From Lepidodermella squamata (Eukaryota; Animalia; Gastrotricha), in contig JBLDXI010000038.1 of the NCBI GenBank assembly GCA_047495785.1, positions 372,001-436,000 of the forward strand: DNA of 64,000 nt. The letters are read 5' to 3'. Under the pieces are notes generated by a model. The model was not told the DNA's origin. It saw only the letters and a program-made list of their open reading frames with translations, and made no database searches. The first letter of the stretch is position 1, and the number at the start of each line of letters is the position of its first letter. This document shows positions 1-64,000 of this stretch, piece by piece. Made by a program: the position numbers and the translations under genes.

Positions 1-1692
1 CGTGTCCAATCAGCTGGAAACGAGCCCGCCTTGAAAGACCGTCCATCGCCTTAATCTTACTGGCCATCGATGGCGGTTGCTTGGCTGGAATCTTACCACC
101 AAGGAGATAGCTAGGCAGATCCACGGTCGGTGGGCTGAGGTCCCGAGGCACAAAGCCTAGATCACCCGGCTTATAGTGAGGCAGAACCGCGGCTAATTCA
201 GGCAAGTTTCCAGTCCTGAGGTACGCAGACTGAGCACGGCTAGTTGGGCTAGCCATTGACATGGATCGCGTAGTTGCTTCAGTTCCCCAAGCTGTAGGTG
301 GCGGCATCCGCTTGATGTTATCAAATTGCGGGCCTAACTTCAGGTCAGCGGCAGTGCCAAGAACTTGCATCAAACTGAAGAGCAGAGAATTTCTTGACTC
401 AGTTGCTCGCATTTGAACTGCCTCGTCGCTGAGACCAGCGAGCGGCTCGGAAAGAACAGACGACACGCTATCAGCGCATTGACGTAGGACAGATCTAAGC
501 CTGTCAGCAATAACTCGCTCATCGGCTAGTTGCCTCTGAGTTTCTGCCAGCTGACCGCACACTGACTCATGCCTATCCAGCAGCTCTTCCATCTTTTCAC
601 GTACACCCGAAACTTGATCTGTGAGGACTTCGCGGTCTTTTTGAATCTCTTCTAGCGAAGCAATCTTCTGTTGAGCGTCCTTGAGGGAAAACTCCATATC
701 CTTGCAACGCTCGGTCATCATTTGGAGGACCTCGGCACCACCTGCCAGTTTTCGTGCCATCAATTTTTCCTGCTCTTCCAAAATTCCAATCTTCCGCTTG
801 TGCTCCTTCTCTTTTTGCCTCAAATCGTCGTTTTCGGACACGAGCTCTAGTGCTTTATCACTGAGTTTCTTAAGCTGCTCTTGCATAGCAACGTTTTCAC
901 GAATCGTTCGTTTCGTGGTTTCAGCCATTTGTTTGTTTGAGACCCGGCGGAATTCTGCAGCCATTTCGTTCACTTTGACTGAAATTTCATTCTTCAATCT
1001 GTTTTTATCTTCGACGTTCTTGCGTTCAAGCAAATAGATGACTTCTTTCTGATGTTCTTCCTGGCGTTTCAAGTCATCCAATAACCGCTTGTTTTCGCGT
1101 TCATGCTCCTCGCGCTTAACCTAAAATTGTTCATATGCTTCATGAAATCCCTCGATTATTTAATCGAACCGTACCTTGAATTCTTCGAGGGCGTCCAGGT
1201 TATTTTTAAGCACCGTGTTCTCGTGAGTGAGCCGACTGACGTCTTCTGAATTTTTCTTACGCATCTCGGCCAGCTGCTTTTCATAATTTTCTTTTTCTGT
1301 ATCGCGCTCCTGTTTGACACCGACGATTCGATCCAATAAATCAGTGATCTCATTTTCTGAAGAAAACATGCCGTCATGTGAATATTGGTTGTCAAAAGAT
1401 GCTTACCCTTTTGAACCAATGCCGTTTTGTAGTGTTCGATGCGTTCCTTCATCTCATCTTTTAGCAGATGAATCGAGTCGACTTCACCTTTCCGGCCAAC
1501 TTCAAGTTCATAGCATTTTTCTTGATAGCGGCCAAGCTGTTTCTCCAAATCTCGAACCTGAACGAGAAAGTATTCACGGGTGTTCTCCGGTGGCGGCTTT
1601 TCGAGCTCAGTTTCCAAGACTGGGTCCTGCTTTTCCTTCTTTTTCTTGCCCTTTTTATCACCCGCCGACTTTTTTGCCTTTTTCGGCGGCAT
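1..1692 (-). CDS. CFAP157: Cilia- and flagella-associated protein 157-like coiled-coil protein (3' end runs out of window)
   Basis: MPPKKAKK..KKGKKKKE basic N-terminus then 'REYFLVQVRDLEKQLGRYQEKCYELE' coiled coil; exons 1692-1407, 1356-1175, 1120-<1 joined in frame by GT-AG introns; frame still open at base 1. Confidence 0.8.
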
Positions 1693-2501
1693 TTCTTATT
1701 TGATGTAACACTATAACAAACAGTATAATGGCATTTATAAGCAATAAAAATACCTATGAAAATGTTTCTGTTGGCAAATTTTCTATGCGGAGATTATAAA
1801 GAAACCGCCCAGATATGGCATTCTATGCTATCGCATCCATGAAAGTCTCGACTGAAGAAGCAAGTAGAGAGGAAACCCAGAGATTTGTGATGTTTTCCAA
1901 GCTTCATATATTGAGACTTGAAACGTCAGTTTACGTCTACAGTCACATCGTTTATTACGGCTTGCTTTTCAGAGAAAGATGCGCAGCTAGCCAACTAATG
2001 AATGAGCGCAATCGCCGAAGTTGACGAAGTATTTAGGCTTTCAGTTGAAGTTGGGAGCATCAGCAGGTTTCACGCAAGTGCCGTACGAGGCGGTCTAGGG
2101 CCAGCAAAGATAACGCCAGGTTGACATGGTAATAAAAATATAAAATTACGAGAACGTTATTTTTTAGTTTGTTTAATTGATATTATCATTAAAGTAATTT
2201 GGTTGTCAAGATCAAGTTTCAGTTAGCGCGCACCGAATTTTTCCGCGGCGGATTTTCTTATTCTAAGTCCTTGTTTTGCTGCGGACCTTGCTGAGCTGCC
2301 ATGAGCCATACGCCGTACCTGGCGAGTGTCGGGGTTAACATTTTTGTTGTTAGCATTAAAACTGCATTGAGCTCAGGAAATTTTCATCCTTTAGCTCATG
2401 TCCGATTTCCGATTTGTTTGAGATCTTGAGAAGAAACGCTGAGTGATCTTGCTTGTACATTTTAGATTTCGTTTACACTCGACCAGTCATCGCAACTTTA
2501 C

Positions 2502-2792
2502 ATGCAATCATCTGTTGGCGATCGTAATATCGTTCGTCTTGATCTCAGTATTCGTGACGCTGAACGACGCTGCCTGACCTTGACAAAAATCGAGTTCGAA
2601 TCTTTAATTCGAGGGGCTTTGACGCGGCTTTTTGGAGCATCATCGCATAGCATCGTATACAGTCTTGCTGAACAAAAGGCTGATTCTTACGCTGTCGAAG
2701 TCAGGCGTAAAGACCTGCGAAAATTTCGTGCTGCTCTCACTCTGGCTGGAGAGCTGAAATTTAGTTGTCACATCTCTTCTTCTGAATTTTGA
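2502..2792 (+). CDS. RPP14: RNase P/MRP subunit, Rpp14/Pop5-like family
   Basis: 96 aa; 'EFESLIRGALTRLFG...VEVRRKDLRKFRAALTLAG' follows the RPP14 pattern (FKQLLISAVKDLFG...LVKLWSSLTLLG); acceptor-like TTTTAG at ~2465 upstream. Confidence 0.7.
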   Translation: MQSSVGDRNIVRLDLSIRDAERRCLTLTKIEFESLIRGALTRLFGASSHSIVYSLAEQKADSYAVEVRRKDLRKFRAALTLAGELKFSCHISSSEF

Positions 2793-2809
2793 AAATTTTC
2801 ACTGTCAAC

Positions 2810-4453
2810 ATGCATTCTAATAACGGAACGGCAGAACACCACGCCATATTGTCGCCAAAATTTATTCGTCTTGTCGCCTTAACTTCTTCCATAGAAATTG
2901 CTGATGATCGATGCCTCAACGCCTTGGCACAAGACGTATCTTTTCGCTTGCGTCAACTTATTCAATTTGGCCACCTGTTATCGAAAAGACAGGGCCGTCA
3001 ATGTTTCTCGTTTGAAGATGCCGAATCAGCTCTGCGAATGGTGTGTCCCAAATACGTTAGCCTCGGTCATCACTTTCTTTCGTCGAATCCTCGATTTTTG
3101 CGAGTCAAGGGTACTGAATTGTACGAGGCTGAGCGCTTGGGCTATCTATTGCCTGGATTAGCTCAATCTGCCCTGGCTCTATCCTTTTCGACAACCAGCC
3201 CAGTGAAACTAGTTTCGGAGTGGTTGCCTGACCCCCTTGCCGTGGTCATCAGTAACACTACTGCTCAGCAGCTTCCTCAACCGCATCTCATGAAGCGTCG
3301 TCGAATCATCATCGAAGACGATGACGACGTGAAAAGTGACTCTCAATTATCAGAAGACCCCATCGACGTTTATTTACGCCAGCTCGTCATGGGGATTAAC
3401 CATAATCATATTGGATCTATATGTGCTGATCTGCTAGTAAATGATCGGTTGTATTCCGTACTACCGCGCCTTCTTAAGGTTTTGTCGGCTATGTCGCACA
3501 CCCGGATCTCCAGTCAACTCATGATTCGTGTGTTGCGATGTCTTCAATGTCTCATTATAAATCCTTATGTTTCTTTTATCGGTAATACGCCGTCGCCTCC
3601 GCTATGCCTCTCATTATCTGTGGACATGTGCTTTTATGCTATGACCAGTGCTCGTCTGACTGTTTCCTTTGAAGATGAATCGGAATCAGAAAACGAAGCA
3701 TTACTAGTAGCTTTAATTGCTGCTCAAACCGTTTCTGACTTGATAATTAAGTACGCTCCGCTGATCGGCCATGATGAAGTGAAGATTTTTCTCAACCGTT
3801 TGATTTCTGCGATAAAACAAGCGATATCAGTCCAAGCGCCTCAGAAAGCTTACGGACCACTGATTTGCCTAGCCTTAATAGCGGATCGTTCTGCTGTAAC
3901 TCGAGCCTTTGTAGTTGGTGCCAAGCCTTGGTCCGTGTTAAGTAAGATAGTTGCGGTGATAGAAAACGCATCAGATCAGTCGTGTAAACCTGTGATGAAG
4001 CAGCATTTGAGCGAGGCGTTATTACGCCTTCATCGGTCAGTGTATGACAGTTCCTGTGATAAATCGCCAATTTGTATTACACTTGCTGAGCTATTCGGTC
4101 ATTCTAACACTTCTTCTGTTATTTTGAGGTCGAATTTCGCAGTGGCACCTCGTTCCAAAATAACTTCAAGTTCTAATGTAGAACAACCAGTGACTAAGCC
4201 TGGGAAGCCAACCATTCCTGAAGTGAAGCCTGTTCAAAATAGACCCAAAATTACTATACGGCTGGGCCCAAGCGAACAACGCGTTAACCCGGTGCGCATT
4301 AGCCGCGCGATTCTTCAAAGCGCCCAATCGTTGAAACCAAAGCAGTTGAAAATTCCGCGTTCGCTGCAGCAAGGACGTATGCTATTTAAAAGGAAATCGG
4401 GCGAAAGAGTTGATCCAATTCATTCCTTGAGCTTTTTGTGGCTCACAATATAA
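2810..4453 (+). CDS. TAF6L: TAF6-family histone-fold protein, most like TAF6L (SAGA); intronless
   Basis: N-terminal H4-like fold 'IRLVALTSSIEIADDRCLNALAQDVSFRLRQLIQ...FSFEDAESALR', then HEAT-like helical region (LQCLIINPYV); first ATG 2810; AATAAA at 4457-4462. TAF6 vs TAF6L not certain. Confidence 0.7.
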   Translation: MHSNNGTAEHHAILSPKFIRLVALTSSIEIADDRCLNALAQDVSFRLRQLIQFGHLLSKRQGRQCFSFEDAESALRMVCPKYVSLGHHFLSSNPRFLRVKGTELYEAERLGYLLPGLAQSALALSFSTTSPVKLVSEWLPDPLAVVISNTTAQQLPQPHLMKRRRIIIEDDDDVKSDSQLSEDPIDVYLRQLVMGINHNHIGSICADLLVNDRLYSVLPRLLKVLSAMSHTRISSQLMIRVLRCLQCLIINPYVSFIGNTPSPPLCLSLSVDMCFYAMTSARLTVSFEDESESENEALLVALIAAQTVSDLIIKYAPLIGHDEVKIFLNRLISAIKQAISVQAPQKAYGPLICLALIADRSAVTRAFVVGAKPWSVLSKIVAVIENASDQSCKPVMKQHLSEALLRLHRSVYDSSCDKSPICITLAELFGHSNTSSVILRSNFAVAPRSKITSSSNVEQPVTKPGKPTIPEVKPVQNRPKITIRLGPSEQRVNPVRISRAILQSAQSLKPKQLKIPRSLQQGRMLFKRKSGERVDPIHSLSFLWLTI

Positions 4454-4506
4454 AAGAATAAACTTAAACAACTTTTTATCTTATATTACTTATAGTGTAT
4501 TTAATT

Positions 4507-7500
4507 ATGGCAACTGAACTGTTGAAACCAACGGATCTAACAAAAGATGCCCTACTCAAAAACTGTGGTGATGAAGCAAACCGAACTACTTACCTGCATT
4601 CCGTCGTGTATAGCTTAGTGATTGGTCAAAGTAATATCGATGAATTCGTTCAAGATTTCAAGGAGCTAATCGTAAGCTTTACATCATGACTATGATAATT
4701 CTACTGAATTTACGATTTTCTGTAGATGAGCAATCCTAATGTCGCGGCAACTTTTCTCGACTGTATTTGGCTCGTTGAGAATGAGTTGGTGCTCCTGCCG
4801 TCTCAGAACGCGTCGAACAAGCCGCAACAAGAGCGACTTGCCGCGTTGGTCCGAAGTCTTTCCCAAATCCTGCCCAGTTTAGTGCGAGAACGGCTCGACC
4901 CTGAGCTGCTCGAATCGTCGAAACTCATCCCGTCGAAAGACATGTTTTCACAGAAAATCGTCAGAGTCAAAACTCGTCTCTTCTATAAACAGCAGAAGTT
5001 CAATCTACTTCGCGAGGAGTCGGAGGGCTACTCGAAGTTGATCGCCGAGTTGTCGAACCCCGTTTCGGGTAGCACCAAAGAAGGCTCGATCAGATCTGCA
5101 AATTACCTCCGCTCTCTCATCGGTTGCTTCGGCCTCGATCCCAACCGAGTCATCGACCTAGTTCTCGAGTCATTTGTACTCGACCTCGATCACACAGACT
5201 ACTTCATCGAGTTGTTGAGGTCGATGAGTAATGACCGAGCGTCGGTTAGTCAAATTCTGGGGCGAAAATTCGCCACATCCCCAGCCGAAGCGTTACCATC
5301 GTTAGCCACCGCTTCCGCCCGCTTATTGTGCCACGATTTGGTCGACATGGAGATTTTGTACGCCCACCTCACGCCAAGTGATGCTGATATCACAGCGAGG
5401 GCTCAAACCGACCTCAACGAGGCGAAGCTGAAAGCTGCCAACTTGAATGTCATCGTTCTGGGCGGCGGCAAGTCCGATGAAGATGCGGCTGGTAAAGCTG
5501 AAAAGGACAAAACAAACTCATCAGCTGCTGAATTTCCGTCGTTCTCTTCAAATCAGAAACTGCTGTTGATCCACGCCTTGTTGCGTGACGGCGCGTGGTC
5601 TGAGGCGAAACGGCTACTAGACCACCTAACGCCAACTTTCGCGATGGCTGAGCGAGCTGTTTCGCTTGCAATGTCGCGATACCTATCAGCAATGATCGCA
5701 CCCCTATTCGAGCAGAGTACCGGTTTGCCGGAGCAGCTACTCGCCAACCTCAATTCGTCCACCTCAAAAGCCGCTGAAGACCTGCCGCAGTTGGATGAAA
5801 CTCGCGTTTGCCGGTCGTTTGAAGACATGGTGAAAGTCGGTTTTTTCCCAATCCTCTACTACATCGGCCCTTACCTGTCGCGCGATTCGATTTTAATGAT
5901 TCGTCTGCTGCGTATTTTCAACGCATTCATTCAAACAATCACTCCTACTAATTTGAAGCCTGATTCGTGGCAGGCCAAGTTCTATTTCGCGATGGTCAGT
6001 GCGTTTGACGACGTGATCCTACCATCTCTGAGCCTCATGCCGTCGAATTGCGTCGTTTCCGAACACATCTGGCTCGTTTTGAAACAAATGCCGTATTTAC
6101 ATCGCTACTCGCTGTATGGATCTTGGTTATCAGATTCGTACGCAAATATCGCTCCATTGATCCTGATGCGGGTAGCTGTGACTGAAAAGTGCCGTTACTC
6201 CGTGAAGCGAGTGACTAAGGACAATTTCAAACAAATCGGCCGACAGTTGGGCAAGTTGAGTCATGCCAACCCTGGTCCGGTTATCGACCATCTACTCGCC
6301 ACTGTTCAGAAATTCGACAATTTCATCGGCCCGCTGATCGATTCGCTACGTTACATGACGCAAATGTCGTTCGATGTCATGACGTACTGCGTAATGAGGA
6401 CGTTGGCTATTGCCGGGTCTGACCAAACCGAAGGAGCCGCTGCGTTGTGTTCATTCACCGGCCAGCTAGTCCGTCGGTACAACTGCGAAATCGCGGGTTT
6501 GTTGCAATTAGTCACCAACCAGCTTAAAGTCGGCACTTGCGAGGTCGATTTGGCGTTGCTTCGTGAAATCGTGCAAAAAATGGCTGGTATCGAGCCGTTT
6601 GAAGACGCGACCGATGACCAGATGGAGGCGGCGATGGGCGGCGATCTCTTGAAGAGCGAACTCGGCAACCTCGTCCAGCTTAAAGCCCTCAAAAGACCGG
6701 CGCAACGGCTGCGTGACTCCCTGGCTGAGGCGAGTCTCGCCACTCCGGTGTTCTTACTTGTGGCGAAGCACCGCCCGACAGCGATCTACAAGTCACCGAT
6801 GACTACCCACCTTAAAACTCTGGGCAAAATGTTCGACGAGTGCCAAGACACATTGCTGCAATACGGCACTTTCCTCGCTAATGTTTTGACAACGGCTGAG
6901 TACGCAACCGCTGTGCCTAGTATCAACAGTCTATTGTCAGAGTACAAAGTACCCCCAGATTCAGCGTTTTTCATGGCTAGACCTGTTCTGGCCGCTAAAA
7001 TCGGTGATCAGACAAAGGTTTTGACGAAGCAGCTTCAAACCAACCACAAGGAAGGCGCTAAGCCTGATAAAGAAAGTATTGAGAAGACGAAAACTCAGGC
7101 TTTCAGCGAGGCGGCTCGAGCTGTTTTCGGCGAATTGGCGAACACGATTCGATCGGTAACTGCGAATGGCGCGCCTTGTTTCCCCGCCGGTCTGTGGGAA
7201 GAACTCAGCTGTGAGTTGTATGTCGTTTTCTGGACGCTGGAAATCAGCGATATCTACGTGCCTGAGGGTGCTTACGATCGGTTGGAGCAGACGCTGCGGT
7301 CTCAACTGAAAACCGCTGAGGCCGAGGTTCAGGCGGCATCCGCTGGCAACAACTCGTCGAGCACTGTGAAGGCGAAGGCGAAAGAGCGAGATCGCTTGAA
7401 GAGTTCCATCGACCGAGTCAATGAGGAGCGGAATCGACAGCGCGAACACGTCGCACGGGTCATGGCTTGCTTGAAGGAAATGAAGGACCGCTTCTTCCCG

Positions 7501-10500
7501 ACTGGTAAACTTTTTTTTGAAAGATAACAATTCCTCCTTAATAATTTTTTTTCCAGAAATGTTGAAGCGCGATGTTATTGCGAATTTCTTGCAATATTGC
7601 ATTTTCCCTCGACTTCTGTTCAGCCAACCCGACGCAGCTTTTTGCGCCAAGTTCATTTCCATGCTCCATTCGATGCTTTTGCCTAACTTTTCGACGGTCC
7701 ACTGTCTCGATCGGGTAAGATTTTTTTTTGATTTTTTTATTCAAGTTTTAATGCATGAATTTTCATAGATATTTTGCGATATTACGTATGTCTTGTCGAG
7801 TTTGAGTGAGTCCGAATCGCGGCGATATGGCCGATTTGTTGCTGCTTGTCTCGAGTTAGTTCTCCAGTGGCACGGGAGTCGCGAGGTGTACGACCGCGAA
7901 TGCGGCACCCGATTTATCATTTCGCAGTCGAATGCGCAGAAAACACCGCTCGACTACGAAAATTTCCGCCATTTGTGCCACAAATGGAACTACCGCATCA
8001 GCAAGGCCATGGTGTCGTGCCTCGAATCTGGCCAGTACGTGCAAATTCGTAATGCCCTAGTTGTGTTGACGAAGTTACTGCCGGTGTATCCTCGTCTGGC
8101 GAATCACGGCCAAGCGCTCGAACAACGCGCAGATCGACTGAGTCGCGCTGAGAAAGAGCACCGAGCCGATTTGTACCAGTTGGCCTTCGCATATGGCGGC
8201 CAGTTGCGTAACAAAAAGTCAACCTGGGTTCAGGAACGCGATTTCCACCTAGTCGCTGAGGCTGCGAAGACGGCGGCTAATACTGCTTCAAACAACAATA
8301 CGGAAAACGGTCCGAAGGACGCTCAAAAGGGGTGAGTAGAAAAATCAGAAAATTTCAATGCAGATTTGTTAATCGATGCAATTTTGATAGGTCCAAAACC
8401 GAGCCGAGTAAGCGAACAGCTCCTCAAGCAAATTCGAATGCGGACGGCGTGTCGGCGGCAAAACGAGTCCCGGCGAGCGATGGCAATGCGAACAGCAGCA
8501 ACACATCAACTCCAGTGCGTTCTGCGCCTACCGAGGAAACGAACGGCCATAGCCGTGAAGGTATGTTGAACCTTTCAGAACTTGAAACTTGACCTTTTCC
8601 ACGTTGAGATTTGGGTTTGTCTCTTAGAAATTCTCCAGTAAATCGCAGGAAATTCGCAGTAAAAACTTGGATTATTAGATTTTGCGATAGGATTTGAATG
8701 CCTAATTTCAAACTTGTAGGATACTCCTTGTAAGTCAGTAAATCCCATCGCCGAAAAGTCTATCCCTTCAGTTTGAAGTTTGATTTCACCGATGTTTTTG
8801 AAAACATTGCAAGATCCCTCAGCTCGAATTCTCGAATTTTGATAAATTTATTCAAATTAAGGCGGATTTTCTATTTTTTTCATACTTTTCAAGACAGCTG
8901 ATGATCTATATTTTTTCACCATAGACAATAAGAGGCGTCGTCTCGAGAATGGTCAAAATGCATCGGCGGCGAGTTCGCCATCCCACCAAAACTCTGGTCC
9001 AACGTCTGGCGCGAATGGCGTCGTGACAAGTAACGGCGGCTCGGCGGCGGCGGCGACGACAAATGGCGTGTCATCATCGTCGAAGGTTGGCCTCTCTCCA
9101 CAGTTTCCCGTTGTGCCTGCGGCTCCCGTTGTTGTTAGCTCTACCGTTACTGTTTTAAAATCAAACTCAAAACCGGCGAAATCAGCCGCCAACCTAATTC
9201 TTCCTCCTGTGCGGCCCGGCGCCGTGAACGGCGGCCCGCGCACTCCTACTACCACCGCGGCGACTACGATTTCGAAGTAGTGCGCTGTTTTTTACCGCTG
9301 CGAGAAAATAGGGACGACAGCACATCGCCGTGTTTTTATGATGATGATGATGATGATGATTGTTTTCAAGCAGATTTTGAAGAGCTAAAATCTACTACCC
9401 AACTACCACTGATGAATAGGAGAGGATGAAATTTATTAGCAAATCGATTTGGTATCTTGGTGCTGGTGTGATCTCATCGTTCTTTCAACCAATATCGGGG
9501 CGGAATTTTGTTGCTCAACTGCAATCGGCGCGATGATGATGATGTTGAAGTTGGCGTTTGCTTGCGAGAAAAATGAGAAGTGAATCTAGAAGGAATCTAA
9601 AAGTATTGCCACTACTACTACTACCACTACTACCTCTTGTTTTAAACTCATCGGCATAAAAATTGAAAAAGTCACAGCCTTCAACCAGCGCATAAATCAC
9701 TACTACTACTACTCAGATAAAAGAACAAGAGTTACCTTCTACTTCGATTACTACACAAACCAACTTTTGGGGCGTGTATGTGCGTCAAGTCCGGTGCCCG
9801 TGCCTGGCGTGTTTTACTCAGTACTACTACTACCAATACTACTACTACTACTACTACCACTACCAATGATACGGTCAGGTCCAATCGTTCGTACGATGGC
9901 CTGCGCGGCCAAGCAGCGCCAACGCACCCCGTCGCACGTTTTCTGTTCTGTGTACAAACAGTCGGACAGGTTTTTACTTTATTTCTCGAAATCAATACTA
10001 CCGTATTTTTAGACTTTTTCCTCAACAAAAGCAGCATATCGATTATACCTAAGGAGAAGGAGGAGAAGAAGAAGACATTTCGCTGATTTTTTATACCTAT
10101 ATAAGCAGAACCATTGCGCTGATAGCATTTACCGCCGTTATTATTACTATCGCATCGACGTATCTGATTGTAGTTTCGATCTCCTAACTGAATTTTTCGA
10201 TTTCTCTCCGTTCATGATTTTAATTTGTTTTCCTGTTTTTTATTGGTAATATAGAAACTGTCGGTATCAAGCAAGGAGAAGGAGAAGGACCGGAAAAAGG
10301 ATGACGACAAGGAGAAAGACAAGGGCGACAAGGAAAAAGAGAAGGACAAAGACAAGGAGAAAGAACCTCGATCATCTGGTCGCGATAACCGGAAAAGAGT
10401 AAGTTTTTCGCACTACCTTAATTTTTTTCAATAATTCGAATTGTACATTTTTGATGATTTTTAAGAGTTCTCCTACGGAAAAATCGGGTTCCGACGTGAT

Positions 10501-10693
10501 TGTGCCGCCAGTAAAGCAGCAACACTCGGCCGCCGCTTCCGGGGGCGGTCACTCGCCGAGCCCGCCGAACGACGGCAATAATGGCCACGCGCGACAAAGC
10601 TCGCGCACCGCGTCGAAGGCCGTTGCTAAGCAGCCGTCATCGGGGACTGCGATTCCGGCACGCAGCGGCGCCGGTTCTGGTCGTCGTCACTAA
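4507..10693 (+). CDS. THOC2: THO complex subunit 2
   Basis: Diagnostic 'KTRLFYKQQKFNLLREESEGYSKLIAEL', 'LIGCFGLDPNRVIDLVLE', 'GRQLGKLSHANPG', 'YENFRHLCHKW', 'YVQIRNALVVL'. Exons approx 4507-4671, 4726-7504, ~7557-7714, ~7769-8331, ~8391-8560, ~8925-9085, 10255-10398, ~10467-10693 (K/E/D-rich tail). Confidence 0.95.
9338..9360. repeat. (ATG)n microsatellite in THOC2 intron
   Basis: About 7.5 perfect ATG units. Confidence 0.9.
9822..9864. repeat. Imperfect (TAC)n microsatellite in THOC2 intron
   Basis: tactactactaccaatactactactactactactaccactacc; shorter (CTA)n runs at ~9610-9635 and ~9700. Confidence 0.85.
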
Positions 10694-12612
10694 TTCTTTC
10701 TCATCACAGCAATTTTTATCGCGCGAACATAGACTCACTCTAGACATTATCGTCATCGTGATATCTCTTTAGTTGTTAGATTTTGTTCCTCCTTGTGGTC
10801 ATCAAACAGCAGCACAACTCATTTCGATGGGAAAAAAACATGAGCGGAACGTAGTGGTTCGTGATAAAAAACACAAAATTGCTGGGTGATGTGTACACAG
10901 ACTAATATTGCTAAAATTTGTATATCCACGAAAAAGATGATAATAATGATAATTTCCTTTGAAAACAATTTCATTTATCGCTTTTGAAATGTTTGCGTTG
11001 TTCTCGTCGAAGAGTAGCGCTGTACAAATGTTTCGTTAATTGATGAAAAAATAAAATAATTTGAATTTTTCAAACGTCGTTTATTTGCCTGGAAGAAGTG
11101 AAGTGTCTCGAAAGAAGAATTTTCTGAAGGGGCCAGATGTTTCCTTAACCAAAATTGAGGTTCAAACACTGAATTTTTCGCGGCTTCTGATCGACAAGGA
11201 TGCCCGCTATAACCCAAAGATATTAAGCTGTAACCGAAGCCTCAACAAGCAATCTTCAGGCATTCTAGCTACGAGCATCGAGACAGACAGGAGCAGTAGA
11301 TCGCACATTATTGTTAAGGCAAAATCAGCACCGCGCATGTATCAGCGTGTTTATGCGTCTGTTCTGTACTACGGAAATAAGCCGATCGTCGGCACTCACG
11401 TTCGGCAAGGAGATGCGAGGCGTCGGCGGCGAACGAGTGCTTCGGCCGTGCTCTTCTTGCCTCCACTTGGTCTGCAGAAATGTTTTCGCTGCGGTGGTTC
11501 GATGGCTTGCAGCAGCTTTAGCCCGTTTATTCTCTGCGATATATTATTGTTGAGTTGCGCTGTTCGACGCATAGATAGATTCTCGGTACGTTGATTCTTC
11601 TTCGTGTAGGTGCCGCCACGAGATACTCGTTGTAGCGAAGTGCCGCGCCATCGCTGCCGGGCCGACCGATGCGGGCCGTTTATTTTTATAACAACAACAC
11701 GCCAAACTCGCCGGCGTTTTTGCCATTACCGCTGCTATCTTCAGGCATTCTAGGGCGGCGAACCAGAGTGCGGGTAATGATTTTTCGAAGCGAGCATAAA
11801 TCGGAATTTTCGTACGCTGTGTTGTTCGCCCGATGTTTGTTCGGCACGCCTGCATATTTGCGGTTGTATAGACGCTCGCGAGCACCTCCCGCCCCTTATC
11901 TCTTGCTGCGTTTTTGTTCGTATGTTGCCCGTTTTTGTTCCGCCTTCAGCCTGTTGCTGAAGCTGCGTTATCATCCATCTTTTTGCCATCAAACACAGCA
12001 CCGTGCATGCATAATTTATTACGCGCCAAAAACTGACAGCAGGCGAGCGCGGGACTGTAATCGCGATATGCTCGCCGGCTTCAGGTACCAGGTACCAGCG
12101 AGTACCACATAGACACCGGCTATCAACGGTAATTGACTATGCGTGCTTGTTGTGGGCCTAAAAAACGCGATCGAAAAAACATCGAAAGATTACACTCGGC
12201 AACTCGTTCATTAGTGTGTTGCTTTTTCTCTTTCGATTTTTCAAGGTTTCAAGCGCGTCTCACTGAATCAACTGGGTCATAAATTCATCAGCTTATAGAA
12301 GTGCCAAATAATTTACTTCCGTTATTTTTCTATGAATAAACTCAAGCGAATACCATCTTCATTTTCAAGCAATAAACCTTAATTCGTTGGCGCCAGTCAA
12401 GTTCCAGTCTCCTCATTAAGTCAATTCCTCAATCGTCCAATCATTTTAATGAAGAGCCGGCTCTTCGAAATTCCCGGATATTTATTCTTCTTGACGAGAC
12501 ATTTAGTTGAGCTTCTTACATCTATCGCATCGATCGCATATATGATTCGGATCTTTTTCTGTCTGGGTTCCAGGTTTTCACATTTTTTTCACTTTAGGCT
12601 GGTTAAGTAAAG

Positions 12613-15036
12613 ATGGCAACCTACGACGGAGGTCCGCCAACTATCATTCATGTGCACTTGACGCGGCCGACGTCAAGTGACCAGCCGGCTCATGCCGACT
12701 CGTGGGGATTCCGCCTGTTGCAGAGCTCGGCTGGCGTCGCCGTGCAATCAGTGCAGCGCGGCACCCTTGCCGACATTTGCGGTCTGCTGGTCGGCGACGA
12801 GCTGATGCGCATAAACGGCCGCGAAACAGCCGGCATGTCGTTGGAGGACGCTCGCGCTGCCATCACTGCCGCCGGCAACGACGTCGAGCTCGTCGTACAG
12901 CGAGGCCCTACACGCCTGTGGCAGCCTCAGGTGACCTACAACACGGGTGCCACGACGACGACTACGACGCACCACCAACAACATCAGGTTCACGTTGGCG
13001 GCAACTACATTGGTTCGCAACAAATTTTGACTGGGGCGCACGAAACGCCGCACCGCCAGAACAGCCGTCGGCAGCAGCATCACGGCCATCACGGACACGC
13101 CAGTGCAAATCATCACGTTAATAACAGCAGCCAGCCTGCACGCCCGCCGTCAGTTCTGCACAACTTGTCGCAACCTTATGGTGGTCCGGTCCATTCTGCG
13201 ACGCCTGTCAACTGGTCACTGGCGATGACTCCTAAACATGTAATGATTTAATAGGCTGGTTATAAATATGTTGCTGGAAGATCTTGGAAATTGGCTCGAT
13301 AAAATATAGGTTTTAGGTACCAGATATTTCCACCACTCAACTTGAGGTTAAAGCACTCATGTTGAAATTTAGGCGCTCTAGCACCACATATTTCAGATTT
13401 TTTCTTACAATGTTGACTTTATCTTCAATGATGCCCCATGTGAACTTAGCCTATATTTTTATTTTACCTATTTGGGACCCTCAAGTATGTAGATATCTTT
13501 ATAGCGTCTTCTTCCTAGGCTGATTATATCGGAAAAATCATTGATTTCTGAAATCGATACGTAAATCGATATCGCCCCTGCAGGCCTAATTATGCCTTGT
13601 AAATTGACCACCGATACCACGAAAACGCCCATTGGTGGGATCTATAGGTTTGACATGATAGTAAAACGTTTCAAATTCAAAGGTAACTCAGGAAACTGAA
13701 ATAACCTCATATTGGAGGAATCCAGTGCTGGAGCATCTTTTATCTTCAACTATATCATTATAAATTTGCATGATTTTTCTGGTTGATTGAACAAAAGGGT
13801 TGGATCTTAGGTTTGATTCCTGATTTCATAACGATATTAATATTAAGGATTTGCCAAACCTCGCAGATGGAAGATCGATGATTCATTTCTTAAAAATATA
13901 AAATTCCAACATACCGAGTTGGAATACGTTTGAAATTGAGAGCTTAAATGAACAAATAATAAGATATTCGTAATGGTTCTTTTTCACCTTATCCTTCATG
14001 ACTCTTGAACATCACCTTTATTTCGGTTACCTATTTATTGAATTTATTCAAATTTCAGGAAGTTCGCATTGTGACTATGTTCAACTCGCCGCCGAAACCG
14101 TTTTACCTGTCGAATGTTTCGGCTTTGGACCACCGACGTCACGGCGGTCGGATGCACCAATCGGCGTTTGAGCACGGTAGCTACGCCGGTGCTGAAGACG
14201 AACTTGTTTACGAAACGGCGCTCGGCCATCACGATGAAGTTCGCTCCAACTCGACCGGCGGCAGTCGTTACGGCCGCCACCGTAATCATTGTTAGCTCAT
14301 CGAACCCAATTTATCGAACCTCTTAATCAAAGCCTATATTTTGTAGACGCCTCTTCGCGCGATGCGGAGTACGAAGAAGAGCCTCGTCGCCAATCAGGAA
14401 AGGCCGGTTCGTGGCTTAAAAATGGTGTGCCGGTATTGCCGACCAGTTTCGCGCCTCCACCGCCGCCTCCGGTATTAATTTTAGGTATCTTTAATTTCAC
14501 AGGCTGCTTATGCCTTTTTTTAGCCTCCACCACCGCCACCGATGTCGCATTCCCATCATCACCATCGAAGCCTGTCAACAGGCCCTCGTGGACCTCGCGG
14601 CCCGGCAATAAACGCCGGCGTCGGCATCTTGGTTGGAGCCAATGGGGGAACTGCAAGTAGCGATTCCTCCAATGACCCGCCCCGTTGCATGGCATGTACC
14701 GGATTCGTCACGTAAGCTTGATTTAATATAGCCACTTGCTTTATTTCATTCCGATTTTTTTCAGTGGAGTTTTCGCAAAAATTCGTGGCCGACCTATTCA
14801 CCCAGAATGGTGAGCTGAAAGAAATAATAATTACAAGAAATTTAAAATGCTTTTTTTGTTTAGTTTCCGTTGCACGACCTGCGGAACCAGCTTGAAAAAC
14901 AAAGGTAGCTTAATTCCTCGGTTCATCGATTATCGCAAAATATCCCTGTTTTATAGGTCACTTCTGGAACAACGAAAGACTGTACTGTGAAGTCCACGCC
15001 AGGCAGATGGATACATCACGCAGTGTGCTCTATTAA
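12613..15036 (+). CDS. PDZ and LIM domain protein, ALP type (PDZ + one C-terminal LIM)
   Basis: PDZ 'WGFRLLQ...VQRGTLADICGLLVGDELMRING'; spliced last exons give one LIM 'CMACTGFV-GVFAKIRGRPIHPEC-FRCTTCGTSLKNKG-HFWNNERLYCEVHA' ending TAA 15034-15036. Confidence 0.85.
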
Positions 15037-16235
15037 GAGAAAACATTTTTGTTGATATATATTGAAAAATACTCGATGACTATTATACTATATTATACTT
15101 TGAATATACTGCCTTATATTGTATATCTCAGATTGTATATTTATACAAACCACACAATCGCCGTGATGTTTCGACTAATCTTTTACTCATCTTCGAATCC
15201 GCGACTCGAGACAAATTTTCGAGCTAAAAGACTTAACGATGTAAACTCCTATTTATTATTTACGGTATTTTAGCTGGAAATTGTTTTGAGTTGAAAAATT
15301 GTCTCTCTCTCTATGCCAAAAAAATGAATACTTGATATCTGTGTTCATCCGTGCTGGTTTTATTGTCTTGCCGATGTTATTAGCTTCTCTCTCTCTCGAC
15401 TCATCAACAACTGTTCAATTTTTGACTGCCTCAGAGTAATTCGTCGCACCAACCTCGCCGTGTAGATAAGGCGGTTGCATTTTCGAGCCTTTTCTTCTGC
15501 GAGAAAATTTTTCAAATCATCGATTTTTTTCAGAGCGTAACAAATAAAAGGAAACTATACGCTCACGTACTTGCGATATAAGAGCAGTAATATTGATCCG
15601 TTGGAAAAATCATGCACGAAATTTGTCATGATTGACTCATTTGATTGGATGAATAATCAAACGGAAAATAAAACGACGAATGATTTTTGGTACTATGAGA
15701 GAGTAATTCCTTTAACTGAAAAATGAGATCGCGCACTTTACAAGTGGCTTAAGAGGAGGTGTTGATTTCGCACCTGGGCGGCACTGACAGTACGGAAATG
15801 GTGCGTAGGTCCACCGAGAGACCTGAGCGCAGACGCTATAACATGTTTTTTTGAGATATAATACTACGAGCAATGCATGCACTCACCCAAACAGCCGATG
15901 CACTACAACGCTGAATATTAGGACAAAGTGCAAAACGTGCCGGTTAGAATAACAGTGGCTTATATACTTAATTGAAAAAAATAAATGGTACCCAGCCAAA
16001 CTCTGAATCTTCACTGAAACATGGCATAGCGAAAAATTGCTAATTTCGGAAATTATCAATGACATTTTAGTCGCGTGCCAAGGCGTCATCAAGTGTTGTT
16101 ATCAAGTTCAACAACTTGTTGCCTCTAATTTCCAGACTCGCCCCTCCTACTCATTTTTCATCATCGTCCCCAGGCGATTACAACTTGCAACATTTTTATA
16201 ACTACATAACTTGAAAAATTCTAGCTTGAAATAGT

Positions 16236-16908
16236 ATGAATGGTGGCATGATAAATCAAATTGTTGTCACCGGTTGGCTTCTCTCGATACCGGTCACGGC
16301 TACCTTAATCCACACCGCGGCAAAGAGCGACGCAACTGATTTGATGCAGAAACTAACCGCTGCTATTGTAGACCGCTCTATGGGCAGAAATGCAAGCATG
16401 GACGAAGCGAAACAGCATCAACAGCAACAGCTAACTTGCCTGCAAGGTACACTTGTTCGTAACAAAAAATTATGATCTTTTATTTTTCTTTAGAAATGAC
16501 AATAGCCATTCTTATTTGTCGACTGGACACGAGAGGCCGTCGCGACGTTTCATGGGCTAATTCTGAATCAACAAATTTAACCCCCAGTCCATCGCCAAGA
16601 ACCTTAGTTCGAATAACACGTGATCATCTTAGCGACTTTCGAAGAGACTGTTGTAGAAACACTGCTAATGGGCGACCCAAGGTAAGACCATATTTTATTT
16701 CAATTTTTTTTAAATTTAGGCAACGGTGTAATTTTATATCCAACGCTAATTTGAATTTAACGCTAGCCTATTATAATTCTGTGGAATTTTTTCCACACCA
16801 TATCAGGAAATAATTCGTACTCATGTTGTTCTTTAGGTGCAATGCCGGCCGACAAAACTGTGCCCGGAGAGGATTTTCAATGTCGGATCCATGTTACCTG
16901 CTGCATAG
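16236..16908 (+). CDS. Divergent insulin/relaxin-like prepropeptide 1
   Basis: Exons 16236-16446, 16494-16681, 16837-16908. Hydrophobic N-terminus; B-like LTCLQEMTIAILICRLDT-RGRR; C-peptide ending RITR; A-like DHLSDFRRDCCRNTANGRPKVQCRPTKLCP. Confidence 0.75.
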
Positions 16909-17502
16909 TTGTTGTTCTGTCGCTTACATTTTATACATCAGATAATCAAATATTTGATCCATGAGTCGTCACTGCTAATTGTGTGCCATCCTGTTTGCCG
17001 GCTTGTTTACCATTCCGGTGAGATCGTGTCTGAAAAAGTTTGGCTAATCATCTCCGCCCATCTTGCTTTCAACTTTTGTTGCGCATTTACGTTGCTTGGT
17101 TTTATATTTCATATCGAAGAAGAAAAATAAAAACGAAAGCTTGTTGATGATGGTTTCGTTTTATTAGGCCATGTCCAAGGTTTTCAAAAGAGTCTGACGT
17201 TGTAGGACATATCTTCAAATAAGTGCATAGTAGCATCAATATTATACATTTATTCACAAACAGCAAAGTACAAAATTAATCAATTTCTCAAATCATTACC
17301 AAGTCATAATTTAGACAGCCGAAAGAGTATGACGTTTAAGATCATGTGTGATGGAAAATAGTTTTCTAATTTTTTAATCGTCATTTTTTGTCATTTTCCC
17401 AAATTTCCACAGTAACATTCGGCGCTCATTTCGGACAAGAGTATTAACATAAAACAGACAACAAATTCAAAGAGAGGCAGACATAAAATGTTCGAGTTGT
17501 TT

Positions 17503-18321
17503 CTATACAAAGTCTTTAATGCTTCTTTTTCACAACTTTCGACCTATTTGCTTGCGAAATCCCCGGAACATTGCGACACATCCTGCTCGGCCTGCAGGCC
17601 AGCTTCGGCAGGGCAGCTATGCCATCAGAACAACAGTGCCTGATGAAATGCACTCGACTGTCTCGCTTTTCGACTCTGGCGCCGATTATTTCAAAAGATT
17701 CGCCATCCTCTTCGAAAAACAGTATAAAATTACGCTATTGAAAAATTAAAGATAGGTAATTTACCGGTTCCTCTTTGCTGGTCATCAATTGAGCGCTTTT
17801 TTCTTGAAGTGGATGAGCACATAGTTAACGTTAGCCATACTAAATTTGGGAAATTTCTGCATAGAGGCTGCCGCCCTATTCAAGTTTAACAGACCTAGCT
17901 CGTAGCAGTTCATTTTAGGTGAAGCAAGTTGGCCGTTCGGACTTCGCAATGGATGTGGTAGCGGTGGCGCCATCGCTGTCATGTTAACTGTCGCGATAAG
18001 GTCCCGCTCAACCCGCCGCATCAGTCGCTGACTAACAGTAGGTTGACTAACCGTAGCGGTTGTAGTCAGATCTTGCGAGTTGCTTTGCAAAAAACTTTGA
18101 AGCTCATCGAGATCCGCAAGTGAGTTCAGGCTCATCGACACCGGTTGTTCTGCTTCCATGTGGCTGATAAAAGCATTCTGGTCCTCGGTCAAGGATTGCT
18201 CCGGCCGATCGTTTGAAGAAGTTGGAGGTCTCGTTACAACAGTTATAGTAATTAAAGTTGTGACTAAGGCGGCGGCTAGGGCCATAGAGACGATTGTTTC
18301 CCATGCCACTGACTCTGGCAT
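17503..18321 (-). CDS. Divergent insulin/relaxin-like prepropeptide 2
   Basis: Exons 18321-17895, 17839-17765, 17709-17503 (two 55-nt introns). Signal-like N-terminus, long pro-region, B-like MNCYELVWLTLTMCSSTS-RKKR, C-peptide ending RVEKR, A-like DSRVHFIRHCCSDGIAALPKLACRPSRMC plus tail with KR. Confidence 0.75.
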
Positions 18322-18905
18322 TGTTGTCTTGCGGTTGATTATTATCAAATATCAAATAGGATTAACAGCAAATAAAAAGTGCCACGATGAAGTTTAAGTA
18401 AAAAAAATTAAAACTGGCGCGTGCTAGAATTGTTTGAATCGCGTTTTCTGTTCGCACGTGTGTTTATTCCGAATGTTCGAAACTGCAAAATAATGAGATC
18501 TAAGAACAAAGGAAAACTTGGACTTCGAAAGAACAGGTGTAGCAAAGAGTTACCTTATTGTGGTTGACGATCGAATTATAGGCAATCAGCATCCCGCTGT
18601 GTTTCTATTGTAGACAAACATGTTCGAGTACCAGACTTGTTGAAGACGATAGATACGACGCATTTCTAAAAATAATAATTCAGCTGTGGCATTGCGCAAT
18701 GAAAATCCACGCGCCAGATATTGAGCACAAGTTGGCGTGATATGTTTTCAAATGTGGCGCCAGAGGTTACTTCGGTTTCCTGTAAAGGTTAACATAAACA
18801 ACTGGGCATTCACTTTTGAAAACTACTTGCTCTAAACACACGTAATTACCAAGGTTATCCGAACCATTTTTGTGATTATAGTTTCGATTAAATTCCAAAT
18901 GCAAA

Positions 18906-19509
18906 ATGGTAATCAGTTATCTAGTATGGAGTTATAGCTATTTGACTGTTTCTTGTTATGAATAGGGTCTTGAATACCGGCTATCCGGAAACTTATTCGC
19001 AACTTCTTTTGTTGTTGTTTTTGTTGCCTTAATCAATCTCGATGTTGTCTCATGCCATTTCGAATCCACCGTGGCACCAACAGCAGCGCCGTCGTCGCCT
19101 TCACTCAGCTGCCTGCAGGAGATGACTATCACGCTGATGATATGCCGATTGGACACTCGAGGGCGCCGTGAAGCCACTGTACCAGCCAGCATGGACTGCA
19201 ATGGATCCTCAGCCGAATGCCCAACAACTACGACATCGCAATCAGGCCCCATTATCATGCCGGCTCTTTCACGTAGGCATTCATTATAGGATTTTTTGAA
19301 GCCAAATGAAATTCCTTATAGGTTTCATGTCATCTCCCGTCGGCTCCCTGTTCCGCGCGGGCGGTGTTCGTCAGCGACGTGATCATTTGGATGATTTTCG
19401 CCGAGATTGCTGCCGTGGGTCCATCAACGGCCGTCCCAAGTTCCCGTGCCGCCCGACCAAGCTCTGTCCGGATAAGCTGGTTGGACTGCCGAGGCATTTC
19501 AACGTCTAA
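18906..19509 (+). CDS. Divergent insulin/relaxin-like prepropeptide 3
   Basis: ATG 18906-18908 followed by intron; exons 18966-19272, 19322-19509. Signal peptide (LFATSFVVVFVALINLDVVSC), B-like LSCLQEMTITLMICRLDT-RGRR, RQRR, A-like DHLDDFRRDCCRGSINGRPKFPCRPTKLCP. Confidence 0.75.
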
Positions 19510-19899
19510 AAGGCACACTCGGCTGAATCCGATCTTTCGTTATGGATCTCAAATGACATTTAGTTTGATGATTTTTTTTCCAATCTTTCTCATCGTTGTT
19601 GTGATCTTCCTATCTACAAGTGTCTCAGCGAGCTTCTGCACTGTTTTACGCATCATTTTTTTAGCCCGTCCCTTCACATGAGCAGCTAACAAACAATTGG
19701 ACTATTTATTTTTATGAGTTCCTGTATATACATAATTATTACGAATTATTAGCAAAGCGTAGTTGTTTAGTCGCATGATGAATAAAGCATGTTTCAGTTC
19801 GCTTGAAAGTTGAAAGTGTATCTAATTGTTGTTGCTATATAAATAACTTGATCGATGAAGCCGATCGAATTCACAACAGCATATCGAAAATTCAGGAAA

Positions 19900-20304
19900 T
19901 TCCCGCTTGTCCAGAAAATATCACCAAAAACCCCACTTGTCAAGCACCCAATAGAAACCCAAAAAAAGTTCAAGCAACACTCAAAAAACGATTTTATTTA
20001 GAATCACGAAAAATTGGGTGAAAATTGGGCAGAATTTAGGGAGAAATTGCAGGCGACAGGTATCGAATCGGGCAGCATTCACCCCAATCGAACAGCACTT
20101 AGCCACGAGTTCCGGAAAAATCGGGCAGAACTCGCCCATAAATTCGCGAAAGTCGGGCAGAATTCGTCCAGTATGTCGCGTAGATCAAGAAACAATCGGC
20201 CAGCTTTCGATGAAATCCGAGATAGCTCGGGCAGCATTGGATCCCAGTAATCGCAACACGGCATCCCTTGCGACATTGAAAGCTAGAAGTTACAGCGAAT
20301 CGAG
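19900..20304 (+). repeat. Dispersed repeat copy A (inverted relative to copy B at 21318-21513)
   Basis: 20079-20304 is nearly identical to the reverse complement of 21318-21499 apart from a 30-nt and a 12-nt indel; cccgcttgtccaga at 19902 also matches; internal (a/g)tcgggcagaa subrepeats. Confidence 0.9.
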
Positions 20305-20660
20305 CGAGTCTCGTTGGGGCATTTTGCTGTAACGATTCGCCTGTTCAACGAGATTCGGAGGAAAATCTCTGTGCGAAGCTTCTGCATTTGCATTTTCCAT
20401 TCATCTTCGGTTCCTGCGGAACCTCGATTCATACAGTCATTCGTACAAGAAAAGTGTTTCTGTATTCTGAGCCATCCAAGATTGCTTAATTCCCACATGG
20501 TTGGTTATTTTTGCTTATCGCTAAAAGATAAAATGAGTCACCACCTTGCCGGTGCGATAAAATGTAGTTACTTTTTTACTATTCTTCCTGTTTAACTAAG
20601 CGAGAGTATTTAACAATCCACATTTCCGGTTTCTTCTTTGCGAAAAAACAACAAATAATT

Positions 20661-21077
20661 ATGGCTCCTATGTTGCCAGTTTTTACCTTCATTTTTTTGT
20701 TCATTTCTCATTCACTCGTCCAAAGCCGACCGATCGCCGAGCAGTTAGATGTTGAGCTGCAAGCGCCTGCGGCTGGCTCACCACAAAAGGCTATCAAATG
20801 GAGCTCAGATGCGAATTTTCCGGGCGACATGGAAGAGGCGGCGTTGAATTCGTTCACCAAAGCCTATGCCCAGTTCGGAATGCAAGGCAATTCGATTGCG
20901 CAGCAAATAACAACCGATCTTCAACGCATGTTCCCGAACGGTAACTGGCAGGCGTTTGTTTACGAGTTCAAAATTCCGAACGGAGCGTCTTACTCCCATC
21001 GAACACCCTACATGATTTCCATGATCATTGGCGATTACATGGCTCTGGTTTTCCGACAAGACGTGGCGAAATCCTAA
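20661..21077 (+). CDS. Secreted protein with dynein light chain (LC8)-like domain; intronless
   Basis: Signal peptide MAPMLPVFTFIFLFISHSLVQS; 'DMEEAALNSFTKAYAQF...IAQQITTDLQRMFPNGNWQAFV...SYSHRTPYMISMIIGDYMALVFR' parallels LC8 ([60 protein letters not shown]). Confidence 0.7.
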   Translation: MAPMLPVFTFIFLFISHSLVQSRPIAEQLDVELQAPAAGSPQKAIKWSSDANFPGDMEEAALNSFTKAYAQFGMQGNSIAQQITTDLQRMFPNGNWQAFVYEFKIPNGASYSHRTPYMISMIIGDYMALVFRQDVAKS

Positions 21078-21288
21078 ACCTGTGAATTTTACAATTTTAC
21101 ATCTGTTCATTCGACTTTCATTGTTGTATGTACCGGTGCCCTGATCTTCATTCTGCATTTTTTTGCTACAGATGACAAAGAGGAGGGAATAAATTATTTC
21201 AACTAAACGCCTCATCGGGTCTATTTCAACTCTCGCGAAATATTTGTTTTTTCATTGTGAAATTCCTTTTTATTTCATTTTATATGTG

Positions 21289-21626
21289 TTATCCGGGTCG
21301 TATCGTAAAATTCAATTCTCGATTCGCTGTAACTTCTAGCAAGGGATGCCGTGTTGCGATTACTGGAATCCAATGCTGCCCGAGCTTTCTCGGATTTCAT
21401 CGAAAGCTGGCCGATTGTTTCTTGATCTCCGCGACATACTGGACGAATTCTGCCCGATTTTTCCCGAACTCGTGGCTAAGTGCTGTTCGATTGGGGTGAT
21501 CTGGACAAGCGGGCATTTTTTGATATAAAAATACAAAAATATCAAAAAATCCCTGCTTTGAAGAAGGTTTTATGGGTTTATAATTCGGCCATTAAGAAGG
21601 CATATTTTACGATACGATCCGGATAA
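21289..21626. mobile_element. MITE-like element (~340 bp) containing repeat copy B
   Basis: 23-bp TIRs ttatccgg(g/a)tcgtatcgtaaaat at 21289-21311 and 21604-21626, one mismatch, TA-rich flanks. Confidence 0.7.
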
Positions 21627-22563
21627 TATATAATACCTAGGCTAGTTTCATCTCATCGAACAATCATCACCTGAAATATGATCAACCGAACAGTTTCTAG
21701 AAGAGATCGAAATAAATAAAATGGATTTCCCACCTCTACTACTTCTTTTATCAGGGAAGCATTGGTGATTTTTTGAGAAAATCCGAATATACACTCTAGC
21801 TGACAGGTGTACAGTTTGACCGGTGGCTTTGTTTATCGCCCGCAGCTGTTATATCCGGGCAGCGTTATGCAAACGCATCACCGTGGTTCGCTTAGCGCCG
21901 CGCTCGCCTCGAGAGCGGGTTTTCTTTCGCCGTGATAAGACACAGCCAGAACAGTCGCATATAGCGCAGTCTTATAGCCGCGCACAACAAGCCCAGCTCT
22001 ACGGGCGCCCGGCAACTGTCCTTCACCTCAGCGTCGCTGCAGTCAAATCGCGCCTTGTTTGTTTTGTTATCTCCTAGGCGCGCGCGACTCGGCCGCGCGG
22101 TTCCGTCTTCCGAACGTACATAAACGCGCCTTGAAGATGGCGCCGTTGTTTACGCGACTAACCCAGTGACGATGCGATGCCGTAATGGTACAACAACAAT
22201 GCCAGCAATCGCATGCCGCGGTGGAGTCGAGATTATTATTATTATTACAGCAATCAAGCAATATACCAGCTGGCCGGTTATAATATGGACCCGCTCAGCG
22301 CTTTTCTCTAGAACTTTCGCGCGCAGGCACGCGCGCCGATCTGACCGCTAAAAATATTGCAATAAAACCAAGTTGTAGCCAATAATACCTTTGGCGGCTC
22401 ATTCTTTTTTAGCTTGTTTATACAATACATCATCACTCAGTCGAATCGAAACCAGATTTATACCCGGCCGGCGAATTGCAGCTAACAACCATATTGCATT
22501 AAGTGATTTCTTATCTCCTGAAAAATTATTGTTCTCATCCTAGGCACTTTTATTCTGAACCTA

Positions 22564-23705
22564 ATGCGCACTGTGTTAATTTTTTTCGGCTTCGTAGCCG
22601 CCACCCACGCGTCACTGGTAATTATTTGGCTATTAAATTGCCTTGATTTTGCAATTCAACCTTTCTCGACAGTTCGATTATGATAATGACGGTGGACTCG
22701 AGTATGCCAAAGCAAACGGCCTGCTTTCAGCTGTTAGTTAAACAAATTTTACCCCGCTTAGCCTTCAATTCTATCGATTTATTTCCAGGACGGTAAAAAG
22801 CCGAACGCCATCGGATTTGATAGCATTGTGACCGATCCATGCCTGATGCACCACTGTGCTCATGGCAAAGAGTGCGTGGTCGATGGCGAAGGAAATCCGG
22901 GTTGCATTTGCGTCCGTTCCTGCCCTGAAGAGACCGCCGATACCGATTTGGTGTGCAGCAATCAAAACGTTACCTTCCGCAGCTTGTGCCACCTTGATCA
23001 GATGCGATGCTGGTGCCGGCAACATTCGGAACGCTGCTCAGATTCCCACTTTTCACGCTCGTTCTTGGACTACTACGGCGCATGCAAGGAGATGCAGAAA
23101 TGCTCAGAGGATGAACTGGAAGACTTCCCGCGTCGTCTCCGTGAATGGTTCTTCCTCGTTATGGATGAAATGGTAATAAAGCTTGCCAAATTGTCGGTCT
23201 ATCTTACGTTTTTATTCAAATTTAGTCACAACGCAATCTGTTGCCCGAACGTCTTCAAAAGATGGTTGCTGAAGGCCGTCACAAGGAAAAGAACAAGGTT
23301 TTACCAGCCATCTGGAAGTTCTGTGAAATGGACTCACAACCTCGTAACAAGTAATTTTTATGCTAGAACCTTTTAGCATCTCTATGACATGCATTTTCAA
23401 TTATTCAAGACTTGAAAATTTCCAATGTCAAAATATTAGGAAAACTTCTCAATATTCGAAAATTTTGTATTTTCAGTGCCGTGACTCGTCGTGAGCTGAT
23501 TCCGCTGATAAGTCAAATAAAATCGAACGAGCATTGCACGGACCAAATGGTGGACAAGTGCGACCTTAATGGCGATCACCTGATCACCCTCGACGAATGG
23601 GCAACAAGTCTTCACTTTTCATACGACGACATCTCAGAGTGGATTGGCCGATGTGACGACCTGGTTACAGTTCACGAACTGAAGCACACTTACACCATTG
23701 TTTAG
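22564..23705 (+). CDS. SPARC: SPARC / osteonectin
   Basis: Signal peptide exon MRTVLIFFGFVAATHAS; follistatin-Kazal 'DPCLMHHCAHGKECV...VCSNQNVTFRSLCHL...LDYYGACK'; EC domain 'FPRRLREWF', 'AIWKFCEMD', EF hand 'CDLNGDHLITLDEW'. Confidence 0.93.
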
Positions 23706-25953
23706 GCGAACTCAAACCGAAGAAATATCATTGCTGGAATTACATTGATATAACCTTATAATATAACTTCCCTTTCTTTCTAAACGGTAATTTTAGAAAA
23801 AGGAGATGCCCATGATCTGTTGTGCTCGAGACACAAACTGCTTGGATCAGTTTTTAATATAGCCGTAAGATTGCTGCCCGTGTATCGACCTGTTGTGTGT
23901 TTTTCAACTCTCTAATTTAATTACAAAGCCATGCATTTGTCGATCTTGACAACAGAAAAAAATCTGCTCACATTTGTGGTTTGGTTCATTTTCATAGTTG
24001 AAATGTAATGAATAAAAAAGAATAACAATGAGAATAATAACCGAAGTTAATCTACCTTCTTTTGTACCTATTCAACACTGGCTTAAAAATAGAGTTGCTC
24101 TATTGTTGGATTTGCTCGTCGTAGGCGGCGGCTAAATCGTAGTACGGAGGCGGGACATTTAGAAATATATAGTGTCGCGACGTGGGCGCAGTTGTGGCGC
24201 CAGTGGCTGGCTATTGCGTCAACGCCTAAAGCCGTCTGGTGGGAAGAGACACACTTATGCGATAAGAAGCTGCAAAGAATTATTAGCTTTGGCATTATTC
24301 CGTTGACCTTGACAGCGTTTTTAAACCAATAATTACAAATTACAACTTTCTTGACCCTTTCAATTTGACCCCTTTCTCGTTTTCCTCTCTTATAATGGAC
24401 GTTAATAGCCAACTGACTGGCAGAGTCTTTAGTCTCAAGCGATGAAATCATTATGAATCAAAAAATTCCTGTACGGGATTGTTGATCCGTGACTTCAAAA
24501 TTGAGTGGGCTGCCAAAAAATGATAATGCTACGCACTATAACCACTATAACTATAGAGAAACGAGAGGTGTACCAGCATTCACTTATCTTGCTAAGGTCG
24601 CAATTTTTTACGCTGCTTGCGATTACTTCATATTATCGTGCTCGTACGAGTAGACTTCATTAGTTGTAATTATTCAACTACGGGAACCTCCCACCCTAAA
24701 TGTAAGGTCCAGCTATTAGGTCAAAGACGCCCATTTTTAGGAATATCCCCAAAGTGCGAAGTGCGAAAGTGATGTTTTTTATTGATTTCATGTTTACGAC
24801 GCCTGCGCTATGTGACCTTTGTCCTTTCGTGTTATTTATTTCCCCATCGAGAAAATTCTGCTCGGTTACTTTTTGACGTCACCTTGGACAATAACTTGTC
24901 TCGGGTAGCTCAAAAGCGTGTGCGGTCGCTTAAAGCCGCTTTTGGCTGCCGCAAGCACCTCTATTCTTTTAAGGAAGTTTGTCCATCCTAAACGTCGTGT
25001 CTATTGAATCATTCTTCTTGAGCTGTCTTGAGCCACTTGTACGGCTGAATCACCACATCTAATAATACATAAGGTTTTTCGGGTTGCAATAATAATATTG
25101 TAGGTACCTTTACGTGAAGCGAATGCTGTAGTTGCTGTTTACTCTCAGAAGTTTTTGCAAATTGCCATATCACTACACTACAGATCACGTCTCATTATTT
25201 TACGTAGCTAGATCAAAAATAGGCCGGCGTTAAGGCGGGTGAATCCATGCCAGGCATATGGCCGCGCGCCTCTCATTTTGCGAGTAGGCGTGCGTGTTAC
25301 TTGCCGTCACTAGGTATGACGACGAAAGGCCACGACTATTTACCATCGCCTCCATTCAATATTTTAGCTCGCAAAAAGCTTTGTTTGATTTATGCCTGTT
25401 CTATAAATAATTTTCTGATATTTAATCATAGCATTCGTCATGCGACATTGTTCATAGCTCATAGCCATACAATTATTGTTGTCTGATAAGTCGGCAACTT
25501 TTTTAGGGCTTGTAAAACACGCCTTTTTAATTTCCTATTTCCATTAATGCGGGCTATAGCGGTCACGCCCACAACTACCAATGAACACATGCCGCGAGGT
25601 CCGCAGTTGGACCCACGCGCATAAATCACGACTTGAGGACTACAATCGTAGATTCAAGTGTGTCCACTCCCTGCAATATCATCGTCGCCCATCGATAATC
25701 TGACCGGCATTTGTTGTTTGCGTAATAATTCTTCTACCGATACCAAGACACACGTGATTTTTTACGAGTCTCAGGTGCCTTCTGCCGTATCGGCGTGCAC
25801 CCCCGCGCCGTAGTACACGTGAAACCAGCCCTCGAGTTGTTTGCTGTCGAACTTATTTAACCGTCTAAAATAGTGCATTTTTCCATTCGTTTCAAATAGG
25901 CATCTAATTACAATTATTATAATTTAATTTCTACACAAACAACTCGGCAAAAC

Positions 25954-26490
25954 ATGAATATCAACATGATCAATCTTTTTTTCCTTCTTTCACTCGCTGC
26001 TGCGACGTATGGCGCGATCGAGAGCGATGATGCGCAATCTTCAGAGAAGCTCCTCAATCGTGAGAAGCGATCAAGTTTGATGGCTCAAATTCTTTACGAT
26101 GAGTTGCGGCTTCGACTTCGCGGCGATCAAGCAAGATCGCCTTCCAATCAACATCGGCGGGTAGCGGCAGCTTCGATGATGCGAAAGCGGCGATCGACAA
26201 CACCCCTCGTCCGCGACCTTCTTTCATCATGGGCCGATTCGGCTGACCAGAACTACGCCAGCAAGTACAACGGAGACAGTCAAGTTGTTGAGGAATTGCA
26301 AGATGAAGTAAAAGATTTGTCTCGAAAATTGTAAGTTTCTCACCAACACCTCCTCGATTCTGAGTTGATGATTTCTTTGTTATCTAGGATTAAACGAAGT
26401 CTCATGGCGATGATTTTGAAGGATACTTTGAAGCATCGGCTTGAAGAGGAGAACAAACCAGGCCGGCATCGGGACATTGTGTGGGGGTAA
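25954..26490 (+). CDS. Neuropeptide/prohormone precursor with two related peptides
   Basis: Signal peptide; KR/RKRR sites; exons 25954-26330 and 26388-26490; peptides KR-SSLMAQILYDELRLRL... and KR-SLMAMILKDTLKHRL...DIVW-G-stop (amidation glycine). Confidence 0.75.
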
Positions 26491-28127
26491 GTGGTTCAAA
26501 CTGACCTATTGACATAACCCGATTACTAAACTGAATCGTTGCAACGTTTGTCTTCTTCTAATTCGCACCCCGCTCAACTAAAAAGGCAAGACGAAGCTCG
26601 CGACTTTAGAACGATATACAGGACTTACATTAGGCACCTGTTGGCCTGAAGATTCAAGGATCTTCTGAATCTAGTGCTCTATTTTTGTAGTCATATATTG
26701 TCTGTGAATCAAAAAATTGCATTTAATCAGCATGCAGCTACTGTGCGCAAGTTTATATACATTATTTTCAAAACTTTTTTACAAAGTGCTTTCACGCAAT
26801 GTAGACCTTGTAAATAAACGCTTTCGTTTTGACGAATAAAATTCGAAGTGAAGTACCCTGGGGAAGCAAGGCTTTTTACTAATGCTGGAAACTAACAGTT
26901 AGAAAAACAAAATAATGATGAGAATTATTTGTAATATAGAAAAGCGGCGAGAAACGACAAGGACAAGTTGTCAGAACAAGCGATCGAAGCGTTAGCTGAT
27001 GCTACGTCGATCGAATTCGAAGACAACTCCAGCTTCGGCCAAGCAGACGAAGAAGCGCCGATATCGATTGTCATTCGGCCGAAAGCTGGCCAGGCGTGAT
27101 ATGTGGCGAAAAAACTTCTGCTGCTGACTTCCAAGTGTTTCAAAACCAGCTCGATTTAACTGATCCATCGAAGCGAAAAGTCTCGCTGCATAATCGTCTA
27201 GTCTTCATCTTGTTCAAAAGATTTGTTCCTCGCTGCGTCTCGTTGTTGTTGGTGCTGCTGCTGCTGCTGTTTATGATTATTACGGTGATGGCTGGCCATC
27301 CGATCGGCGGCCAGTACAAATCGATTGCATATTTTTTCTATCTCGTTTTTTGCACTTTGCTTGTTCGCTAGTAATTTATACAAATTAGTTTCTTTTAACA
27401 AATTTCCAAAATGCCTTGATTATTCGAAAAAATATCCCGAGAGATTTTTTAATCCATTTTCTAGTCGCAATAACAATGGTTAGGAAGGTGATCGCAGTAA
27501 TTCCTTATAAAGTGCATAATTATTTGAAATTGACGAATAAAAACGCAATATTCTCATTGTCTTGGTGACAAAGCTTTATTGCATTAATGGATTTCGGTTG
27601 ATCTCGCAACTCGCCGATATGCAGTTTCCGTCCACTTCGCTTCATTAGTTCAAGCAACATTATCAAGGTGGCGATTCATGCAAAAAACAAGTAGGAAGTG
27701 TATTGAAAAATCACGAGTAAAAATGCGGCAATATGTAAGCAGTTTTATGTAGACACCTGTGCCTCATTTGGACTAGATTATAAATATTCGACTTGAATAA
27801 ACTTGATAGCACCCCTGATGGAGGTTTTCGAGGTAAGAAGGTACGAAAAAATATTCAGATGGCCATTATTACAACATATGATCACCTCAAGGTTAGGCAC
27901 AAAATAATTTATCCTGGTGTCACGTCAACGACAAACGCAAACCTGATGAAAACATACAGGATAGAAAACAGCAGAAAGCAGGTAAATGTTAACGATAACT
28001 TGGGAGCATGTAAAACGTATCATCGGATTGTTTTCATTAGATTTTGACTTTGTTATTATATGTTTCATATCGTCGTTTCCGTTGAGGCGTTTTGTTCAAC
28101 CATGGCTTTGAAACTTCTTGATTATGC

Positions 28128-31100
28128 TCAAAGGCCACGCGCGTGAGTCGAGCAGTACGGCTTGTTGTTTTTCATGACGAAGCCGCGGTTGGCGAGGGCA
28201 CACTGGCACGTCGAGCAGGCGAAGCACGAGTCGTGGTAGTTTTCGCCGGCCGCCTCGACCCATCGATCTCCCGGTTCGATCGGAAAGTCGCAGCCCTTGC
28301 ATTTCGTCTGAAACATGCTGGCGTAATCTAGTTTATAGCGCAAAATAATCAGTAGTTCGGTTAAAAATACTCGGATGATCAACCTTTTTCGCAATAGGGC
28401 TTGCCATCCTCCACGTGGAACAACCCACCCGCAATCGATTTGTTGCAATGGGCGCACGTGAAGCAGTCAGTGTGCCACTCGGCACTCAGCGCCTTAACGA
28501 TGGTCTGTTAAATTGCAAGGAAAAATTGAACGAAATTGCGCGTTCGAATACAAATTTATAGGCCTTACTCCAATAATGGCTTGCCGGCAGCGGTGGCATC
28601 GCGGCGCCATATGACGGGCATAGTCGTCCTCGCAGTAGATATGACCATCCGGGGTTTCGACGAAGCCTATGTCAACCATATCGCAGCCGCACTATAAGAT
28701 TAAACGAAAAGATTGATTAGGTCCTTTATCATCAGTCTCCGGAATGTCTTCAAATTGCCCTCTCGCCCCTTATATCACCTTCTCCCTAGGAAATACGAAG
28801 ACGCCGATAACTTCAATTGCAGCACGATATCCGGAGGTAGAACTTGCCATATTTATCATCTTTTTCATTTATTTCGATCAGTAATATTGTATGGCTCAGA
28901 ATTTCTTGCGCAATTGATCGGTCATTATTTTTTCCCCCGGGGCCTCAATTGTAGGAGAAATATTTCCATGCGACATTCCGCTGCGATGAATCAAAGGTTA
29001 AACACCCCACTCTGGTCTTTTAATTAGCTTTCATTGCCTAACTTATAACTATCGTTTGTTTTACGGGGGAATGCAGATAACGGCCTCGTAGTTGGCTAAG
29101 CCTAGAATACGCGCGACAGCCTACCTTGTCGCACAAAAAGTGTTCAGGACACCAGGTCTTGTCAAGCGCAATGACGAACGGGCCGCGGATGTTGCGGCTG
29201 CATCGGTGGCAGATGGGCACGCGAGCCGCCGGATTGGCAGCCAGTTGCCGAATCGCAGCGCCCGGGCGGAAGGCGCGCGGCTGGTGAGGCATTGGCGGCG
29301 GGCTCGTGACAGAAATCGGCCTCGGGCCAGGGCTGCGGCGAGGCACAGGTACAGGCGGCGGCGCAAAATTATCAGGCGCCGGCCGGCTGATGAACGGTAT
29401 CGGATTGCGAACGACGGGCGTCGAAGCGCTGAAAATAAATTAAAAGTTAGTTTGTTAAATGTTGATAAGTAAAGGACTGGAAAAAATTGCGCAAATTCGT
29501 TAAAACATATGCAGAAAGAATAGAGAAGGCGTTAGGGTGCAGTAAAATTATACACGCAAGTTGAAACAAAAAAACCACGCCATATCTTACTCAAATCATG
29601 CGTATGTCGTCATGCTTTTTTCTGAAAATGGATAAATCAACATTCATAAGCACTTATTTGGTCGCGGAATAGAATTGATGCGCTGTAAATTAAAATAAGC
29701 CTCGCCCATGAGCCCACACAACTGTAGCTGCTTCAATGACTTCCTTTACCTTGGGGAATGCGAAAATGGTTGCGGCGATGCAGTTGAGGTAGAACTGGGA
29801 CGAACAGGCAGTGTTACACGATGTTCTTCTTCTTTATCTTGAACTTCGCTGCTTTCGTCCTCCGCCTCGTCGATCCTTTCAAAGTTGCTTCTGCTGTTCG
29901 CAACAAGCTCGCTGTCGCTTTTAACCGTAGGACGGAAGTAGTCTGGGGCAACGGGGGCATACCATTGAGGCTGAGGCCGAGGAATTTTCGGCTCTAAAAT
30001 AACCAAGCTCGGTATTAAGAAAAGTAACGGAACAATTAAATTCAAACCTTCCTCGCCCGAATCAAGCATGTTCTGCAATATGAGAAAGGATCTAGATTGA
30101 GTCGATTGTCTACGAGAAGGGCACCAAATACTAGGCCGTATCGCTGACTTGGATGGATCATCGTTTGGTGCAGAGCTACTTTTACCAACAGAACTATTTT
30201 CATTACGGGCTGAAATATTGCTTTCTTGTTTTTTCGCGTTGAATTCATCGACAACGGCTTCGATTTCCTTAGGCCTTTCTCTCTCATATAATTTACCAAC
30301 AGCTTGCCGAAAGGGCTTGGGATAACTTGCTGGCCTCAAGCCAAACTCATTTACTTTATCCGGAGCTTTCAATTTCTCAGTCATTTTTTCAACAGATCCA
30401 TTGTCACCGCTTAAATCACATCAGCCATGCCATATAAGTCAACATGCAAAAATATGAAAAACTCAAGCCATGCGGTCTGATTTCTTTTTTCTCTCATAAA
30501 TATCTTTCAGTAAAGATTTACCTTCTGGTTTCATACGATTCCGTCACGGTGGATGACGAGGCCTGTAGTAAATAAGCAAATCCGAATATTAGTATTGCTT
30601 TGAGTTGTGCCAATCATTTATATTAACTGGAACAGTGTTATTATACCTATAGAGAAGTTATGGACGCAAGAACCCCAAGCGCCTACGCCCGATAGCCGGC
30701 AGAAAAATCCGCAACGTTGCCCAAACACCGGCAATACTACAGAACTGACGAATATTTTTTTTCGTACGTGTTTATACGCGAGCAGTGCGTTTGCCGCGTG
30801 TGAGATACAGTATTAAATTATACGAGGCAATCTGTTCCGAGTCGAGCATTTGTGGCTAGCTGATCTAACGCAGCCCAATAGCATCACGTATAAATGCAAA
30901 TTTCGCTTTTGACCAGTATATGCCGAATACTAGCATCGGCGATGTTTTCGTACGATGATGCGAACGCATCTATAAACTGTTAAAGGGGAGAGAGATACCG
31001 TAAGCCAAAGGCCAGTTTAGCAGCCGCTGTGCGCCACTCACAATCTACACGAATATAACGCGAGCGGTTCTATTATATACCATCACACCAAATTGTCTAT

Positions 31101-31779
31101 AAGTCCGCAAAAGGCATGTGAATGCCGCTCGTTTATACCTATCGCGTTTATACTTCGAAGCGGTAAAAAATACGATGATATGAAGGAAAGTTAGAAATTT
31201 CATGCATTGCGGCTAATTGATAAAACAAATAATCACTAAACCTATGCTGACAAGTAAATCAAACCTCGTGAGGAGGATACGGTGACCGAACGTTACCAGC
31301 AGCACTTCTCGACCAGGTAGCAGTGCTGGCCGTGGCTCGATCTTCGTCATCATAGGCAGCACTACCCCGAGCCTCGTCAAAGGCTTGTCTGTTGAAATTA
31401 AAAACAAGAAACAAATACAGAATGCGTTGAGGTTTAGAGGATTTACCTCTGCAGATCTAGTTTTAAATAATTTCCAGCTCTCAATATGGCATTGTGAGCA
31501 TCTTCATGACGCATGTGTGCCGTATTTTCTCCGCAAATAGAGCGCACAGCATCCCCAGGCCGAAGACCGCAACGATCTGCCAAGCTACCAACTACCACCT
31601 TGGAAAATAAATCATTCATATGTGGCTATGGCCAAAAAATGCCAAGATACCCGCTCAATGACAACGCTCGAATTAAAATCGGCACCGCCTCGAAGCCGAA
31701 AACCCCATGTTGTCGAACTGTCGGAGCGCTGAAGAGTAGCACTTATAATGGCGGAGGCACCGTAGCCACCGTGACTCAT
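28128..31779 (-). CDS. PDZ and LIM domain protein, Enigma/ZASP type (PDZ + three LIM)
   Basis: ATG 31779; PDZ 'WGFRLRGGADF...VGSLADRCGLRPGD'; 'QSRSFLILQ' ALP/ZASP motif; three LIMs 'PICHRCSRNIRGPF..WCPEHF', 'APRCHRC..WHTDCFTC', 'KCKGCDFPIEPGDRWVEA..YHDSCFAC..KPYCSTHA'. Confidence 0.9.
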
Positions 31780-33504
31780 TGGTTTAAGCACAACTCTAAT
31801 ATAAATCGAATGGGAAATACATTGTTTCAGAATTGAGCAAATAAATTGCAAATGAGTTGTTTCTAATTAAACCATCAGCGATAAAATAAAAAGAATGAAC
31901 CGCTATAAACCAATCACAAATTAACCCCTCCATCCTTCGAAACCCAATTCGCCTCTTGAAAACGCGTTTTTTTATAAATGCTGTTCAAGAACATGGATAC
32001 AGATTAGAAAGCTATTCCCTCTTTATCCTCAGTCAAAAATAGTACACTGTACACATACATAATACTATTTCCATAACAGAATTCGTCTTCTCATGGGAAA
32101 CAGCACTGCAATTATAACAAGACGCCGGTGAATGAGATTCGAAGACGCACCAAGTATAAATGTCAGCGGTCAGCGGTAGCGGCAAACATTCTAAGACGGC
32201 ACTTCAGACATTTCGTTATCGCGAACAAGTAAATACCGGGATCATCAATCAGACTGGATGAATGTTGGAAAAAGCGCTGCTTCTGTGAGAAAGCCTATGA
32301 GAAGGCTCTGAGGGAGAGTTGGCGAACAGAAAAAACAGAAAAAACGGGCACCTCACTTTCACCTGAGAATAGGGGAGACATCTCATAAAATTACTCAACA
32401 ATTTGTCATGTGTTAGAAGTAGGCTGTAAGACAAATGACTTGAACTTGGTATGCCAACGCTACAAGATTACAAAGTTAGCAATAAAGAAAGCGTAGCATT
32501 CAACATATGAACAAGTGGAGCTATGGCGGTAGTTTAGGGTGCCAGATGCCAGATCCTCATTGGTTTTCACCGGGAAAATGGACCCAGACCTCACTGGCGC
32601 CTTCTAACCCACAAGTCATATAAGCACGATAAGAATCGACAAAACAGAAAATACCGAACTCTGCTTTGCACCACCAGCAGAGTTTCATTTCATGAATGAA
32701 CAATAAATGAATGTAATGAGTCATTAAAAGCAATGAAAAATCAATGATTCAATAAGGTATTGCGCTAAGTTTGGCCGCAAGATAATCAAATCAACAGGTG
32801 AAATTGAAATTCAGGACATACCGCCAAATCGCGCGAAATCTATGCAAATTCAAATTTTAATTTTCATATAATTATTCAACCAATTAATATGTTATCGAAG
32901 CCATTTTTAAATGATCGACAAAAATATTGGTGAAAAACTTAATCGGGGCGCTGAGTTTTTTGGCGCCGAAATATTTTTGAACTTTCTTGGAAAAACGTTG
33001 TATTATTGGTTTGGTTGAAGAGGTCAGGGTCCCGTCCTTTTCACTTGCCCTATGCAGTTGCGTATATTAAAAGCAAACAAATGGTGCTGGAAAGGCTCAA
33101 GAGCTCAAAGAAAAGAAAATGGCCATCGGTACGTAGCGGGCGCTGAACGTTGAAGACTGGAAGCTAGAAGTTGGAAGAGTGACCCACCGTATCCTCGGTC
33201 GGCATTAAGAAGAAAGAAGATCGTCAAAGATCCGATCAAGATACGGAGATCAAGTTCCATTATTTAAGCTATAACTATGCATGCGCTGATCACTTAGCGA
33301 TCACTCACTCTGAACATATTTCGCTGGGCAAAATGTTCAGTTGTGGTTGATGCAACAGCCGCGGTGGCTTAAGTAATCGAGAAGACCGTACTATTATAAG
33401 TATATTTTCTGCAGTCCTTTGATAACGAATCGGAAGACGGAACCCTTTTCTTTAGTCGTTTTCGTATTATTATATTTCCTCTGCTTAGGTTGTTTTGATA
33501 ATTA

Positions 33505-33782
33505 ATGGTTAATGTCACCGAAGGTGCACTTGTTGAGTGGTAATTTTATTATTGGCACAATTGTAATGTTTGATTGATTTTAATATTTCAAATCGTAGCG
33601 ATCCTGCAATAAAGCAGTTTCTTCTCCATCTTGACGATACCCTCGCACTTGGCAAACGATTTGTGATCGAAGATCTCGACTCTACGCATCTGTTTGTTCA
33701 GCCCGACGTAGTAGCTAGTTTGGAAGTCAAAATTGACGAATTCTTGGAAAAGCTTACCTTTCCACTCGGAATCAAAGAATAA
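33505..33782 (+). CDS. GTF2H5: TFIIH subunit p8 / TTD-A / Tfb5
   Basis: Exons 33505-33539 and 33599-33782 give [25 protein letters not shown]...FVIEDLDSTHLFV. Confidence 0.95.
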
Positions 33783-33793
33783 CTCGTCTAAAA

Positions 33794-35929
33794 ATGAATC
33801 ATGAAGTGACTCCTGAAGAAGAATGGACTCGGGTTTCGCAGGATGTTTTAGTGTTATCGTGTGAGCATTTCGCCTCATGGGCTCTCAACGCCTTTGTTTC
33901 AAACTGGAAAGTTGATAAAACGGGGACAAATGTTGCACATAGACTTTGTACCGAATTGCTGATGTTGTCTCCGGCTCCCGTTGAAAATATTCCTGCTGGT
34001 ATGTATATGCACTTGCCCCGTGTTGAATATATACCGCAACATTTTTGTTAAATTAGATGCTGACTTTTCTCGATTGTGTCTTTACGCCACCTCCGAATTG
34101 GTTTATCACTATTCGTCAGTGCTAGATTTCCAAAGCTCCGATTCCAGTCAACAGGATGCAAATAGCGAGCCAAGTGATGAGGATTTAGGAAATTTACTAT
34201 CGTTCGGCCGCATATTGATGCGTCATTACTCATTGCAAAATAACCCTGCGAATGTGGAGAAGGTCAAATCCATTGTAAATGACCTGTGTGCGACATACTT
34301 GAAAATTTACAATGAGAAAGACTTCGTCGCTCAAATGCGCAAGCTTTGGTCTCAATTTTCGCAATCGAAGTTTGGAGACTTCAACAAAATGAAGTCGAGA
34401 CGTCCTAATTTGTCGAAAGTTCGGGAGAACCTAGAAAGCATTGCATCGACAGCGCTATCGGCTGTTTCCAACCCGCTCTTGTTTAACATGCTCACTCGTA
34501 CTCACAACTTGCTAATTGAGAACGAGATGGGGAGCGCAGCGGCTGGAGTTGCTAAAAAACCAGCCGATATTGAAAGCACAGTTGACCCCAATCCGACTGC
34601 TCCCGTAGTCTCAGCGATCGACGTTGCATCTGCTCTGCCGGTTGATTCGAAAGATATCGCTAAAATTCCCAATCTGTCTCATGAACAGTTATCCAAACTC
34701 CACATCACTTTTTCATCTGACAAAAAGCCCTTGCCTAATGCAATTCCTGATCCTGATAAACAATGGCTCTCTTCGGCCCGAGAATATTTCTCAAAAAACC
34801 CGGTAAATAGAGCAATTCAGTTTGAAGCACCGACCCCTCCTTCTGAAGTTCTTGATGCGATAAGCCCGGAAAGACCGCCGAAGCCGTATGCCTTACAGAT
34901 TCCATGTCACTCCGTATTAACGTTATTTAATTTCAGAACTCGCTCCAAAGTTGTTGACATAATGGAGAGAAAACCGATGAAAAAGCGCCCAGCTGATCAA
35001 TTAGAAGTGTTACAGCCGTCGTCTCGTGATCAGTCTCCCCGATCTAAAGTCGTACGGCCGGAACCTGTCTCGGCAGGTAAAAACACGTCAATGTCGCCGT
35101 CATTCTCCGAGTGCCTGGTTTCGGAAACCCCGGAAAAAGCAGCAAGCAAACAGTAAATTTACTCAAGATTTCGATATGTTATTGTGATATTATTTGTTTT
35201 AGACCCAAAACGGCCTTGGCTACAGTAACGACACCGACAAATGAAACTAATGCCTGCTTGCGAGCTCTTGTTAGGGGCGTTACGCGAAGGCTGAACGCCG
35301 ATAAGCCCCCTGAAAGCCATCAACAACATGTTCCCCCTGCTCAGGAAGCCCCTGCTAAAAAACCCATTCCTGCTGCTGTGGTACCCGCCCAACTCTCAAA
35401 CATTCCGTCCACTTCAGCTTACTTCCAAGTGCCGGCGCCGCCGCGAGTGAGACCGACTCAGCAGAAGTCAAAGGAATTGGCTGCTGTTGCTCAGCATGGA
35501 TCTGCTGACAATCGCAGCAAAACTGCTAGTAATGCTAGCGAACAAATTACTGCGCAATCTGAGAAATCGGTCGAGCCTAACATTACTCGCTGTGACCCCA
35601 GCACACCGAGCGTGGCCGTCCGTCCTACCCTTAAAGAACGCGTTGGCTGCCCTGTTCCCTCGAGTGATAGCGACAGTGATGACGATGCAGTTCACGTTTC
35701 GGATGAAAGTGACCATGATGATTTGCAGGCCAGCCAGAGACACCGGAAAAAACGTCGACCTTGGACTACCGAGGAATATCGAGCTGTTGTACAGGGCGTG
35801 AAGCGGTTCGGCGAAGGCAAATGGCGTGAAATTCAGCTGTATTATCCTTGTCTGAAAAGTAGGACCAATGTTGGTGTTAAGGATGCCTATCGCAACGTTA
35901 TGCGAAACCCTCAGCTTCTCAAGCAGTAA
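33794..35929 (+). CDS. Telomeric repeat-binding factor (TRF1/2)-like protein with C-terminal telobox Myb
   Basis: C-terminal 'RRPWTTEEYRAVVQGVKRFGEGKWREIQLYYP..RTNVGVKDAYRN'; helical N-terminal region and disordered linker; introns 33999-34056, ~34886-34936, 35153-35202. Confidence 0.7.
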
Positions 35930-36213
35930 ACTTGCCGTTTTCATTTATCCAATCCCAGTTGGTATATAGTAATTATCACTCTCTGTACCGCATTCCAATT
36001 GTACCTATATCCGGTATCGGGGTTGTTGATGCTTCGCTCAAAGCTCATGACGGTGTTGATTGTCATTCTTAAATATGCTGTGTACATGACACTGCTCGTA
36101 TTATCTTTTAATTAAATTTGAGTTTGATCATAATTTCATACGATTTTAACCATTAGGTGTTGTTTTAATTTTGAACTACGCATCCTGCATACAGTCGTAA
36201 GCCTGCCCCTCCA

Positions 36214-39200
36214 ATGTTCGGCGGCGGAAAGGCATGGTTCGGTTCTAAATCGCTATGGAAGCCGAAAAATATTCACTCGACAGATTATTTGAAGTAAGTG
36301 GTTAACCTTTGATTTGCAAAATATTATTAATCGGTTTACCAATTATAGATATTTGCACGGCGTGTTAAGTAAAAATGCTGTTGTCACGGAGCAGAACCAG
36401 CAATTGCTCATTGAAGTTTGGCGGATCATCTCCGAAATTCTTATTTGGGGTGATCAAAATGACTCAAAAGTATTCGAGTATGTAACCTTGATAATTACGC
36501 CTGTTGCACCAGCTTAAACTGTTCATTGCAGCTTCTTCCTTGAAAAAAATATGCTCACGTTCTACATATCGTATATTCGGCAACCGTCAGCTCGATTCAT
36601 TATTGTTCAACTTCTTCAAACCTTGAATATTCTTTTCGAAAATACTGCACAAGAAACTTCAATATGTTAGTGACTGTCGAGCGAAGTTTGCATTGTTGCA
36701 TTTTTGTCTTATTCAGATTTTCTTCTTTCAAACAACCATGTGAACGAGATAATCACCAGCGAATTCGACTTTGCGGATGAAGAAGTAATGGCGTACTACA
36801 TTTCTTTGATGAAAACACTGTCGTTGAAGCTGAACTCGCATACAATTCACTTTTTCTTCAATGAACACACTCGAAATTTCCCTTTACTCACCGAGGCGCT
36901 GAAATTCGATTCGCACCCCGAGTCCATGGTTCGCATTGCCGCGCGAACGATTACTTTGAACGTTTTCCGCGTGAGAAATCGCGCCGTGATACGTTTTGTC
37001 TGCGACCGGGTCGCTCCAGCCCAGTTCTCCCTGTTCGCCTACAACGTGAGCAGGCAGACTGTAGCTATGGATGCGTGTTTGAGTCAAGCCCAGGCGCTGC
37101 AGCTTCAACACGGCCAGCAGCAACAATCCGGACCGTCGACTGGCATTTCTTCGTTGTCTCGCGCGAGAGAACGGCTTCAAGATCACGCCGCCGAACATCT
37201 AGATTTGCTGCATTACGCGGCTGATGTTATGCAACTGGAGATCGAAGAGCTGAATGCTGTAATTTCGCCGATTCTACTCTCCCGGCTCCTACTGCCGGTC
37301 TACTTGCCTTCACTATTGTCATCGACGTCGGTCGCTGTCGATCAGCTCGTCGAAAATATGCCTCGCATCTCGCCGCTGCTTTCACTCTACCTGTTGTCGC
37401 ACTTTTTCATTGTTTTCAAGGGGCACGCTCCTCTACTTGTCAAACTTCTCAATGTAATCGCAAATGGCAATGCGGCGACTAATGGGAATATAATTCGACA
37501 GCTCGGTCGGTTGTGTTCCCGCGCGCCCGAGTCGTTGAACGACGCACTGCGGCGCAATGCAATTGTTTCACCAACGACTTCGACAGCCCCGGCTTCGTCT
37601 GAGCCAGCCGTCCAACACCAGCCGTTGCCGCAGTCGGACAGCGCTTCCGAAATTTCGGCGGCCGCTAGCGAGTTCCTCGGCGAAATGGGCACCAATCAAA
37701 CCGATGACGAAAAGCTTTCCGAATTCACCCAATCGTTCGGAGGACGGTTAGTCCTTTTTCTATCTCGAATACCTAATTCATTTGATCAGGATAACTAATA
37801 AGATTTTTCTTGAAATTCCTCATTAATTGCGGGAAATTGTTTTTCGTTGGCTGTAAGTGCCATTTAAAACTTCCAACCAGGAAAGCTAATTCGTTCGGGA
37901 ATTTGATAAATTTCTCGATATTCCAAATTTGGGTACTTGTCGATTGCGTTTGAGCACGCAATTGACTAGCCTTATTTTATCATATTGTCCAAATTGTTCT
38001 GTCCAAAAGGAGGCCGTTACATATTGACTTTAAGGACCAAGCATGCTCACCATAAGATGAGGGCTCCGGCACTAGATTTTTCACGCCTTCCATAGTATCT
38101 GAAGCAGTATCGACTAAGAAAAAAGGTTCCATGACGCTTAGACTTAGTTCCGGAAATTGAATCTTGGTGGTGGAAATATTTCGACCCTGTAGAAGGATTT
38201 ACTCACTTTTTTCATTTTTCAGCGTTTACCTCACTGCAATTATGCAAATTCTGGATTCGATCGACAGCGGTGGAGATAACCAACCTTGCGATCGCGAGTC
38301 GGTTTTCGCGCTCATTTTTCTGTTATCACTCGTGAACAATGCAGCGCTGTCGCGTGATTTGCTGGGCAGTCTTGGGCTTAATTCCAGCACAGCACCCGTC
38401 AAAACTGAGTACAACCACTTTCTAATCGACAAACTTATCACCATACTCACATATGCCGCTAAATCTGGTAAGCTTTTTTCCGGATAATTTGACGCTTGAT
38501 TGATGAGTTATTGTTATTCAGATACGAAAATAAGACCTGTTTCTGTAACCTTGTCAGCGGAATTGTTGAAGAGTCAGGTCCTGGCTAATTTCATCCCGTC
38601 GGAAGGCATGGTGAAATCTGACTCGGTATTTTCGACCTCGTCTCCCCCGCCCTCGACGTCGCCATTCAGAGCTAGCTGCCTGAGTGACCACGACCTGGCG
38701 CGGATAGAAAGCGCCCGCGAAGAAAGCACCCTGGTTCTGCGGTCGTTTTTCAAAAGCGAAGACACATTTGTCGACGCTTTCGAAGACGAGTACAACCACT
38801 TCCACGACCGGCGGCGCGTTGATATCGAACGCGTTCTCGGAGATACCAATCTTCTGCTATCACCGGCAGTTTCAACCCCCCTCAGCGGTGTCGATTTCGC
38901 ACATCGACTACCCTGCGGCGAGGCTGAACGCGCCCGGTTGGCTATGCGGGTATTTTTCACGCTTCGAGCGGTTTCTCTCCAGTTGAGGGGCGAGGCTGAA
39001 ACTCAGCTGCCCCTTTTCAAACTCGATAATCTTGTGCATCCAGGCGATGCTCTTGACCTAAGTGAGTTGAATTGAGGACCAGCTTGTAATTCTGAAATGA
39101 ATCATTTTTCGATAGACAACAGCGACTTGTTAGCATGTACGGTAGCGATCGCTAATGATAAGTAAGTTCATTTGAACTTGTTAAGTTGGGATGATTCAGT

Positions 39201-40598
39201 TGAGATTATTCCAGAACCGAAAGGTTGTTCTTGGTTCTTGAACGCGACCAGCTGATTCTGGTTCGGCCGGATGCGCTGCGAATGGGTTGGGGTATCGTGC
39301 GTCTAGCCGGGCCGCTCTACGACGTTGAGCTGACTATTGATAAAGACGACGGCCGCGGCCTCCACGTCACCCTACATCCATTAAACATCTCCCAGTCGCG
39401 CCCTACACTCACCCGTGAAGCTTCCAGTGTATCAAGCGTCGGGTCGACCGGGGCTCCTGTAACGTACAGTCGCAGCCTGGTTTCCGCTCGCTTTCAATTC
39501 GACGACCACATTCGATGCCGAGCCGCTCGGGAACGCATTGTTCGAGGCAGGCAGCGAGTTCGTTTAGTTAAACTGCAAAAAGTGGCCGCTCTTCTCGAAA
39601 TCCCACCTGAGGCTACGAATTACGTTAGTGGAACGGGCGGGAACTCGCCGGTTGGAGTTGCGACACCTACGCTCACCCCCAACGTGTTGTCGATGTTCAA
39701 CCCGAAAATTCAACAAGCGATCATGGCAGCCTCGGCGTCGACTCCTCTCGCGTCTCGGGCGCCTTACCTCCCGAATTCTCTATCGACACCAGCGTTCCAG
39801 AACGATTCAACTGCAGCAACAGCCACGAAAATGGCGGCATCGTCCTCTTTAGATCAACAGCAGCAGCAACTTGTTGATACTAATACTGCTGGTGTTTTGG
39901 GCGGGGAGGACCCGACTCGGGCCAGGGCGGCCGCTGTTAGTGAGCTGGCACGGCCTGGTTCGACTAGTACTGACAGCCAGCTTAATTTTTCGTCGAGTTC
40001 ATCGTCCACAGCCGATCTCGCGCCACCCGGTGTTTTGAACGCTGATGAGCATCGTCGTCGCTTCATGCATACCTTGGGCGTAGTTGCGTCTCCGGCGGCG
40101 CCTGGTCGCATCACCCCACCGGCTATACCACCCCGGTTGCATGAACAGAAAGTTAAGCCGTTAAGTTCAGACCCGTTTTCAATTCAGAACCTAAAAGCCG
40201 AGACGGAACGTGACGCAGAGCCTCCGGTAACAGAAAAATCCGATGAATCTATCGATGGACCAAAGGAGAAAACAACAAGCCCAATGTTGATAGCATTCGA
40301 CGAACCGTCAACGTCTGACGCGTTTGAAAACCGTTTGGTCAAATCAGAGTCAGACGCCGGTGCCTTGTTGATACCTCGCGACGAGTCTGACCTTTCCGAT
40401 GACAGTTTGATTTTGAAGAAGGCAATCGAAGAGCTGGCGGGCGAGCCATCTGCCTCGGACACCCTGGTTGAGCTCAACGATACGAGCAGCAACAGCGTGG
40501 TCGCTGAAACACCTCTTAACCCATCAACTGCCCCTATTTCCAACTCGACCACTACTACTGACACGGAGGATGTGCAATTAAATGAATGCGACCAATAA
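36214..40598 (+). CDS. CLEC16A: CLEC16A / Ema / GOP-1 (FPL domain)
   Basis: 'LWKPKNIHS', 'ISEILIWGDQNDSKVF', 'FDFADEEVMAYYISLMKTLSLKLN', 'HPESMVRIAARTITLNVF', 'RLPCGEAERAR', 'FDDHIRC'; multiple short introns. Confidence 0.93.
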
Positions 40599-41418
40599 TA
40601 CTTGATAAAATGGTTTTATTCCGGATATTTTGTACTTGCAAGATGATTGTGCTTTGTTGGCGAACCAATCGATGATTTGTTATTGATTGAATTTGACTGA
40701 AATAAGTGATTTTGCTTGCCGATTCGGACCGTTTTGTCGCGGCCTGGTGACATTCCCGATGTGAAGGAAAATAAAGTATTGAATGTATGCATGGATCACA
40801 GCTCTGGCCGTTCGTTCACCTCTGATTTCGCATACTTGAATATATGACAGATATTTTTGGTAGCTGTTTTTCGAAACCTGTGATGCTGCTTTCGTAGCGT
40901 TTCATGTTTTAGTGCAAAATTTAACTCAAATAAGTGAACACTACATGTGGCTAGATCTTCCTTATTCGGGAAGTTTATTGGTTTCCCAATGCGTTGGCTG
41001 ATGCCTCAATCCAACCTGTACACTCATTATGTGGCTATCTATGTGAACCCTCATGTATACCCTACATGATGCCTACACGCTCTAACTGATGGCGAGAAAA
41101 CAACGAAAGCCTTGCATCAGCGTGCTGGCATGGAGTGGAAAGATGATAAAATAAATAAATTCAACACAATTTGGAGTTTGCTTTTTTACTGGGTAGCGAT
41201 TTTCAGATACAACTGACACCTACTATTTCAAACGCATGATTCCAGATAGAATGAAAATTAAGCCCAGTTCATGAAAGACCCTGCCACATGAAGCCGTATG
41301 TAGCAGACGAACAAAAACCGAATGAAGCAAAATTGGAAAGGGTCAAAAGTTTTGAGCGCAAAAGTCAGCGCTCCCTCGGACAGATGTAAGCATGGTTCCA
41401 ATACTAATACTAAAACTT

Positions 41419-41547
41419 CCTAGAATAGAAACAAATGGCGTAAAACTAACTTTTTGCACCTTCGCCGAGTCAGTCGCGTGCCTGATCGCTAGAACGCCAG
41501 TTTTTTCTGTGCACCAAGGGCATTACGCCATTGGTTTCTATTCTAGG
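41419..41547. mobile_element. Small palindromic MITE-like element, copy 1
   Basis: 25-bp inverted repeats cctagaatagaaac(a/c)aatggcgtaa at 41419-41443 and 41523-41547. Confidence 0.75.
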
Positions 41548-41734
41548 CAAGTCGTTCGGTCGCCTACCCGCGATATTTGCAAGTTCTCTAGATGGCGATA
41601 ACAGCTTTGGTAGGGTAACACGCGCTCGGCCAAGGTATTTCTTTTGGCCAGGTTTCACGTAGTTCGACATCGCCAACTGGACTGGGGCGTATGCCATGGC
41701 TTTCGAAGCGCGTGACTGAGGTATCACCATCGCA

Positions 41735-41774
41735 TCAGATACAGCCAGGAAAATATTTTCCTGGCTGTATCTGA
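41735..41774. repeat. Perfect 40-bp palindrome, no spacer
   Basis: tcagatacagccaggaaaat|attttcctggctgtatctga. Confidence 0.95.
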
Positions 41775-42023
41775 CAACCTCCATGTGTTGGTTTTAGCAT
41801 ACAGGGCTTCGTTGCTGATGATGGCAGGGTATCTTATACCGATTATTAGTCCTCTGACCTTTTTTTCCGTTATGAGAGTCAAGGCGACTCCACAGCGCTT
41901 TGGTCAGACCCCATGTATATAGTAACTGCAGTTATTTAGTAAAATCGGTAAACACATCAAGGCGTCCAACGCGCACAGCATATGCATTGAAGCCTCAAAG
42001 TAAAGAAGTCAACTTCAAACAAT

Positions 42024-43649
42024 AGGCTTTTTCACACTACGGTGAAGTGAAGAAAATTGAAGCATTTTTTTGAGTAAAAAAATTCCCTGTAGTGTGAACA
42101 CGTGCTCTGGTGATCACAAAAAATTCACCTCTACGTTGAAGTTATTATCTGAGATTGCAAATCGCCATATAAATGAAAAAAATTCATCACCGCAAATCCA
42201 CGCGATCTGGTTAAAAATCATTTTTTCCTAATAACCAAGTGTGAACATATCTAAGTTGAAGTGTTTTTTTTTTATATTTTTTTTCCGAGCTCGGTAAAGC
42301 GCGTGCATCAAATAAATGCAAATTCTTTACCGCACTTATATCCCAGCACGAGCTGATTGAAGCTGGTGATCTTTTTTCACTTAAACAGCAGTGTGAACGC
42401 CAGAAGTTAACTTAGCGATGAGTGGGCAAATGCCTTCTATGCTCTAATAATTAAAAGAAAATTAGTATATCCATGGAGCCTGAATATTTGCAAGTAAGAA
42501 TAAGGCCAGACAACAGTTTTATGCGTGCTTATAGATGTGCCGAAAACCGAAAAACCACTAGCTATCGATAGGATTAAATACCTAGGCTCAAAAGAGGTCT
42601 GTTTTGCTACGGACATTCTTGAATTTATGATATCAATTATCCATTTATGAGATGGGGCTGTACGACACATATGAGCAGAGACTTTTGAGCAATGCGGTCG
42701 ATTAATCATTCACGAATATGCTGAGACGTTTCAGCGGCGACATTTGCGCAGTGATTACTTTTCATGTGCGATTCAGCAATGGTTGTCTTAAATTTAACCC
42801 AATCCCAATCTTTTCGGATTTTTGCTGTTTTATCCCGGTAGCATTTACGGTGAAATTTCAGCAGAATAACTTCCTAGAATTTCAGCCGTACTCGGATAAA
42901 GAACAGTGGAATAAACTAAAAGTTGAGTTCAATTGCATCTAGAAGGACATATTTTTACAACTTGAAATATTTGATCGTCCCTTGCTCATTTGCCGCGGCT
43001 TAATTCTCACTGATCTTTCGAGCCCGATGAATTGTTGCCACAAATTTGTCAACAATTTTCAAAACTCTAAACAATTTAAAAAAAATTTCCTGACAGTGTC
43101 ACTGATAAAATAGGTCACTGCTGATTCGACCCTCATTGGCTGGAAAGTCACTGCGCTGAGATGTCTAACCACCAATATTTATTACTTACTCATGAGTTGA
43201 TTGTCTTTACTTATCAGCAGTCGAGGGTTATATTAGTTAAGTTTGCAATGCTAGAAAATTCGAAAAAAAATCTAATAATTAAAAATGGCTTGACCCTGAA
43301 TAAACCTCAAATCTGAAATATAAGGCCCGGTATAACGGAGACTGGCAAAAAGTGCACACTTAGATGAACATTTAGCAATAGATAAATCAATCCCTCCAAG
43401 GGCGTGAAATCCCAGCACTGTTTCGATTTACCCCGCCTATTTACTTGCTTAATATCGATATAGAAAACTTAAACTGGTTCTGGGTTGTATGAAGTGCCGT
43501 TGCGCAGCTTTTATGCTATCAAAAAGCCTATTTAGCTTCAACAGAAGCGTTCACACTACGAAATTTCAACATCACTTCAACGAACTTCAACGAGCACGCG
43601 ACCGGTTAACGCTTTTTTTACTTCACTTTACCGTAGTGTGAAAAAGCCT
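42024..43649. mobile_element. Non-autonomous DNA transposon, PIF/Harbinger-like (1.6 kb)
   Basis: 29-bp TIRs aggctttttcacactacggt(g/a)aagtgaag; AAT on both sides as 3-bp TSD (42021-42023, 43650-43652); internal AGTGTGAAC subrepeats; no transposase ORF. Confidence 0.8.
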
Positions 43650-44361
43650 AATATTGAATCCCCGAATCGCGTTTTCCTCGAAACACTGAGGATTTGGCAT
43701 TCTGGAGTCCCAAAATGTGTTTTTTCTTCTTCAAACCATCGGAATTCAACGCATACCTTGAAAATGTGTGCCAAATGAGCGCGGCATTCGCTCAATTAAG
43801 ATTTATAAAACGCGTAATGCGTCAAATCTCTGGTGGTTGATAGAAAACATGAAAATAGGTGGTCTGAGGATGCAAAGGGAGTTTCGGGTCCTTAAGAGGC
43901 AGACGGCTAGCCCGCAAACTCATCGATTGCCTTACTGAAAATCAATTTCAGGGTATATAAGGGCAACTCAAAATTTAAACGGGTTAAATTTTGTTGCTGG
44001 GTCGAGCAGTCGAATATAATAAAATCGGCATGGGCAGTACATCCATTACGGCGAAAAACTTATTTTCTCCGCGTAACCGAAGTGAATATCAGTTATCAGC
44101 CTGCTTCGGCCTCTTTTCGACTGCGAGAGGAGTAATATATGAAAAGTTGGAATTGAAAAACGAATGATGTAGGAAAAAGCAATCGATGAAAGGTTGGAAC
44201 AAGGTTTGTCCACCAAACGGCCACAAGTAGACCATTATTATTCGAATGTTTTTTCCAGGGCATTCGAGTGATGTCCCCAGTAATAATTGCTAAGTCTATC
44301 GCCAATTTAACAAAAAATGTCAGTGTGATATTCCGCGTGGCGAATGCCATAACGACTCGTG

Positions 44362-44479
44362 ACTCGCCTAGAATGGAAACAATGGCGCAGTGCTTTTGAT
44401 GCGCAGAGCGATCAGGCACACGACTGTCTTGGCGAAGATACAATAAGTTTTACGCCATTTGTTTCTATTCTAGGCGAGT
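44362..44479. mobile_element. Small palindromic MITE-like element, copy 2
   Basis: Same inverted repeat as copy 1; core agcgatcaggcacacgactgtcttggcgaa is a near reverse complement of 41461-41490. Confidence 0.7.
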
Positions 44480-47400
44480 GCGCCCACCCCGCGATATTAC
44501 TCACCCACCTTATTAGGGTCCAATCTGTAGGTTCGTCATTACTCTATGTTTTCACCTCGTTGAATTTGCCCGGCAACGTCATTTTCGGCAGCAGCAAGAA
44601 TGACACAGTAGAAAACATTATCATCTTCAGCATGAATAGAATTTTGAAGTTACAAATATTTAATGTGTATCTGACTAAGCTGGAACTTTCGGCAGCGCAA
44701 TCTGGGATGATGACCCCTGGCGGAAGCGGAACGGAACTACATTTGCGCCGGTGATGAACACAAGGCCATCGCGATGACCGCGGTTATCCAGCAATTCCAT
44801 TACGCCGCGTGACACCTGAACAAAGCCGATCATCACAGATGAGTAGTTTCATTGTCTCACTCAATTGCCCGGAGCAAGCACATCGTTGACGGTCACCGTG
44901 AAGCAGTCATCTCGGAGGCTCTGCTCCACCTTTGGTTCCAACTTTGGCTTTTTTTCTCTCATTCTTTGAACTCTTATTATTCTATGAGATCATTGCGATT
45001 TGATCAAGTTGTCATCTCTCACGCAAGTTATATCACGCTCTTGTCGAAGGCTCTAACATCGCGCTCAGCTCGCAGTCGTGTTCAAGTGCGCCTCGACGTT
45101 CAAGTGTAAGCACGCGCGCGCTCATGTATTGGTGGCTAATTTGCAAACCAAATACAACTCATCATCATCATCCGGTGTTGGTTACGCCGCGGTGGCTCTT
45201 CGTCCGGCGTGACTCGGCTCGGCTCGTGTTTTTGTTGTCGTTGTTGCAATAATTGCTAGTATTAGCTCAGCTGCGGATGCAACTTCCATCGGTGCGTTCA
45301 CGGGCGTGCCGATTTTAAATTCACCACAACAAGCGCTAATTTTCGCCACTGTTGCCCTGCCAACCAACCATAAATTCGAAATCATCGCGTAAATAACAAC
45401 AACATCATCAGCAGCAAGGGCGTCGGGTCGGTGAGACAACAACTTGTTCAGTGTTGCAAATTCCGGCTTGTTTAGCAGTTGCATTTTCAGCTGATCAGCT
45501 CTCTAGGCCGAGTTTGAGTTTGCGCAGCCGCTGTTTGGCCCGAGTCGACACTCGCCGACGTTAAACAGCTGCTCAATCGTGAGCAGCGGGGCTGCATCCC
45601 CTCATTCTCGTAGCTCACTCCGCCAGTAGTGTCTTCAATTCGCTCTGCTACTGAAACAGTTGAAACTACGACGAAGAGTCAGTTTCAACTTTTTCGCCCA
45701 GCTCGCGCTCGATCGTTCGCTCGCGGGAAAAAACCGTACCCTACCACAACTGCTCGGTTGAATCATTACTGATGCAGCACGCTTGATAATGGTAGTTTGT
45801 CGGTTCGTGCCGGTCTAATCGCCTCATGCTCTCGCTCGCTGGCCGCCGCTGCTACAGCAGCAGCAACAACAGCATCGAGAACTTGTTCTCGTCAGCGAGC
45901 GCGTACTAGCTAGCTGCTGTGAGCGAGAGCAAGCAGCGAGCGAGCAGTATAGCAGCTAAACACAGGCGGCGAAAGAACGAACGAACAACTTGTTCAACAG
46001 TGGTAGTTGGCGCGGCGTGCACTGCTCGTCAGGTAGGCAATATAATAATCAGGCTTCGCTTTTGCGTTTTTTATTGTATTACCCCTGCTCGTATACGCGA
46101 GCGCTGTTTTTCTTGCGCGCGTACACGAGCCGGCTTCGAGATGACCCGCCCTGCGGATTATATACTACTAGCTAACTAGCAGCTAACGGACAAATAATAA
46201 CAGTATTTGACGGTGGCACTGGAGAATAGACTCCAAGGTGCTTAGCAATATCTCAAACAACAGCCTGTCGAGTTATTTCTACTACGTAAAGCAACATTGA
46301 GCCGCTTCATCGTCTGTAGTATAATTCATAACAACTAAACAGTCGTAATAACAACATTAGGCTCGTCGTGAGGCCACCACCTGCCTGACAGTGCGCGGCT
46401 ATTAGCAGGATTTTTTTCGCCGCTGTCACTCTTCTCTCGTCACGGTCGCTGTCATCTTTTTTTTGCCATTTCACATGGCCATCTTCGTCATACGCCGAGC
46501 CTACTACGATGATGATGACGATGACGACGACCCCGCAATTACGATTATTATTATTATTACTATGGCTGAGGTATTAGTTTTTATTATGCAGCCATTTAGC
46601 CTCTCGTGTGTTTGTGTGTAGTACCCGTTTAAAATTGCTGCTGCAGCGGTGGCGGTATATCACAGCTCAGGCGATGACCGCAGTAATTTCAACTCTCAAA
46701 AATAATGGTAATAATAACAACACCACCACCAGATCGTGCCGCCTTTGTTCTATTAATACACCTGCTTATGTTGCTTGCGGATGAAGTTAGCTTGCACAGC
46801 TCGCGTTTTTTAGTCCCCACACAGGCCTGCTATTTTGTTCTCCGCGAACAACCGTATTACGCGTGGCGATTGCCCCTCTCTCTTTCTCTCGTTTATTAGC
46901 TGCGCAGTTATTTATTATTGTTATTTTTAGACCACTTTTTCTCGCCTGGCCACTTACATAAACGACAAGCGCGGCTGTTGCCTCGTGCTAGCCATTCAAG
47001 GCAATAAAAAAATTGACCCGGTTCATAGACGTTGTTTGTCATCACGAAAATTCAGTGTTACGCAATTGAGCTGATTGTGTCGCAATACAGGCCATGATGT
47101 TGTATATCAGTGACTGTCAAGTAAATCGTCAGTTCTTTTCTTTTCAATATCACGTATTTTTCGTTCGATCTATCGCTCGATTTCACGCCTGCGGCTCCAG
47201 GTGTAGTTCTTCTTCTTTGCTTCTGCTGTTACTGCGGCGATGACTCGAGGCGGCTGGCGCATTTTCAACGCACGTATAATCGCGATGATGGCGCCGATGA
47301 TTGCGCCATTTTTATCTGCCGTTTATTGACGGCTCTGACATGCCGTAGATTGATTGGCGCCGCAACGTTGAAGTGTGTTGTGCTCCTAACGTGCAATCTC

Positions 47401-47712
47401 TTGGCACCGACGCTATCTCTTCTGTTAGCCTACTTTTTTACATCCTCTCCTCGCACCCACCCTTCCTTGATTGTTGTTGCATGTTTGCTGCGGAACGATA
47501 TGCACTTCGCGCACAGGTAGAAGTAATCTTCGCCCACCCCCACCCATGCAGACAGCTGTGCTATCGGCAATTTTTGCTGTACAGTGTAGTTGCTGTTTAC
47601 AAAACTATTTGCGTGGTGAGTCGATACTTTCCGACGATTAATTTAGCGGTAATTTTGTTGATGTCTTCTTGTGTTCGTAATATTTTCCATTTCAGCTGCC
47701 TAGCTATTTGAA

Positions 47713-47803
47713 TGGTCGGTTTTCACTTTGCGTTCTCGGACTCTGCCATTTACTGCCGTGCGACACGGCGGAAACTGTCTGAGATCATGGTGAAAACTGG
47801 CCA
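47713..47803 (+). ncRNA. bantam: bantam microRNA precursor
   Basis: 3p arm TGAGATCATGGTGAAAACTGGC (47780-47801) with bantam seed GAGATCA, pairing with 5p arm TGGTCGGTTTTCACTTTGCGTTCTCGGAC (47713-47741). Confidence 0.88.
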
Positions 47804-48398
47804 CAAGTGGCTACTTTTATCCTAATATTTTTTCAGCCTTCCATTTATTTTTGATCAGTGAGAAACCTGCCTGTTCTTTTTCAGCAATGAGTGCGCTTTT
47901 ATTATTTCCATAACAATAAAATTTCATTTTCTTTTAGAAACAGCAACAAAAACCACAACGATAAAAACAAAATGTGCGAGAGCATGTGCGAAACACTAGT
48001 GCCGTTCGACTCGGAAAATCCAGCAAGCCAGTTGTGCCATTGTCTTCAGTGCCTTCAAGTCATACAAAAGCATTTGTTTTGATTTTACAGTGCACCACTG
48101 CGAGATCTTTGACATCGACGATCTTTCATGTGGTTGGTCTAGATTTTTTCCAGAATTTTATCATTTCTTGTTGTTGACAATTTTCGAGGCTTTTGGCTGA
48201 GCAACCGTTAGGATTACTCAGAATTGCAGAAATCGCAAAAACTTCCTTAAGAAGTCACAATAGGTTCACAATCGTAATAAACGTAGTAGAAAATGCTTGC
48301 TTCTGAGTATCTTTTGTTGCCGTTATGAAATTTGATTGAATTGCGACAAGGTAAAAAAAAATCAATAAAAAAGAGGATTTAAGCAACGTGTTTTTTCA

Positions 48399-51300
48399 TC
48401 AATGGTGATTGCACATAGCATCACAGCCGTGTTCGCTTCCTAGACCGCTGGTTCCAGCCACGTTGTCACTAAAAACGCTACCAGAGCCACCAGAACCGGC
48501 ATTGGCAGCGATGCGGAGTGCTAGCCTGGCGCGCAGGGACTCGTTGGCCTGTTCGTGGTGGCGAACCTGGTTTCGCAGGGCTTCAATCGTGGCTTCGAGG
48601 TCAGCGCGTACATTGGCCGGCAGCATTTCTCCGAGCCGCGCTTCGGCGTTCCAAGCCACCTCACGCAGCTTCTGCTCGTGCTGCACCTTGGCGAGGCGCA
48701 GTTCGCGTTGCAGCGAGTCACGTTCCATCTGAGCTGCGTTCAATTCGGTCTGAACGCGTTGCACCTCCGCAGACCACCGCCGCTCAGCGTCGACTGCATC
48801 ACGAGACCTCGCCTCCCGCATTTGACTCAGTTCATTACGCAGTGCTTGTAGTTCATTCTCACGCAATTCCCGAGCCTACGAAAATGTAAAAACTAGCTTA
48901 TTCAACGAACTGAAAACTCCGAAAATTAGACAAAATAAGGTTTTAAGGTAGATTTTTTTGCAATATTTCGCTAATTTTCGTATGAAATTGAGGGGCCATT
49001 AAAGCCCGCCTTCTTAGTTATGGAACAAAATTTAGAAGTGCTAGAGTATGGCATTTCTAGACAAGCCAAGTCATTAAAACATACCCCGTTTTCAGCCATC
49101 ATGCGATCGTCCAGTTGTTGAACCAATTTCTTTCGCTCGCCCGACCACTGTTCGATCGCCGCAGCCATTTCCGAGTCATGCGCCCGGACCATTTCAATGC
49201 GCTGTTGCTCCCAAGCTTCGCGAAGTTCTCGCCTGGCTTCAGCGGCCGCTTGTTCTATCAACCGAGACGTTCGACTCTTCCACTCCGCCTCGCTGTTCGC
49301 CTTATCAGCCTCGGCCTGTTGCACGCGGTTGCTCAAATCGCGAATGCGACGATCGGTTTCCGAGCGAAGTTCGTTCAACGCGCTGTCTCGCTCGTGGATT
49401 CCAGACTCGCGAATAATTGCCAACTCAGCCGCATGGGCTCGTACCAAATCTTCGATCTGCTGCTCGTGTTCTTTGCGCATTTGCTCCCCAGCTGACTTCA
49501 ACTCGTCACGCTCCTGGGTCACTTTCGCCATGTCACGTTTCACCTTATTGAGCTCTTTATCCAACTCAGTAAATTGCGCCCGACTCTCAGTCAGCGCTTT
49601 TAGAGTTGTTTGTTCAATATGAGTACGGAATTCCTCGATCTGCCGTTCACTTCTCGCAGCTTCGGACCGGCAACGGTCGACAACGGCGACTAATTCGCTG
49701 TCCCGCTCGCCCAGCTCGATTTCGAGCCGAGTTATTTTTTTCTCAGCCGAAGCTCGCTCTGACTCATACTCTTGCGTTATCTCGGCGATTCGCATTTCGT
49801 ACTGGTCTTGAACGGATTTCAACTCAAACACTCGCCTTTGGTCGAATTCGGCCAACTCCCGCTGTCTTTCTACCTGCGATTCGTGAAGAACCTGTCTCAG
49901 GTCATCAATAGCCGATTCAACAGCTCGTTTTTCACTTTCGTGCCTGTCAGCAACACGTTCTAGTTCCTGTCGCAGCAAATCTTCAGTTTCAGCCGATTTA
50001 GTTTGAAGATCGGCTAACTGCTCCTCGTATTTCTTCACCGAAGCGTAATGGCTGTCCTGAAGTTCGCTGAACTTCGCGCGAATCAAGTCAAGTTGCTGTT
50101 CATTTTCCTGCAACTGGGCCTGCATTGCAGCACAACGCTGCTCGAGGTCGGCTTTTTGCGTGGACAATGTTGCATTCGTCGCACTCAGCTCTTTCACGCT
50201 CTCTTCAAGCCGTTGTACCATATGAGCAGCGGTTGTATACTGCTCCCTGTAGTCGTTTTCGACGCGTTGAAGCCGCGCCTGCGTGTCGTCTAGCAGTTGC
50301 TGGATGCAGGTGGCCTGCTGCTTCTGCAAAACATTCCGCTCGGCAGCTGCCTGAGCCATCGCATGTTCGATCTGTATGATACAGCTTATGAATTAACAAT
50401 TGCTACAATAAAAACAAAAACAACACTCACCGCCCGGTCGCATTCCGCTTGTTTGGCCTCCATGGCTTCGAGCATAACGCTGCGTACCGCCTCGACATCG
50501 GCCCGCTTTTCGCGCCTCACGTCGTCGAGTTCCGCGGCCGCATTTGCCACTGTGTCACGAAGATGCAATTAATGAGCGATTTCGCGCTCTGAATAAATCA
50601 TGAACAACTTACGCCGATCACGGAGTTTGTCGCGCTCGCTTTCCAGCGCGCCCAGTTTCGACCGATAATATGCACGCAACTCCTCGGCCTCGCTGTTCTT
50701 TTTGTCGAGTAGCTTTCAAGGCAATTAAATACAATGTATTATTGATGAAATAGGTATCGAATTAACACTCACTCGTTTTATTTCAAGGTCATGTTTCGCC
50801 TCGATTTTAGTCCGCTGGTCAAACATCGAATCTCGAAAAGGCAACTAAACAATAGCATAAACAACGAGTTGCTCATTTTCATAAATACTTTACTTTCTCA
50901 TTCTCCTCGGTAGCGTCATCTGCTGGTATTGAAATAATCGGCAGGTGAATTTTGGGGTTTTCTATCTAAAATTACTCACATGACTCAGCACACTCTTCAA
51001 AATTTCGATCCCGCTTTTGCTGGCCGTTTACATAAGTGAGCACCTTGAATCGTTCGAATACGTTAAAATGGTAACAATGGTGAGATGATAAAAAACCTTA
51101 TTTGGCGAAATATTGATTGTGGACGGCTGACTTTCAAGGTCATCCCACTGACTCTGTTGAATGAAACGAGCCGGGCCTAGGCCTTGTTGCGGCCCAGTCA
51201 GGCTGTTACGACCCGGTGTGCGTTGCTGTGGCTGCAATGGCTGTTGTATTTGCGGCACATTACGCTGGGGCGAGGTTTTTCGAGGTGAAGGACGCTTTCC

Positions 51301-51960
51301 TACGACATTGTTCGCTTTCGAAACAGGGATGGCCACCGACACTGATGACATCGAGCAATTGTCGGTTCGCGGTGTTTGTTGAAATTTACTGCCGATATGA
51401 ACAGACGAATATAAACTGCCATTCATGCTGCGCATATCGTCGATGCCTCCCACATCGTCCAGCCATTGAGGAATGGACGAGCCCTCATTCAACTGTGTGG
51501 CGCGCAAAGGTCATTTATGAAATCGCTAGAGCGTGTAACATACCGCCATCTTTGCAGTGGAGTCGGCAAGAGTTGGATGGTAATCAGGCAATGGAGGCAG
51601 CTGTCCAGCAGGAGGACTTTCGAGGAATGGTTCTCTCACGTTTTGGGTGCGCAGCATTGAGAGCAAAAGTGAAGCATATAAATTTCTGGTTTTGCTGTAT
51701 AAAAACAAAGGAAATTATTGGATATACATAGCTCGAGGATACAACTGACGCATAGCTGAAGTCTGATGTTTTTTCGTGCAGCTTTCTGATCCAAAGCGAT
51801 ATTCTGGTTTTGACTTTATAAAATGATAAATGAAATATACAAACAGCAGAAAAACATATTTCAACTTACATTGTTCGTCAGAAATTTGAAGGTAAAATGG
51901 TTGGATTTCTTCGACAGTGCGCTCGAATTCTCGAGCTAAAGGTATCAGATCACTCGTCAT
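48399..51960 (-). CDS. CEP112: Centrosomal protein CEP112-like (N-terminal DUF4485 + long coiled coil)
   Basis: 'EFERTVEEIQPFYLQI..RISLWIRKL..TRNLYASLLLSML..EPFLESPPAGQLPPLP' matches CEP112 N-terminus; coiled-coil exons; C-terminal 'LPANVRADLEATIEALRNQV'. Confidence 0.85.
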
Positions 51961-54032
51961 AAGACTTCACTAAAAAGTACAACCATGAAATACAGCTCGA
52001 AAGAAAAGTTACCAAGGAGTTGGTGTGCAGATTGCTAATGCTATCGGATCAGATAAACACAGAGATCACTTACGGCCATGTCGATTTTACACGTGACATA
52101 ATTAATAAACTCTCATTTAAGACGACGCAAAAACTACTCAACACGACGCACAGGACGGTTTGAGCGCTCAACTTGATTTTTATGCCGGCGATTCGACAAT
52201 TGAGGCACCAGAAAATTCATTTATACATATCATTGAGTTTTATCTTGATATCAGTAACTGTATTCATATGCCAGCCAGTAAAAAAACTGGCACAATGGCA
52301 ATCCTAAAATACTCAAGCGCCAAGCGCTCAAGTGTGAATAAACAGCGAGTGTCGTCATGTGACATGACGTAAAATGAAATATTTCTCAAACCAACGTTGA
52401 AAGCCGACTTCATATCAAGTATTTGGAAATTCTTCGGTCTGTAAAAATCCAAGGTAATCAAGCTTATAGGACGCATTAGTATCAAAATAACTTCTCTCAC
52501 TTAACAAAGCTCGAAAAACGCCATCACATCATGCAATATATCATCAAGTAGTAATAGATTTTCCATAATTACAAAATCGGAGTCATATCAGCCATCGGTC
52601 ATGCTATGGGACTAAAATGAGCGATCGATGGCATTTAAGCATTGTTCTGGTTGCGGCCTCATTGAAAATTGGAATAGAAAAGTAAACGGTAACCGAGGTC
52701 AATTCAAAACTTGCTCAGGTTGTGTACTGTCAGTCATATCGCCTGAGCTTCGCCAACGCATAATATGATGCATAAGACATAAGAAATAAGATGCTAGGAG
52801 TACAACGGGCGCAAATTGTTATGTCTCAAGTCGAGCCCCGAGGAAGGAGGTAATGCTGGGTGCTGTCTCCAAGCGGTGAAGAAATACTCCCACCCTATTA
52901 TGCTTTCAACAGTTTATCTATGGGAATTTTCGAGTTTTAGAAGATCTGAACGATGGCGATACATCGAAAGCTGAGATGACAAGCTTGATTGTAGAATTTC
53001 GACGCCATCAGAAAATACAATAATGCTCGGGTATCGAGTATCGGGTAGGGTAAGATACCGGCTAAGCCGGCGCCGCTAGCGAGCCGGAAGATTGAGATCG
53101 AAAGTCGCATCGCATCAGTCAGATACCGGAAGCTAAAGAGCGCCGAGAAGCGAAACCATTCGATCGCACTTCCAGGTGCCAAAAAAGATAGCGAACTTGA
53201 AGATGAAACTTTTGAAATGCGCGGCAGATGAGGTAACAAATTACGTAATCAACAAATTATCGAAATGAATGTTTTTATTAATATCTACCTTACTCATTAT
53301 ATATTTATCATATTTCGGTCACGGGAAACGCTCACGTTGGCGATGAAAAAGCGCGGGTAAAAGAATCGTTCCGATGGTCCGCGCGCCATGCATACTTGGA
53401 AGTTTCTAGTTTCTAGTCCGTTGTTTCGACCGTCGATCCCTTTTGTTGGGAAACTCGTTCATACATTGCCAAGTTTTATCGCGGTATCTTAGCTGTTATT
53501 GCGTAAAAATGACTTTTGTGGCGTTTTGGAGTCTCATTATGCCTTACCTATGCTGCATTTTGTTCCTTGTTGGCGTGAAATTAGGTTTTTGTCGAATTGA
53601 ATTCAGAGCTACACTGATCTGTTTTCTTTCAATCCGTATTTTATTATATGTTTCTAAATTTTATAACCGATACAAATCAGAAGTCATTATCAGTAAATAT
53701 TGTTTGGAAACGATGAGACCCTATTAAGGTTTCAAGAATTGAAGGATTCATTGCGGAAAGGTTGTTGACAACTTTTGACACTTACCGGACTCGCATATTG
53801 CGGTTGAATTACGAAATTCTTCACATTTTAGAGCTGTAGAATTCTAATGAATTTTCTTAAGACTTGAATGCTGAATTGAGTCTCTAATTTAAAAGGGCGC
53901 GGGCAAGGACCTAATAACTTATGCGTTATGCGTTGCTCTTTAGTTTAGTATAAATGAACGAACACTTTTTCAATGAAAATGATGGAAATAATCTGTTTCT
54001 GCTAGTTGTTTAATTCTTAATAGATTTAGTCG

Positions 54033-54968
54033 ATGGCTCAAGCAACTGGCGATGCAATGCCGACCTTCAAGGTTCAAACTGTTCAATTTTTGAATTTACG
54101 AAATAATTTATATATTCTGCATAGCTTGTGCTTGTCGGTGATGGAGGTGTTGGCAAGACGACTTTTGTTAAACGCCATCTTACTGGCGAATTCGAGAAGA
54201 AATATATCGGTATGATATCATAATCTAGATCTCATTATTTTAATTTTGATTTTCAATTGCAGCTACTCTTGGTGTCGAAGTTCATCCTTTGAAATTCATG
54301 ACCAATAGAGGGCCGATTTGTTTCAACGTATGGGATACGGCTGGCCAAGAAAAGTTTGGTGGTTTACGCGACGGATATTACATTCAAGGACAGTGCGCCA
54401 TCGTTATGTTCGATGTGACTAGCCGTGTCACGTACAAGAACGTACCGAATTGGTATCGAGATCTTATTCGCGTTTGCGACAACATTCCAATTGTTTTGGT
54501 CGGCAATAAAGTTGACGTGAAAGATCGTAAAGTGAAAGCGAAAGTAATCACTTTCCACAGGAAGAAGAATATTCAGGTTTGGAATTTACTAACTTCTTTT
54601 GTTTCTATTTCAATGTGATGAAAAAATCGCGTTAGCTAGCATGACCAAAATGATTCCAAAATTGTCCCTCTAATCTGATTATTGAATAAGACCCATATAG
54701 CGCCAATTCGATTATTTTGTTAAAAGTACTAAAATACTTTTTGAACTTTTAGTACTATGACATTTCGGCGAAGTCGAACTACAACTTCGAGAAGCCTTTC
54801 CTGTACCTGGCACGCAAGTTGACGGGAGATCCCAATCTCGAGTTCGCCGAGGCTCCTGCCATTGCCCCGCCTGAAGTTACCATTGATGCCGAGGTCATTA
54901 AAGATTATGAACAGCAGCTGGCTGCAGCTGAAGCTGCTCAACTTCCCGATGACGACGAGGATCTCTGA
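54033..54968 (+). CDS. RAN: Ran GTPase
   Basis: [63 protein letters not shown], acidic tail LPDDDEDL; 5 exons. Confidence 0.98.
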
Positions 54969-57516
54969 ATATCCCGGTGCCCACCTGGTATCTTTCTGCA
55001 TTAGTTTGAAATTCTTCATCGGCACTGTACGATGTTGACAGTCGTGGCAGAAGCTCCCTGCTCTAATTGATACACATTGATTGATGTAGTATTCAAGCAG
55101 CTTGTGTGCAACTAGTAAATAGTTTGAACTCGTGCTGCGTTCGTTTTTTATTGCTCTAGTTTCATCGCACACAGCCTCTGATAAAATAAAATATGTAGTC
55201 GCGACTGTCATTACATTTTTCGCTTGATGGAACTTTTGAAAGAGAGATAAGACATCACTTACGATTGACCGATGAAAGTGAAACTGATTGATAAACTGAG
55301 GTAATCGGAATTGAATTTGACACTCAGCTCAGATTACAGCAAAATATTAATCACGTGATAGTGAATTTTCCATAAAACGCGCACGGTTTATTTTGCACTG
55401 ACGTGGCGGGATTCACGTTTGACTGCCAAATACAATGAAAGTGACGGAAAACAACTCCCACATAGTCGGTAAGACAAATTCATGACATATCTCTTTCGTA
55501 CAGTGCTATCTGCCGGTGTAACATGGATCTCTAGCACCCGTTGCAAGCGACAGAAAATAACATTGTTGATAGCATTTTACACATCTAGGCTGGCCTTTCC
55601 TTGGGCTATCCAACGGTACCCCACTCGCGGGGTATTTACCTTACCATCTTTGAATTTTGGTACGTCAAAGTGAGGTAAAGTGGGTAAAGTCACCCCAGCT
55701 GACGGTAACTTACTAGGTGCGACAACTAATGAGGTGCTCCGGTATTGGTAATAGCACCAAATCACGAAAGACGAAAAGGACCTTCGCCATACTAGAGAAA
55801 TATTGTTGATAGGGAAAGATTTCAAAAAATACCGTACACTCTCTGGGTTTGAAGGAGGGAAATCATTTTCTTTCCATTTTTCTGCAGAAATGTCCCACAA
55901 CCGTCGCAGTGTATCTCTATAATAAGTTCCAATCACTTATTATTTACGTGCGCTTGTATCCTGTTGTTGTCCATTGGTTTCAACAAACACATTCCGCGTC
56001 ATTTTTGTCACAAAAATGCACAACGATGACTGGCTAATTGCCGGCCACTCATGAAAGCAAATATTTCCTGCAACTATAAAAGTATACAAGTATAACGAGG
56101 AATTTTTTCAAAATAAACTATTATCGCAAATCACAGCCCATGATGGCAAGTTTTCATTCGATATGGAAACCAACTTTTGATGCCTATAACTAATTCAACA
56201 TTGTTTCTCTTGTATTTAAGCAATTTATGCGTAAAAGATCAAGACGTAATTGATATCGTTCTGCACCCTATCTGCAAAAACTTGACCGAAGCTTCCTCCT
56301 TTTTAGTTGTAAAGCGGCTAAAACTGCTAGAGTTTTTCGAGTCAAGAAGAATCTCGTGCAAGCCGTTTATTAACGGCAAAGCGGAAAAATGCAGCCGAAT
56401 GAAGCGTCAGGCTGACGGATTGCTATGTGACTGTCACATCTTTTTTTCTATCAGAGCTCACGATGCGTTACCACTGTAAACAATACTTGTTCGACATGAT
56501 CGGATTAGGCTTAGCGGGCTAAATCTAAAGCCGTGCTCGACGGCTCGGCACCATGCGCGCGCAAAATAGCCGCGTGGTGACACTACCAGCTCAAAGAGGC
56601 GCCGAAGTCACGACCTGCGCTCTCATCCCCGCCTGAGCTAACCACGAATACAGCAGCGCGCTTTGAGGCAGGTATTAATCCTACTCTCTTCCGCTTTAGG
56701 TATCACTGGTATTATTGTTAATAATATTACGAACCCGAAGCTCAATACTCATTCAGGTATATACAGCAGTAGAAAGCTATACGACCGGGCACTTGCCGTC
56801 GAATGAGCGAGGGTTATAATGTGGCTAAAGCTGGGCTCAAGCGGTGCCGCTAAATGGTTGGCCGCCAACGGGTCGATACTTTGGACAAACAAAACAGCGC
56901 ACACAAGTGGAGCCGAGAATTATTGAAAAACGCACGGCCTAGAAACGCTGCCGGCACGGCAACGCGCGACGCAGTGCCAACAGCGATGAACTTGCGCCAA
57001 CGTAGTATAATGTATGCAAATTAGCGCGCAATTTCCGCGCCGCTTCTGATTGGCCAGAAGGCCGCTATGGCGCTGCGTGCGCACCTCTCGACGCGCATAG
57101 CGTACTAAACGCCGATAATAGAGCAATTAAAGGCCTTTCACTTCGAGAATGAAACATCTCGACCAGCTTCAACGCCAGCTGAAACACTTGGCATGTTTGT
57201 TTATACCAAAACATCAACGTGTCAGGTTTTAAATAATCCGCGGCCATTTCACACGCTCATCATCATTAGCACCCGTTTTTCGAGGAGCAACGATTTTTTA
57301 AACGATTTTCACCCATAAGAGGGCTTATTTACGTCTGAATTCTTACTCTGTGTGTTCTTGTATTGTTTACCAAAAAAGTCTAGCCTATCGACAGGCGAGA
57401 CATCACCGTAGTTACCATGGTGGCACTATCGATAATATATATTGCAAAATACTAGATTATTAGCTATTAATATGACGGTATTCACATTTACCTAAAAAGC
57501 AGCTCAAGTCATCAAC

Positions 57517-60500
57517 ATGTCCTGCCGAAATTTAGTTGCCGGACTTGCGCTTTTCAGTCTTATTGCTGGCCTATCAAAAGCCGCAGCTGTCAGCCTGCCC
57601 GCTGATTTTCTCAATTTACTCCTCCTGCAACGTGGCCAGCAACCCTCTGACCCATGTTACGATGAATTCGACAAGCCTAAATACTGCCGACCTGATTTTG
57701 TAAGTCTTCCGATTTTGAATCATTTCGTTTGCAAATTTCGTAATTTTCATTTTGGTAGGTTAATGCAGCGTTAGGTCGGAGTGCTGTGGCCTCATCTGAA
57801 TGTGGTAAGCAATCGCGAGGTCCCGAAACTTTTTGCCGGTTGTCAACGCCGCAATCAGGCCGCGCCTCACCCGTCGACTTCGTAAACGAGAAGCTCGACC
57901 GAGCCGGCGAGAATCACGTTTCGTCCGCGCCAAGTGACACCCACTCGTCGATCAGCCGCTCGTGCTACCTGTGTGACGAGCGGCATCCCCGAACGAGCCA
58001 TTCGGCTGACTTGGTGACAGACGTCAACGATCCGCGAAACGCGTCGTGCTGGGTGTCATCGTTGCTGCCGTACAGCGGCGGCGCGAATAACTCGGCGCCG
58101 GGTGGAAACGTGACGCTGACACTGTCGCTTGGCAAGCGTTTCGAAATCACGTACGTCAGCGTCACCTTCTGCCAGGAAGAGCCAACCGCTTTTGCGATAT
58201 GGAAGTCGGACGACTACGGCGTTACATGGACACCGTTCCGAATGTACGCACGGGATTGCCGCAGTTCCTACAACGTCGTGCCAGGCGAGGCTATGAACAT
58301 ACCCGGCGCCGCGAGAACGGCCACCTCGACAACTACAACAACCACACAGCCTCCGTTCGTATCAGGGCGTCATAGTCGTCGCCAAGCACGTCGCATGTCA
58401 AGCCCACCAAGTGAAGACGATGGCGAAGCTGATTTTTCAACGCATACACCTGGCCTTGCGCCGACTTGCATCGAAGAATACGGATCGACATCGGGAGGCG
58501 GAGCTTTACCTCCTCTGCCAGGTGGCCGTGCTGGAGTCTCGCTCTCAGAATCACGGGTGGTATTTCCAACATTGGAACTAGCTCCACCAAGTGTTTCCCT
58601 AGATGATCTGGACACTTCACCGGAATTACAGGTACAGAAATATCCGAAACAAGCTTTTACAAGGTCTCATCGAAGTAAAAAAAGCTGTAATATTTTCTTC
58701 GAGCTGACTCCTTCTTCGCCCCGTCTACTTTTATGGTTCTGTTCAATTCAAAGTTTTTTATTTATTCATTTTAGAGTTGGGTTAGTGCGACCGATCTTCG
58801 GATTGAGTTCTCGCGGTTGCCTGCGCACTATTCCGCGGCGTCAATCGCCGAGACGCGATACTTTTCCGTTGCGGACTTGGCCGTTGGAGGCCGTTGCAAG
58901 TGCAATGGACACTCTTCGCGCTGCAGCGCTGTGCCGGGTTCTTCTCGCCTGCAGTGCGAGTGCCGGCATAACACCCAGGGCGAAGATTGCGGCCAATGTA
59001 AACCTTTCTTTGTCGATCGTCCGTGGAGACGCGCGACAGCCGACGAGCCCAACGAATGCATCGGTGAGTTTATACCTAATAAGCTTAATTTCGGATTAAT
59101 TTTGCAACGTCCATTGATTGAAATTTTTAATTATTACAGCTTGTAACTGCAATCTGCACGCTAGGCAGTGTCGCTTTAACGAAGAATTGGTGCGTTTATT
59201 AACATTATCCCTTTGGACCAAATTCAATATATTCCCATTGTTCAGTTTCAACTCAGCGGGCAAAAGTCTGGAGGTGTTTGCGTCGGTTGCCGCCATAACA
59301 CGTAAGAGATTTCGTCGGTATAATCCAGGCGTTATTGAACAAATCTTTTCCCACTCAAATCAGAGCCGGGCGCAACTGCCAATACTGCCGCGAGGGCTTT
59401 TTCCGCGATCACACGAAACCGATAACCCACCGGCGCGCCTGCAAAGGTACGGCTTTCAGAGTTACGCCTCATTATTTTGCGGCGCGTTGTTTTGTCGCCT
59501 AATATCCGCCGCTGATGAATTAGCGATTGGGGGCTCGCGGCCAAGCAAAACTTTTTGGCATCAATAATTCAACCAGCTATTTCCTCCTATTTTTGGTTAA
59601 CGACTCCGGAAGCGCGCGGCGCCTGCGGCTGAAACTTTATATAAATTCGCGAATCATATGCGATTCTTGGTATCGTTAAGCTCAATTTAGCGCCGACTTG
59701 AAACTGCATTAGTCGATCTCTGATTTAGCCGGCGAGGACACGTGGCGTAAATATTGTTGTTGACACATCGCGGGCCTGCTCGATTTCAATGAATTGTTGT
59801 TGCGGCGCGGCCCAGAGCCGCCTCGGGGTCTTCCTTATTAATGGCGCGGCCTCAATTAAACATTAACGAGCCATCGAAGGCGCCGCAGGTCGCTGTGCCA
59901 TGCTGGCTCCGACCCGGCTACTGTTGTTTCAACAGGCTAATGCTGTTATTTTGTTGTTGTTGCTCGCTCGTGCTGCACCTGAGTGGCGCTGCGTCGCGCC
60001 TCTCGACAGCGCGCCCATGTTTGCGCAAGGCAGCTGCGCATTCCAAGATCGCCCCCATTGCATCAGCACCCATATTCGTCTCGCGCTTCGATTAGCTGCC
60101 TGACCCCGCGCTTGTGCGCTGATTGACTGTTAATTGAAGCTAATTGTCGTGTCTTGTGACAGTTTGTGAGTGCCATCCCGTGGGATCGCTTGGCAAGACG
60201 TGCAACCAGACGACGGGTCAGTGCCCGTGCAAGGAGGGGGTCGAAGGCATTTCGTGTAGCCGCTGTGCCGCTGGCTACCAACAGACGAATAGCCCTGTTC
60301 AGCCGTGTGTCAGTGAGTGGAAAAACATGATAAAAAATTGCGATTATTAAATTTGACTTAAAACAACAGAGATCGTACAGCAACAAGTTCCAGACGTTTC
60401 CGACTATCAAGCTGGTATGATAAGCAACCGATAAGCAACCGATGAGCAATAATTTATTATTTGTAATAGATGATCCATACGTGGAATCACATCAGGTCGC

Positions 60501-61522
60501 TAGAACAGGCCACGGATACGCTGTAAAGCATCATCAACAGCGAGCCCATTCCACTGCCCCAACTTCGTGCGATGCGGTGTGCGGCACGAAGTCTTCATCA
60601 GTTCAAGCCGGGCCGCGACTGAGTTTTGCCAAGTGGTGCCAAGCTCATTTCGGTTAGTTTCAGCCATATTTCACAATATTCTAAAAACTTGAATCGATTT
60701 GCTTGCTTTTCAGCTGCTCTCATCCAGCTTGAAGATGGCGGCAGACTTCGGGTCGGGTCTTGGACGAGATTGACCGCTCGACTGTACCGTGTATTCGCCC
60801 GAAGCAACCAACATGATAACGGCAACGATATCGACCGTGAAGACGACGTCGACGGCGACGATGAAGAGGCTGACGACGAACCTATGGCATTGCCATCGGG
60901 TGACGAGATCAGCATCTGGGTTCAAACCCGCGTGCTCGACTGCAAGTGTATTCGACTGAAGGAAGGCAAAAAATGGCTGGTAACTGGCCGCCTTGGTCGT
61001 GCCATGGCCCCTGCGCCGTCTGGTGGCGGCCGGGCGGGTCGATCGGCTACACCCGTCGCGCAATTTATTCTAGATCCGGCAACGAGCGCTGTCGTGAGAT
61101 GGCGCCCCGAGTTGGAGACGCGGTTGAAGAAATTCGCGCGCATGGACAAGTCGGGCGCTTGTTCCGAAATTCAGGGCGCCACATCGACGCCTCCGCTGAC
61201 AACAGCGGTGACGGAGCCGGATGAGCCGCAGACTGATGAGGACAATCAAACTGATGAACCAGTCGTTGATGCTTCACAACACCAAGATGGCGACGACGAT
61301 TACTACGGCGACTCGCAAACGCCTCCTGCCCCTTCTGCCACCCAAAACAAGATCCATATCATGCCATCTGTAAGCAGGCGTTCCCCGGCTCAGGTCTACG
61401 ATGCAGCAACAGGTCGGCGCCATTTCTACCCAGCAGCCTCGTCATCTCGGCAACGTGTTCGATCTGCCCACTCAAATAATCAAAAACGGCGCGAGCGCCG
61501 ATTCGAAACGTCTAGGAACTGA
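57517..61522 (+). CDS. netrin: Netrin (signal peptide, LamNT, three laminin EGF, NTR/C345C)
   Basis: '[17 protein letters not shown]', '[18 protein letters not shown]', '[17 protein letters not shown]', '[13 protein letters not shown]', '[23 protein letters not shown]', NTR '[16 protein letters not shown]'; about 9 exons. Confidence 0.93.
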
Positions 61523-62223
61523 TCTCCTTCTCAATTTTCCCTATTTGCCGCTACCTCTGAAGCCACGGATAGACGCCAATCGTGATCGTGTCTGCAAATT
61601 CTTTTGTTTTGAAGCTTTTCGGGCAATGCTTTTCAGTGTGATCTGTAGTTTCGTGGTTTTTTGATATGTTGCCCGAGTAAGCAGCGTTTCAATTTTAGTC
61701 TCATAGCCAATTTGCCAAGTTGATTTTGTTTGTATAGAAAGACCTTGAGAATTGTTAACGCTCTCGTCGCGGCATCCCTTCAGTGACATTCCACATGATT
61801 ATGTGAAGACCAATAAAGAATCTCTTGATTGACATCTATCTCAGCAGACGAAGTCGTGAGTACTAGCTTCTGCAGGCAATAAGCTGTACATACAAATATT
61901 CTATTTATATTATTCGGAGCAATAAGAAACTTGTTACTTCTTATTACAGCAAGTAAATATTGCTTCTTCGTAACGATTATTGAGCGCTATATAAAATAAA
62001 GAAATTGCTAAAAGTTTGTGTCAACCGATTGGCTATCATTTTTTAGCTTCGTGCTTTTCAGTCACCAGCCCGCACAGGAACAGGCATGCAACAGCATAAT
62101 TAGCAGCGGTCATTGGTGAAACAATATTGAAAGTAACCCTAGTTGCCCAAGGTTAAATTTGAATCTATTCGGCTTTCCGGTTTCCGGTAACATTCGTCTT
62201 TAAATATCTCGTTTCAAAAGCTC

Positions 62224-63864
62224 TCAGGCTATACATTGGTTGTATTTATTAATGAAATCCTGCGTTGAACGATCTGGTTTGCGTGGGGTTATTAGCCTCG
62301 GATCGGTATTCATCCGCTGAATGCCAGCAGTTGTCTGATTGATCCATTCAATTACCGAAAATGTTATTTTACCTCCAATCGTGGCTTTCGAACTTCCGTT
62401 TTCGCAATCACTATGTGTAACCCAACTACTTAAGGCAACCAGCGTCCACTTTGATCCTCGCTCTTTCCCAAAAGGTCTGGCAACTGTGGCCCATGGCTCG
62501 CCAGAATCGCCCTTACATGCACCCGTATTCCTCGCTCGATTTTTTACGCATACGTTATTATCCGGAATGAAACCACCAATTTTTTCGCATTCGCGAATGG
62601 AAGCAAGCCTGTTGTTCAATTTTCAGCAGGAAGTTTGATTCTTCTATCCAGTTAGCATCCGGTTAGCAAAATTGGAAGATTTTTGTAATCAGATATCGAA
62701 CCCGTTGGCAGGCATATTGGACTCAGCTCTTTAGTGTAAAAGCTGATCAGTGCTGAAATGGAGAAAAACTTTCATTCGACGATGTCCCCTTATTTGTTAG
62801 ACAACTGCCTAAATTTCATACGAAAATAAAAAACAAGACCTAAATCACCTTGTCTGTGAATTCGAATTTAACGAATCATGTGGGTGCTTCGAAAGGGAAA
62901 ATCAAGTCTGTTAGCATAGACAACACTGTTACTGTTATCTATGTCTGTTAGATTTCCGCCTCATATTATTACGGGATTCAAACTTCACACACCCTTCCTG
63001 AATCCCCCTGAACCATGCCTGAACTGGGGAACTTTGTTTCGGTTTCTCGGAGGTAATTTAAAAACATTTGGAGGAACTTTTTGGTCCGTAAAAGAAGACA
63101 TAGGTCGAGTGAGCATATATGTCGTCACCCGAGGAAGCCGCAGAAGATTCGTTGGTTTCTAATTAGGTATCCTCGAAGTTATAAGAATATCGGAATTACA
63201 TATCGTAATTACGAATATCTATAAATAAACTCACGGTGAAATTTATACAGAGCAAAGTCTTTGGCTACTCCACCGTCTTCAGTATGTGGAATGTAACCAG
63301 GATGTTTGAGTATTTCTACAACTTGACGCGACATAGCGTGATTGCTAGGTTTCCTGCGTGTTCCGCCAAGGAGTAGGCTGTAATTCCTAGCACCCTTATA
63401 ACTTGGCCTATGAAATCAAGGTGCTCGAAAAAATTCAGCGAAATTGCCCCGTCTTACAAACCATTCATCAGAACAATGGGCAGCAGAAAGAACCCAGCTT
63501 TTATCAATAAGAACAGCCCCGCAGAATCCAGTTAAACGGTAATTGTTGCCCATGTCAGCGGTGATCAGCAAGGACCTGATAGGGAAATTCGCCAGTTGTG
63601 GCTTTTTGTCCCGAACCGCTTAACATGTTCGGATCGTATACATGTTTCGTTTGACACCCTTGCCACAAACGGCAGCATTGAATGCATCTAGAGATGCCTT
63701 GACTGAACGCTTAGGTATCAAAGAGCGGCGAACTGTCGTCGCACGTTGCTCGCCTCGAGTTTTACTCGGTTTACATGAGAACTGCGCCAGGTGAAAACAT
63801 GTTATCAGGCAAATTATCCAAGTTGCACGTCCAAGTTGCACGTCCAAGTTGCACGCCGATTCAT
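62224..63864 (-). pseudogene. Trypsin-family (S1A) serine protease pseudogene
   Basis: GEFPYQV, FCGAVLIDKSWVLSAAHC, ELSPICLP, GACKGDSGEP motifs, but split over frames with in-frame stops (e.g. GDIVE*, LLTGC*) and a frameshifting triplication after the ATG at 63864. Confidence 0.8.
63817..63855. repeat. Perfect 13-bp tandem triplication (tccaagttgcacg)x3
   Basis: Copies at 63817, 63830, 63843. Confidence 0.95.
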
Positions 63865-64000
63865 TGCAGCTCCAATCCTGATTTCATAAAAGGTGGTGAA
63901 AGGGTCTGCATACATTCTGCTTCGCGCTGTACGATGCGTGTGCTGATCTGCATTAAAAAATATTCCCAAAACTGGCATGCAAGTCATGTGCTCAAAATTC

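Follow-up and report, generated by a model that had tools for sequence, protein, structure and literature searches.

The window, i.e. the whole 64,000-nucleotide stretch of Lepidodermella squamata DNA analyzed here, has about 44% GC, short introns and a gene of the motile-cilia type. At 16.2-19.5 kb it contains three genes in the order plus, minus, plus (g1, g2 and g3). Their spliced models encode precursors of 156, 231 and 165 amino acids respectively, that of g2 having a long pro-region. The coding spans and introns are the following:

16236-16908, plus strand: g1 coding span, exons 16236-16446, 16494-16681 and 16837-16908; 156 aa
16447-16493 (47 nt) and 16682-16836 (155 nt), plus strand: g1 introns, both joined in cDNA contigs
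17516-18321, minus strand: g2 coding span, exons 18321-17895, 17839-17765 and 17709-17516; 231 aa
17840-17894, minus strand: g2 intron interrupting the B-like segment, joined in cDNA contigs
17710-17764, minus strand: g2 intron in the linker (C domain), phase 1, GT..AAG, 55 nt, cDNA joint
18500-18553, minus strand: g2 5'-UTR intron, limits approximate, joint 18499-18554 in run X2
18906-19509, plus strand: g3 coding span, exons 18906-18908 (ATG only), 18966-19272 and 19322-19509; 165 aa, cDNA joints
19273-19321, plus strand: g3 intron in the linker (C domain), phase 1, 49 nt, cDNA joint

RNA-derived contigs of two public runs, X2 and X3, bear out each of the six predicted coding introns (47-155 nt, GT..AG): five are spliced out in X2 and X3 alike, and the joint of g1 intron 1 comes from X2 alone. 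Among the confirmed joints is the one that uses the weaker AAG acceptor of g2. The X2 contigs end in SMART adaptor letters and those of X3 in poly-T, and the 400 bases upstream of g1 are covered by neither run; because of these ends and this lack of coverage, the contigs behave as cDNA. g1, g2 and g3 are transcribed and spliced prepropeptide genes, and the splice models of the initial annotation are supported at each coding intron.

The contig ends, which are approximate, place the ends of the g1 and g2 transcripts head-on about 13 nt apart (window 17131-17144), and the starts of g2 and g3 back to back within roughly 100-200 nt (window about 18700-18839). These back-to-back starts suggest a promoter shared by g2 and g3.

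The three precursors have the same layout: an N-terminal hydrophobic stretch precedes C-x10-C, and a linker with a basic site at either end joins this to CC-x11-C-x5-C. The two cysteine-bearing segments, referred to as B-like and A-like, lie as follows (identities are to the orthologues of a second species, described below):

16437-16519, plus strand: g1 B-like C-x10-C, split by a phase-1 intron; 15/15 identical
16622-16863, plus strand: g1 A-like CC-x11-C-x5-C, Asp 9 residues before CC, split by a phase-0 intron; 26/30 identical
17817-17907, minus strand: g2 B-like C-x10-C, split by a phase-1 intron; 15/15 identical
17576-17662, minus strand: g2 A-like CC-x11-C-x5-C; 25/30 identical
19110-19145, plus strand: g3 B-like C-x10-C; 14/15 identical
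19381-19467, plus strand: g3 A-like CC-x11-C-x5-C; 24/30 identical

The gaps between the core cysteines are 10, 0, 11 and 5 in g1, g2 and g3, so that the shared spacing put forward in the initial annotation is the same in all three spliced proteins. The basic sites also lie where they had been placed: RGRR, RKKR and RGRR after the B-like segment of g1, g2 and g3, and RITR, RVEKR and RQRR before the A-like segment. CC-x11-C-x5-C did not occur once in 200 shuffles of the 3.6-kb region, which rules out a chance motif.

A profile of the A-like segments was scored against 1.84 billion proteins. It gave one match, P0001 (128 aa, E 2.7e-18), from ENA metagenome contigs, which is an intronless orthologue of g1. 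The P0001 contig also carries g2 on the minus strand and g3 on the plus strand, in the same gene order as the window, and in both species the trio is flanked by the same neighbours, PDZ-LIM and SPARC. The animal from which this contig derives is presumably a relative of the window species.

The gaps 10, 11 and 5 are found in the six proteins of the two species, as are six invariant cysteines (two in B, four in A including the CC doublet). With signal peptides predicted by hydropathy and cleavage predicted from the position of the sites, all six proteins have the insulin-superfamily order signal, B, C, A with basic sites around C. In each the first basic site begins 5 residues past the second B cysteine and the A chain opens with an Asp that lies 9 residues ahead of CC. 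The six proteins agree without exception at eleven A positions (D, F, R, CC, PK, CRP and the last C); the Phe occupies the position of Ile-A2, and Leu or Met directly precedes the last cysteine. The motif PK-x2-CRP(T/S)(K/R)(L/M)C described earlier holds within the window, but its K/R position is a Ser in the g2 orthologue. The A chain is cationic (+2 to +4). The residue after the first B cysteine is Leu or Tyr, and the Gly of the insulin B chain is absent. The g3 linker of the window has two additional cysteines, which the g3 of the second species lacks.

The core codons give a pN of 0.11 and a pS of 0.85 (range 0.67-1.0); their silent sites have reached saturation. Between the species the B-like segments are identical at 44/45 positions and the A-like segments at 75/90; the signal, pro and linker regions (linkers of 25-62 residues) have diverged and align poorly. 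This codon comparison indicates that strong purifying selection is acting on exactly the two cysteine-bearing segments, and strengthens the earlier claim of selection. Since this identity persists despite saturated silent sites, selection targets just the two chains that insulin-type processing would release, and the basic cleavage borders of these chains are conserved as well.

These values bear on the possibility that the products of the trio are not hormones but a defensive, adhesive-gland or toxin-like secretion. The products are small, secreted and have a cationic A chain, and the genes form a tandem cluster that is lineage-restricted. Toxins, however, usually diversify fast, and here the mature chains are near-invariant, with one-to-one orthology and a gene order kept across saturated silent divergence. 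A signal bound by a receptor fits such chains and such orthology better, and we regard a gland secretion or toxin as very improbable.

The closest relative of each gene is its counterpart in the other species, and the duplications are therefore older than the species split. In the tree the fork of g1 and g3 is weakly supported; the B segments are diagnostic. An ancient triplet of IGF, gonadulin and dilp7 type was considered and rejected, because the derived spacing is common to all three genes and g1 is a close paralogue of g3. In the second species no intron breaks the B segment of g2, which independently confirms the g2 splice in the window. An artefact of splice guessing is ruled out by the joints in cDNA contigs and by orthologues that are uninterrupted at the core introns of the window.

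Three introns of the window species lie inside the conserved B and A segments (16447-16493, 16682-16836 and 17840-17894) and have no counterpart in the second species. Their positions differ between g1 and g2. They correspond to a lineage-specific gain in the window species or to a loss in the second species. In addition, the second species has a Sushi/CCP-repeat gene between g1 and g2 (L001:6059-7633, plus strand), which the window lacks.

Other features lie beyond the trio. A high-copy repeat starts at about 19900 (window about 19900-21550; depth in thousands in a DNA run), and text similar to it recurs near 21260-21540. At 20661-21077 (plus strand) an intronless ORF begins like a signal peptide and continues with a domain resembling dynein light chain (PF01221, E 2.5e-5, which is below cut-off); such a start is odd for a cytoplasmic fold of this kind, and the second species has no match to the ORF in its syntenic interval. 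Upstream of SPARC a non-coding stretch of 17 nt is identical in both species (window 22056-22072, L004:14880-14896) and is a possible regulatory site. Downstream of SPARC, at 25951-26334 (plus strand), lies a secreted prohormone-like ORF. It has a signal, REKR, then a helical peptide whose first residues are SSLMAQILYDELR, and another basic site, RKRR; it has no match in Pfam. Two similar ORFs occupy the same place in the second species (L004:17370-17612 and L004:17960-18217, plus strand); in them a related segment follows RTRR and RHRR. From their sequences, the ORFs downstream of SPARC are a candidate second conserved peptide family.

The initial annotation had read the trio as insulin-like. 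For this reading the layout and the cysteine order hold, as does a phase-1 intron that interrupts the linker in g2 and g3; profile tests were negative, and no fold match reached significance. The linker intron is present in both species (confirmed by RNA in the window, predicted in the second species), while g1 lacks it in both. According to Veenstra, a phase-1 intron of this kind is characteristic of insulin genes (PMC8286064); chance can produce one too. Directly ahead of CC, five residues are similar to those of four known ILPs, our comparison set, with a permutation P of about 0.05 (one of three segments tested), and the combined anchored score against these four gives P 0.13. Aphid gonadulin has NDFRECC at the CC doublet.

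The canonical spacing, C-x11-C in B and CC-x3/4-C-x8-C in A, is found in none of the six proteins. For reference, sea anemone ILPs have C-x11-C with CC-x4-C-x8-C (PMC8698791), nematode ILPs CC-x3/4-C-x8/9-C (PMC3493385) and schistosome ILPs CCC-x2-C-x8-C (PMC5391603). The loss of the B-chain Gly, to which attention had been drawn, is confirmed in all six proteins but is not unique to them, the Aedes dilp7/relaxin orthologue being likewise devoid of it.

The membership check against the Insulin family of Pfam was negative: neither the exons nor the intronless orthologue match Pfam, the orthologue having no match at E<=10. A sequence search of PDB gave no match, and hhalign against a mosquito IGF gave a probability of 1.4% with only the CC region aligned. 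Foldseek (PDB, viral, Atlas) and VIA showed no significant link to insulin. Nothing was found in the ESM Atlas searched by features, in scans of JGI metagenomes or in a word-index protein search with g3 exon 2, and the family alignment retrieved P0001 only.

AlphaFold models of the intronless orthologue P0001 were made in two runs. In both, a B helix begins at the first cysteine and is followed by a disordered linker; a further helix runs up to CC, and a short one closes at the last cysteine. The helices thus follow one another in insulin order, but at pLDDT 61-63 and pTM 0.42-0.43, and neither model has a significant fold match. In run one mini-IGF-1 is at rank 29 (Z 2.3) with the top identity among the matches listed (20%); in run two it is outside the top 50. 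For the B segment the helical hydrophobic moment is 0.07-0.10 against 0.28-0.50 in the four ILPs, and the strand-like moment is higher. The segment is hydrophobic all round and seems to lack the amphipathic pattern of insulin B chains; its pattern is alternating and rich in Thr and Ile.

An unrelated family might have reached insulin-style two-chain processing independently, with disulfide-linked B and A chains in a fold of their own, perhaps with a beta-strand B. The alternating, Thr/Ile-rich B segment agrees with this, as do sequence, profile and fold links to insulin that all stay below significance and three cysteine gaps that are all off the canon. But the cysteines are ordered two plus four as in insulin, the CC doublet comes directly behind the second cut, Phe stands at A2, two paralogues have the phase-1 linker intron, and the predicted helices are in insulin order. 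We consider an independent origin unlikely. A saposin identity was rejected, since cysteine order and domain length do not fit; it had been considered for P-x3-C-x5-C and C-x10-C, which resemble saposins.

Each precursor could also be the source of two peptides that are released separately: C-x10-C would form a disulfide ring of 12 residues, and CC-C-C a bicyclic peptide. C-x10-C is the spacing of somatostatin-14, and CC-C-C is an alpha-conotoxin-like framework. Between g2 and g1/g3 the B and A segments vary independently (2-4/15 for B, 11-13/30 for A), as two peptides might, and the W, T and T of the g2 ring are at positions reminiscent of somatostatin. Against this, the ring is very hydrophobic and lacks a turn-forming residue, AlphaFold gives a helix at its place, and in g1 and g3 no basic site immediately precedes it. 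Somatostatin has an FWKT core, and its ring is released at the C-terminus of the precursor. Here the spacing matches, but the Lys of that core is absent, Trp is present in g2 only and the ring is internal. Two separate peptides are in our view improbable.

Membership of the insulin superfamily is not proven; the trio probably works like insulin-type prohormones. We favour the reading that g1, g2 and g3 are paralogues of a single, strongly remodelled hormone gene of the insulin superfamily, whose product has two chains, and hold it to be probable though by no means assured. For such a hormone, the predicted signal peptide would direct the precursor into the ER, where three disulfides would form, two between the chains and one within the A chain, the latter closing a loop of 11 residues versus 3 in insulin. 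A convertase of furin/PC type would cut before and after the linker, at R-x-(K/R)-R sites (R-x-x-R in g1 of the window). The g2 pro-region has a conserved R-x-E-R-D-L site (RVERDL / RRERDL), at which an additional convertase cut may occur. The two-chain hormone, its A chain cationic, would then be trimmed and secreted. The B cysteines, at i and i+11 (three helical turns), would lie on one face of a continuous helix; such a helix would explain both the shorter B gap and the lost turn Gly.

In vertebrate insulin the site-1 residues are GlyA1, IleA2, ValA3, TyrA19, GlyB8, LeuB11, ValB12 and PheB24 (PMC12796670). Most of them are missing here, and the B chain stops before the equivalent of B24. 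Relaxin-type ligands bind LGRs through the B helix. Since the site-1 residues are mostly absent and the B segment is invariant, a relaxin-type LGR is weakly favoured by analogy as the receptor, with a likelihood we would put a little under even. Another type of receptor is a less likely candidate, and the insulin receptor, bound as agonist or antagonist, is somewhat less likely again.

Compared with insulin and the neuroendocrine ILPs of invertebrates (PF00049), the trio shares the signal-B-C-A order, the basic sites, the two plus four cysteines with CC, the variable C-peptide, the phase-1 C-domain intron (g2 and g3) and hydrophobic residues at A2 and before the last cysteine. It differs by a B gap of 10 (11 in insulin), A gaps of 11 and 5 (3-4 and 8 in insulin), the absence of Gly B8 and of an aromatic strand at B23-B26 (the B chain extends 4 residues beyond Cys), an A chain that starts 4 residues earlier and the lack of a profile match. 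Arthropod gonadulin / dilp8 (Veenstra 2020, PMC7357564) likewise has six cysteines in insulin order and is hard to recognise, and aphid gonadulin has a non-canonical B gap (12) besides its NDFRECC. However, the gonadulin checked keeps CC-x3-C-x8-C, and gonadulins vary greatly between species whereas the chains of the trio are near-invariant. Dilp7 / arthropod relaxin and the asterozoan multinsulins (PMC7357564, PMC8286064) resemble the trio by conserved chains, convertase sites and an N-terminal extension before the B cysteine, but have a B gap of 11 and CC-x4-C-x8-C in A; the phase-2 intron and F-domain of dilp7 were not seen in the trio. The ILPs of nematodes and schistosomes (PMC3493385, PMC5391603) are a precedent for a rebuilt cysteine pattern, with 6, 8 or 10 cysteines and CCC-x2-C-x8-C, but in the motifs given in those papers the last gap is 8-9 and the B gap 11 (or PPG+11), none being near 11/5.

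The spacing C-x10-C / CC-x11-C-x5-C was found in no paper of the literature searched, which is mostly non-subscription, nor among the described insulin relatives in it, in agreement with the suggestion that it was undescribed. The motif words are absent from the supplements of a mollusc/lophotrochozoan neuropeptide survey, and the literature on gastrotrichs mentioning insulin or neuropeptides, again mostly non-subscription, gave no treatment of gastrotrich ILPs. All three cysteine gaps are changed and fixed across species, which goes beyond the variants found so far. The trio looks like an undescribed hormone family. That it represents a small two-chain disulfide fold new to science with its own receptor, whether as the most strongly altered insulin core known or as insulin-style B/C/A processing invented independently, is a bolder and rather doubtful proposition.

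Lineage-specific ILP variants are familiar (gonadulins, multinsulins, nematode types), which tempers the surprise. Nevertheless CC-x3/4-C-x8-C is near-fixed from sea anemones to vertebrates, and searches for insulin relatives depend on it. A conserved and expressed CC-x11-C-x5-C family means either that the insulin core can be rebuilt this far or that the precursor design arose twice. Surveys based on motifs and Pfam miss such hormones in poorly sampled phyla, and the trio provides first candidate endocrine signals for gastrotrichs.

Follow-up and report, generated by a model that had tools for sequence, protein, structure and literature searches.

A gastrotrich Tfb5 gene lies 11 nt upstream of a TRF-type Myb gene in what is likely a bicistronic transcription unit

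In a 64,000-nt stretch of Lepidodermella squamata DNA (hereafter the window), a small gene that we identify from its sequence as Tfb5 (TFIIH p8/TTDA/GTF2H5) ends 11 nt before the ATG of a gene for a 658-aa Myb-domain protein, and the reading that we favor, with somewhat better than even confidence, is that of a true bicistronic Tfb5-Myb mRNA read by leaky scanning. This reading draws on the observed geometry, splicing, RNA path across the junction, conservation and start contexts of the locus, while the existence of single molecules bearing both ORFs and the translation of the second ORF from them are what we infer. A first-pass annotation had placed the GTF2H5 stop 11 nt from the next ATG, and re-reading the coordinates in the sequence confirms this distance: on the + strand the Tfb5 ATG lies at 33505, the stop TAA at 33780-33782, the spacer ctcgtctaaaa at 33783-33793 and the second ATG at 33794-33796, with the stop of the downstream gene finishing at 35929. 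The features of the locus are as follows.

33480-33488, + strand: splice acceptor tctgcttAG, where a 20-nt non-genomic leader-like sequence is joined (X1 contig).
33489-33504, + strand: 5' UTR of 16 nt, from the acceptor to the Tfb5 AUG (RNA contig and sequence).
33505-33539, + strand: Tfb5 exon 1, start context taattaATGgt (T at -3, G at +4); joint 33539/33599, GT..AG.
33512-33514, + strand: the sole extra ATG before 33794, in the +1 frame and weak context (ttaATGt), opening a 13-codon ORF that ends at 33612.
33540-33598, + strand: Tfb5 intron, 59 nt, GT..AG (RNA contig).
33599-33782, + strand: Tfb5 exon 2 with stop TAA at 33780-82 (Pfam PF06331 and translation); whole protein 72 aa.
33783-33793, + strand: inter-ORF spacer ctcgtctaaaa, 11 nt, free of AG, ATG and poly(A) hexamer.
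33794-33998, + strand: downstream-gene exon 1, start context ctaaaaATGaa (A at -3); N-terminus kept from the first residues in the relative described below.
34057-34885, + strand: downstream-gene exon 2, a predicted all-helical N-terminal region with no relatives detected outside the lineage.
34937-35152, + strand: downstream-gene exon 3, joints present in both the X1 and X3 RNA contigs.
35203-35929, + strand: coding part of downstream-gene exon 4, TAA at 35927-29; product 658 aa.
35753-35899, + strand: C-terminal TRF-type (telobox-like) Myb domain (Pfam PF00249 and PDB sequence matches).
36111-36130, + strand: ATTAAA poly(A) signal and RNA-contig 3' end; contigs stop at 36130 (X1) and 36129 (X3).

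An Rfam scan of the window gave no match, and a scan for bacterial promoters and terminators, irrelevant to a eukaryote, stayed at chance level.

The RNA-assembly contig X1 (2,446 nt, depth 112) is spliced, carries both ORFs and has all four introns removed; the RNA data are assembled contigs, and a two-gene contig does not by itself prove one molecule. Its blocks are a 20-nt loose end followed by 33487-33538, 33598-33997, 34056-34885, 34937-35152 and 35203-36130, and its 3' end near 36130 falls just past the only ATTAAA. Between 33783 and 36200 there is neither AATAAA nor ATTAAA apart from this ATTAAA at 36111, and since no canonical signal comes earlier, a Tfb5 mRNA that ends at one must carry the whole second ORF. 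By depth arithmetic, run X1 has zero cover over all introns and over the 84-nt gap before the next gene, so the RNA at the junction is neither DNA carry-over nor a rare intron-bearing precursor, and DNA contamination and unspliced precursor were both rejected as its source.

The loose end, GCGAATTTGATTTGTGTCTA, precedes 33487 in the X1 contig at the acceptor AG 33487-88, and the 3' end of this leader-like 20-mer reads ...GTGTCTAAG. A search of the 64-kb window with up to 3 mismatches allowed finds no copy of the 20-mer, which means that it is trans-spliced or comes from more than 33 kb away and rules out an upstream cis exon within the window. This one leader-like end at 33487 constitutes the trans-splicing evidence of the analysis. 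No contig starts inside Tfb5 and no loose end is reported besides that at 33487, though the absence of an internal leader tip means little, because an assembler would clip such a short tip.

The identity and constraint of the upstream ORF are well defined. It matches Pfam PF06331 (Tfb5) at 69.6 bits (cut-off 23.5; E=2.3e-19), and its 72-aa spliced product is 58% identical to Hydra TFB5. A metagenome relative (contigs L001-L003) has the same gene order, LIM / Tfb5 / Myb gene / CLEC16A, and at its junction the spacer is a single nucleotide (TAAtATG). The two Tfb5 sequences share 74-76% amino-acid identity, with identities of 0.77, 0.89 and 0.45 at the three codon positions, and on this basis Tfb5 is a real protein under purifying selection and not a regulatory uORF. 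The relative is deeply diverged and near synonymous saturation (third-position identity in Tfb5 is 24/49 at identical residues), and the downstream protein is only 23-51% identical between the window and the relative. Because a relative this close to saturation retains both genes with a 1-nt spacer, the layout is not a product of chance. The frame of the second ORF relative to Tfb5 is +2 in the window and +1 in the relative, a difference that excludes a conserved fusion of both ORFs by readthrough or frameshift. A scan of JGI metagenomes for further relatives of the junction returned only the Tfb5 of other eukaryotes; a third relative of the Myb exon (P0004/L010) sits on a 1.2-kb contig that stops short of the junction, and both genes are absent from the contigs found via CLEC16A (L011-L013).

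Translation of the second ORF had been attributed at first pass to reinitiation or leaky scanning, and the start contexts fit the latter, with the translation of ORF2 from a bicistronic molecule being the presumptive part of that proposal. In both species the Tfb5 AUG has T at -3 and the downstream AUG has A, which is weak and strong, respectively, by the general eukaryotic rule of a purine at -3 rather than by a consensus drawn from this genome. One other AUG precedes ORF2 in each species, in weak context and opening an ORF of 13 codons (window) or 5 codons (relative). The density of AUGs per 100 nt is 0.46-0.48 in Tfb5 vs. 1.8-1.9 in the downstream CDS, and with the protein sequence held constant the other AUGs number 1 and 1 against an expected 3.1 and 2.0 (P=0.072 and 0.26, combined 0.09), so that AUG avoidance in Tfb5 is not significant. 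The RNA around the junction shows no excess of structure (z = +0.94 and +0.80), the TURBS-type motif TGGGA is absent from the final 100 nt of Tfb5 in both species, and an IRES-like or TURBS-type element was rejected on these grounds.

In the bicistronic reading, Tfb5 and the 658-aa Myb protein would be two cistrons on one mature mRNA, with a trans-spliced leader joined at AG 33487-88, four introns spliced out and a poly(A) tail added near 36130. Of the 40S subunits that scan it, some would initiate at the Tfb5 AUG with its -3 pyrimidine, while the remainder would bypass this AUG together with the weak out-of-frame AUG 7 nt on, scan ~290 nt of AUG-free RNA and initiate at AUG 33794, whose -3 base is A. 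A further contribution may come from ribosomes that reinitiate once they have translated the overlapping 13-codon ORF or Tfb5.

The rival that survives best, though we think it unlikely, is that the long RNA serves only Tfb5, while most of the Myb protein is made from a second mRNA whose leader has been spliced to an AG within the Tfb5 CDS. The first-pass annotation had recorded no AG and no poly(A) signal, which holds for the spacer (it has neither AG nor AATAAA/ATTAAA); as regards AG it fails just upstream, where such dinucleotides occur within the Tfb5 CDS at 33776-77 (3 nt before the stop), 33700-01, 33710-11 and 33717-18. Any of these could be the acceptor, and a splice there would destroy the Tfb5 message of that precursor, so that one message is wasted each time. 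The leader-like, non-genomic 5' end at the AG acceptor of the transcript means that trans-splicing works at the locus, and the pyrimidine-rich stretches inside the Tfb5 CDS whose AG lies 16 nt (window: cttacctttccactcggaatcaaAG) or 11 nt (L001: ctcgcctatAG) before the second AUG count against a bicistron. Moreover, a 5' UTR derived from Tfb5 exon 2 would be just as well served by the few AUGs there, and such a form would be hidden by contig assembly. Set against this, the proximal AG in the window has A at -3 (caaAG), whereas all of the five acceptors verified in this analysis have T or C there; the best-looking acceptor, ttgttcAG at 33700-01, reads CAA in the relative; an AG is expected by chance approximately every 17 nt; and 33487 is the one place with a reported loose end. 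The earlier proposal of a bicistronic mRNA thus stands on the spliced contig that spans both ORFs, the lack of an earlier poly(A) hexamer and the tight junction kept in the relative, and it is tempered by the nature of contigs, which are not single molecules, and by this possible leader-spliced Myb mRNA.

Quite improbable, in our judgment, is a bicistronic mRNA on which the second ORF is translated mainly by termination-reinitiation, with ribosomes that have finished Tfb5 restarting 11 nt (or 1 nt) on. For efficient restart in eukaryotic reinitiation, 72 codons, the length of Tfb5, is long. The closeness of stop and start is kept in both species (11 nt; 1 nt in TAAtATG), and such closeness is needed by coupled termination-reinitiation (see the reviews PMC10275272 and PMC5972666) and not by leaky scanning, although a compact genome alone may explain tight spacing. 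The missing TGGGA and junction structure also speak against it, as does the order of start contexts, weak and then strong, which is what leaky scanning predicts. Scanning is also favored by the green-algal case, in which the ORF1 context affects how much of each product is made relative to the other (PMC11892635).

A separate promoter and cap site within the Tfb5 gene, driving an independent Myb mRNA from genes that merely overlap, would be compatible with the contig data and could use the AUG-poor Tfb5 exon 2 as a workable 5' UTR, but it is very improbable given that the Tfb5 gene is just 278 nt long and under strong coding constraint (74-76% amino-acid vs. 45% third-position identity), that no contig begins within it and that the arrangement would need to be kept in both species.

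The downstream gene has four exons, and the Myb domain of its product (Pfam PF00249, E=4.9e-7) is C-terminal. The top eleven matches of this domain among PDB sequences are to the Myb of TRF1/TRF2 (E from 1e-7 to 4e-6), with c-Myb behind at 1e-5. The label “TRF-like” given at first pass is therefore apt for the Myb domain and does not extend to the N-terminal region, where no TRFH or other relative was detected: there is no Pfam TRF match even at E=10, no PDB profile match and no Atlas match (in queries that left exons 1 and 2 unjoined), and an exhaustive HMMER search found only the relative's own exon. An AlphaFold model of exon 2 is all-helical, with a pLDDT of 43.7 that makes it unusable. 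The protein resembles vertebrate TRF1/TRF2 (TERF1/TERF2) in its single C-terminal Myb, the acidic stretch before the Myb and the long, apparently helical N-terminal region; it differs in that the approaches just listed detect no TRFH, and in the helix-3 motif, which is VKDAYR here vs. LKDRWR in the aligned TRF1 chain. A role at telomeres, as the phrase “telomere protein” had implied, is suggested only by the best matches of the Myb to TRF1/TRF2.

The locus also invites comparison with the spliced-leader operons of nematodes, tunicates, flatworms and rotifers, with which it shares tightly packed genes on the same strand in a leader-adding animal. The next junction, from the 3' end of the Myb gene at ~36130 to the CLEC16A ATG at 36214, resembles a junction of such an operon. 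At an operon junction the upstream gene must have a poly(A) signal with its cleavage site and, after these, the downstream gene an acceptor; a spacer of 11 nt or 1 nt that has neither cannot supply both. The Tfb5-Myb junction does not have this intercistronic layout: neither spacer contains an AG, and downstream of Tfb5 in the window the first AATAAA/ATTAAA is the one at 36111.

The Drosophila precedent cited at first pass, a bicistronic p8/Tfb5 mRNA with a different partner, is real: in arthropods Tfb5/p8 shares a bicistronic transcript with Swc6 (Dmp18/Znhit1, CG31917) (PMC7013941, PMC9514664), and the two are listed as a conserved uORF-mORF pair (PMC2276209). There, as here, Tfb5 is a small 5' cistron whose mRNA also encodes a larger protein of chromatin or genome maintenance, and the two stay paired throughout a whole animal group. 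The partner there, however, is a zinc-finger HIT subunit of SWR1/SRCAP and not a Myb protein, the phylum is another one, and there is no leader trans-splicing. In the green-algal REX1S_REX1B locus, which is conserved across chlorophytes, the Tfb5 homologue REX1-S is the upstream ORF, with a 14-nt inter-ORF in Auxenochlorella (PMC7896298, PMC11892635), and for algal bicistronic loci leaky scanning has been shown in vivo, where ORF1 starts in a weak context and internal AUGs are few (PMC7896298, PMC11892635). The likeness lies in the upstream position of Tfb5 and the very short inter-ORF; the differences are that the partner is REX1-B instead of a Myb protein, that the algae belong to the plant lineage and have no spliced leader, and that translation is experimental there and presumed here.

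Arthropods and green algae thus already provide bicistrons with Tfb5 first, and there is no novelty in the mechanism. If the bicistron holds, this would be a third independent lineage in which a genome-maintenance protein is encoded on the same messenger as Tfb5, the partner here would be the first to have a telomere-type Myb domain, and a true bicistron and, possibly, a leader-resolved operon may coexist at neighboring junctions of a trans-splicing animal. As a tentative extension, doubtful as it stands, the role of “first cistron” may have fallen to Tfb5 repeatedly among eukaryotes, through three or four independent captures at the least, with a nuclear nucleic-acid factor as the partner in every case: arthropod Swc6, green-algal REX1-B, the TRF-type Myb here and possibly a SNRNP25-like ubiquitin-fold protein in an AT-rich animal (L004/L005). 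Were this true, small size and a low required dose would predispose Tfb5 to serve as a translated uORF that sets the output of its partner, and the supply of a telomere-type DNA-binding protein would be tied to a TFIIH stabilizer on a single leader-capped mRNA. At this locus Tfb5 will be missed by annotation pipelines that retain only the longest ORF of each transcript, and REX1-S in Chlamydomonas was lost in that way (PMC7896298).

The first-pass annotation placed the stop codon of Tfb5 (TFIIH p8/TTDA/GTF2H5) 11 nt ahead of the ATG of a TRF-like gene, here the Myb gene, and this junction is confirmed: TAA at 33780-33782, ctcgtctaaaa at 33783-33793 and ATG at 33794. The spacer contains no ATG and, as had been stated, no poly(A) hexamer; the statement that AG is absent holds for the spacer but not just upstream, where AGs lie within the Tfb5 coding sequence. 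RNA evidence came from assembled contigs of runs, not single reads, and run X1 is taken to be RNA because its contigs are spliced. The X1 contig covering the locus (2,446 nt, depth 112) consists of 20 non-genomic letters, GCGAATTTGATTTGTGTCTA, followed by five genomic blocks.

Features of the Tfb5/Myb locus (plus strand)
33487-33538, 33598-33997, 34056-34885, 34937-35152, 35203-36130: X1 contig blocks, in window coordinates
33540-33598, 33999-34056, 34886-34936, 35153-35202: introns, all GT..AG (X1 joints with the tool's '+1' cut)
33505: Tfb5 ATG, from sequence
33505-33539 and 33599-33782: Tfb5, 72 aa, spliced X1 model
33700-01, 33710-11, 33717-18: AGs inside the Tfb5 coding sequence
33776-77: AG inside the Tfb5 coding sequence, context caaAG, 3 nt before the stop
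33794-33998, 34057-34885, 34937-35152, 35203-35929: Myb gene, 1,977 nt, 658 aa, spliced X1 model
35929: end of the Myb-gene reading frame, from sequence
35753-35899: C-terminal Myb domain (PF00249, E=4.9e-7)

The X1 path is continuous across the Tfb5/Myb junction. The last two introns are also seen in a second study, X3, in which the transcript ends at 36129 vs 36130 in X1, 14 nt past ATTAAA at 36111; between the Tfb5 stop and 36200 no other AATAAA or ATTAAA was found. The X1 depth table is reproduced exactly with zero cover for every intron (for the bin holding the Tfb5 intron, 112.3 x 62/121 = 57.5), and the gap from the 3' end to the next gene is likewise uncovered, so the X1 assembly is without genomic DNA or detectable unprocessed precursor at this locus. 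Since the mature RNA path is unbroken and no canonical poly(A) signal comes earlier, the Tfb5 message very probably includes the second ORF in full. The bicistronic mRNA proposed at first pass is thus partly supported, by a spliced contig through both ORFs and by conservation of the tight junction, while a contig spanning two ORFs does not prove single molecules.

The loose 20-mer adjoins the acceptor tctgcttAG (33487-88) and is not found in the 64-kb window with up to 3 mismatches allowed; it looks like a trans-spliced leader. Within the limited literature collection searched, no paper linking gastrotrichs and spliced leaders was found.

When ENA metagenome assemblies were searched by word match with exon 2 of Tfb5, an ORF of 76% identity was found (contigs L001-L003 of a deeply diverged relative), and these contigs are collinear with the window across about 13 kb. 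In both, a LIM gene and a second gene lie on the minus strand and are followed on the plus strand by Tfb5, the Myb gene and CLEC16A; Tfb5 is therefore head-to-head with its upstream neighbour and opens its unit. One t separates the Tfb5 TAA (5668-70) of L001 from the Myb-gene ATG at 5672, and the downstream protein is alignable from its first residues (MNHEVTPEEEW in the window vs MGSNHQLSEEDEW in the relative). Its identity is 34% over the first exon, drops to 23% in the central part and reaches 51% near the Myb domain; in Tfb5, 24 of 49 conserved residues also share the third codon position. With such low identity at both levels the two species diverged long ago, and the close spacing has been maintained, not merely inherited. 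A third Myb-exon relative (P0004, Logan) is a 1.2-kb contig ending short of the junction; the pair was not found in more distant animals reached via CLEC16A.

The main rival is that the leader is also spliced to one of the AGs within the Tfb5 reading frame, producing a separate Myb mRNA. A pyrimidine-rich stretch and an AG do lie 16 nt (window) and 11 nt (relative) before the second AUG, and the lack of a second loose end means little, since a short stub of leader joined at an internal site would be trimmed off during assembly. Against this rival, AG occurs often by chance, the AG nearest the second start in the window carries an A at -3, which none of the five verified acceptors does, and ttgttcAG (33700-01), the most acceptor-like site, reads CAA in the relative; we consider it unlikely. 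An internal promoter for the Myb mRNA is very improbable, and a classical leader-resolved operon junction between the two genes is rejected, there being neither room nor signals for it.

For a shared message, several sequence features fit leaky scanning, by which some ribosomes would pass the Tfb5 AUG and start at the Myb-gene AUG. Position -3 of the Tfb5 AUG is a pyrimidine in both species (taattaATGg in the window, ttcATGg in L001) and that of the downstream AUG is A (ctaaaaATGa, actaatATGg), with only one other AUG before the second start in each:

window 33512, plus strand: intervening AUG, ttaATGt, 13-codon ORF ending at 33612
L001 5531: intervening AUG, 5-codon ORF

Tfb5 is without internal methionine in both species, and AUG density per 100 nt is 0.46-0.48 in Tfb5 vs 1.8-1.9 in the downstream coding sequence. 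This depletion is suggestive, not significant (P=0.10 and 0.07 with plain shuffles; 0.072 and 0.26, combined 0.09, when synonymous codons are resampled under an unchanged protein). In two AT-rich loci, L004 and L005, Tfb5 ORFs of about this length hold 5-6 internal ATGs. The window Tfb5 (IDEFLEKL) has 'DEFL' where other Tfb5 loci (L006-L009) have 'DELM', as would be expected if AUGs were selected against in the first cistron.

Some termination-reinitiation from the Tfb5 stop to the Myb-gene AUG is possible, as leaky scanning does not require stop and start to stay so close in both species. The last 100 nt of Tfb5 hold no TGGGA motif in either species, and the RNA around the junction is no more structured than shuffled sequence (z = +0.94 and +0.80); both results speak against an IRES-like element or a reinitiation element of the calicivirus type. 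The frame of the second ORF relative to Tfb5 is +2 here and +1 in the relative, which rules out a conserved fusion by readthrough or frameshift.

The precedent cited at first pass, Drosophila p8/Tfb5 on a bicistronic mRNA with p18/Swc6, is right (PMC7013941; PMC9514664). Green algae have a conserved bicistron in which the Tfb5 homologue REX1-S precedes REX1-B (PMC7896298), the two ORFs being 14 nt apart in Auxenochlorella. In vivo work on algal bicistrons demonstrated leaky scanning by way of the ORF1 context and extra AUGs (PMC11892635). The first cistron and the mechanism proposed here are common to the REX1 locus and ours, which differ in partner, phylum and the apparently leader-capped 5' end; the Tfb5/Myb pair is an addition to an already known kind of arrangement. 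One further candidate pair of similar kind lies within the window.

L005 (606-1228) and L004 (571-1193), related AT-rich eukaryote contigs from JGI metagenomes (GC 28-31%), carry another tight Tfb5-first pair with yet another partner. Their intronless Tfb5 ORF is followed after 5 nt (L005) or 8 nt (L004) by a conserved 132-aa ORF with a PF18036 Ubiquitin_4 domain (E about 1e-18), which may be SNRNP25-like. Given the internal ATGs of this Tfb5, the second ORF is unlikely to be reached by leaky scanning and would depend on reinitiation or on a junction of the leader type.

Database searches, family scans, folding and the exhaustive search used each exon separately; joined proteins built from window coordinates served for translation, counting and local tblastn against fetched loci. 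Tfb5 exon 2 scores 69.6 bits against Pfam Tfb5 (cut-off 23.5). Among solved structures, the Myb domain is closest to those of TRF1 and TRF2 (E about 1e-7), with plant telomere-binding proteins and c-Myb behind. Upstream of it, the exon-by-exon searches gave no Pfam match at E=10, no Atlas neighbour and no PDB profile match; exhaustive HMMER over 1.84 billion representatives matched only the relative's own exon and two low-complexity proteins, and the AlphaFold model of the exon-2 part is all-helical (pLDDT 43.7). The earlier label 'TRF-like' is therefore limited to the Myb domain and overall layout and does not extend to a TRFH domain or telomere function. Outside the Myb domain, the window and L001 share two short, strongly conserved motifs:

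window 35090-35150, L001 6666-6723: SPSFSECLV, end of the preceding exon
window 35207-35310, L001 6786-6881: ALAT..TPTNE.N...RALVRG.T.R.N, start of the last exon

They match nothing named and resemble docking motifs to which partner proteins bind.

Ahead of the Tfb5 acceptor, low-depth (4-5) X1 contigs at 33160-33340 show three 'opposite strands' joints (33160/33273, 33223/33337, 33228/33313), and the inverted repeats sought nearby were only short 11-nt ones; the joints may reflect errors of assembly, or transcripts from a bidirectional promoter shared by the two head-to-head genes. At the other end, the CLEC16A ATG (36214) lies 84 nt past the Myb-gene RNA end at 36130, with acceptor-like tacAG and gtaAG at about 36190-36200, and the X1 CLEC16A contig begins at 36215 without leader. 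CLEC16A is also next in the relative (Myb-gene stop at L001 7265, CLEC16A ATG at about 7445), and the 84-nt gap, immediately after the proposed bicistron, could be an operon junction resolved by the leader.
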